Source: an uncultured Clostridia bacterium (lineage in GTDB: Bacteria; Bacillota; Clostridia; TANB77; CAG-508). From it: a DNA stretch of 64,000 nt. Within the stretch, counting starts at the first letter, position 1; every line of letters begins with the position of its first letter. The stretch lies in contig CANRPX010000003.1 of assembly GCA_947632605.1 (NCBI GenBank), positions 11,367 through 75,366 on the forward strand. The letters run 5' to 3'. The notes below the pieces were generated by a model. That model did not search any database, had not been told where the DNA came from, and was given only the letters and a program-made list of their open reading frames with translations. Shown in pieces: positions 1 to 64,000 of the stretch. The position numbers and the translations under genes were made by a program.

Positions 1-988
1 CTTGTTCAAAAACATAAGACATATCTTGTTCATCTGAAAACCAAAGAATACCTTTGCATCTTATTATATTTTTTTGCCATTTAAAATTAACAAATTCTTC
101 AAATTTATTTCTATTAAATGGTTTTCTTCTAACATATACAAAAGTTCCAATTCCATATTCTTCTGCTTCACCTTCATCATGATGATGATGTCCATGATGT
201 TCGTGATGTTCATGCTCTTCATCTTCATCTTCGTCGTCATCATCTTCATGTTCATTTTCTTCATTTTCTAATTCTTTAACCCAAGCAGCTGATGTAGCAG
301 CCTTTTCAAAATCAAAATTATTAGTATCTATTATTTCTCCAACATCTACTTTTGCATAATTTGTTTCTATTATTTTTGCAACTGGTTGAAGAGCTTTTAT
401 AACTGCTTTTACTTTATTTAGTTCTTCTTTTGAAATAGAATCTACTTTATTTAAAATAATAGTATTACAAAATTCTATTTGTTGAATTAAAAGATTTTCA
501 ATATCTTCTTCATCTAAATTTTCATTTAATAAATTCTCACCAGAACCAAACTCATAAGCAAGTCTTGCTGCATCAACAACTGTAACTACATTATCTAATC
601 TACAAATCTTTGGAAGTCCATATTGTTCCGTTTGTTCTGAAAGAACTGTTATTGTTTGAGCAATTGGAAGAGGCTCACAAATTCCACTTGCTTCTATTAA
701 AATATAATCAAATTTTCCAGTTTTTATTATATCTACAATTTGTTGCATTAAATCTACTTTTAATGTACAGCAGATACAACCATTACTTAAAGGCACTAAA
801 TTGCTATCTTTTTCATTAACAACTCCACCTTTTTGTATTAATTCTGCATCTATATTTACTTCACCTATATCATTTACTATAACAGCTACTTTATAACCTT
901 CTTGATTTGTTAATACATGATTTATTAAAGTAGTTTTTCCAGCGCCTAAATAGCCTGTCAAAACTGTAATTGGCACTATCTTGTTCAT
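1..988 (-). CDS. COG0523/CobW-family GTPase (putative zinc metallochaperone), 3' end beyond window edge
   Basis: Minus-strand ORF absent from the ORF track because it runs off the window start. ATG at 988 is preceded by AAGGAGG. The N-terminus carries a P-loop (VLTGYLGAGKTTL), a GCICC motif and a His/Asp/Glu-rich tract (HEHHEHHGHHHH). Confidence 0.8.
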   Translation of the reverse strand, partial: MNKIVPITVLTGYLGAGKTTLINHVLTNQEGYKVAVIVNDIGEVNIDAELIQKGGVVNEKDSNLVPLSNGCICCTLKVDLMQQIVDIIKTGKFDYILIEASGICEPLPIAQTITVLSEQTEQYGLPKICRLDNVVTVVDAARLAYEFGSGENLLNENLDEEDIENLLIQQIEFCNTIILNKVDSISKEELNKVKAVIKALQPVAKIIETNYAKVDVGEIIDTNNFDFEKAATSAAWVKELENEENEHEDDDDEDEDEEHEHHEHHGHHHHDEGEAEEYGIGTFVYVRRKPFNRNKFEEFVNFKWQKNIIRCKGILWFSDEQDMSYVFEQ

Positions 989-1099
989 TGTTTCCTCCTT
1001 AAAAAAGCTAAATTTTTTATAGAGTTATTATATACTTTACAAGAATTTCTTTCAAGGGGTAAAGGATAATTGTAATATAATAACTCTATAAATTAAAAA

Positions 1100-2977
1100 T
1101 TATTCAAGTTCAAAATTTCCAGTATATAACTGATAATATTCGCCTTTTTGTGCGATTAATTCTTCATGATTTCCTCTTTCAATTATTCTTCCATTTTCAA
1201 GAACCATAATTGCTTTGGAATTTCTAACAGTAGATAATCTATGTGCAATAACAAAAACTGTTCTTCCTTCCATTAGTTTATCCATTCCTTCTTGGACAAT
1301 TTTTTCTGTTCTAGTATCAATACTTGATGTAGCTTCATCTAAAATCATAACTGGAGGATTATTTAAAGCAGCTCTTGCAATTGATAATAATTGTTTTTGT
1401 CCTTGTGATAAGCTTCCGCCATTTCCATCAATTTGTGTTTCATAGCCATTTGGAAGCATCATAATAAAATTATGAACATTAGCAAGTTTTGCAGCTTCAA
1501 TAACTTCTTCATCTGTTGCTTCAGGTTTTCCATATTTAATATTTTCTTTAATTGTTCCTGTAAATAAATTAACATCTTGTAAAACCATTCCCAAAGACTT
1601 TCTTAAATCATCTTTTCTAATTTTATTTACATTAATTCCATCATATCTAATTTTTCCATCTTCAATATCATAAAATCTATTAATTAAATTAGTTATTGTT
1701 GTTTTTCCTGCACCAGTAGCACCAACAAAAGCAATTTTTTGTCCTGGTTTTGCATATACAGAAATATCATGTAAAACTGTTTTCTTACCATCATAACTAA
1801 AATCAACATCACATAGTTCTATGTCTCCTTTTAATTCAACATACTCAAGTCTTCCATCACTATGAGGATGTTTCCAAGCCCATTTTCCTGTGTAATGATC
1901 TGTTTCAACAATTTTTCCATCTGTAATTTCAGCATTTACTAAAGTAACATATCCATTATCTTCTTCTGGCTTTTCATCAATAAGATTAAATATTCTTTTT
2001 GCACCAGCTAATGCCATTATAATCATATTTATATGTTGTGAAATTTGAGATATTGGCATTGAAAAATTTTTACTTAAATTCAAGAAAGAAACAATTGCTC
2101 CAATTGTTAATCCACCAATTCCTTTTATTGCTAAAAATCCACCAACTATACCAATTAATACATATTGCATATTTCCTAAATTAGCAAGAGTAGGCATTAA
2201 AATATTTGCATACTTATTTGCTTCTGTTGAATCATTACAAAGTTCATTGTTTAACTTTTCGAATTCTTCCATAGACTCTTGTTCACGAGAAAATACTTTT
2301 ACTACTTTTTGTCCATTTACCATTTCTTCTATATAGCCATTAACCTTTGCAATAGATTCTTGTTGTCTAATAAAATATCTACCACTTTTTCCTGTAATAT
2401 TTTTTGATATATTTATTATGATTATTAAAAGAAAAACAACCAATATTGTTAAATAAATACTTGTTTTAATCATTGCTAAAAATGTTAATATAAGTGTTAA
2501 TGATAAAGATATCATTTGAGGAATACCTCTAGAAATCATTTCTCTTAATGTATCTGTATCATTTGTATAATAACTCATTATATCTCCATGTGTATGCGTA
2601 TCAAAATATTTTATAGGCAAATATTGCATCTTTTCGAACATTTCATTACGAATATCTCTTAATGTTCCTTGACCTATTTTAGACATCAATCTATTATAAG
2701 TATATGATGATATTATAGCAACTAAATAAATAACAACTATTACACTTAATGCTCTAAATAATGGTGCAAAAGAAGGATTTTCCTGTCCAATCATAGGCAT
2801 AACATAATCATCTATCAAATTTTGTAAAAAAAGTGAGCTTGCAACTGTACCGAAGGAAGAAAATAATACGCAAAATATAACTAATACAAATTGAAATTTA
2901 TATTTTTTAAATACATATCCAAAAATTCTTTTTAGAGTTTTTAAATCTAGTTTTCTTTTATTATTTTCCATTTTCAT
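1100..2977 (-). CDS. ABC transporter, fused permease/ATP-binding subunit (multidrug-exporter type)
   Basis: 625 aa with an N-terminal 6-TM domain. Walker A (GATGAGKTT), ABC signature (LSQGQKQ) and Walker B (ILDEATS) are present. Confidence 0.9.
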   Translation of the reverse strand: MKMENNKRKLDLKTLKRIFGYVFKKYKFQFVLVIFCVLFSSFGTVASSLFLQNLIDDYVMPMIGQENPSFAPLFRALSVIVVIYLVAIISSYTYNRLMSKIGQGTLRDIRNEMFEKMQYLPIKYFDTHTHGDIMSYYTNDTDTLREMISRGIPQMISLSLTLILTFLAMIKTSIYLTILVVFLLIIIINISKNITGKSGRYFIRQQESIAKVNGYIEEMVNGQKVVKVFSREQESMEEFEKLNNELCNDSTEANKYANILMPTLANLGNMQYVLIGIVGGFLAIKGIGGLTIGAIVSFLNLSKNFSMPISQISQHINMIIMALAGAKRIFNLIDEKPEEDNGYVTLVNAEITDGKIVETDHYTGKWAWKHPHSDGRLEYVELKGDIELCDVDFSYDGKKTVLHDISVYAKPGQKIAFVGATGAGKTTITNLINRFYDIEDGKIRYDGINVNKIRKDDLRKSLGMVLQDVNLFTGTIKENIKYGKPEATDEEVIEAAKLANVHNFIMMLPNGYETQIDGNGGSLSQGQKQLLSIARAALNNPPVMILDEATSSIDTRTEKIVQEGMDKLMEGRTVFVIAHRLSTVRNSKAIMVLENGRIIERGNHEELIAQKGEYYQLYTGNFELE

Positions 2978-4712
2978 CTCCTCCCTTCATTTGTGATTCA
3001 TATACTTCTTTATATATTTCATTTGTTTTTAATAGCTCATCATGTGTTCCAATTCCGTTAATTTCACCATTATCTAAAACAATAATTTTATCACAATCTT
3101 GAACAGAAGAAATTCTTTGGGCTATTATAAGTTTTGTAGTCTCTGGTAATTCTTCAGAAAATGCTTTTCTAATTAAACTTTCTGTTTTTGTATCTACTGC
3201 TGATGTTGAATCATCTAATATAAGTATTTTAGGCTTTTTAAGTAATGCTCTTGCAATACAAAGTCTTTGTTTTTGTCCACCACTTACATTAGTTCCACCT
3301 TGTTCTATAAAAGTATCATATCCTTCTGGAAATTTAGATATAAAATCATCTGCTTGTGCATATTTACAAACTTTAACAAGTTCTTCATCAGTTGCTTCTT
3401 TATTTCCCCATCTTAAATTTTCTTTAATTGTTCCAGAAAATAATTCATTTCTTTGAAGTACCATAGAAACAGCATCTCTTAAAGTTTTTATATCATAATT
3501 TCTTACATCAACATCTCCTATTTTTAAGTTTCCTTTAGTTACATCATATAGTCTAGGAATTAATTGTACCATTGTTGATTTTGCAGAACCAGTTCCTCCA
3601 ATTATTCCTACTGTTTCTCCTGAATTAATTTTTAAATTTATATTTTTCAATGCTAAATTATTAATATCTTTAAAATAACTAAAAGATACATTATCAAATT
3701 CAATTGATCCATCTTTTACTTCTAAAACAGGATTTTCTGGATTCTTTAAATCAGGCTCTTCTTCTAATATTTCAACAATTCTTTTTCCTGATTCTGAAGC
3801 TAATGTAAGCATTACAAATATCATAGAAAGCATCATTAAGCTCATTAACATTTGCATTGTGTATGTAATTAAACTTGTAAATTCTCCTACGGTTAATGTA
3901 TTTATTACTATAAAATGACTTCCAAACCAAGCAATTAATGTTAAACATGTATATATTGTTAACTGCATGATTGGATTATTAAGTGCTAAAATTGCTTCTG
4001 CTTTTGTAAAGTTTTTATAAATACTATTTGAAACATCATTAAATTTTTTAATTTCCTTTTCTTCTGTTACAAAAGATTTTACAATTCTTACACCTTTTAC
4101 ATTTTCTTGTACAACTGCATTCAGTTTATCATAAGTATTGAATACTTTTCTAAAAATTGGATGAACTACTTTTGAAATAGTTAATAGCGAAAATACAAGT
4201 ATTGGTGCTGCTATAAGAAAAATTATTGCTATTTTATGATTTATTAAAAATGCCATTAAAAAAGCAAATGTTAAAGTTAAAGGTGCTCTTACAGCTGTTC
4301 TTATTATCATCATGAAAGCTTGTTGAACATTTACAACATCTGTTGTCATTCTTGTAACAATACTTGATGTACTAAATTTATCTATATTAAAAAAAGAGTA
4401 ATCTTGAAATTTTGTATACATATCTTTTCTTAAATTTTTAGCAAAGCCTGAAGAGGCTTTTGCTGCAAATTTTCCTGATAATCTACCAAAATTTAAAGAT
4501 AAAAATGCTATAATAACTAGTTCTACACCTATTTTAATTATAGTCATCATATTTTGTTTATTTATACCTTCATCTATTAATCTTGCAAGAAGTAATGGTA
4601 TCAAAATTTCCATTAAAACTTCAAAAATCATAAATAAAGGTGCTAAAAATGTGTCTTTTTTATATTCCTTAACTGATTTTAATAATTTTCTTATCATAAT
4701 TAATCTCTCCAA
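2961..4712 (-). CDS. ABC transporter, fused permease/ATP-binding subunit (partner of downstream gene)
   Basis: 583 aa with a TM domain, GGTGSAKST Walker A, LSGGQKQR signature and ILDDSTSAVD Walker B. It overlaps the next ABC gene, suggesting a heterodimeric exporter. Confidence 0.9.
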   Translation of the reverse strand: MERLIMIRKLLKSVKEYKKDTFLAPLFMIFEVLMEILIPLLLARLIDEGINKQNMMTIIKIGVELVIIAFLSLNFGRLSGKFAAKASSGFAKNLRKDMYTKFQDYSFFNIDKFSTSSIVTRMTTDVVNVQQAFMMIIRTAVRAPLTLTFAFLMAFLINHKIAIIFLIAAPILVFSLLTISKVVHPIFRKVFNTYDKLNAVVQENVKGVRIVKSFVTEEKEIKKFNDVSNSIYKNFTKAEAILALNNPIMQLTIYTCLTLIAWFGSHFIVINTLTVGEFTSLITYTMQMLMSLMMLSMIFVMLTLASESGKRIVEILEEEPDLKNPENPVLEVKDGSIEFDNVSFSYFKDINNLALKNINLKINSGETVGIIGGTGSAKSTMVQLIPRLYDVTKGNLKIGDVDVRNYDIKTLRDAVSMVLQRNELFSGTIKENLRWGNKEATDEELVKVCKYAQADDFISKFPEGYDTFIEQGGTNVSGGQKQRLCIARALLKKPKILILDDSTSAVDTKTESLIRKAFSEELPETTKLIIAQRISSVQDCDKIIVLDNGEINGIGTHDELLKTNEIYKEVYESQMKGGDENGK

Positions 4713-4787
4713 AGTTTTTATTTAAAAGTTTTTTAATTTTCTTAAACAATAATATTTTGATTATATAATACTTTTCTTAAATTAATA

Positions 4788-5555
4788 TTAAATTTTTTCA
4801 TTTAAATAATCATAAGCAATTTTTTCTATTAATTCTATTTGTTTTTGTGTTTTTTCTACTTTATAATCAAATTTATCAAGTATTTTATTTACAAAATTAT
4901 TATCTAAAATATATTTAAATGTGTATTTAAAATTAGTATCAAAAATAAAGCTTATTACTAAAATAATAGAATCAATTTTAGTTTGATCTTTTTCTCTAAA
5001 TATACATTCATGTTTTTTAAATGTGTTTATATAATTTTCAGATATAATTCCTTCTTCAACTTGTTTTATTTCTTCATCTGTATGCCAAAGCATAAGTTCA
5101 CTTGCTTCATAAAAAATATCTAATTTATCCGCATCTTTAATTATTTTTGCAAACATCAAAGTATTTTCATCTAAACCTTCTTCTATTGAAAATTTATTAT
5201 GATTTTTAATTGCTGTTTTTATTATTTCATCATATTCATCTGTTTCTATAAATTTTCTAATAAAGTTATCTTTTTCTAATATTTGAACACCCATATCTCC
5301 GTGGTCAAAACTTTTATAGTCAGAAAAAGTTCTATAATTTTTGAATTGTTCAAATCTTGCAATATCATGAAGTAATCCAATTAAAGTTGCAAGTTTAATT
5401 TCTTCTTCATTTAAATTTAAAGACTCTGCAATTTCTCTACTTAATTCCATAACTCTTATTGAATGATGTATTTTTCTATAAATACTAGATTCTTTATCAT
5501 CATAATTTGATACATAATTCATAAATTCTTCTTTAGCTTTTTTTAAATCTATCAT
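4788..5555 (-). CDS. HD-domain phosphohydrolase
   Basis: H...HD motif (HHSIRV ... LLHDIARF). Confidence 0.7.
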   Translation of the reverse strand: MIDLKKAKEEFMNYVSNYDDKESSIYRKIHHSIRVMELSREIAESLNLNEEEIKLATLIGLLHDIARFEQFKNYRTFSDYKSFDHGDMGVQILEKDNFIRKFIETDEYDEIIKTAIKNHNKFSIEEGLDENTLMFAKIIKDADKLDIFYEASELMLWHTDEEIKQVEEGIISENYINTFKKHECIFREKDQTKIDSIILVISFIFDTNFKYTFKYILDNNFVNKILDKFDYKVEKTQKQIELIEKIAYDYLNEKI

Positions 5556-5660
5556 TTTATCTCTCCTTTTCCTTTGGTAATTATATACTTGTTATATTAA
5601 TATTTCAATAACTTTTATTATTTAAAATACACCTTATATAGCATAAGGTGTATTTTAAAT

Positions 5661-6920
5661 TTACAATTGTTTTTTGTTATCATATTTTAATTCGTATTCT
5701 GAATATTTTGTTGGATCTATACCTACTTTATTTTTCATGTAAATAAGTGTAATTATCATCATTATTAAGCTAAATGTACCAAATACAACCATTGCATTTG
5801 GTATTGGTATTATTTTTAATAGCCTTGCTGCAAAAAGTCCAAATATTACACTTGTTATAGAATTTGCAAAACTATTTACTGCAAAAATTTTTGTATCAAT
5901 TTTACTATTTGTAAAATTACTTAAATATTTTATTAATAGAACATTATATAATCCTACAACTATATATTTGATTATGTACATTATAAAAATAGTGCTTAAT
6001 GTCATAATTAAATTAAATCCTAATAGGGTTACTCCACCAGAAATAATTATTGATAATGATAGCAATATTCCTATAATTGATAAAGTTCTATTTTTAAATT
6101 TCTTTTGAAATAAATATTGTTTTCTAGAAGAAATTGCAGAAACTATATTTAATATTGCAAAAGATATTCCTATGTATTTTGATGCTATTTCTAAGTTTTC
6201 TAATAAGCTAATTTCATAAGTTCCAAGAACAGAAAGTACACCATAAAAAACAGCAGAAAAAATTAATAAGCACCTACATCTTTTAGATTTAAATGAAAAT
6301 ATTATTGCTTCTTTTATAGAAACTTCTTCTTCCTTTTTTTCTTCTTTTGGTGGTTCAACTTCTTCAAATCTTGTTGACATTACAACTGTAATAAGAACTA
6401 TTACAAGTGATAATGAAATTGGAATATATCCATTTATTTCATATAAAAAGCCAGAAAGTATAAGTGAAATCGCACTTAAAATATAATATCCTGAAACAGC
6501 ATTTCCTTGTATTCTTGCAAATATATTGCTTTTTTCAACATTAGAAGAAATTATGGATTCATGCAGAATTGCTGGTTCTGCAATATCTTTAAGGGCAAAT
6601 GCTAAAGCACAAATAAGTTCAGCAGAAATCAAATGTACTAAATTATCACTGTTCATAACAATAATTAAATAAATAGCATTACATATATTTCCAATTACCA
6701 TTCCTCTTTTTCTTCCTATTTTTTCAATAATCATTGTAGCAGGAACTTGAAATAATATTACAAATAATGCATAAAAAGTATCTACCAGAACAACAGCTGA
6801 CATATCTATTTTCTTTATTTGAGTTAAAAATAGTACATTTATTGTATAAAAAAATAGAAAATCTCTTGATAATGGTCTATATTTTGGATAAAGTTTTAGA
6901 TTTTTATCTTCTTTTTTCAT
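5661..6920 (-). CDS. MFS-type transporter
   Basis: 419 aa with roughly 12 hydrophobic segments and a charged central loop. Confidence 0.7.
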   Translation of the reverse strand: MKKEDKNLKLYPKYRPLSRDFLFFYTINVLFLTQIKKIDMSAVVLVDTFYALFVILFQVPATMIIEKIGRKRGMVIGNICNAIYLIIVMNSDNLVHLISAELICALAFALKDIAEPAILHESIISSNVEKSNIFARIQGNAVSGYYILSAISLILSGFLYEINGYIPISLSLVIVLITVVMSTRFEEVEPPKEEKKEEEVSIKEAIIFSFKSKRCRCLLIFSAVFYGVLSVLGTYEISLLENLEIASKYIGISFAILNIVSAISSRKQYLFQKKFKNRTLSIIGILLSLSIIISGGVTLLGFNLIMTLSTIFIMYIIKYIVVGLYNVLLIKYLSNFTNSKIDTKIFAVNSFANSITSVIFGLFAARLLKIIPIPNAMVVFGTFSLIMMIITLIYMKNKVGIDPTKYSEYELKYDNKKQL

Positions 6921-6963
6921 CGCTCGTAGTTTTCTCCTTTATATAGTATATCTATTTTTGTTG

Positions 6964-7857
6964 TTATCTTGACCTTCTTTTCAACTTCTTTCTTTTCTTC
7001 ATTTGCTCTTTTTCCAATTTCTTTTCTTCTTTTTTTCTAATCTTTTCTAATTTCTTTTCTTCTTTTGTAAGTTTTTTCTTCCAAAACTTTCTTTCTTCTT
7101 TTTCTTTCCATAATTTTCTATAATGTTTTATAATTAAGAATAAAATTATTATAAATATTATAATTAAGACAATATATAAGATTAAATAAGCAGTTCTAGT
7201 ATCTTTTTGTATTTCATTAAATTCATTTTGCTCATAATAAGTATAATTTACATTACATTCTTCAAGAGATGGTTTTTCTTGATTCCTTTCGTATTTATAT
7301 CCATCTAAATCTATGTAAGTAATTGTACCATAATCATCAATCATAAATTTAGTATCTAAAGCATTATAATCAATTAAGTAATCTTTCATTATTAATTTAA
7401 ATTCATTTTCATCATTTAAATTAACTTTTATCTGAATATATTTTTGGTTATTGTATTCGTATTCACCAATTATTTCAGTATTTTGCATTGAAAAGCAATA
7501 ATGTCTCAATTCAATTTCATTCTCTTTAATTGTATTAAAACCGAGACCTTCAAAGTATTTAACATAACCGGTATAATCAGAATTTCTTAAAAGCTCATCT
7601 AATTTTTGAGCTTTTTCTTCTTCTTGTGTATAAACATTATTAATGTTATTACTTATAAATTGTTCCATATTATACTTTAATAAATTTTCTGAAAGTAATA
7701 AATAAATTTTGCAACCTTCGGTAAGGTTTTCAATTTTTAAATTTATATTTTTTTCTGGTACTGATATTGCTTCAGTAGCAAGAGAAATATTATTAAATAA
7801 CAAATTTATTAAAATAAATATTATAATTAATAAACTTAAGCTTTTGTATTTTAACAT
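6964..7857 (-). CDS. hypothetical secreted/membrane protein with C-terminal TM and K/E-rich tail
   Basis: Signal-like N-terminus, a C-terminal hydrophobic helix and an (EKKLEK)n tail. Confidence 0.5.
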   Translation of the reverse strand: MLKYKSLSLLIIIFILINLLFNNISLATEAISVPEKNINLKIENLTEGCKIYLLLSENLLKYNMEQFISNNINNVYTQEEEKAQKLDELLRNSDYTGYVKYFEGLGFNTIKENEIELRHYCFSMQNTEIIGEYEYNNQKYIQIKVNLNDENEFKLIMKDYLIDYNALDTKFMIDDYGTITYIDLDGYKYERNQEKPSLEECNVNYTYYEQNEFNEIQKDTRTAYLILYIVLIIIFIIILFLIIKHYRKLWKEKEERKFWKKKLTKEEKKLEKIRKKEEKKLEKEQMKKRKKLKRRSR

Positions 7858-7897
7858 TTCTTAATCCTTTCAGTTTTACTTTTGTATATATTTTATA

Positions 7898-8851
7898 TTA
7901 TTTTAAATTTTTTGCAACCTCATTAATAATAGCTTTTTTAGCTTCTTCAAAAGTCATATTTAAAGTAGCACCTGCTGCTTTAATATGCCCACCGCCACCA
8001 AAAGCAGAACATACATCTGATACATTTACATATTCACTAGAACGAAGTGAAGCTTTAAATCCATTATCTTTTTCATATATAAATATTGATACTTCTACAC
8101 CTTCAACATTCTTTCCTATTTCAACTATTCCATCACGTTCACCTGGTTTAAGATTTAGTTCTTCATCATCTTTTTTCGTTAAATATGTAAAAGCAATTTT
8201 TCCATCTTCGAAAAATTCTAATCTATTCATTGCAACTTTTTGTGCTTCAAATTTTGTTCTTGACATCATAAGCATTGATTGATGATAAATGCTTGATAAG
8301 TTAATTCCTTTTTCTAAGCACCAAGAAGCAAATTCAAATGATTCAACAGTTACATTACTATTTCTAAAACCATTTGTATCTGTAATTATTCCAGTTAATA
8401 GACATATTCCTATATCTTTTGTTATTTCTAATCCTAAATATTCAAAACTTGATACAAGAATTTGTGCTGTTGCTGGAGAAACATGATTAACAATATTATA
8501 ATCAGCAAACATATCATTTTTATTATGATGGTCAATTTGAACTTTTACTTTTGCTTCATCATAATAATCTATAAATTCTGAGTTTACTCTTTTAATATTT
8601 GGACAATCTAAAACAATTGCTAAATCATATTTTTTTATTTCTGATTCAACAAAAATAAATTCTTTTCCTGGTAAAAACGAAAAAGTTTCTGGAAAATCTT
8701 TCATTAATACTATTGCATTTTTTCCCATATTTCTAATCATTAAGCACATAGCAAGAGCACTCCCGATGGCATCACCATCTGGAGCCTCATGCGCCATAAT
8801 AACTACATTTTCAGCATTTTTAACTTCAACTAATATATCATCTAATGTCAT
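7898..8851 (-). CDS. nrnA: DHH-family phosphoesterase (NrnA-like oligoribonuclease/pAp phosphatase)
   Basis: DHH motifs (HEAPDGDAIGS, DHH) and DHHA1 GGGGH. Last gene of the nusA-infB operon, as in Bacillus. Confidence 0.85.
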   Translation of the reverse strand: MTLDDILVEVKNAENVVIMAHEAPDGDAIGSALAMCLMIRNMGKNAIVLMKDFPETFSFLPGKEFIFVESEIKKYDLAIVLDCPNIKRVNSEFIDYYDEAKVKVQIDHHNKNDMFADYNIVNHVSPATAQILVSSFEYLGLEITKDIGICLLTGIITDTNGFRNSNVTVESFEFASWCLEKGINLSSIYHQSMLMMSRTKFEAQKVAMNRLEFFEDGKIAFTYLTKKDDEELNLKPGERDGIVEIGKNVEGVEVSIFIYEKDNGFKASLRSSEYVNVSDVCSAFGGGGHIKAAGATLNMTFEEAKKAIINEVAKNLK

Positions 8852-8853
8852 AT

Positions 8854-9216
8854 TTATTCTCCTTTTTTCAAATCTTTAGTAATATCTTTTAAGATTTCAT
8901 CTATTCTAGAACCATATTCTATTGAATCATCGAATTCAAATATAAGTTCAGGTGTATTTCTTAAATTTACTTTTTTAGCTATACTACTTCTTATATATCC
9001 ACTAGATTGTTTTAGAATAGATAGGTTTTCTTTCTTGCTTTTTTCGTTTATCATTGTAACATAAACTTTTGCAAATCTAAGATCAGGTGTAGTTTTTACT
9101 TTACTTACACTAATTAAGCCTGTAAGATGAGGATTTTTAAGGTCTGTTGAAATTATTCTGCTAATTTCTTTTTTTAATTCCTCATCTATTTTGTTCATTC
9201 TATTATTATTAGCCAT
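8854..9216 (-). CDS. rbfA: ribosome-binding factor A
   Basis: 120-aa RbfA-like protein immediately downstream of infB. Confidence 0.9.
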   Translation of the reverse strand: MANNNRMNKIDEELKKEISRIISTDLKNPHLTGLISVSKVKTTPDLRFAKVYVTMINEKSKKENLSILKQSSGYIRSSIAKKVNLRNTPELIFEFDDSIEYGSRIDEILKDITKDLKKGE

Positions 9217-9238
9217 ATAAACTTCCCTTCATAATATA

Positions 9239-11866
9239 TTATTTTACTTGTTCCATAATGTAAACTTCTAGTTGATCTCCTTCTTTAATATCATTAAATC
9301 CATCAATTTGAAGACCACATTCATAGCCTTTATCAACTTCTTTAACATCATCTTTAAATCTTTTTAGAGATACTAGTTTTCCATCATGAATTACTATATT
9401 ATCACGAATTACTCTAATTCCAGCATTTCTAGCTACTTTTCCTGTTAAAACATAAGAACCAGCAATTGTACCAACATTTGAAACTTTAAATGTTTGTCTT
9501 ATCTCTGCTGTACCAATAACAACTTCTTTATATACTGGATCTAACATTCCTTTCATTGCAGCTTCAACATCATTTATTGCATCATATATTACAGAGTATT
9601 GTTTTATTTCAACTCCTTCTTTATCTGCAATTGTTTTGGCTATAACTTCTGGTCTAACATTAAATGCTATTATTATTGCTCCAGATACTTTTGCTAAAGT
9701 AACATCTGATTCAGTAACTCCACCAACATTTGAGTGAATTACTTTTACTATAACTTCTTCGTTTGAAAGTTTTTCTAGAGATTGTTTTAAAGCTTCTACT
9801 GAACCTTGAACATCTGCTTTTACAATTAAATTTAATTGTTTTAGATTTTCACTTTCAATTTTATTAAATAAATCATCAAGTGTAACAACTGTATTATGTG
9901 CAATTTCTTTTTCTCTTTTTTCTGATTTTCTCTTTTCAATTAAATGTTTTGCTGTTCTTTCATCTTTTACTTCATAGAATATATCTCCTGATTCTGGAAC
10001 AGAAGTTAAACCTGTAATTTCTACTGGTGTAGATGGTCCAGCTGTTTTAACTTTTTTACCTTTATAGTTTTGCATAGTTCTAATTCTACCGATTGAAGAA
10101 CCAACTATAATTGTATCTCCAACATCTAATTGACCTCTTTGAACAAGCATTGTAGCAACTGGTCCTTTTGTTTTATCAAGTCTTGCTTCAATTACTGTAC
10201 CTTTTGCTTGTTTTGTAGGATTTGCTTTTAATTCTAATACATCTGCTTGTAATAGTACCATTTCTAGCAAATTATCAATACCTTCTTTTTTCTTTGCAGA
10301 AATTGGAACATAAATTGTATCTCCACCCCAAGCTTCAGGAACTAAATCATATTTCATTAATTCTTGCTGTACTTTTTCAAAATTAGCATCAGGTAAATCC
10401 ATTTTATTTACTGCAACAATTATTGGAATATTTGCTGCTTTTGCATGGTTAATAGCTTCAACTGTTTGAGGCATAACACCATCATTTGCTGCAACAACTA
10501 AAATTGCTATATCTGTAATCATTGCACCTCTTGCTCTCATACTTGTAAAAGCTTCATGTCCAGGTGTATCTAAGAAAGTAATATCTCTATCATTTATTTT
10601 TACTTGATATGCACCAATATGTTGTGTAATACCACCTGATTCTCCTTCTATTACATTTGTACTTCTTATAGCATCAAGAAGTGAAGTTTTTCCATGGTCA
10701 ACGTGTCCCATAACTACTATTACTGGTGGTCTTGGTTTTAAATCTTCTTCTTTATCTTCTGTTTCATCAATTAATATATCTTCATCTGTTACAACATTTT
10801 TCTTTACTGCATTAATTCCATATTCTTGTGCAATTAGATATGCTGTATCAAAATCTAATTCATTATTTATTGTTGCCATTATTCCCAAACTTAATAATTT
10901 TTTAATAACATCACCACTAGTTATTTTCATTTCTGTTGCTAAATCTTTTACTGAAATGTTTTCAGGAATAGTTATTTCTGTTAATTTAAATATTTTTTGT
11001 TTTGTTCTATTTTCTTGTTTTGCATTTTTCTTCTTGCCACGTCTTCCTCTTTCAGTGCTTAAATCGTAGTAATCTAACATATCTCCTTCTTTAAACATAT
11101 TAGATAATTGACCTTGTCTTTTTAAATTATTCAATTTATCATTATCAAAATCATTATTATTATTTCTACGATTATTCTTTTTAATATTTTTTTGTTCATC
11201 TAATTGTCTATTTTGTTTTGCTTTATCTTTTGCTTTATTTCCATAATCTCTAACATTTTCTTTTTCTGTTGGAATATCAACATCCATTATGTTTTTAATT
11301 TTTCTATCTATTCCTCTGTCATCATTTTTTCTATAATTATTTCTGTTATTATCTTTTTTTGCAAAATTAGATTTTTCACTATCACTAAAACTTTTCTTAT
11401 TATCTTTATTATATTGAGTTTCTCTTTTATTATTTTTAAATTCTTGTTTATTATCTTTTATCTCATGGACTTTTTTTGCATCAGAAACCACAGCTTCTGT
11501 TTCTTTTTTAGCAGAAACTGTTTTTTCTACTTTTTCACTATCAGTTACAACTTTAGAAGGTTTTTCTTCTTTTTTTGTTTCAGTTTTCTTTGTAGTTAGC
11601 CCTAACAATTCACTTACTGTAAGAGGCTTTGAAGGTTTATCTCTATAAACTATATTATAGTCTTTATTCCTTTTATTTTCAATAAAACCTACATCTTTTT
11701 TTCTTGCTTGTTCTCTTCTTTTTCTTTCTTCTTCTTTTTTCTGTTCTTCATCATCATTAATAATAACTGCTCTTCTAATTATAACTGGTTCATCGTTCTT
11801 TTCTTTTTTATTATCCATAGATTTTGTTTTTGAAACTCCTTTAATCTTTTTTTCAATCTTTTCCAT
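9239..11866 (-). CDS. infB: translation initiation factor IF-2
   Basis: 875 aa with a low-complexity basic N-terminus, the G-domain ([24 protein letters not shown]) and a C-terminal IF2 domain. Confidence 0.95.
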
Positions 11867-11979
11867 TTCTTCTTTAGTGATAGAGCTTAAATGACTTTTA
11901 GCTTCTATTCCGTTCTTGTTTAGCTATTTCTAAAACTTTTTTTGCTTCTACACCTAAGTTTTTAGCTATTTCATGAATT

Positions 11980-33878: not shown

Positions 33879-34421
33879 TTAGTTTCTATCTTTCCATTCA
33901 TAATATTTTTTCAAATATTCCCAACATCCCATCTTCTCTGTAATTCCATCATAATTATTATCAATTCTTTTTAAAATATCTTCTTTATTAAACCATTTTA
34001 TTTCTGAAACTTCATCTTCTTGTAATTTCAATTTATTTATATCAATATCTTTATTTACTATATAATACTCATTAAAATGATTATTAATTATATCTCCTTT
34101 TATATTAGTTGATGTAGAACTTCCAATAAAAGTAATATCATTTTTATTTATATCTGCTCCTAATTCTTCTTTTATTTCTCTAATAATTGCTTGAAAGCCA
34201 AATTCTCCAGAAACAACATGTCCACCAGCTGATATATCCCATAGATTTGGCCATAACTTCTTTTTTGAACTTCTTTTTTGTAATAAAACTTGATTATTAG
34301 AATTAATAATATATAAGGCAACAGCTTTATGCCAATAACCTTTTTTATGACATTCATCTCTACTTTCTATTCTTCCTGTATACTTACCATTTTCTGATAA
34401 TACATCAAAATATTCTTCCAT
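33879..34421 (-). CDS. NUDIX hydrolase
   Basis: Nudix box GGHVVSGEFGFQAIIREIKEELG. Confidence 0.8.
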   Translation of the reverse strand: MEEYFDVLSENGKYTGRIESRDECHKKGYWHKAVALYIINSNNQVLLQKRSSKKKLWPNLWDISAGGHVVSGEFGFQAIIREIKEELGADINKNDITFIGSSTSTNIKGDIINNHFNEYYIVNKDIDINKLKLQEDEVSEIKWFNKEDILKRIDNNYDGITEKMGCWEYLKKYYEWKDRN

Positions 34422-34455
34422 ATTTTCTCCTTATTTAATATCACAAACTTAAGTT

Positions 34456-36024
34456 TTATTCTTTACTTAAAATTCGAATTGCACTTTTTATTCCATCGAT
34501 TGCTGCTGTCATAATTCCACCGGCGTATCCTGCACCTTCTCCACAAGGATATATTCCTTTTATGTTTGCTTCACCATATTCATCTCGTAGAATTCTTATT
34601 GGTGATGAACTTCTAGTTTCAACTCCTGTTAAAATACTATCAGTATCTGAAAAACCTTTTATTTTTTTATCAAACTCTAGTATTCCTTCTTTAAGAGTAG
34701 TATTTACATATTCTGGTAATATTTCTTGAAGATTTGAAAAAGTAGTACCTGGCATATAACTTGGTTTTACTTTTCCTAATTTAGTAGTTTTTTTATTTTC
34801 TAAAAAATCTCCAACAGTTTGTATTGGTGCATAATAATTTTTTCCGCCTAATTCAAAAGCTTTTTGTTCTAATTCTTTTTGAAAATACATTCCTTCTAAT
34901 ACAAAATCACTTTTAAAATCTTTTGGTGTAACTTCAACTAAAATAGCACTATTTGCATTTTCTCCATCACGCAGAAATTTGCTCATTCCATTTGTTACTA
35001 TTTCTCCATCACTACTTGAAGAAGCAACAACTACACCACCTGGACACATACAAAAAGTATAACATGTTCTTTCTTTTCCGTGATATACAAGCTTATATTC
35101 TGCTGGTGGAAGTTTTAATTTTGTTTTTGTACCATATTGAGAAACATTTATCATTTCTTGTTTATGTTCGATTCTAAGTCCAACAGAGAAATTCTTTTTT
35201 TCCATTTTAATATTTTTCTCATATAATTTTTCAAAAGTTTCCCTTGCACTATGTCCTATCGCAAAAACTGCTGTATCTGTTTCAATTATTTTTTCTACAT
35301 CTTTATATTTTATTATTAAACTTGTAAGTCTATTATTTTGTATATTAAAATCTATTACTTTATGTTCAAATAAAAATTCTCCTCCTTTATCTATTATGTA
35401 ATTTCTCATATTTGATACTATTTTTATCAAATTATCTGTTCCAATATGAGGTTTATTTACATACATTATTTGTTTTGGTGCTCCAAAATTCACAAATTCA
35501 TGTAATACTTTTCTACAAAGAGGATCATTTGTACCAGTAGTTAATTTTCCATCTGAAAAAGTTCCAGCTCCGCCTTCTCCAAATTGAACATTAGAATTTT
35601 TATCTAAAATTCCAGTAGTAAAGAATTTTTCTACATCTTTTTTTCTATCTTCTACCTTTTTTCCTTGTTCAATTATAATCGGTTTTATTCCATTTTGAAC
35701 TAATATCAAAGCACAAAAAAGCCCAGCAGGACCCGCTCCAATTATTATAGGTTTTTGTATACTTTTTCTTTTAATATCTATATCTAGCTTAAAATTTTCT
35801 TTTTTTACTTCTTTTACATTTTTTAGTTTCTTTTCTCCAATGTACTCTATATCAATAGTGTAATTGTAATAAATGTTTTCTTTATTTCTTGCATCAATAG
35901 ATTTTTTAAAAATAATATAATCTTTAACATCTTTAAAATTTATTTTATATTTATCACATGCTTTTCTTAAAACATCTTCTTCTGACAAATCTTCATAAAT
36001 TTTTATATTTTCTAATCTATACAT
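34456..36024 (-). CDS. FAD-dependent protein, COG2509 (uncharacterized NAD(FAD)-utilizing dehydrogenase), native AT-rich copy
   Basis: Dinucleotide-binding GAGPAG and FSDGKL motifs, 522 aa. Confidence 0.8.
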   Translation of the reverse strand: MYRLENIKIYEDLSEEDVLRKACDKYKINFKDVKDYIIFKKSIDARNKENIYYNYTIDIEYIGEKKLKNVKEVKKENFKLDIDIKRKSIQKPIIIGAGPAGLFCALILVQNGIKPIIIEQGKKVEDRKKDVEKFFTTGILDKNSNVQFGEGGAGTFSDGKLTTGTNDPLCRKVLHEFVNFGAPKQIMYVNKPHIGTDNLIKIVSNMRNYIIDKGGEFLFEHKVIDFNIQNNRLTSLIIKYKDVEKIIETDTAVFAIGHSARETFEKLYEKNIKMEKKNFSVGLRIEHKQEMINVSQYGTKTKLKLPPAEYKLVYHGKERTCYTFCMCPGGVVVASSSSDGEIVTNGMSKFLRDGENANSAILVEVTPKDFKSDFVLEGMYFQKELEQKAFELGGKNYYAPIQTVGDFLENKKTTKLGKVKPSYMPGTTFSNLQEILPEYVNTTLKEGILEFDKKIKGFSDTDSILTGVETRSSSPIRILRDEYGEANIKGIYPCGEGAGYAGGIMTAAIDGIKSAIRILSKE

Positions 36025-36452
36025 TTATTTTCCTTTTTATAATTGTCATATAAATTTTTTACTTTTAATTTTATTTCATCTTCAATATCAGACATAGAGT
36101 CTAATTTATCAATATCAACCCAAATAGTTTTATTATTTTCATTATTTGATAATTCTACTGATAATGGCATTGCCAAAAATTGTATATCTATCATATCTCC
36201 AACATTATTTAAATAATGTTCAATAGCTATTGGTTGAATTTTTTTACCATCAAAAGAAGGACCTATTATTTTAATAGGCACTCCTGTTTCTTCTAAAGTT
36301 TCTCTTTTTGCTGTTTCTGTTGGTAGTTCTTCGTTTTCTATATGTCCACCTGGTTGTAACCATTTTTTAAGTTTTTTATTATACATTAAAAGAACTTTTT
36401 TTCTAGTAAAATCTATTGTATATGCTGATGCACAATACTGTCTTTCTATCAT
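36012..36452 (-). CDS. NUDIX hydrolase
   Basis: Nudix box GGHIENEELPTETAKRETLEETG. Confidence 0.75.
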   Translation of the reverse strand: MIERQYCASAYTIDFTRKKVLLMYNKKLKKWLQPGGHIENEELPTETAKRETLEETGVPIKIIGPSFDGKKIQPIAIEHYLNNVGDMIDIQFLAMPLSVELSNNENNKTIWVDIDKLDSMSDIEDEIKLKVKNLYDNYKKENKCID

Positions 36453-36455
36453 ATT

Positions 36456-36821
36456 TTACTCCACTTCTTTTTTCCATAATTCATGTTTATTACAATATGC
36501 ATAAATTGTAGAACCTGGTATATATTTGAAATGTGCTGTTGCTTCCATTCCAGGTTTTAAATATTTAGTACATTCTTTTTCATCTGAAACCATACTAATC
36601 CATTCTATATAATGTTCTTCTTCCATAACATGATTAACTGTTACATATATTTTATTCTCTCTTACTTCATAATTTGGAACATGTTTTTCTACTGCAGCAT
36701 CAACTGAATTTGGCACAACTTTCTCCATTGGTTTTCCACAGCAAACTACATCGCATCCCTCATCTTTTAATACTTTTACCATTCCTCCACAAATTTTACA
36801 TTTTTTAACAACTAAATCCAT
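36456..36821 (-). CDS. dfx: desulfoferrodoxin (superoxide reductase, 2Fe-SOR)
   Basis: N-terminal desulforedoxin CxxC...CC motif (CKICGG...VVCCGKPM) plus a C-terminal neelaredoxin-like domain with H...H...C..H ligands. Confidence 0.85.
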   Translation of the reverse strand: MDLVVKKCKICGGMVKVLKDEGCDVVCCGKPMEKVVPNSVDAAVEKHVPNYEVRENKIYVTVNHVMEEEHYIEWISMVSDEKECTKYLKPGMEATAHFKYIPGSTIYAYCNKHELWKKEVE

Positions 36822-36906
36822 ATTTTTATCTCCTTTTCTTTTTTATTTTATATAACATTGTTTATATAAAACAATGAATATAGCTACTTATTATAAATAT
36901 TTTGTC

Positions 36907-37605
36907 TTACATTTTTAAAATTAATTTATTTAAAATTTCAGCAACTTTTTTAGAAACGCTTTCTAAATATGTTACAAAATCTATATGATTATTTCCATTT
37001 GGTGTATCTGAAATTCCTCTTATTACTAAAAAAGGTATTTTATCTAAATAACAAACTTGTGCAATAGAAGCTCCTTCCATTTCTACACATTCAGCTCCAA
37101 ATTCTTTCCTAACAAGTTCTGATTTATTTCTATCTGTACAAAATATATCTGCTGATGCAATAGTACCAATTTTTATATTAAAGTCTCTTTTTTCCAATTC
37201 ATTTATTGTATCATTGCAAAGCTTAATTAAATTTTCATCTGAGTAGAAAAATTTTCCTACACCACAAATTTCTCCTTTTTCGTACTCTCCAGCTCCTGTT
37301 ATATCAAAATCATACTGTACTAACTTATCACCAATTACAATGTCTTTTATATTTAAATCTGCATTTGTACTACCTGCTGAACCAACATTTATCATATAAT
37401 TTATATTGTATTTATCTATCATTATTTGTGCTGTTCTAGCTGCATTTACTTTTCCTACACCACATTCTACTAACACACAATCTTTTCCTTGAATTTTTCC
37501 TATAAAAAATTTTAAATCATAAATTTCTTCTTCAATAATATCAGTCATAATATCTTTTATAGCCATCATTTCTTTATTTTCAGCAGCAATTATTCCAATT
37601 ATCAT
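36907..37605 (-). CDS. mtnN: 5'-methylthioadenosine/S-adenosylhomocysteine nucleosidase
   Basis: PNP/UDP phosphorylase fold with MIIGIIAA.E and the EMEGASIAQVC motif. Confidence 0.85.
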   Translation of the reverse strand: MIIGIIAAENKEMMAIKDIMTDIIEEEIYDLKFFIGKIQGKDCVLVECGVGKVNAARTAQIMIDKYNINYMINVGSAGSTNADLNIKDIVIGDKLVQYDFDITGAGEYEKGEICGVGKFFYSDENLIKLCNDTINELEKRDFNIKIGTIASADIFCTDRNKSELVRKEFGAECVEMEGASIAQVCYLDKIPFLVIRGISDTPNGNNHIDFVTYLESVSKKVAEILNKLILKM

Positions 37606-37623
37606 TTTTTCTCTCCTTTAATC

Positions 37624-38148
37624 TTATTTTCCTGTAAAAGAAATTACACTTTCAACATCATAATTTTCTATCTTTTTTCTTCCATTTAATTCTGGTAATT
37701 CAATTAAACAACATATTCTTACAACTTTTCCACCTAATCTTTCAACTAATTTTATAATTGCTTCTAATGTTCCTCCTGTTGCTATTAAATCATCAATTAT
37801 TACTACTTTTTGACCTGATTTAATTGAATCTTTATGTATTTCTAGTGTTGCTTTTCCATATTCTAAATCGTATGATTCTTCAATTGTTTCACAAGGTAAT
37901 TTTCCTTTTTTTCTTACTGGAACAAAAGATTTTTTCATATTATATGCAATTGGTGCTCCAAAAATAAATCCTCTTGATTCTGCACCAACTATTACATCAA
38001 ACTCTAAATCTTTTAATTTTTCTTGCATGCTATTTATAGCTAATTGTAATCCTTCTGGATCTTGCAAAACTGTTGTAACATCTCTGAAAATTATTCCTTT
38101 TTCAGGAAAGTCTGGTATACTTCTTACATAATCTTCTAATTTTTTCAT
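37624..38148 (-). CDS. apt: adenine phosphoribosyltransferase
   Basis: PRPP-binding motif VVIIDDLIATGGT, 174 aa. Confidence 0.9.
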   Translation of the reverse strand: MKKLEDYVRSIPDFPEKGIIFRDVTTVLQDPEGLQLAINSMQEKLKDLEFDVIVGAESRGFIFGAPIAYNMKKSFVPVRKKGKLPCETIEESYDLEYGKATLEIHKDSIKSGQKVVIIDDLIATGGTLEAIIKLVERLGGKVVRICCLIELPELNGRKKIENYDVESVISFTGK

Positions 38149-38177
38149 AAAATATAATTTCCTCCTTATTAAAAAAA

Positions 38178-39023
38178 TTATAATCTTATTAAAACAATTC
38201 CTAATATAACTAAAACAGCTGCAATGCTCTTTTTAAGCATATCACTTCTTTCTTTTAATAGAAAATATCCTACTATTACATTAAGCATAACAGATATTGC
38301 ACAAAGTGGTGCAACAACACTTGCATTTCCTAGCTGATATGCTCTAAGTTGTGAAACTATTGATAAGCACCAGCTAGCAGAAGTTAGCAATATTGCTTTT
38401 TTATTTCCATTTTTTAATTCATCTTTTATTTCAGAAAATTTAATTTTTTCAAGAATTAAGATTCCTATTGCTGGTAATCCAAGAGTCATTGCTACATAAA
38501 TAGGCAAATTAAAATTATCAGAAATATTTACATCTAAAAATAATGCAACCGTGTAAAATATATTAGCTATTATTCCTAATAAAACATATCTATTTAATTT
38601 TCCTTCTCCTCTTTTATAAAAAATTAAAATATTACTTAAAATAATTAATGTAGCACCTATAATTTTATTTATTATGAAAGGTTCTTTAAAAAATACGATT
38701 CCTGCAAAAATCATAAAAACTGTTGATAATTGATGTATCATCGTAAAAGTTGATGCTTCTATACCACTTCTAATCGTAGTATTTAATCTATCACTAATAC
38801 CATAAAAAACTATTGAAGCTAATAAGAAAATATATACTCTTAAATCTGTTGGAAATTTTATTTCAAAGAATGGTATTAAAAGTAAAACTAGCAAAGCTCC
38901 TGTTGTTTCTAATAAAATAGTTAAAGCCCCTGGTTTTATTAAAGTTTTTGTTGCAATTTTATAAGATTGATTAAAAATTACAACAAAAAACAAATATAAT
39001 ATTACAAATACTATCCAATTCAT
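38178..39023 (-). CDS. EamA/DMT-family transporter
   Basis: 281 aa with about 10 TM segments and duplicated EamA-like halves. Confidence 0.7.
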   Translation of the reverse strand: MNWIVFVILYLFFVVIFNQSYKIATKTLIKPGALTILLETTGALLVLLLIPFFEIKFPTDLRVYIFLLASIVFYGISDRLNTTIRSGIEASTFTMIHQLSTVFMIFAGIVFFKEPFIINKIIGATLIILSNILIFYKRGEGKLNRYVLLGIIANIFYTVALFLDVNISDNFNLPIYVAMTLGLPAIGILILEKIKFSEIKDELKNGNKKAILLTSASWCLSIVSQLRAYQLGNASVVAPLCAISVMLNVIVGYFLLKERSDMLKKSIAAVLVILGIVLIRL

Positions 39024-39049
39024 ATAATTAAGACAAGTCCTTTCATAAA

Positions 39050-39622
39050 CTAATACTCTATTTTACTGTATCCTTTGGATATTAGTACTTCTTCTATATT
39101 ATTTACTTTCATTATAATTGACAAAAGAAATTTTGATAATATAAATTTTACATTTTTAATATTGAATTTCATTTTTTTGGCTATACAAGCTTCTCTTAAT
39201 TCTCTTATATCAGACTTTAAAATTGGTATCATTGATAATGATATACAAATAAGTATTTTAATCTCATCTGGATTTACATTAAATTTTTTAAGAGGGCTTA
39301 ATAATTCACTTATTGTATCTGCAAATTCTGTAACCCTAATTGTAGAAGCATATATTACTGTAATAATAGTTACTAAAATTAGTTTTATAGAAATCCAAAT
39401 TGCATTTATATAAGTATCTAATAAACAATTAATAATAAAAGTAAAAATTATAAATGGTATAATGTTTAATATATTTTTTATTATTTTTTTAAAATGTTTA
39501 TTATTTATAATCAAAAAAATAATATTAATTATTACAAATATTAATATAAATTTATTATTTGGAAAGAAAAATATAGAAGTACTATAAAAAATAAAAAGTA
39601 AAAACTTTATTAAATTTTTCAT
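39050..39622 (-). CDS. ECF transporter transmembrane (T) component-like protein (short)
   Basis: 190-aa polytopic membrane protein immediately downstream of the ECF ATPase. Confidence 0.45.
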   Translation of the reverse strand: MKNLIKFLLFIFYSTSIFFFPNNKFILIFVIINIIFLIINNKHFKKIIKNILNIIPFIIFTFIINCLLDTYINAIWISIKLILVTIITVIYASTIRVTEFADTISELLSPLKKFNVNPDEIKILICISLSMIPILKSDIRELREACIAKKMKFNIKNVKFILSKFLLSIIMKVNNIEEVLISKGYSKIEY

Positions 39623-40432
39623 TTATATCTTTTCCCTCAATTCATTAACCAAATTTTGAATAGTAAAATCATCTTTTAAATCTATATCAATACCATTTTC
39701 TTTTAATTTAATTAATAATTCTATTATAGTTGGCTTTTTAATATCAAATTTTTCAAATAAATAAGCTTTTTCCAATAGCTCTTCTTTTTTTATTTGAGCT
39801 TCTATTCTTCCATTATTTAGTATAAAAGTTTTATCTGCAATTAATATTTCATCAGATACATTTGTTATACAAATTACTGTATAGCCATCTTTTTTTAACT
39901 TTCTTATAATATCATAGATTTCTTCTTTTCCTTTACTATCTAGCATTGTAGTTGGTTCATCAAAAATGATATATTTAGGATTTTTTGCTAAAACTTCTGC
40001 TATCATCATTTTTTGTTTTTGTCCAAGTGACAATGTATATAAATCTTCATTTTTATATTCAATCATGTTCACTTCTTTAAGTGCTAAATCAATTTTTTCA
40101 TCTATTTCGTTTTTATTTAAATCTTTAAGAATAAAAGAAATTTCATCATATATATTATTAAAAATAATTTGATTTTCTGGATTTTGAAAAACGATTCCTA
40201 CATTTTCATGAATTAATTTATTATTCTTTCTTATATCTAATCCATCAATTTCTATATTTCCTTCTTTTAATTTTATAATTCCAGAAATTAATTTTCCAAT
40301 AGTAGATTTACCAGATCCATTTTTACCAACAATAGTAACAATTTCTCCATCATTAATTTCAAAATTTAAGTGTTCTAAAATATTTTTATTAGAATTCTTA
40401 TATTTAAAAGATACATCACTTACTTTAATCAT
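39623..40432 (-). CDS. ECF/ABC transporter ATP-binding protein (EcfA/CbiO-like)
   Basis: Walker A GKNGSGKST, signature LSLGQKQ and Walker B IIFDEPT. Confidence 0.85.
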   Translation of the reverse strand: MIKVSDVSFKYKNSNKNILEHLNFEINDGEIVTIVGKNGSGKSTIGKLISGIIKLKEGNIEIDGLDIRKNNKLIHENVGIVFQNPENQIIFNNIYDEISFILKDLNKNEIDEKIDLALKEVNMIEYKNEDLYTLSLGQKQKMMIAEVLAKNPKYIIFDEPTTMLDSKGKEEIYDIIRKLKKDGYTVICITNVSDEILIADKTFILNNGRIEAQIKKEELLEKAYLFEKFDIKKPTIIELLIKLKENGIDIDLKDDFTIQNLVNELREKI

Positions 40433-40961
40433 TATTGCTCCTTATATATGTATCAAATGGTTTTCTTAATATTCTTTCTAAGAATAAAATAACAATAATA
40501 TGTACTGGTATCATTGCAATTTGTTTTATAAATCTAGTTAAAAATAATACTTTAAAAGCTTTTCCAGTTGTAATACTTGTCCATAAAGTATTTAATAACA
40601 TATTAGATATTACTGCCACTAAAACAGTTGATACTATTAATCTCAATACAAATTGTTTTTCAGTATATGAATCTGCTTCTTTCTTATAAAGAAATACTCC
40701 ATAAATAGCACCAGCAATTGCAGTACTTATTGTATACCCAACAAAGTATGGACCTGTTGGGAAAAGTATTGCACCAATTAAATCTCCTAAAACATTTAGT
40801 AAAATTGTCCATTTTGGTCCAAGCCAAATTGCACAAATCATAGTTGGAACAAAACCAAAACTTATTTTCATAATTGGTGTTTTTACAGATAAAAATCTAG
40901 ATAGTACAATTAACATTGCTAAAAAAATTGCTGTTAAAATAATTTTTTTACTTTTACTCAT
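40425..40961 (-). CDS. ECF transporter S (substrate-capture) component, substrate unknown
   Basis: About 180-aa 5-6 TM protein starting MSKSKKIILTAIFLAM, overlapping the ecfA start; S-A-T gene order. Confidence 0.55.
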   Translation of the reverse strand: MSKSKKIILTAIFLAMLIVLSRFLSVKTPIMKISFGFVPTMICAIWLGPKWTILLNVLGDLIGAILFPTGPYFVGYTISTAIAGAIYGVFLYKKEADSYTEKQFVLRLIVSTVLVAVISNMLLNTLWTSITTGKAFKVLFLTRFIKQIAMIPVHIIVILFLERILRKPFDTYIRSNND

Positions 40962-41014
40962 TAAATGCTCCTTTTGTTCTTTACATTTTAATATTATATC
41001 TAACAAAAAATATA

Positions 41015-41542
41015 CTATTGTTGTGATTTTCTATAAGTTTCAATAGTTCTTTTTCCATCAACAACTATTGGTAGAGTTAATTCATCAGAGCTTACTATTG
41101 TTAACTCTTCTTTTCTTCCATTTGGGAAAAAATTAGTTTCTCCACCTTCTACATAATAAGATTTATCATATCTTATTTCTATTTTATCATCCTCAATGGT
41201 ATATGTTCCTTCAATATAGTAAGAAGTAGCATCAAATGTTACTGCACCATCAGAAAAATAATATGACATTGTTTCTAAGTTATTTTCATCATCTATTATA
41301 TAAAGACCTTCTATTTCATTTGAGTCTTCATTATCATCGTTTGAAATTTCATTTGTGTTTTCTAAATCACTATCATTTTCATTAATTGTTTCATTTTTAT
41401 CATAATTAACATTATTAACTAAATTTTCAGATATTTGGTTTGTAGTATTTTTATTTGTATCTTTAGATACTAATTTGTTTACAGACCAAAACACTACAAC
41501 AATTACTATAATAATTAAAATTATTAAAGGCACTTTTTTCAT
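41015..41542 (-). CDS. hypothetical N-anchored secreted protein (N/D/E-rich linker)
   Basis: Start MKKVPLIILIII with an AAGAGG RBS. Confidence 0.45.
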   Translation of the reverse strand: MKKVPLIILIIIVIVVVFWSVNKLVSKDTNKNTTNQISENLVNNVNYDKNETINENDSDLENTNEISNDDNEDSNEIEGLYIIDDENNLETMSYYFSDGAVTFDATSYYIEGTYTIEDDKIEIRYDKSYYVEGGETNFFPNGRKEELTIVSSDELTLPIVVDGKRTIETYRKSQQ

Positions 41543-41625
41543 ATAATACAACCTCTTTTCTAAATTCATTGATATTTTATCATACTTTTTATAATATGTG
41601 TACAAAAACTAATAAATTTTGCCTA

Positions 41626-41667
41626 TAAAAACGAAAAAGCGATTGTCTAATAATCTATTTGACAATC
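41626..41667 (-). terminator. rho-independent terminator of the GC-rich small gene
   Basis: Minus-strand hairpin GATTGTC-N13-GACAATC followed by GCUUUUUCGUUUUUA. Confidence 0.5.
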
Positions 41668-41701
41668 ACTTCTTGCGTGGGAATCTCGCAGTCGGCTTTG
41701 A

Positions 41702-41914
41702 TTAGCCTTGGTAATAGCGCTCAAATCGATGAGAGTTCCAGTCGATTTCACCCCATTCTTGCTCGCCAGCATCGGTCTTTAACAGTAGCCTATGGAGTTC
41801 TAGTCCATTCGGACAGTACCGACACATACCGGGATCGAAAGGAATCGACGCCTTTTCGAAATCAGCCATGCACTTCTTACATTCCTGGTTACACATTTCA
41901 ACGGTCTTGGGCAT
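41702..41914 (-). CDS. GC-rich 70-aa Cys-rich protein (CxxxCxxC-x15-CxxC), probable horizontally acquired
   Basis: Clean ORF with an AAGGAGAG RBS 7 nt upstream of ATG. Codon usage differs from the host (CGG, CCC, ACC, GGC). Local GC is about 50% against about 25% in flanks. Confidence 0.5.
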   Translation of the reverse strand: MPKTVEMCNQECKKCMADFEKASIPFDPGMCRYCPNGLELHRLLLKTDAGEQEWGEIDWNSHRFERYYQG

Positions 41915-41954
41915 AATTGATCTCTCCTTCGCCTAAATTTTTTGAGCTACTTTA

Positions 41955-41983
41955 ATAATACAACTTTTTCTGACTTATGTCAA
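41955..41983 (-). promoter_or_regulatory. consensus sigma-70 promoter driving the GC-rich small gene
   Basis: Minus strand carries TTGACA (41983..41978), a 17-nt spacer and TATTAT (41960..41955). Confidence 0.55.
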
Positions 41984-41993
41984 CTAGGCTACT

Positions 41994-42653
41994 TTATTTC
42001 TTTTTTAATACATATACTAACCATTTATTATTATTCTCTCCACCTTCTTTATGAAAGCTATAAATTTTAAATTCTTTCTTATTGATAAGTTCATTTATTT
42101 CATTTTCAGAAAAATACTGATAAAATCGTTCAGCTCCCATCTGATATTCATTTGGAAAATCTACCCATTCATTATCTACTTTTTTTATTTCGCGATTCAT
42201 CATATTAAAAACAAATATTCCATCATTTTCAAGAGCATCATGCACTTTCTCAAAAACCTTTACAATATCATCTTTTGTAAAATGAACAAATACTCTCCAA
42301 GCAAAAATCGCTGAATATTTTTCTGTAATTTCATCTTCCAAAATATTAAATTTAATTGGATTTAAACCTTTATTTTTAATTTCATTAAGAAAATCATTTG
42401 CTATATCACTTGCTGTAATATTATATCCTAATTCTTTAATGTAAGCAGCATTTACTCCATCTGCTGATCCTATCTCTAAAACTTTTGAATTTTTTGGTAA
42501 TAATTCCATATTTATTTTAATAAAATCATTTAATTTTTTGCGTTTGCGTTTTGCTTTTTCTAAATCAAGATTATCGTGTTCAATAGTAGTCTTTAAATAC
42601 ACACTTGCTTTTTTCTCATATACTTTAACAGTTAAATCATTTTCCTTGCTCAT
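41994..42653 (-). CDS. class I SAM-dependent methyltransferase
   Basis: SAM-binding motif VLEIGSADGVNAAY, 219 aa. Confidence 0.7.
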   Translation of the reverse strand: MSKENDLTVKVYEKKASVYLKTTIEHDNLDLEKAKRKRKKLNDFIKINMELLPKNSKVLEIGSADGVNAAYIKELGYNITASDIANDFLNEIKNKGLNPIKFNILEDEITEKYSAIFAWRVFVHFTKDDIVKVFEKVHDALENDGIFVFNMMNREIKKVDNEWVDFPNEYQMGAERFYQYFSENEINELINKKEFKIYSFHKEGGENNNKWLVYVLKKK

Positions 42654-42773
42654 TTTTTTACCTCTTTTAAAAAATTTTTAAATAACATATTTATTTTAAA
42701 ACATTTTCTTGTATTTGTATATAAAACATAGTAAATTTTCTTAAATTCTCCATTTTACTTCAAATTATTTAAT

Positions 42774-42801
42774 ATAAAAAAAGAATAGCAAAGCTATTCT
42801 T
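42774..42801 (-). terminator. rho-independent terminator
   Basis: Hairpin AAGAATAGC-loop-GCTATTCTT with T-runs on both strands, downstream of 42880..43302. Confidence 0.5.
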
Positions 42802-42879
42802 TTTTGTGCCAACAACAGCATAAGTATTTACAACTCACGTAGTTATTTTAAAAACTACTAATAAAAATATTAATTAATT

Positions 42880-43302
42880 TTATTTATAAATTCTTTTTAA
42901 ATTTATACCATAACAATCAAAATAATCTATATATTCCTGTATATTTTCATTTCCATTTATATATTCATGCTCATGACCTTCTAATCTATATGTTGGAATA
43001 AATATCATAAGCAATAAATAAATAGTAATTATAGCAATAATTGATTTTACACTAAATTTTATTTTTTTATTAAATAAAATTATTAATAAAAAAGCATTAA
43101 TAATTATACTTATCAAAAAATAAATTGTAATTTCTCCATATTTACTTCCTCCAGGAAAAATAAATCTAAAAAAGCAACTAATAACTATATTAATTATTAC
43201 TACATATAAGCAAATCTTGTTTTGTTTTACTTCCATATTTTTTGTACTAAATATAATTATTCCTATTACTAAAATAATTATTGGTATTAAAAAAAATATC
43301 AT
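42880..43302 (-). CDS. hypothetical small membrane protein
   Basis: 140 aa with 4 hydrophobic helices. Confidence 0.4.
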   Translation of the reverse strand: MIFFLIPIIILVIGIIIFSTKNMEVKQNKICLYVVIINIVISCFFRFIFPGGSKYGEITIYFLISIIINAFLLIILFNKKIKFSVKSIIAIITIYLLLMIFIPTYRLEGHEHEYINGNENIQEYIDYFDCYGINLKRIYK

Positions 43303-43434
43303 CTTATTATCAACTTCTTTCTAAAAAAACATTATCGGTTTATAAATATAACTACAATTAAAATAAAAATCAACCATTTCTGATTGATTCTTTTTAAATC
43401 TATCTAACATATAATTTTAAGCAAATATATATTT

Positions 43435-43517
43435 GGTGCTGATGGTGGGACTCGAACCCACATGGTTTCCCGCAGCATTTTGAGTGCTGTGCGTATACCA
43501 ATTTCGCCACATCAGCA
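43435..43517 (-). tRNA. tRNA-Leu (anticodon CAA)
   Basis: The reverse complement folds as a class II tRNA: acceptor GCUGAUG/CAUCAGC, anticodon loop CUCAAAA, long variable arm, T-loop GGUUCGAGUCC and an encoded CCA. Confidence 0.9.
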
Positions 43518-43587
43518 TATATGCGTTTTTAAAAACGCATAATTATATTAACACATATTTTCTTTTGTGTCTACATTTTCTATTTAT

Positions 43588-53023: not shown

Positions 53024-54817
53024 TTAAAAAGAAAATTTCTTTGTGCCTTTTATAAAATTCAATAAATCAATTGTATCAAAAATATCAAATGTTTTTTCAT
53101 TTAAGATACAAGCTGCTGTTTGAAATTCATTTGTTAATACTTTTGTTCCTTTTATTGAATTTAACATATCAATAGCATCAAAAATTGAAACTGTTCCATC
53201 GCCATCAACATCACCTTTTTTTACTACCTTATATGTTTTACCACTTGTTGTAATTGTATACCCTGTTCCTAAAGCACCAGATGTTACAACTTCTCCATTT
53301 GATTTTTTAATAACTGCATCAGTAAATTTTGTTTTTATATTTTCTGCACTTATATCTGGTAAAATATTAATATTTGTATCAGTAACTTTAATATCTTTTT
53401 CTAAATCCACTGATGGAGTAGTTGGTGTTGGTTCTTCAACACTTGGCTCACTTGGAGTTGTTGGTGTAGATTGTGGTGGATTAGTAGCTTGTCCTGGAGA
53501 AGATGTTCCAGAGTTACTTCCAGTTGAACCTTTTGAAACAATATGTTGATTTCCATCAGTTGCTCTTGCGGCATATCCATAAGTACCATCTTGGTTAGAT
53601 ACAATTAAATCCCAATAATATCCATCTACTGGACTAGTTGCTCTTTGGAATATTTTTATTGATTCATTATTATTTAATGCACCAATTTTTGTTCCACTTA
53701 AACTTCCAGCTGCTCTAACTGTTAATGAACTAGAAATATTTTGTACTGTGCCTTCTTCATAAGTAACTTTATTTGCAATAGATACATTTGGTCTTTCATA
53801 GCTTTTTGCTGACATATTTTTAAATAAAGGAATTATAAAAGTATGAGCACCATTAAGGTTCGTATAATAACTCTTAAGGCTTGTACCTTGTGTTTGAGCT
53901 GCCATTATATTTTGTTGATATTGGTGTGATCCTATTGAAGATCTGCCAGATACATTAAATTTTTGATAATAAAATGTATTTTGACTATAATCATTCATAT
54001 AACTATTTCTTACTATTTCTGTTCCTCCAAAAATAGAAGCTCTTCTTGATGTCCATCCATGTTCTTGTGCATATTTTAATCCATTTGTGATTATTTTATC
54101 TTTTCCATTTCCAGTAGCACCAAAATTGAAATAATTATATACACCAACATAACTACCATTATATCCATTTCCATTACTTAAAGTAGAACCTTGAGATCCA
54201 TGTTCATTTATTATTTTAGCTACTAAAAAATATGCATTTATTCTATATTGATTAGCAGCATCTACAATTGCATGTATTACTTCTTGATTATTTATAAAAG
54301 AACCATATTTAGATACTACTCTTGCTATATCATCATAAGAAGCATCAGCACTTTCTAAATCTTTAAATTGAAATACATCTGTATCATTTATAGAATTTCT
54401 TGGATCCATCATATATGATAATGCTTGTAAAGAAGCACAGCACCAAGATCCATTATCATATTTTGTTGCCCCACATATTGGGCAAATCCATAATCCATCA
54501 TAATTACTTGCTTTTTGAACTAAATTTCTAGGACTTCTTCCATGCCCTTGAAATTCTGCTACTAATGCCTCATTAAAATCAAATCCAGTATAATATACTA
54601 AGAAAGTATAATTTGGATGTCTTCTTTGCATATCTTGTATTAAAGCTTTATATCCTGGATATATACCATCATCTATTGCGTTTATATCACGAGATAATGT
54701 TCCTTTTGGCATATCAGCAGCATAAGATTTATTATTTGTTATAGGAGAAAAAACAAGTAGCAAATATTGTAATAATGCTAATATTATTACAATCGCTAAT
54801 ATTCTTTTTCGTAACAC
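53024..54817 (-). CDS. secreted putative peptidoglycan hydrolase (glucosaminidase-like) with SH3b domain and C-terminal dockerin-like repeats
   Basis: Signal peptide, an N-terminal catalytic-like region (about 330 aa), a P/T/S linker, an SH3b-like segment and a C-terminal DVDGDGTVSIFDAIDML dockerin-type Ca-binding repeat with a second degenerate repeat. Confidence 0.5.
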   Translation of the reverse strand: MLRKRILAIVIILALLQYLLLVFSPITNNKSYAADMPKGTLSRDINAIDDGIYPGYKALIQDMQRRHPNYTFLVYYTGFDFNEALVAEFQGHGRSPRNLVQKASNYDGLWICPICGATKYDNGSWCCASLQALSYMMDPRNSINDTDVFQFKDLESADASYDDIARVVSKYGSFINNQEVIHAIVDAANQYRINAYFLVAKIINEHGSQGSTLSNGNGYNGSYVGVYNYFNFGATGNGKDKIITNGLKYAQEHGWTSRRASIFGGTEIVRNSYMNDYSQNTFYYQKFNVSGRSSIGSHQYQQNIMAAQTQGTSLKSYYTNLNGAHTFIIPLFKNMSAKSYERPNVSIANKVTYEEGTVQNISSSLTVRAAGSLSGTKIGALNNNESIKIFQRATSPVDGYYWDLIVSNQDGTYGYAARATDGNQHIVSKGSTGSNSGTSSPGQATNPPQSTPTTPSEPSVEEPTPTTPSVDLEKDIKVTDTNINILPDISAENIKTKFTDAVIKKSNGEVVTSGALGTGYTITTSGKTYKVVKKGDVDGDGTVSIFDAIDMLNSIKGTKVLTNEFQTAACILNEKTFDIFDTIDLLNFIKGTKKFSF

Positions 54818-54991
54818 CTATATCACCTCTTTCGTATGTACAATTTTCCACATTATTTTACAATTAAATTATATATATAATAAATTTTAAAGTCAATGAT
54901 TTAGATATTACATTTATATTAAAAAAATGCCAAAAGAATACACTTTTGACATTTTTTTGTTACCATTTTTATACATAATTTATAAAAAACT

Positions 54992-56137
54992 TTACACTAA
55001 TTTTATTATTTGTTCCCAAGGTAATTCTGGTTTTCCAAAGTGCCCATAATTAGTTGTTTTCTTGTATATTGGTTTTCTTAAATCCAATGTTTCAATTATT
55101 CCTCTCGGAGTCAAATTAAAACTATTATTTATTTTCTTCACAATATCATTATCAGGTATTTTTCCTGTTCCAAAAGTATCTACATAAATAGAAACTGGTT
55201 TTGCAACACCTATTGCATAAGAAAGTTGTATTTCACATTTTTTTGCAAATCCATTTGCAACAATATTTTTAGCTATATATCTTGCCATATAAGCAGCAGA
55301 TCTATCTACTTTAGTTGGATCTTTACCTGAAAATGCTCCTCCTCCGTGTCTACTATAACCTCCATAAGTATCAACTATTATTTTTCTACCTGTTAATCCA
55401 CTATCTCCTAAAGGCCCTCCAATAACAAATCTTCCAGTTGGATTTATAAAATATTTTGTATCTTTATCTAATAGTTTTTCTGGAACTACTGGTTTTATAA
55501 CATATTCTTTTATTTCTTCTTTTAGTCTATTAAGATTTACTTTTTCATCATGTTGACTAGACACTACAATTGTATCTATTCTTTTTGGCTCTCCTTTTTC
55601 ATATTCTACTGTTACTTGGACTTTTCCATCTGGTTTTATATAACTTAAAATATTTTTCTTTCTTACATAAGCTAGTCTTTTAGCTAATTTATGTGCTAAA
55701 CAAATAGGCATTGGCATATATTCTTCTGTTTCATCAGTTGCAAAGCCAAACATCATTCCTTGATCTCCTGCTCCTTCTGATTCTTCTTTAGAACCTTGTT
55801 TTTGTTCTAAAGACTTGTCCACACCTAAAGCAATATCTTGAGATTGTTTAGATATATTTAACAATACTTTGCAAGTTTTATAATCAATGTCAGTTTCAGC
55901 ATTATTAAAGCCAATTTCTTTTATTGTATCTCTTACTATTTTTTCAATATCTACTTCAGCATTTGAAGTTATTTCTCCTGTTACTAGAACTTGCCCTTTT
56001 CCAGCAACAGTTTCGCATGCAACTCTTGAATATGGATCTCTTGCTAGATATGCATCTAAAATACTATCAGATATGTAATCACAAAGCTTATCTGGATGTC
56101 CCTCTGTTACACTTTCAGATGTAAATAACCTTTTCAT
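54992..56137 (-). CDS. metK: S-adenosylmethionine synthetase
   Basis: GHPDK, GAGDQG and [15 protein letters not shown] motifs. Confidence 0.95.
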
Positions 56138-56184
56138 AAAACCTCCTAAAGTCTTAAAAATTTAAAACTTATTTTATAAAAAAA

Positions 56185-56378
56185 TAGCTCTACAAAAAGT
56201 AGAGCTTATGAATAACCATTATTATATAATCATCATTCAAAACACTACTTATTGTGCTTTGACGGTATTAGCACCTAATTTAATAGGTTGCTGTGGAGTC
56301 ATTAAGCCGCTCTCTCGTCCACTCTTGATAACTTTTATTTACTTTTTCTATTTTACAACACAAAATGCATATTGTCAA
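56185..56378 (-). promoter_or_regulatory. metK leader: S-box (SAM-I)-like riboswitch with terminator, plus TTGACA-N17-TAAAAT promoter
   Basis: Minus-strand RNA contains UUAUCAAGAG, ...CAGCAACC, GGUGCUAAUACC and a P4-like hairpin. A terminator AGCUCUAC-UUUUUG-GUAGAGCU plus U7 (+ 56187..56208) sits just before the RBS. Promoter -35 is at 56378..56373 and -10 at 56355..56350. Aptamer conservation is only partial. Confidence 0.55.
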
Positions 56379-56404
56379 GGTTTTAACACATTTTTGGCTT
56401 ATAC

Positions 56405-59119
56405 TTATTTAGCTTGATACCAATTTTTTCCTTCTTCAACTTCAACAATTAATGGAACATTAAGTTTTGCAGCATTTTCCATACATTCTTTTAAAATTTT
56501 CTTAACTTCTTCTTTTTCTTCTAAAGGAGCTTCTATAATAAGTTCATCATGTATTTGTAAAACTATTTTTGATTTTAAATTTCTGTTTTTTAGTTCATTA
56601 TATACTTTTATCATAGCAATTTTCATTATGTCAGCGGCAGTTCCCTGAATTGGAGTATTCATAGCTGCTCTTTCTCCAAATTTTCTTACCATATAATTTT
56701 TAGAATTCAATTCTGCAATATATCTTCTTCTTCCAAAAATAGTTTCAACATATTCTTTTTTCTTAGCACTTTCAACAACATCTGACATATAGTCTTTTAT
56801 ACCATGATATGTTTCTAAATATTGTTCAATATATTGTTTTGCTTCTTTTCGTTTTATATCTATTTGTTCTGCTAATCCAAAATCACTAATTCCATATACA
56901 ATTCCAAAATTTACAGCTTTTGCTTTACTTCTTAACTGTTTTGAAACTTCATCAACTGGAACTTTAAATACTTGTGATGCACTAATAGTATGAATATCTG
57001 CTCCAGAATTAAAAGCATTTATCATGGTTTCATCATTTGCAATATGTGCTAATATTCTAAGTTCAACTTGAGAATAATCTGCATCTACAAATACTTTTCC
57101 TTCTCCTGCTTTAAAAACTTTTCTTAATTTTTTTCCAATTTCTGTTCTTGTAGGTATATTTTGTAAGTTTGGTTCTGTACTACTCAATCTACCTGTCGCA
57201 GTTACTGTTTGATGGAAAAATGTATGAATTTTTCCAGTTCTTAAATTTATAAATGGTATCATTCCTTCTACATAAGTAGAATTTAACTTCATAAGTTGTC
57301 TATATTCTAAAATTTTTTCTATTATTGGATGTGAATCTCTAATTTTTTCTAATGCATCAACATCAGTTGAATAGCCACTTTTAGTTTTTTTAGTTGGTGT
57401 TAATTTTAATTTTTCAAAAAGAATTTCAGCTAATTGTTTTGTAGAATTAACATTAAACTCTTCTCCTGCTAAACTATAAATATCTATTCTTAGTTCTTCA
57501 ATATGTTTTTTTAGATTTTCACCATATTTTATTAATTCTTTTTCATCTATTAACATTCCTTCCCATTGCATACTTGCAAGTATTGTTGCAATAGGCATTT
57601 CAATATTATTAAATAAATCTAAAGAGTTAATTTTTCTTAAATTTTCTATTAATTTCTCTTTTGACTTTCCAATTACATAGCAATAAATAGCATATTTATA
57701 ATCTGATTTTTCTTCAGAATCTGCTTCTGTATCAAATAAACTTGTTTGAACTTCTGACTTATCACTTTCAGAATGTTTTGTAGATAAATCTAAATTTAAA
57801 TATTGTATTGCTATTTCTTCTAAAGAATAAGCATTAGATGTTGCATTTATAATATATGCTGCAATCTCTGCATCAAACATCATATTCTCTGGTGTTATAT
57901 CTTCTTGTTTTAATAAAATGTAATCTTCTTTAATCTTATATCCACATTTTAAAATATTAACATCTTCAAATATTTTTTTGAAATTTGTTTTATCAAACTT
58001 AATATTATAAACAGTATTTTCATTTTCTAAATAGATATTAATAAATTTTATTTCTTTTTTTATTATAAAATTAAAATCTTCTTTATTAGCTGTTTCAAAA
58101 TAATAATTTAATATCTTTGTTTCATTTATTTTTTCTATAATATTTTCTACATCTTTTTCTTCTTTTAGTTCTTTATATTCAAAAAGTTTTTCAGATGTTT
58201 CAGGTATTATAGGCTCTTCTTTTTCTAATTCAAATCTTTCTATATATCTATTAAATCTCAATTTTTTAAATATTTCTAATACTTTTGGTCTGTTCCATTC
58301 TACAATTTTAAAATTAGATAAATCTTTTTCAATTGGAGCATTAATATCTATTCTTCCAAGTTCTCTAGAAAGCATTGCTAAATCTTTATTATTTTCTAAA
58401 TTTTCTTTTAGCTTTCCTTTAGCAATTTCTTCTCCATTTTCTAATTTATTATATATATTTTCTATTGTTTTATATTCTTTAATTAAATTTAATGCTGTTT
58501 TTTCTCCAACTCCTGGAACTCCTGGTATATTATCAGAAGTATCTCCCATTAAACCTTTTACTTCTATTAAATCTTTTGGTTCTACTCCATAAACTTCTAA
58601 GATTTTATTTTTATCAAAATTCTCTATTTCTGTTTTTCCGTTTTTAGTTCTTGGTATTCTAATTATTATTTTATTTGATGCAAGTTGAAAAGAATCCCTA
58701 TCTCCTGTAAGCAAAGTAACTTCAATTCCTTGTTTTTCTGCATATTTTGCAAGTGTTCCTAAAATATCATCAGCTTCATATCCAGGTTTTTCTATTACAG
58801 CTATATTCATAGCTTCTAAAACTTCTTTCATTATAGGCATTTGCATTGCAAGTTCATCAGGCATTCCTTTTCTTGTACCTTTATATTCTTTATACATTTC
58901 ATGCCTTTTAGTAGGATGTTTTACATCAAAAGCAACAGCTAAATAATCTGGCTTTTCATCTTCTAATAATTTAAACATTATTGCTAAAAAACCATAAATA
59001 GCATTTGTATATGTTCCATCTGCTGTCTGTAACATCCTGCTACTCATTATTCCATAAAAAGCTCTATTTAAAATACTATTTCCATCAATAATTGCTATTT
59101 TTTCCAATGTTTCCTCCAA
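56405..59119 (-). CDS. polA: DNA polymerase I
   Basis: 904 aa with a 5'-3' exonuclease domain, a degenerate 3'-5' exo region and polymerase motifs A, B (RRxAKxxNFGxxYG) and C (HDE). Confidence 0.95.
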   Translation of the reverse strand: MEETLEKIAIIDGNSILNRAFYGIMSSRMLQTADGTYTNAIYGFLAIMFKLLEDEKPDYLAVAFDVKHPTKRHEMYKEYKGTRKGMPDELAMQMPIMKEVLEAMNIAVIEKPGYEADDILGTLAKYAEKQGIEVTLLTGDRDSFQLASNKIIIRIPRTKNGKTEIENFDKNKILEVYGVEPKDLIEVKGLMGDTSDNIPGVPGVGEKTALNLIKEYKTIENIYNKLENGEEIAKGKLKENLENNKDLAMLSRELGRIDINAPIEKDLSNFKIVEWNRPKVLEIFKKLRFNRYIERFELEKEEPIIPETSEKLFEYKELKEEKDVENIIEKINETKILNYYFETANKEDFNFIIKKEIKFINIYLENENTVYNIKFDKTNFKKIFEDVNILKCGYKIKEDYILLKQEDITPENMMFDAEIAAYIINATSNAYSLEEIAIQYLNLDLSTKHSESDKSEVQTSLFDTEADSEEKSDYKYAIYCYVIGKSKEKLIENLRKINSLDLFNNIEMPIATILASMQWEGMLIDEKELIKYGENLKKHIEELRIDIYSLAGEEFNVNSTKQLAEILFEKLKLTPTKKTKSGYSTDVDALEKIRDSHPIIEKILEYRQLMKLNSTYVEGMIPFINLRTGKIHTFFHQTVTATGRLSSTEPNLQNIPTRTEIGKKLRKVFKAGEGKVFVDADYSQVELRILAHIANDETMINAFNSGADIHTISASQVFKVPVDEVSKQLRSKAKAVNFGIVYGISDFGLAEQIDIKRKEAKQYIEQYLETYHGIKDYMSDVVESAKKKEYVETIFGRRRYIAELNSKNYMVRKFGERAAMNTPIQGTAADIMKIAMIKVYNELKNRNLKSKIVLQIHDELIIEAPLEEKEEVKKILKECMENAAKLNVPLIVEVEEGKNWYQAK

Positions 59120-59132
59120 TTATAATTAAAAT

Positions 59133-60053
59133 TTATTCTTTATAACTACTTCTTCTTATTATGGCTACTACTAAAATTAAAATTGCAATTCCTACTACCA
59201 CACCTAAAAATCTTCTATTTCCAACTGCTGGTAAATTACCAGATTTTGTTGTATCATCAGTATTATTATTTGTTTCATTTTGTGTATTATTTGCATTATT
59301 AACATTATTTTCTGTTTCGTGATTATCATCCCAAATAACAGTGTCTGCATAATCTTTTAATTTTGAAAAATCTGCTTCTGTATTTATCGTTAAAGTAGAA
59401 ATAAGTTTATATGAATTGTTTTCTTCTCTTTTTTCAACTGACCATATAAAAGAATTTATGTCATTAGAATCATCTATTAATTCATTATTTTTATATATTG
59501 AGTTAATATATTCAATAACTCTATTTGGAAAATCATTAACTTCTATTGTCTTTGCACCACCTGATACAAGTTCATTTCCATTTTCATCAATTATTGTATA
59601 TGATCTATCACTATTAAAATTACCTTTCCATTTACTATTTAAATGAGTTACTGAAAAATATGCCATTGAATCATTAAATTCTATTCCTTTTATATCTGCA
59701 ATAGCTACATATCCTAACATTGGTAATATTAAATTTTCTGTTTGCTTTTTATAATCATTATAAGACATTCCATTTTTTATAGGCATTTCCAATGAGAAAG
59801 TAACTTCTTCATCTAATGTGTATTTTAATGAATATTTTTCATTATTTTGCGTTGTTATAAGAATTGTATTATCATCTTTCACTTCAATTTTATAATTATT
59901 ACTATTATCTTGAGAGGATACAAATTTTTGAAAAGAACTTTTTAAATTTTCATTTGAAATTTCATTTTCTACTGCATAAGTGTTGAAAAAATTACTTAAT
60001 AATATAAAAAATATTATTATAGCAGTAGTTATTTTTAAACCAGTAGTTTTCAT
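59133..60053 (-). CDS. secreted surface protein with C-terminal sorting-signal-like architecture (LPAVG + hydrophobic + RRSSYKE)
   Basis: Signal peptide, an N-rich region and the tail LPAVGNRRFLGVVVGIAILILVVAIIRRSSYKE. Confidence 0.45.
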   Translation of the reverse strand: MKTTGLKITTAIIIFFILLSNFFNTYAVENEISNENLKSSFQKFVSSQDNSNNYKIEVKDDNTILITTQNNEKYSLKYTLDEEVTFSLEMPIKNGMSYNDYKKQTENLILPMLGYVAIADIKGIEFNDSMAYFSVTHLNSKWKGNFNSDRSYTIIDENGNELVSGGAKTIEVNDFPNRVIEYINSIYKNNELIDDSNDINSFIWSVEKREENNSYKLISTLTINTEADFSKLKDYADTVIWDDNHETENNVNNANNTQNETNNNTDDTTKSGNLPAVGNRRFLGVVVGIAILILVVAIIRRSSYKE

Positions 60054-60229
60054 ATAAACTTCTCCTTTCTAGAATTTTAAAGCTTTTTTATATATAAATG
60101 TATACAATTTGATTAGAGTATATCATATAATTTATTTTTTTGCTACTAATATTTTTTAAATGCAAAGAGAGAGATATTCTTTCGAATTCTCCCTCTTGCC
60201 CACACAGGAAGTCCTGTATGAAAAGACTA

Positions 60230-61645
60230 TTACCTGATCATACGTGCCAAGTAAACTCCAGAGGCCGAAGCCATCATGAGTCCACGAGTCAGGCCGCAAC
60301 CATCACCAATGGCATACAGTCCACTCACGCTGGTTTCCAGCGAAGTGCTGAGTTCGACTTTGTTAGAGTAGAACTTCAGCTCAGGACCATAGAGCAGATT
60401 GTCCGGATCTGCGAATCCAGGTGCAACCTTTTCCATCATTTCGATAAACCCAAGGATGTCCATGAGTTCACGATAAGGCATTGCCAGGCTGAGATCGCCA
60501 GCAGAAGCCGCCTTGAGTGTGGGAACAACCGAGTTCTTTGCCAGTTCTTCAGGCCATGTCCTCTTACCGATTCGGATATCTCCCAACCTCTGAACAATCA
60601 CGTTACCACCAGCCAAGGCATTCATGTTCCTTGCGATGTTCCGCGAATACTCCATCGGATTCGGCATATCCTTCAGGTTAAGAGAGACCAAAAGAGCCAA
60701 ATTCGTGTTGGTACTTTTGGTGTCTTTTAAGGCATGTCCGTTTACGAGCGTAATCCCTCCGTCATAAACCTCAGTGGTAACGAAACCGGATGGATTCTGG
60801 CAGAACGTTCTCACTTTGTCATTGTACGGTGCAGGTTTTGCTATGAATTTACCTTCGTAAAGGAGTTCGTTAATCTGAGCCATGACAGAGTCTTTCAGCT
60901 CATAACGAATACCTACGTCGATAACGCCAGATGCGGTCAAGATATCGTGCTCATTGCACAAATTCAAGAGCCAGTTTGCACCCACGCGTCCAATAGCCAA
61001 AACAACAGCGCCGGCCTCAACCGTCTTGGTTTCACCACCATTAGAGTGATAGATTACACCATAAACGGTATTGTCCTTGATGAGAAGATCCTGAACTTCG
61101 GTTTCGAACAGGAACTCCACTCCGTGTGCTTCGAGATACTTCTCAATCTTCTGGTACAAAACGTGTGCTTTGTCAGTACCAAGATGACGAATCGGAATGT
61201 TGATGAGATCCAGTCCAGCCGTCTCGGCAGTCTTTCGAATCAGGGAAATCTCTCCCGGATGATCGATGCCTTCAAGCTTTTCTGTTGCCCCAAACTCCAG
61301 ATACACCTTATCGGTGTAGTCGATCAGGCGCTTAGTGTTGTCAACGCCAGCGTACTTGTGCAGGTTGCCCCCAACGTAGAAGTCATCGTCCTCTTCGTTG
61401 TAGAGAGACAACTTACCATCGGAAAAGGCACCCGCCCCGGAAAAGCCGTTCATGATCTGGCAAAATGGCTTGCACTTAACACATTTTCCAGTAACAGCTG
61501 CCGGGCAGTTACGGTTTTCTACTCTCTTACCCCGTTCAATGAGCAGGATGCTCTTATCGGGATGGAATCGAACCATTTCAAGCGCAAAGAACGCACCTGC
61601 AGGTCCTCCTCCTACTACCACATAGTCAAATCTCTTCTCTTTCAC
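60230..61645 (-). CDS. FAD-dependent protein, COG2509 family, GC-rich (about 52%) xenolog of the native 34456..36024 gene
   Basis: VVGGGPAG and FSDGKL motifs with a GTG start (MKEKRFDY). Codon usage is GC3-rich, unlike the host. The + strand track ORFs 60140..60730 and 60734..61714 are antisense artifacts of high GC. Confidence 0.8.
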   Translation of the reverse strand: MKEKRFDYVVVGGGPAGAFFALEMVRFHPDKSILLIERGKRVENRNCPAAVTGKCVKCKPFCQIMNGFSGAGAFSDGKLSLYNEEDDDFYVGGNLHKYAGVDNTKRLIDYTDKVYLEFGATEKLEGIDHPGEISLIRKTAETAGLDLINIPIRHLGTDKAHVLYQKIEKYLEAHGVEFLFETEVQDLLIKDNTVYGVIYHSNGGETKTVEAGAVVLAIGRVGANWLLNLCNEHDILTASGVIDVGIRYELKDSVMAQINELLYEGKFIAKPAPYNDKVRTFCQNPSGFVTTEVYDGGITLVNGHALKDTKSTNTNLALLVSLNLKDMPNPMEYSRNIARNMNALAGGNVIVQRLGDIRIGKRTWPEELAKNSVVPTLKAASAGDLSLAMPYRELMDILGFIEMMEKVAPGFADPDNLLYGPELKFYSNKVELSTSLETSVSGLYAIGDGCGLTRGLMMASASGVYLARMIR

Positions 61646-61790
61646 TTTGGAAATGCTCCTTTCAATTGTCTTGCTGAGAAATTGGTTGACAGTTGCACTA
61701 AATCAAGACAATAGCCTCCTTCCTAAAGCACAAGTCTTGTGCTTTTTGTATCAGTGCAAAGTCAAAGACTTTACATAATTTTAGTATACA

Positions 61791-61836
61791 TCAAAAAGAA
61801 AAAAGTGTCAATTTCTAGTAAAAAAATTGACACTTC
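61791..61836 (-). terminator. rho-independent terminator of 61852..62646
   Basis: Perfect 11-bp inverted repeat AGTGTCAATTT...AAATTGACACT with a U-run on the minus strand. Confidence 0.6.
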
Positions 61837-61851
61837 TAATTTTAAATTAAT

Positions 61852-62646
61852 TTATTCTTCATTATCAAACATTAATTTTAATTTTTCACCTATTTCATAA
61901 CCTTTTTTATAAAAATCTTCTACACTCATCTTTAAATATCCACGTCTATAACAAAGTTCTAAGGTTACTGGTCCATTATAATTAGTTGATTTTAATTTCT
62001 TTGTTACATTTTCCCAATCTAATGTTCCGTCAAAAGGCAATAAATGTAAATCATCTGTTTTATCATTATCATGTAGATGTACAGCAAACACTTTATTTTT
62101 AAACTTATTAAAATCAAATTCATCATTAAAATGAACATGATAATGTCCTGCATCAAAACATATTCCCAAGTTTTCATTGTGAATATTATCTAGCACATAT
62201 TCTAAATACCCTTTTATTTTAGTATTTTCAAATGCAACTTTTATACCTAAAGACTCTGCATAATCTACAATTTCTTGTATTCTTTTTAATCCTACTTCAT
62301 TATATGGTGGTGCATCATATTTGCTAGTCAAATGCATTACAACAATTGGAACTCCATTTTCCTTCATGTCCTTTATATCATTTTTATATCTTTCTACTAG
62401 CTTATCACCATCACTTTTTTTACTCCAAATATCATTTATATTTTGATATCCTAAATGAGCAAAAATAATATTTAAACCTTTTTCTCTTATGTACTTTATC
62501 TGTTCTTCTTGTGAAGGATTAAAATCTTTATCATACCATTGTATAAAAACATTTTTAAAACCTGCTTTTTTTATTGCATCTATTGTTTCGAATGCATTAA
62601 CACTTTTATTACTATTATTTACAACAACTGCTATTTCTCTATTCAT
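61852..62646 (-). CDS. sugar phosphate isomerase/epimerase (xylose-isomerase-like TIM barrel, AP-endonuclease-2 fold)
   Basis: AFEN and HLHDN motifs, 264 aa. Confidence 0.7.
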   Translation of the reverse strand: MNREIAVVVNNSNKSVNAFETIDAIKKAGFKNVFIQWYDKDFNPSQEEQIKYIREKGLNIIFAHLGYQNINDIWSKKSDGDKLVERYKNDIKDMKENGVPIVVMHLTSKYDAPPYNEVGLKRIQEIVDYAESLGIKVAFENTKIKGYLEYVLDNIHNENLGICFDAGHYHVHFNDEFDFNKFKNKVFAVHLHDNDKTDDLHLLPFDGTLDWENVTKKLKSTNYNGPVTLELCYRRGYLKMSVEDFYKKGYEIGEKLKLMFDNEE

Positions 62647-62692
62647 TTTCTAAAAAGTACCTCTTTCTTAATAAAAAATTATCAATTACCAA

Positions 62693-63070
62693 CTATTTAA
62701 TAAAATTAAATATAGAATAAAAATTATCTAAATTTATACCATAAATATCTAATTCTAAATTTTTAATTCCTAATCCCATTAATTCACTGCCAGGCCCAGT
62801 TGGTACAACATATATCATACTATTATATACTGGAATTAATATACTTATTATTATATAAATCACATAAAGCACAATAAATTTATTTGTTTTTGGTTTTTTA
62901 TCTATAAAAATTTTTAGCATAAATATAATATTAATTATTTCTAATATAGTAAAAAGAATATAATTTATACTCTTACTTTCAATTTGAATTATCTGCATTA
63001 AAATCATACAACATATTGGAATTACTACCAATACTATTGATATAATTTTTAAGAATATTTCTTTTTTCAT
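62693..63070 (-). CDS. hypothetical small membrane protein
   Basis: 125 aa with 3 TM segments. Confidence 0.4.
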   Translation of the reverse strand: MKKEIFLKIISIVLVVIPICCMILMQIIQIESKSINYILFTILEIINIIFMLKIFIDKKPKTNKFIVLYVIYIIISILIPVYNSMIYVVPTGPGSELMGLGIKNLELDIYGINLDNFYSIFNFIK

Positions 63071-63102
63071 AAAAGCCTCACATTTTTATTTTTCAATAAG
63101 CA

Positions 63103-63510
63103 CTAATACTTACATTTTTCTTTTAGCTCTGATAAATTTTTAGACAAACTTATTATTTCTAATGGTATTTCAATGAGCTTATTATTAACTGCAACATAAT
63201 TCTTAAACTGAATATTAGATATATCTATGGCATTCTCTAATTCTTTTATAACATAATGAAGTTGTATACAATGAGGAGATTTATCTACTGTTGCAAAAAT
63301 TATATTTTTTACTTTTTTTCTTGCTATCATACCAATTATTTTAGATACTACCATATTTAAATGCTCTTTTTCTAAACATACATCATAAATATTTGAAGAT
63401 ATTTCTTCTAATTCTTTATATGCATTAGGCTGCATACTTTCTAAACAGCTACCTACTATTATCATCGTTTCTTGAGTATCATAACAATTAGTTTTCAGTA
63501 AATCTTTCAT
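63103..63510 (-). CDS. hypothetical protein
   Basis: 135 aa with no recognisable motif. Confidence 0.4.
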   Translation of the reverse strand: MKDLLKTNCYDTQETMIIVGSCLESMQPNAYKELEEISSNIYDVCLEKEHLNMVVSKIIGMIARKKVKNIIFATVDKSPHCIQLHYVIKELENAIDISNIQFKNYVAVNNKLIEIPLEIISLSKNLSELKEKCKY

Positions 63511-63555
63511 TGCTATATTCTCTCCTTTATTTTATCTCATCTATATTATTTTCCT

Positions 63556-64000: not shown

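Follow-up and report, generated by a model that had tools for sequence, protein, structure and literature searches.

What a GC-rich, single-gene block is doing in the genome of an extremely AT-rich gut bacterium, whether it encodes a protein or a structured RNA, and whether its composition records a recent horizontal transfer are the questions raised by this locus. The window, that is, the whole 64 kb stretch of DNA analysed here, has a GC content of 25.6%, and within it the initial annotation had marked a block of about 50% GC lying in about 25% GC DNA between a methyltransferase gene and a secreted-protein gene. The block is indeed there: 100-nt windows within 41650-41950 have GC fractions of 0.43-0.51, against 0.17-0.25 in the flanks on both sides, and the cassette block as a whole is ~48% GC. 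The upstream neighbour encodes a 219-aa methyltransferase (Pfam Methyltransf_23/12, TehB), and the neighbour on the other side a protein of 175-196 aa with an N-terminal hydrophobic membrane anchor or signal. The cassette, with an identical protein and a constant gene order, recurs on 17 contigs assembled independently from metagenomes and is therefore not an assembly artefact. Elsewhere in the window lie a second GC-rich gene, at 60230-61645, and a desulfoferrodoxin, ~5 kb from the cassette.

The block had been described as a complete monocistronic expression unit, and each of its parts, namely, promoter, ribosome-binding site (RBS), 70-codon open reading frame (ORF) and terminator, could be located, as predicted from sequence (Table 1). 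The promoter starts 11 nt past the methyltransferase stop codon, matches the TTGACA-17-TATTAT consensus at 11 of 12 positions and is the best site of the region; sites with at most one mismatch to this consensus number 11 in the 64 kb window, compared to 2.8 expected. The RBS, AAGGAGAG at 41929-41922, is placed 7 nt ahead of the ATG at 41914, and in six other assemblies a single substitution and a 1-nt indel at 41945/41944 set the leader apart from that of the window. Past the stop codon, the first 40 nt are 50% GC in the window. The terminator has a core stem formed by GUGAUUGUC (41669-41661) and GACAAUCGC (41647-41639), with a minimum free energy of -21.2 kcal/mol (z = -3.96; equal stability in 0 of 200 shuffles), and the same hairpin was recovered when the whole transcript was folded. 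Having an AT-rich stem and a long apical part, it was passed over by a simple terminator scan; a hairpin followed by a T-run is present downstream of every family member examined.

Table 1. Predicted features of the GC-rich cassette (coordinates of the window)
Feature	Position	Strand	Detail
Sigma-A type promoter	41955..41983	-	TTGACA 41983-41978, 17-nt spacer, TATTAT 41960-41955
5' untranslated leader with RBS	41915..41954	-	read from sequence
70-aa coding sequence (CDS) MPKTVEMCNQECKKCMADFEKASIPFDPGMCRYCPNGLELHRLLLKTDAGEQEWGEIDWNSHRFERYYQG	41702..41914	-	70-codon ORF, stop TAA 41704-41702
GC-rich 3' untranslated spacer, stop codon to hairpin	41679..41701	-	
Intrinsic terminator, long hairpin then UUUUUCGUUUUU	41626..41678	-	
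Antisense 85-codon ORF	41659..41916	+	spurious

A promoter of like shape was found upstream of many members of the protein family described below (L020, L022, L023, L025, L026, L029, L030, L031, L033, L035, L037 and L039; family loci are denoted L throughout). We considered a dedicated conserved operator embedded in the promoter and rejected it, because the TTGACATAA...GTAGTAAAAT shape also drives the thrS T-box leader, where it appears as TTGACATAA...GT(A/T)GTAnAAT at 49300-49328. The shape is shared by the family and this leader and so represents the generic strong sigma-A promoter of the clade. No LexA/Cheo box is present upstream of any member, and SOS control was accordingly rejected.

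A word-indexed homology search with the 70-aa protein returned only the window protein itself. Nevertheless, the protein is not a singleton orphan: an exhaustive HMMER scan against 1.84 billion representatives produced 37 hits at E < 1e-3, two of which are low-complexity repeat proteins and about 35 small homologues that make up a conserved family. These homologues are stand-alone proteins of 45-91 aa, most of which align near full length with 32-55% identity. None of them is fused to another domain, and their sole name in the sources is "hypothetical protein". The possibility raised at the outset, that the ORF is a fragment of a larger gene, found no support, all true homologues being full-length small proteins. 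Across 53 aligned sequences, C12, C15, C31, C34 and G37 are invariant, the four cysteines forming two CxxC pairs, and H41, W54, D58, W59 and Y68 are conserved at 90% or more, giving a family consensus of N-x2-C-x2-C...F...C-x2-C-x2-G-x3-H...W-x3-DWNSS...Y-x-G. Exactly four cysteines are found in 26 of 49 members. The small Cys-rich protein that had been read from the block is thus truly encoded, with the CxxC-x15-CxxC arrangement as the invariant core of the family.

Searches of Pfam, NCBIfam and PDB sequences with the window protein gave no match, the sole NCBIfam hit, to a sugar amidotransferase, being at noise level (E = 0.096); Pfam profiles run over 34 members yielded no consistent match, and the family profile found no match in PDB (best E = 0.12). 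Judged by these sequence comparisons, this is a new, unannotated family, without Pfam, NCBIfam, PHROG or PDB assignment.

Two other readings of the same DNA had to be weighed against a protein gene on the minus strand. The antisense ORF on the plus strand owes its 85 codons to the scarcity of stop codons in GC-rich DNA. All three strain polymorphisms in the 70-codon ORF across seven assemblies (41843, 41816 and 41813) affect the third base of a minus-strand codon, a pattern that counts as modest evidence given that the assemblies were retrieved by identical protein. The same sites are second positions in the antisense ORF, where the polymorphisms would alter amino acids, and the antisense ORF was rejected as a gene on this ground and on that of purifying selection on the minus-strand frame. 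The 90%-identity cluster of the window protein consists of a single protein sequence, and Nei-Gojobori dN/dS values for unsaturated pairs range from 0.10 to 0.24, which indicates that purifying selection acts on the 70-aa protein frame.

The other reading, already put forward as an alternative in the initial annotation, takes the block for a structured sRNA with a chance ORF; in a variant of it, the transcript is a dual-function RNA in which the ORF plays a secondary part. An RNA gene is a common cause of a GC-rich island in an AT-rich genome, the window's own tRNAs and RNase P RNA carry the same GC signature, and the 3' UTR of the cassette is GC-rich as well. However, Rfam 15 yielded no match in 41626-41983, either at E <= 1 over 40500-43600 or at gathering thresholds over the whole window, in a scan that did recover the RNase P RNA, T-box, SAM riboswitch and tRNAs of the window; together with ARAGORN, it rules out the known RNA genes (SRP, 6S, tmRNA and others). 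Folding is likewise unremarkable, with z = -1.23 for the whole transcript and z = 0.06 for the window CDS. A codon alignment of nine long-type members, the subfamily of the window protein, gave no consensus structure in RNAalifold (energy 0.00, z = +0.62 versus codon-column shuffles). The CDSs of the family do have a small folding advantage over their synonymous shuffles (mean z = -1.08 +/- 0.24, versus -0.41 +/- 0.16 for neighbouring genes), which speaks for an RNA role, but conservation is at the amino acid level (Cys, Gly, Trp), with low dN/dS and saturated silent sites. We consider an RNA gene very improbable, and the sequence evidence instead indicates that the cassette is a real, self-contained protein gene.

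What kind of protein this might be was addressed by comparison with the known classes of small Cys-rich proteins. The suggestion of a radical-SAM-like CxxxCxxC triad fails because the cysteine that would complete it, C8, is variable: it is conserved below 90% in both the A1 and A2 alignments and is replaced by F in the syntenic orthologue L031 and by L in L030 and P0005. Furthermore, the window protein matched no radical-SAM profile of Pfam or NCBIfam at E <= 10, and at 70 aa it is far too small, a radical-SAM TIM-barrel-sized domain being about 200 aa or more.

The second suggested resemblance, to the DksA/TraR zinc ribbon, is contradicted by profile and fold. Proteins of both groups are small and cytoplasmic, with some 15-17 residues between their two CxxC pairs, and TraR, at about 73 aa, is near the size of the family proteins. 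DksA/TraR proteins act by binding a partner protein instead of by catalysis, as the family proteins may also do. The CxxC-x15-CxxC spacing that resembles DksA/TraR is, however, a motif widespread among unrelated zinc proteins. The PF01258 profile matched neither the window protein at E <= 10 nor any of 34 members at E <= 0.1. Unlike DksA/TraR, the family model is all-helical, without a beta ribbon and with the first CxxC (12-15) inside helix 2-21; the helical hairpin or acidic-tipped coiled coil that precedes the ribbon in DksA/TraR is missing, and the 11 residues ahead of the first CxxC are too few to form a coiled coil. The family also has a C-terminal half of its own, W-x3-DWNSS...YxG.

The family was also compared with zinc-binding anti-sigma (ZAS) domains such as RsrA and with Gin/CsfB and Fin, small Zn-binding regulators of RNA polymerase and sigma factors in Firmicutes. 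These, too, are small Cys-rich metal binders of helical or compact build that function through contacts with other proteins, and ZAS domains offer a precedent for a CxxC placed on a helix. The motifs differ, ZAS having H-x3-C-x2-C where the family has the order C-x2-C-x2-G-x3-H; the zf-HC2, Gin and Fin profiles of Pfam matched none of 34 members, and these lack a conserved sigma-factor neighbour. WhiB-like (Wbl) proteins are helical, about 80 aa long and encoded by stand-alone genes, with four invariant cysteines and a downstream Trp motif, and thus resemble the family in size, helices, invariant Cys4 and Trp-containing downstream motif. They differ in their C-xn-C-x2-C-x5-C spacing, in carrying a 4Fe-4S cluster and in being known only from Actinobacteria and their phages, in contrast to the Clostridia that host the family, and PF02467 (WhiB) matched none of 34 members.

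The remaining likeness is to PHROG 3910, a "transcriptional regulator" of phages, with weak matches in 15 of 34 members (best E = 6.5e-5) and none for the window protein itself. The matches span only the CxxC...CxxC stretch and reach, at the widest, from position 14 to 73 of a profile with 356 positions. A phage origin on the strength of PHROG 3910 was rejected: the likeness is at the motif level, and phage, plasmid, IMG/VR and BFVD comparisons offer no support. In our view, the family is best described as falling within the known broad kind of small Cys4 metal-binding proteins.

AlphaFold2, run with the family alignment, produced a model with a mean pLDDT of 80.6, above 90 at residues 11-40 and of moderate confidence, 61-76, in the C-terminal 25 residues. 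The model is all-helical (helices 2-21, 28-32, 35-47, 49-55 and 62-67), and in a fold comparison it matched no known fold. C12 and C15 lie on helix 1, and C31 and C34 at the junction of helices 2 and 3. The two CxxC pairs very likely bind a metal, most probably a structural Zn2+, and in these anaerobes the four cysteines could instead hold Fe or an Fe-S cluster. The window protein is acidic and hydrophilic (pI 5.26, net charge -3, GRAVY -0.96), with no signal peptide or hydrophobic segment; across the family, pI averages 6.1, and acidic proteins account for 38 of 49 members.

The distribution of the family was surveyed with a degenerate DNA pattern composed by hand around the conserved residues; because this pattern depends on the DWN motif, part of the family escapes it. 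In 185,579 species-representative genomes, the pattern identified 18 real loci, all in uncultured gut Clostridia, including Candidatus Scatovivens, "uncultured Clostridium sp." and bins from rabbit and sheep. One further match, L016 (Neomarinimicrobiota), was discarded as a false positive with no ORF. The same pattern had 0 matches in 2.9 million viral contigs (IMG/VR), tblastn against 50,697 phage genomes found no homologue, tblastn against plasmids gave noise only (E >= 6), and a fold search of BFVD found no homologue. Every host region examined is 25-31% GC, and no mid-GC host was encountered. As far as seen, then, the family is confined to gut Clostridia of 25-31% GC, Ca. Scatovivens and relatives.

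Gene neighbourhoods show both local synteny and one theme that crosses the family. In L031, the orthologue lies directly upstream of the same secreted-protein gene as in the window, with other neighbours 79-97% identical; in L023 and L037, it lies in the same 779-aa protein/deoB neighbourhood, and L039 has a nearby Pribosyltran/PNP pair in common with the window. The gene is thus present at orthologous sites in related genomes (L031, L023 and L037), from which a newcomer would be absent, and this speaks for vertical inheritance at the locus of the window. In L039, HtpG adjoins the family gene, and there is one adjacent sigma factor, probably by coincidence.

The sole recurrent neighbourhood crossing subfamilies is that of the uvr genes. 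uvrB and/or uvrA are found beside or within two genes of seven members from both subfamilies (L012, L015, L019, L027, L030, L035 and L041). These include L035, the closest relative of the window protein (55% identical), L019, where the family gene is located between uvrB and uvrA, and L041, where uvrA follows it closely and uvrB is two genes off. The uvrB/uvrA site is probably the ancestral location of the family. In every case, the uvr-linked family genes retain their own promoter and terminator; the window gene itself is not near uvr genes, and the association could merely reflect retained ancestral synteny. A search of the literature turned up no paper on a small zinc protein encoded at clostridial uvrB/uvrA.

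The initial annotation had taken the foreign codon usage, CGG for Arg in particular, as a sign of recent horizontal acquisition, and the atypical codons are real: the GC3 of the window gene is 0.52, whereas in-frame segments of the long ORFs in the window give 0.12 +/- 0.11, and the gene uses the GC-rich codons CGG, CCC, GCG and TCG. These values, the GC-rich 3' UTR and the presence of the second GC-rich gene in the window would all fit a foreign single-gene cassette recently acquired from a mid-GC donor and not yet drifted to host composition. The comparison across the family argues otherwise. Synonymous sites are saturated between syntenic orthologues (pS about 0.9; for the window gene and L031, 0.89 at 58% amino acid identity), so the gene predates the splits between these species. 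Moreover, the GC3 excess over neighbouring genes averages +0.27 and is above 0.1 in 17 of 19 gene copies from the 18 species-representative loci, and GC3 behaves alike at seven further loci, although all hosts are themselves of low GC. The promoter belongs to the type native to the clade. The cassette has no flanking repeats or target-site duplication, with only short AT-rich chance repeats detected, no mobility gene (integrase, transposase) is adjacent to it in the window, and homologues are lacking in phages, plasmids and viral contigs. Recent transfer is accordingly very improbable, and of the original claim the unusual codon usage stands and the acquisition does not.

The excess is concentrated at silent positions, GC1 and GC2 exceeding those of neighbours by only +0.07 over the 19 gene copies. 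In 23 pooled genes, CGG accounts for 29% of Arg codons, versus 1% in neighbours, and codons ending in C or G are favoured for every amino acid. A single conserved nucleotide motif containing CGG was rejected as the source of this enrichment, the codons being scattered over at least 13 alignment columns. The 3' UTRs of the family are also enriched, at 38% GC versus 22% for neighbouring genes (p = 7e-12), a difference due partly to terminator stems. Since the silent sites are saturated yet GC-rich, they must have turned over fully without decaying toward the AT bias of the host; and since this turnover, the synteny and the low-GC hosts speak against recent transfer, the GC-richness must be maintained by some force. 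Collectively, the sequence comparisons indicate that the GC-rich silent sites and 3' UTR are a maintained family trait and not a trace of recent transfer.

As for what maintains it, the extension of the excess into the 3' UTR favours a transcript- or DNA-level cause over a purely codon-level one. RNA structure is unsupported as the cause of the high GC3 in the subfamily of the window protein, and the folding of individual family sequences gives only a weak signal. Candidate causes are stabilisation of the mRNA against AU-directed RNases and gating of translation by rare tRNAs, and repeated gene replacement from an unseen donor pool is possible. Two papers (PMC5100601, PMC5066624) describe the concept of gating by rare codons, one form of which is non-optimal codons that favour translation during starvation. 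Another is that of the bldA/TTA genes of Streptomyces, which are gated by a rare codon, as the family gene is written in the rarest codons of its genome; unlike bldA/TTA, where one codon and one dispensable tRNA are involved, the family bias spans all codon families and the 3' UTR. In its boldest form, this line of thought would make the GC-rich wording, with the rarest host codons, CGG above all, and a GC-rich 3' UTR in genomes of about 0.1-0.15 GC3, a selected regulatory device, such that gating by rare tRNAs or RNase resistance leads to the protein being made under starvation or stress, to act on UvrAB. We regard this as quite unlikely; if true, it would be the AT-rich-genome mirror image of bldA/TTA, attached to a new zinc-protein fold.

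Taking the gene, the protein and its neighbourhoods together, the best overall explanation, which we consider probable, is that of a real gene for a helical Cys4 protein that most probably holds Zn, may act by binding a partner and is possibly linked to UvrAB. Under this explanation, the sigma-A promoter, canonical RBS and dedicated intrinsic terminator would drive production of a soluble, acidic, all-helical protein of 70 residues, in which C12/C15 and C31/C34 would hold one structural Zn2+ and lock a small helical bundle. The locked bundle would display a conserved surface made up of G37, H41, W54, D58-W59-N-S-S and the C-terminal Y-x-G, and through this His/Trp/DWNSS/YxG surface the protein may bind a partner protein, as opposed to binding DNA or acting in catalysis. 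Such a mode of action is suggested by the small size and acidity of the protein, its never being fused to other domains and the conservation of its extreme C-terminus; we put its chances at about even. The partner pathway would be UvrAB nucleotide excision repair or the DNA-damage response. UvrAB is the likeliest candidate pathway because the commonest and probably ancestral site of the family adjoins uvrB/uvrA, and the link as such remains tentative and, on balance, rather doubtful.

As regards function, the strongest competitor is a redox or metal protein, holding Fe in a rubredoxin-like manner or an Fe-S cluster, or serving as an RsrA/Hsp33-like thiol/zinc switch, with a role in oxidative stress or electron transfer. 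Four invariant cysteines and a conserved His in anaerobic gut Clostridia would suit such a protein, as would the placement of the CxxC pairs on helices in the model, zinc-binding anti-sigma domains also carrying CxxC on helices; the desulfoferrodoxin in the window and the HtpG gene of L039 point in the same direction. Nonetheless, rubredoxin, zf-HC2 and WhiB profiles found no match in 34 members, redox genes do not recur as neighbours, and the only adjacent sigma factor is the probably coincidental one in L039, all of which makes a redox or Fe role unlikely.

Least probable of all is a Cys-rich RiPP precursor (of SCIFF, ranthipeptide or sactipeptide type) or a small toxin, as might come to mind for a small Cys-rich clostridial ORF with its own promoter. 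Such a product is hardly credible here: no radical-SAM maturase, protease or exporter is conserved next to the gene in the window and about 30 other contexts, NCBIfam gave only the noise-level match noted above, and the predicted product is a folded helical domain, conserved along its whole length and not divided into leader and core, with neither a signal peptide nor a hydrophobic segment and a GRAVY of -0.96.

The cassette thus brings to light a family of small proteins that had so far gone unannotated and is limited to poorly studied, uncultured gut Clostridia; the four core cysteines are invariant, and the predicted helical fold has no known match. The silent sites of its genes are saturated, yet their GC content is 3-4 times that of the rest of the genome and the rarest Arg codon is enriched 30-fold, making the family a clean natural case against the shortcut by which atypical composition is equated with recent horizontal transfer and a possible handle on silent-site selection in extremely AT-rich bacteria. 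Moreover, the recurrent position of the family next to uvrB/uvrA offers a testable lead to a possible accessory protein for nucleotide excision repair in Firmicutes.

Several long-type members of the family, at homologous loci in uncultured gut Clostridia (L020, L023, L026, L029, L037 and L039), carry a short hairpin directly 3' of the -10 box, as exemplified by GTGTAATGTAAATTACAC and GGGGTAATATCCCC, with a conserved TATAG following it. This leader hairpin could serve as a 5' mRNA stabiliser. The leader of the family gene in the window has no obvious equivalent of the long-type hairpin, and at 41944-41945 it carries one substitution plus a 1-nt deletion relative to all six of the other same-species assemblies.

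At L025, the family gene occurs as a tandem pair, with one full-length copy (66 aa) and a 59-aa copy that is missing the conserved C-terminal Y-x-G tail. The 779-aa protein encoded near the family gene in the window has a conserved counterpart at L037, a 777-aa neighbour, and is therefore a large lineage-specific protein. At L038, an IS element lies immediately upstream of the family gene, replacing the deoB-side neighbours found at L037.

Features of the window and of related family-gene loci
Feature	Location	Strand	Remarks
RNase P RNA class A	window 33470-33825	minus	
tRNA-Leu(CAA)	window 43434-43516	minus	
779-aa protein	window 44775-47114	minus	no Pfam domain; adjoins deoB
T-box leader	window 49085-49286	minus	upstream of thrS; promoter 49300-49328
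tRNA-Thr(CGT)	window 50665-50740	plus	
SAM riboswitch	window 56227-56334	minus	promoter 56350-56378
471-aa ORF	window 60230-61645	minus	inside second GC-rich island; GC3 (GC at third codon positions) 0.54
Near-consensus promoter	window 61783-61811		near second GC-rich island
Tandem family-gene copies (n=2)	L025 6390-6523 and 6746-6882		one MAG
IS element (rve-family transposase and HTH ORF)	L038 57-1129		one assembly

Both tRNAs in the window read G-ending codons. The composition profile of the window also contains smaller GC bumps at 51000-51300 (0.38) and 53400-53700 (0.37), together with another GC-rich island at approximately 60200-61750, which is larger than the family-gene cassette and has 45-50% GC. 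The plus strand of this second island contains long antisense ORFs that were judged spurious. On its minus strand, the 471-aa ORF encodes a GxGxxG motif at the N-terminus, and its predicted product looks like an FAD-dependent oxidoreductase. This GC-rich gene could represent a true horizontal transfer or, alternatively, a further gene with maintained GC, that is, with a third-position excess kept despite saturated silent sites, as observed across the small Cys4 protein family in hosts of 25-31% GC.

Follow-up and report, generated by a model that had tools for sequence, protein, structure and literature searches.

Horizontally acquired genes ameliorate toward the composition of their host (the Lawrence-Ochman picture), and compositional outliers are habitually taken as horizontal transfers. 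The closest described relatives of the protein considered here are the COG2509/PF21688 flavoproteins, represented structurally by VP0956 of Vibrio parahaemolyticus (PDB 3NLC). Searching the literature for COG2509 returned nothing on function, and cluster look-ups returned no product names. In Bacillus, Shine-Dalgarno (SD)-like 5' elements are documented mRNA stabilizers; a 30S subunit bound at a STAB-SD blocks RNase J1, so that the mRNA lives longer (PMC4113751). Below we describe a GC-rich gene for an FAD-dependent oxidoreductase (the FAD gene) within a 64,000-nucleotide stretch of an AT-rich genome (the window). A preliminary description had read this gene as a GC-rich xenolog.

Results

A sharply bounded GC-rich block

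The host genome is ~25% GC, and 1.4-kb segments of the window have a mean GC content of 0.256 (sd 0.038). The highest segment is the FAD gene itself (GC 0.484); the runner-up elsewhere in the window reaches 0.306. The edges of the block are sharp, with 100-nt GC values of 0.17–0.25 outside and 0.38–0.55 inside ~60155 to 61780. The 1.6-kb block initially reported at ~52% GC is real and sharply bounded, but its GC content is 0.472 across 60150..61745 and 0.484 for the coding sequence alone. Enrichment includes the untranslated leader and tail and ends at the promoter and past the terminator.

The coding sequence (60230..61645, − strand) has a GC3 of 0.53 and an A3 of 0.17, versus 0.06–0.16 and ~0.5 in host genes, confirming the contrast in codon bias first noticed from the sequence alone; the host GC3 range holds for all other long ORFs of the window except one. 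GC1 and GC2 are likewise elevated. TTA specifies 1 of 50 leucines, ATA 1 of 28 isoleucines, CAG all six glutamines, and AAG 68% of lysines. A smaller second gene with elevated GC is present at 50966..51340, so compositional outliers here need not share one cause.

Two ORFs of 196 and 326 aa lie antisense to the gene (60140..61714, + strand) in a single frame, the exact codon-complement frame, with one stop between them. They arise because the FAD gene is nearly devoid of TTA, CTA, and TCA codons. Neither ORF matches Pfam, and the frame is interrupted 8–30 times in most relatives. It is nearly open (1–5 stops) at loci L008, L098, and L192 and in the homologs L176 and L180 from GC-rich hosts, with openness tracking GC3. 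An overlapping gene was rejected on the Pfam result and the broken frame, in agreement with the earlier view of both ORFs as artifacts.

A flavoprotein with four invariant cysteines

As previously described, the gene encodes a 471-aa FAD-binding protein, which initiates at a GTG codon. Its Rossmann GxGxxG motif is GGGPAG at residues 12–17. Pyr_redox_2 scores 49.7 bits (cut-off 26.1), and PF21688 scores 33.5 bits (gathering cut-off 27) over residues 275–422, covering a partial profile (43–194 of 197). An AF2 model (pLDDT 89.2) has 3NLC as its best Foldseek match (E 9.8e-26, TMq 0.71), the next matches having TM scores of 0.52 or less, and 3NLC is also the sole PDB sequence match (E 8e-25).

The window contains a second, native member of the family, a canonical COG2509/PF21688 protein of 522 aa (34456..36024, − strand; 270 bits to PF21688) encoded by an AT-rich gene with a GC3 of 0.084. 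The two proteins align colinearly at 26% identity (E 1e-29). They had been presented as divergent paralogs of one family, and this relation is real but distant; the two do not cluster together. The FAD protein begins 8 residues ahead of the Rossmann motif, and it aligns only from residue 93 of the native paralog and residue 111 of 3NLC onward. It was filed as a separate subfamily because this N-terminal extension is missing. An invariant C47-x7-C55-x2-C58-x3-C62 motif (codons at 61460..61507, − strand) is without counterpart in the native paralog and 3NLC. As judged from its sequence and predicted structure, the FAD protein is a highly conserved VP0956/COG2509-like flavoprotein with four invariant cysteines.

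Conservation of the locus across AT-rich hosts

Two sibling AT-rich species carry orthologs (87% and 77% identity) at the same site. Both are GC-rich, with GC3 values of 0.39 and 0.53 versus 0.08–0.11 for their host genes. At this site in the siblings, a variable region lies upstream and a 306-aa gene, polA, and metK lie downstream. The upstream flank varies between the sibling species, and in one strain set of a sibling it holds a serine-recombinase element. In the window's genus, queH is located near the locus.

Linkage to polA, metK, or secA is kept at L011/L012, L093, L102-104/156, and L192, and at L032, which falls outside the GC-enriched clade defined below; polA is only 58–67% identical in hosts still showing this linkage. 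FAD protein identity roughly follows polA identity. In a neighbor-joining tree, the GC-enriched copies (GC3 0.20–0.53) form one clade, designated E. A-ending codons are strongly and selectively shunned in the FAD gene, and the same shift is already seen in low-GC members of clade E.

The closest database relatives are the sibling orthologs, followed by proteins at 73% identity, all in AT-rich hosts. Relatives with at least 56% identity have flanking GC contents of 0.21–0.32, all from AT-rich hosts, and the ~16 distinct clade-E contexts have flanking GC contents of 0.21–0.31. Homologs in GC-rich hosts reach at most 52% identity, and no donor lineage of matching composition was found among database relatives. 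Plasmid and phage collections contained no DNA match, and a scan of viral contigs returned only homologs with at most 50% identity. No mobility genes, whose absence from the flanks had been noted at the outset, and no tRNA target were found in the flanks or window. The search for att-like flanking direct or inverted repeats gave only short AT-rich matches at chance level. Taken as a one-off transfer from a GC-rich donor, the original xenolog reading is not supported: relatives hold a GC-rich copy of similar composition at the same locus, the polA/metK/secA linkage is kept across distant AT-rich hosts, and the homologs in GC-rich hosts are of limited identity.

GC content persists through synonymous turnover

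Four-fold degenerate sites were compared among the trio of species. A↔T mismatch is 0.27–0.41 in the FAD gene and 0.29–0.34 in host genes, and the correlation of S/W states is equally low in both (0.20, 0.13, and −0.03 for the FAD gene versus 0.20, 0.11, and 0.0). GC4 of the FAD gene is nevertheless still 0.30–0.45, versus 0.05 in host genes. Deeper syntenic pairs repeat this pattern: host four-fold sites have mostly turned over within the trio and fully between the deeper pairs, and GC4 of the FAD gene is 0.13–0.45 regardless. In comparisons with L008, G↔C mismatch at shared S sites is 0.35–0.50, indicating that these are mostly not retained ancestral bases.

In a four-fold likelihood test (154 sites, star tree, simple substitution model), the host-process decay model, its root left free, gave lnL −640.0 and required a root GC4 of 0.87, whereas models with the gene's own stationary composition gave −604.4 or −605.9. 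Synonymous sites thus reject amelioration under the host substitution process, a further result against the xenolog reading. Within-species copies were sought to polarize W-to-S against S-to-W changes; those available differ by 0–1 bases. Three-taxon parsimony polarization was set aside because host genes exhibited parsimony bias and pure decay can yield similar counts.

A single-gene transcription unit with a covarying leader hairpin

The FAD gene is a single-gene transcription unit consisting of a promoter, a ~130-nt leader, the coding sequence, and a terminator, all on the − strand. The AT-rich sigma-70-type promoter is near consensus (TTGACA-17-TATACT, 11/12 matches; 61783..61811) and is kept in both sibling species. 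The upstream AP-endonuclease-type gene ends in a terminator hairpin (61801..61837) whose 3' arm contains the −35 box of this promoter, an overlap also present in L004 and L008. The leader (61646..61776) has a GC content of 0.374, and the adjacent intergenic DNA 0.17–0.18. Within it, a perfect 10+10 hairpin, AAAGCACAAG-A-CTTGTGCTTT (61725..61745), bears out the early report of a long leader containing a hairpin. An SD-like box, AGGAAGGAGG (61715..61724), resembles a STAB-SD and is located 69 nt upstream of the GTG start; the working SD, AGGAG (61656..61660), lies 10 nt ahead of the start. A UUG-AUU-UAG mini-frame follows AGGAAGGAGG by 8 nt in the window and has no equivalent in L004 or L008. 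At the other end, the 3' UTR (60162..60217) contains two hairpins (60217..60204 and 60199..60162) within a 75-nt tail of GC 0.387. The second is a terminator-type stem whose position is conserved in L004 and L008.

Comparison with orthologs, suggested when the leader was first described, revealed that leaders of 110–140 nt are found throughout clade E and are absent from non-E genes. All clade-E leaders contain the covarying hairpin, of which the perfect stem above is the window copy, with 84.6% of cells paired. Double-change cells number 19 versus 5.1 expected, a value reached in 0 of 500 shuffles. Of the 17 clade-E leaders, only 6 have a well-formed SD-like box; the box reads GGAAGGGGG in L004 and GGAAAGGGGG in L008. 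Rfam gave no match with E≤1 in 59900..62100, none at gathering score for the FAD leaders at nine related loci, and nothing at the FAD leader in a scan of the whole window. Searched with a covariance model built from the leader, the window and the non-E loci yielded no additional copy, and hence no regulon emerged.

Excess folding of the sense transcript

Predicted folding energies per 120-nt segment were compared with those of synonymous shuffles. Per 120 nt, the window FAD gene has a predicted energy of −33.8 kcal/mol, versus ~−29.5 for its shuffles (z −4.4 to −5.6). The excess survives block shuffles and also dinucleotide-preserving shuffles that keep codon usage fixed. The median z is −3.63 for 17 clade-E genes versus −1.25 for 21 non-E homologs (Mann-Whitney p = 2e-6). 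Homologs in GC-rich hosts have z values of −0.8 to −1.6, 22 other genes of the window average −0.33, and the mRNA of the native paralog exhibits no excess folding (z ~0 to +1). The sense strand has more excess folding than the antisense strand has (p = 0.0007). RNAalifold detected no conserved helices in two over-folded coding segments aligned across the 17 clade-E genes. No positionally conserved structure was thus found inside the coding sequence, and the selection proposed below would therefore act on foldedness in general, for which sequence data can hardly provide proof.

Alternative explanations for the GC content

Selection on codons is an unlikely explanation. The gene may be strongly expressed using codons decoded by Watson-Crick pairing, or codons that are rare in the host may tie its translation to particular tRNAs or tRNA modifications. 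The near-consensus promoter, the selective avoidance of A-ending codons that is already evident in low-GC clade-E members, and the nearby queH in this genus are consistent with such selection. However, the untranslated leader and tail are enriched too, and excess folding persists when codon usage and dinucleotides are fixed. Moreover, infB, nusA, and metK of the window have GC3 values of 0.07–0.10, indicating that the host's expression-linked bias is not toward GC.

Repeated allelic replacement is quite unlikely, whether congeners exchange the gene by homologous recombination or it is re-imported from a moderately GC-rich reservoir that is still unsampled, possibly with GC-biased gene conversion. 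The FAD tree pairs L001 with L004 (dN 0.10 versus 0.18–0.20), whereas the tree of host genes is nearly a star; a degree of gene flow among congeners is hinted at by this pairing. The locus also adjoins a variable, element-prone region. Against replacement, none of the ~16 clade-E contexts is GC-rich, and sense-strand-specific excess folding is not predicted by it. Conversion tracts, in addition, would not end at the promoter and terminator, beyond which the adjoining 306-aa gene and polA have a GC3 of 0.08.

A single ancient transfer from a GC-rich donor to the ancestor of clade E, followed by vertical descent and still unfinished neutral amelioration, is distinctly improbable. Clade E is monophyletic, its GC3 spread resembles successive stages of decay, and the elevation extends to GC1 and GC2, as such a history would allow. 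Yet GC4 of the FAD gene has remained high while host four-fold sites turned over, the fit of the decay model with its extreme root composition is 35 lnL units poorer, and shared S sites are mostly not ancestral. Excess folding and its strand asymmetry are also left unaccounted for. Such a transfer, if it did take place when clade E arose, would still leave unexplained why the GC content has lasted.

A recent one-off transfer of a xenolog as a naked cassette from a ~50% GC donor, the form in which the original xenolog proposal was assessed, has very little probability: the extreme compositional contrast with sharp edges, the differing sibling upstream flanks, and the serine-recombinase element in one strain set would suit it, but it is already contradicted by the shared site in three species at saturated synonymous divergence, by synteny reaching more distant hosts, by nearest relatives that are orthologs and then 73% identical proteins from AT-rich hosts, and by the lack of mobility genes, att-like repeats, and plasmid or phage matches.

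Discussion

We consider the chances about even that the FAD gene has long been resident and that selection for a structured and probably long-lived mRNA upholds its GC content. The more specific proposal, in which GC-richness across species, genera, and full synonymous turnover results from selection for a heavily base-paired, 'armored' sense mRNA with a clade-specific leader hairpin, is put forward tentatively, at somewhat less than even chances. The gene is best read as a long-term, essentially vertical resident of the polA-metK-secA neighborhood in a group of very AT-rich gut Clostridia, and not as one newly imported. High GC content is a standing property of clade E, upheld during complete synonymous turnover, and the likeliest cause is selection for a sense transcript that base-pairs strongly with itself. 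At a genomic GC content of 25%, such pairing would be attainable only through more G and C, and through G/U on the sense strand. Together, the foldedness of the coding region, the clade-specific 5' hairpin, the SD-like box in this genus, and the 3' stem may produce an unusually stable, nuclease-resistant mRNA. The analysis itself establishes that the locus is conserved, that the composition persists, that neutral decay is rejected, that folding is in excess, and that the leader hairpin covaries; selection as the cause and mRNA longevity as the benefit are both inferred.

Counted against a maintained, structured mRNA are the grouping of L001 with L004, the SD-like box in a minority of leaders, and the second compositional outlier in the window. 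The proposal of an armored mRNA also gives no account of why this enzyme alone would need one.

Fixed in place, without a visible donor and not decaying, the FAD gene would be a clean counter-example to the equation of compositional outliers with horizontal transfer. If the proposal is true, an outlier flagged by every HGT detector is a transcript adaptation, and the gene offers a natural system to study selection on global bacterial mRNA structure. If selection for folding is the cause, transcript-level selection overrides a very strong AT mutational bias gene-wide, amino-acid usage included. The uncharacterized, very conserved four-cysteine flavoenzyme of gut Clostridia is marked as specially treated by its cells, and a new covarying leader RNA motif is tied to it.

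Comparison with known systems

Like VP0956 and other COG2509/PF21688 proteins, the FAD protein has a two-domain FAD fold and shares the GxGxxG and (F)SDGKL motifs. It differs in its identity of just 23–26% to 3NLC and the native paralog, in the lack of their ~90–105-residue N-terminal part, and in its CX7CX2CX3C insert, invariant in its own family and missing from both.

The FAD gene resembles ameliorating genes of the Lawrence-Ochman type in being a single gene of sharply atypical composition and codon usage. Unlike them, it is fixed in place across species and beyond, has no matching donor, and has a composition that is not decaying as the host substitution process predicts.

With known cis-regulatory leaders (riboswitches, T-boxes, and protein-binding leaders; Rfam 15), the FAD leader shares a conserved hairpin with compensatory changes, conserved flanking bases, and specificity for a single gene family. 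It differs from them in having no Rfam match and support for one short helix only.

The unit also resembles the Bacillus stabilizers (the cry3A STAB-SD, 5' stem-loops, and terminator 'retroregulators'; PMC4113751) in its long leader, its stem-loop near the 5' end, and its stable 3' stem. Its SD-like box, 69 nt ahead of the start codon, recalls a STAB-SD and probably does not start translation of the main ORF. In contrast to those systems, the box is not clade-wide and stabilization is putative here, and the coding region itself is entirely GC-enriched and over-folded.

A GC-rich transcription unit in an AT-rich window

Against a background of ∼25% GC throughout the window, a single block at ∼60155..61780 reaches a GC fraction of 0.38–0.55 in 100-nt windows; the next-highest value among other 1.4-kb windows is at most 0.306. 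Its sole gene, the FAD gene (60230..61645, − strand), starts with GTG and encodes 471 aa. The preliminary description had placed the block at ∼52% GC, which is too high: GC is 0.472 across the block as delimited there and 0.484 over the coding sequence. The claim of a codon bias unlike that of the host is borne out, with GC3 (third codon positions) of 0.53 and A3 of 0.17 vs. 0.06–0.16 and ∼0.5, respectively, for all but one of the other long ORFs. The block and its gene are a real feature and not an artifact, and the other points of the preliminary description also hold, among them the lack of flanking mobility genes. The product contains a Rossmann FAD motif, and its match to the PF21688 domain, though weak, is significant; the AT-rich native paralog (34456..36024, − strand) is a canonical member of PF21688 (270 bits). 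The native paralog shares 26% identity with the FAD protein along the full extent of the latter (E 1e-29); the single family proposed for them amounts to distant paralogy.

The FAD gene is preceded by a near-consensus promoter, TTGACA-17-TATACT (61811..61783, − strand), whose −35 box lies within the terminator hairpin (61801..61837, − strand) of the gene upstream, on the hairpin's 3′ arm. This arrangement is kept in all three species of the trio formed by the window (L001) and the corresponding loci of two sibling species (L004 and L008). The leader is ∼130 nt long (GC 0.374) and, as initially noted, contains a hairpin, a perfect 10+10 structure at 61745..61725 (− strand). An SD-like box, AGGAAGGAGG (61724..61715, − strand), follows directly, 69 nt ahead of the start codon, and the working Shine-Dalgarno, AGGAG, is located 10 nt ahead of the GTG. 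Two hairpins lie 3′ of the stop codon, where the 75-nt tail has a GC of 0.387. Because intergenic DNA immediately outside the unit has a GC of only 0.17–0.18, the enrichment matches the transcript rather than just the ORF.

The two + strand ORFs over the gene form one codon-complement frame with one interruption, and they exist because the FAD gene has one TTA codon and no CTA or TCA. A Pfam search returned no matches for either, and the frame is broken 8–30 times in most relatives; they were rejected as genes, in keeping with their original reading as antisense artifacts.

A second, smaller GC-elevated unit is present at 50850..51400 (GC 0.38–0.40 over ∼550 nt). The unit comes with a separate extended −10 promoter, a hairpin in the leader with a T-run after it, and a strong terminator; its ORF (50966..51340, + strand, opposite to most window genes) encodes 124 aa with one hydrophobic segment and a GC3 of 0.42. 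The ORF has no Pfam match and the unit no Rfam match. Other features of the window are a SAM riboswitch ahead of metK (56227..56334, − strand), a T-box leader (49085..49286, − strand) ahead of the 47194..48975 gene, class A RNase P RNA (33470..33825, − strand), tRNA-Thr(CGU) (50665..50740, + strand) and another tRNA (43437..43516, − strand).

The FAD protein subfamily

The AlphaFold model of the FAD protein is confident (pLDDT 89). The only close structure is the structural-genomics protein VP0956 (3NLC; TM 0.71), and other matches are generic two-domain flavoenzymes. The subfamily lacks the N-terminal extension present in 3NLC and in the native paralog, and is highly conserved, with column identity averaging 71% across 37 sequences. 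An invariant CX7CX2CX3C insert and two further invariant cysteines suggest a putative metal or iron-sulfur site. Since the gene is monocistronic everywhere, its context yields no function.

The FAD gene is an old resident of its neighborhood

The exact protein was found on contigs of the same organism only. Next in similarity come proteins of 87% and 77% identity, which occupy the same position in the two sibling species, in the order variable upstream region, FAD gene, ortholog of the 306-aa gene, polA, metK; between trio species PolA is 88–89% and MetK 95–96% identical. The sibling copies are also GC-rich (GC3 0.39 and 0.53 vs. 0.08–0.11 for the host). Linkage of the FAD gene to polA, metK or secA extends to hosts whose PolA is only 58–67% identical: loci L011 and L012 have the order metK-FAD-x-polA, polA linkage is retained in L093 and L102-104/156, and a homolog of ordinary composition, L032, is likewise linked. 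Locus L192 reads polA ... FAD-CBS-AI2E-DUF1980-secA and shares the CBS-AI2E-DUF1980-secA synteny with L091 (SecA 84% identical), yet the FAD genes differ greatly in GC3 (0.44 vs. 0.23 in L091), indicating that the degree of enrichment shifts quickly between related lineages. FAD identity broadly tracks PolA identity, which, together with the linkage, marks the gene as an old resident of the polA-metK-secA neighborhood.

Gene and flank GC were compared in 80 species-representative genomes, 80 metagenome contigs, 10 viral contigs and 12 exact-protein look-ups. All sampled relatives at least 56% identical to the window protein reside in DNA of 21–32% GC; hosts of 41–54% GC contained only homologs of 48–52% identity. 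A DNA search of plasmid and phage collections gave no matches. The same-locus GC-rich orthologs in the siblings and the AT-rich setting of the closer relatives do not support the proposed xenolog, in the sense of a one-off transfer from a GC-rich donor; the label of horizontal transfer at best describes the remote past.

Some sibling-species strains carry a mobile element just upstream of the FAD gene (L005, 1..7600, compared with L004) containing HTH and sigma-70-like genes, DUF6870, two large serine recombinases and RhuM. The upstream neighbor differs among all three species, being an AP-endonuclease-type gene in the window, and the FAD gene thus adjoins an insertion-prone variable region. 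Homologs of ∼50% identity and GC3 0.92 (L180–L183, 10..1383) are found at the extreme ends of IMG/VR 'viral' contigs of ∼54% GC, and probably belong to host DNA flanking predicted prophages, not to phages. At L010 (8001..10169, P0004), from a host of 37% GC, a 722-aa homolog bears a long extension at its C terminus and is somewhat GC-richer than its neighbors (GC3 0.45 vs. 0.32).

The GC excess does not fit neutral decay

Four-fold degenerate sites were compared between the three syntenic FAD orthologs on one side and polA, metK and a 597-aa gene on the other. GC4 is 0.30–0.45 in the trio FAD genes vs. ∼0.05 in host genes. The between-species correlation of S (G/C) or W (A/T) states is 0.20, 0.13 and −0.03 for the FAD gene and 0.20, 0.11 and 0.0 for host genes, and A↔T mismatches at W sites are 0.27–0.41 and 0.29–0.34, respectively. 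The FAD gene and the host genes have been diverging for similar lengths of time; synonymous states of the former are almost randomized, yet its GC4 is undiminished. L001 and L004 are closer for the FAD gene than for host genes. In comparisons with L008, 35–50% of the sites where both species have an S state show a G vs. C mismatch, so most are not retained ancestral bases.

Over the 154 trio sites, and under simple models, letting branch lengths and ancestral composition vary freely under the host substitution process gave lnL −640.0 and required an ancestral GC4 of 0.87, whereas a stationary process set to the composition of the gene itself gave −604.4 (−605.9 when exchangeabilities were those of the host and just three branch lengths were free); AIC favors the latter by ∼65. 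In the deeper syntenic pairs L091-L192, L001-L093 and L011-L102, sites of host and FAD genes alike are saturated, and GC4 of the FAD gene is 0.13–0.40 vs. 0.02–0.09. Neutral decay is rejected by these results.

A clade-specific leader hairpin

In a neighbor-joining tree, the genes exceeding host composition form one clade, E, comprising the window trio and ∼13 other lineages, with GC3 of 0.20–0.53 in hosts of ∼0.08–0.14; enrichment is most extreme in the window's genus. The remaining close homologs (55–62% identity) have host-like GC3 of 0.09–0.20. An independent character supports the clade: every member has a 110–140-nt leader with a hairpin at the same place, non-E genes have short leaders without one, and a covariance model of the motif matches clade-E FAD leaders only. 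In an alignment of 17 clade-E leaders, 84.6% of cells of the eight-pair hairpin are paired vs. 76% after shuffling, and 19 vs. 5.1 expected are changed on both sides; 0 of 500 shuffles reached either value. When partner columns were slid, only 27–49% of cells paired. The occurrence of G-U pairs points to an RNA structure and not a DNA operator. No Rfam family matched the hairpin at the window locus or nine related loci, and the leader motif appears to be new. The SD-like box is well matched in three lineages as well as the window's genus, and degenerate in the remaining clade-E leaders.

Excess folding of the coding sequence

Mean minimum free energy in 120-nt windows along the coding sequence was compared with synonymous shuffles preserving protein and codon usage. 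The window gene gave −33.8 vs. ∼−29.5 kcal/mol in shuffles (z −4.4 to −5.6). Median z was −3.63 for clade-E genes (n = 17, range −1.7 to −5.5) vs. −1.25 for non-E homologs (n = 21, +1.1 to −2.8; Mann-Whitney p 2e-6), and 22 other window genes averaged −0.33 (sd 1.21, minimum −3.04). The excess persists under all-dinucleotide-preserving and 30-codon-block shuffles (z −3.0 to −5.5). GC content does not by itself produce it, as homologs in GC-rich hosts show z of only −0.8 to −1.6. It is about twice as large on the sense strand as on the complement (−3.0 vs. −1.6 kcal/mol, Wilcoxon p 0.0007), pointing to RNA with G-U pairs and not DNA. RNAalifold detected no position-conserved helices in two over-folded coding segments of clade E; the signal is one of general foldedness, which has arisen independently in lineages with mutually saturated synonymous sites.

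Probable maintenance of the GC excess

The locus is conserved, its GC excess persists clade-wide without a donor, and both the sense-strand over-folding and the covarying leader hairpin are clade-specific. From these properties we infer that selection for strongly base-paired mRNA keeps G and C high in the FAD gene. Stable helices in a 25% GC background would need G-C and G-U pairs, a need that would also account for raised GC1 and GC2, and the pay-off could be a long-lived or nuclease-resistant transcript. Selection on the FAD gene at the codon level is an unlikely alternative, since it leaves unaccounted for both the untranslated regions and a folding excess that survives shuffle control. 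Recurrent replacement or biased conversion seems rather improbable given its poor fit to the site patterns or boundaries. Unfinished amelioration following an ancient transfer also fits these poorly and is similarly improbable.

What distinguishes the FAD unit is an anomaly of composition and structure that spans the whole transcript, appears to be actively maintained and goes together with a new leader motif. The SD-like box resembles in sequence the STAB-SD of Bacillus thuringiensis cry3A, where a 30S subunit held at the box blocks RNase J1 and the mRNA is stabilized (PMC4113751). The known kinds nearest to the FAD unit are mRNA stability determinants and compositional outliers.
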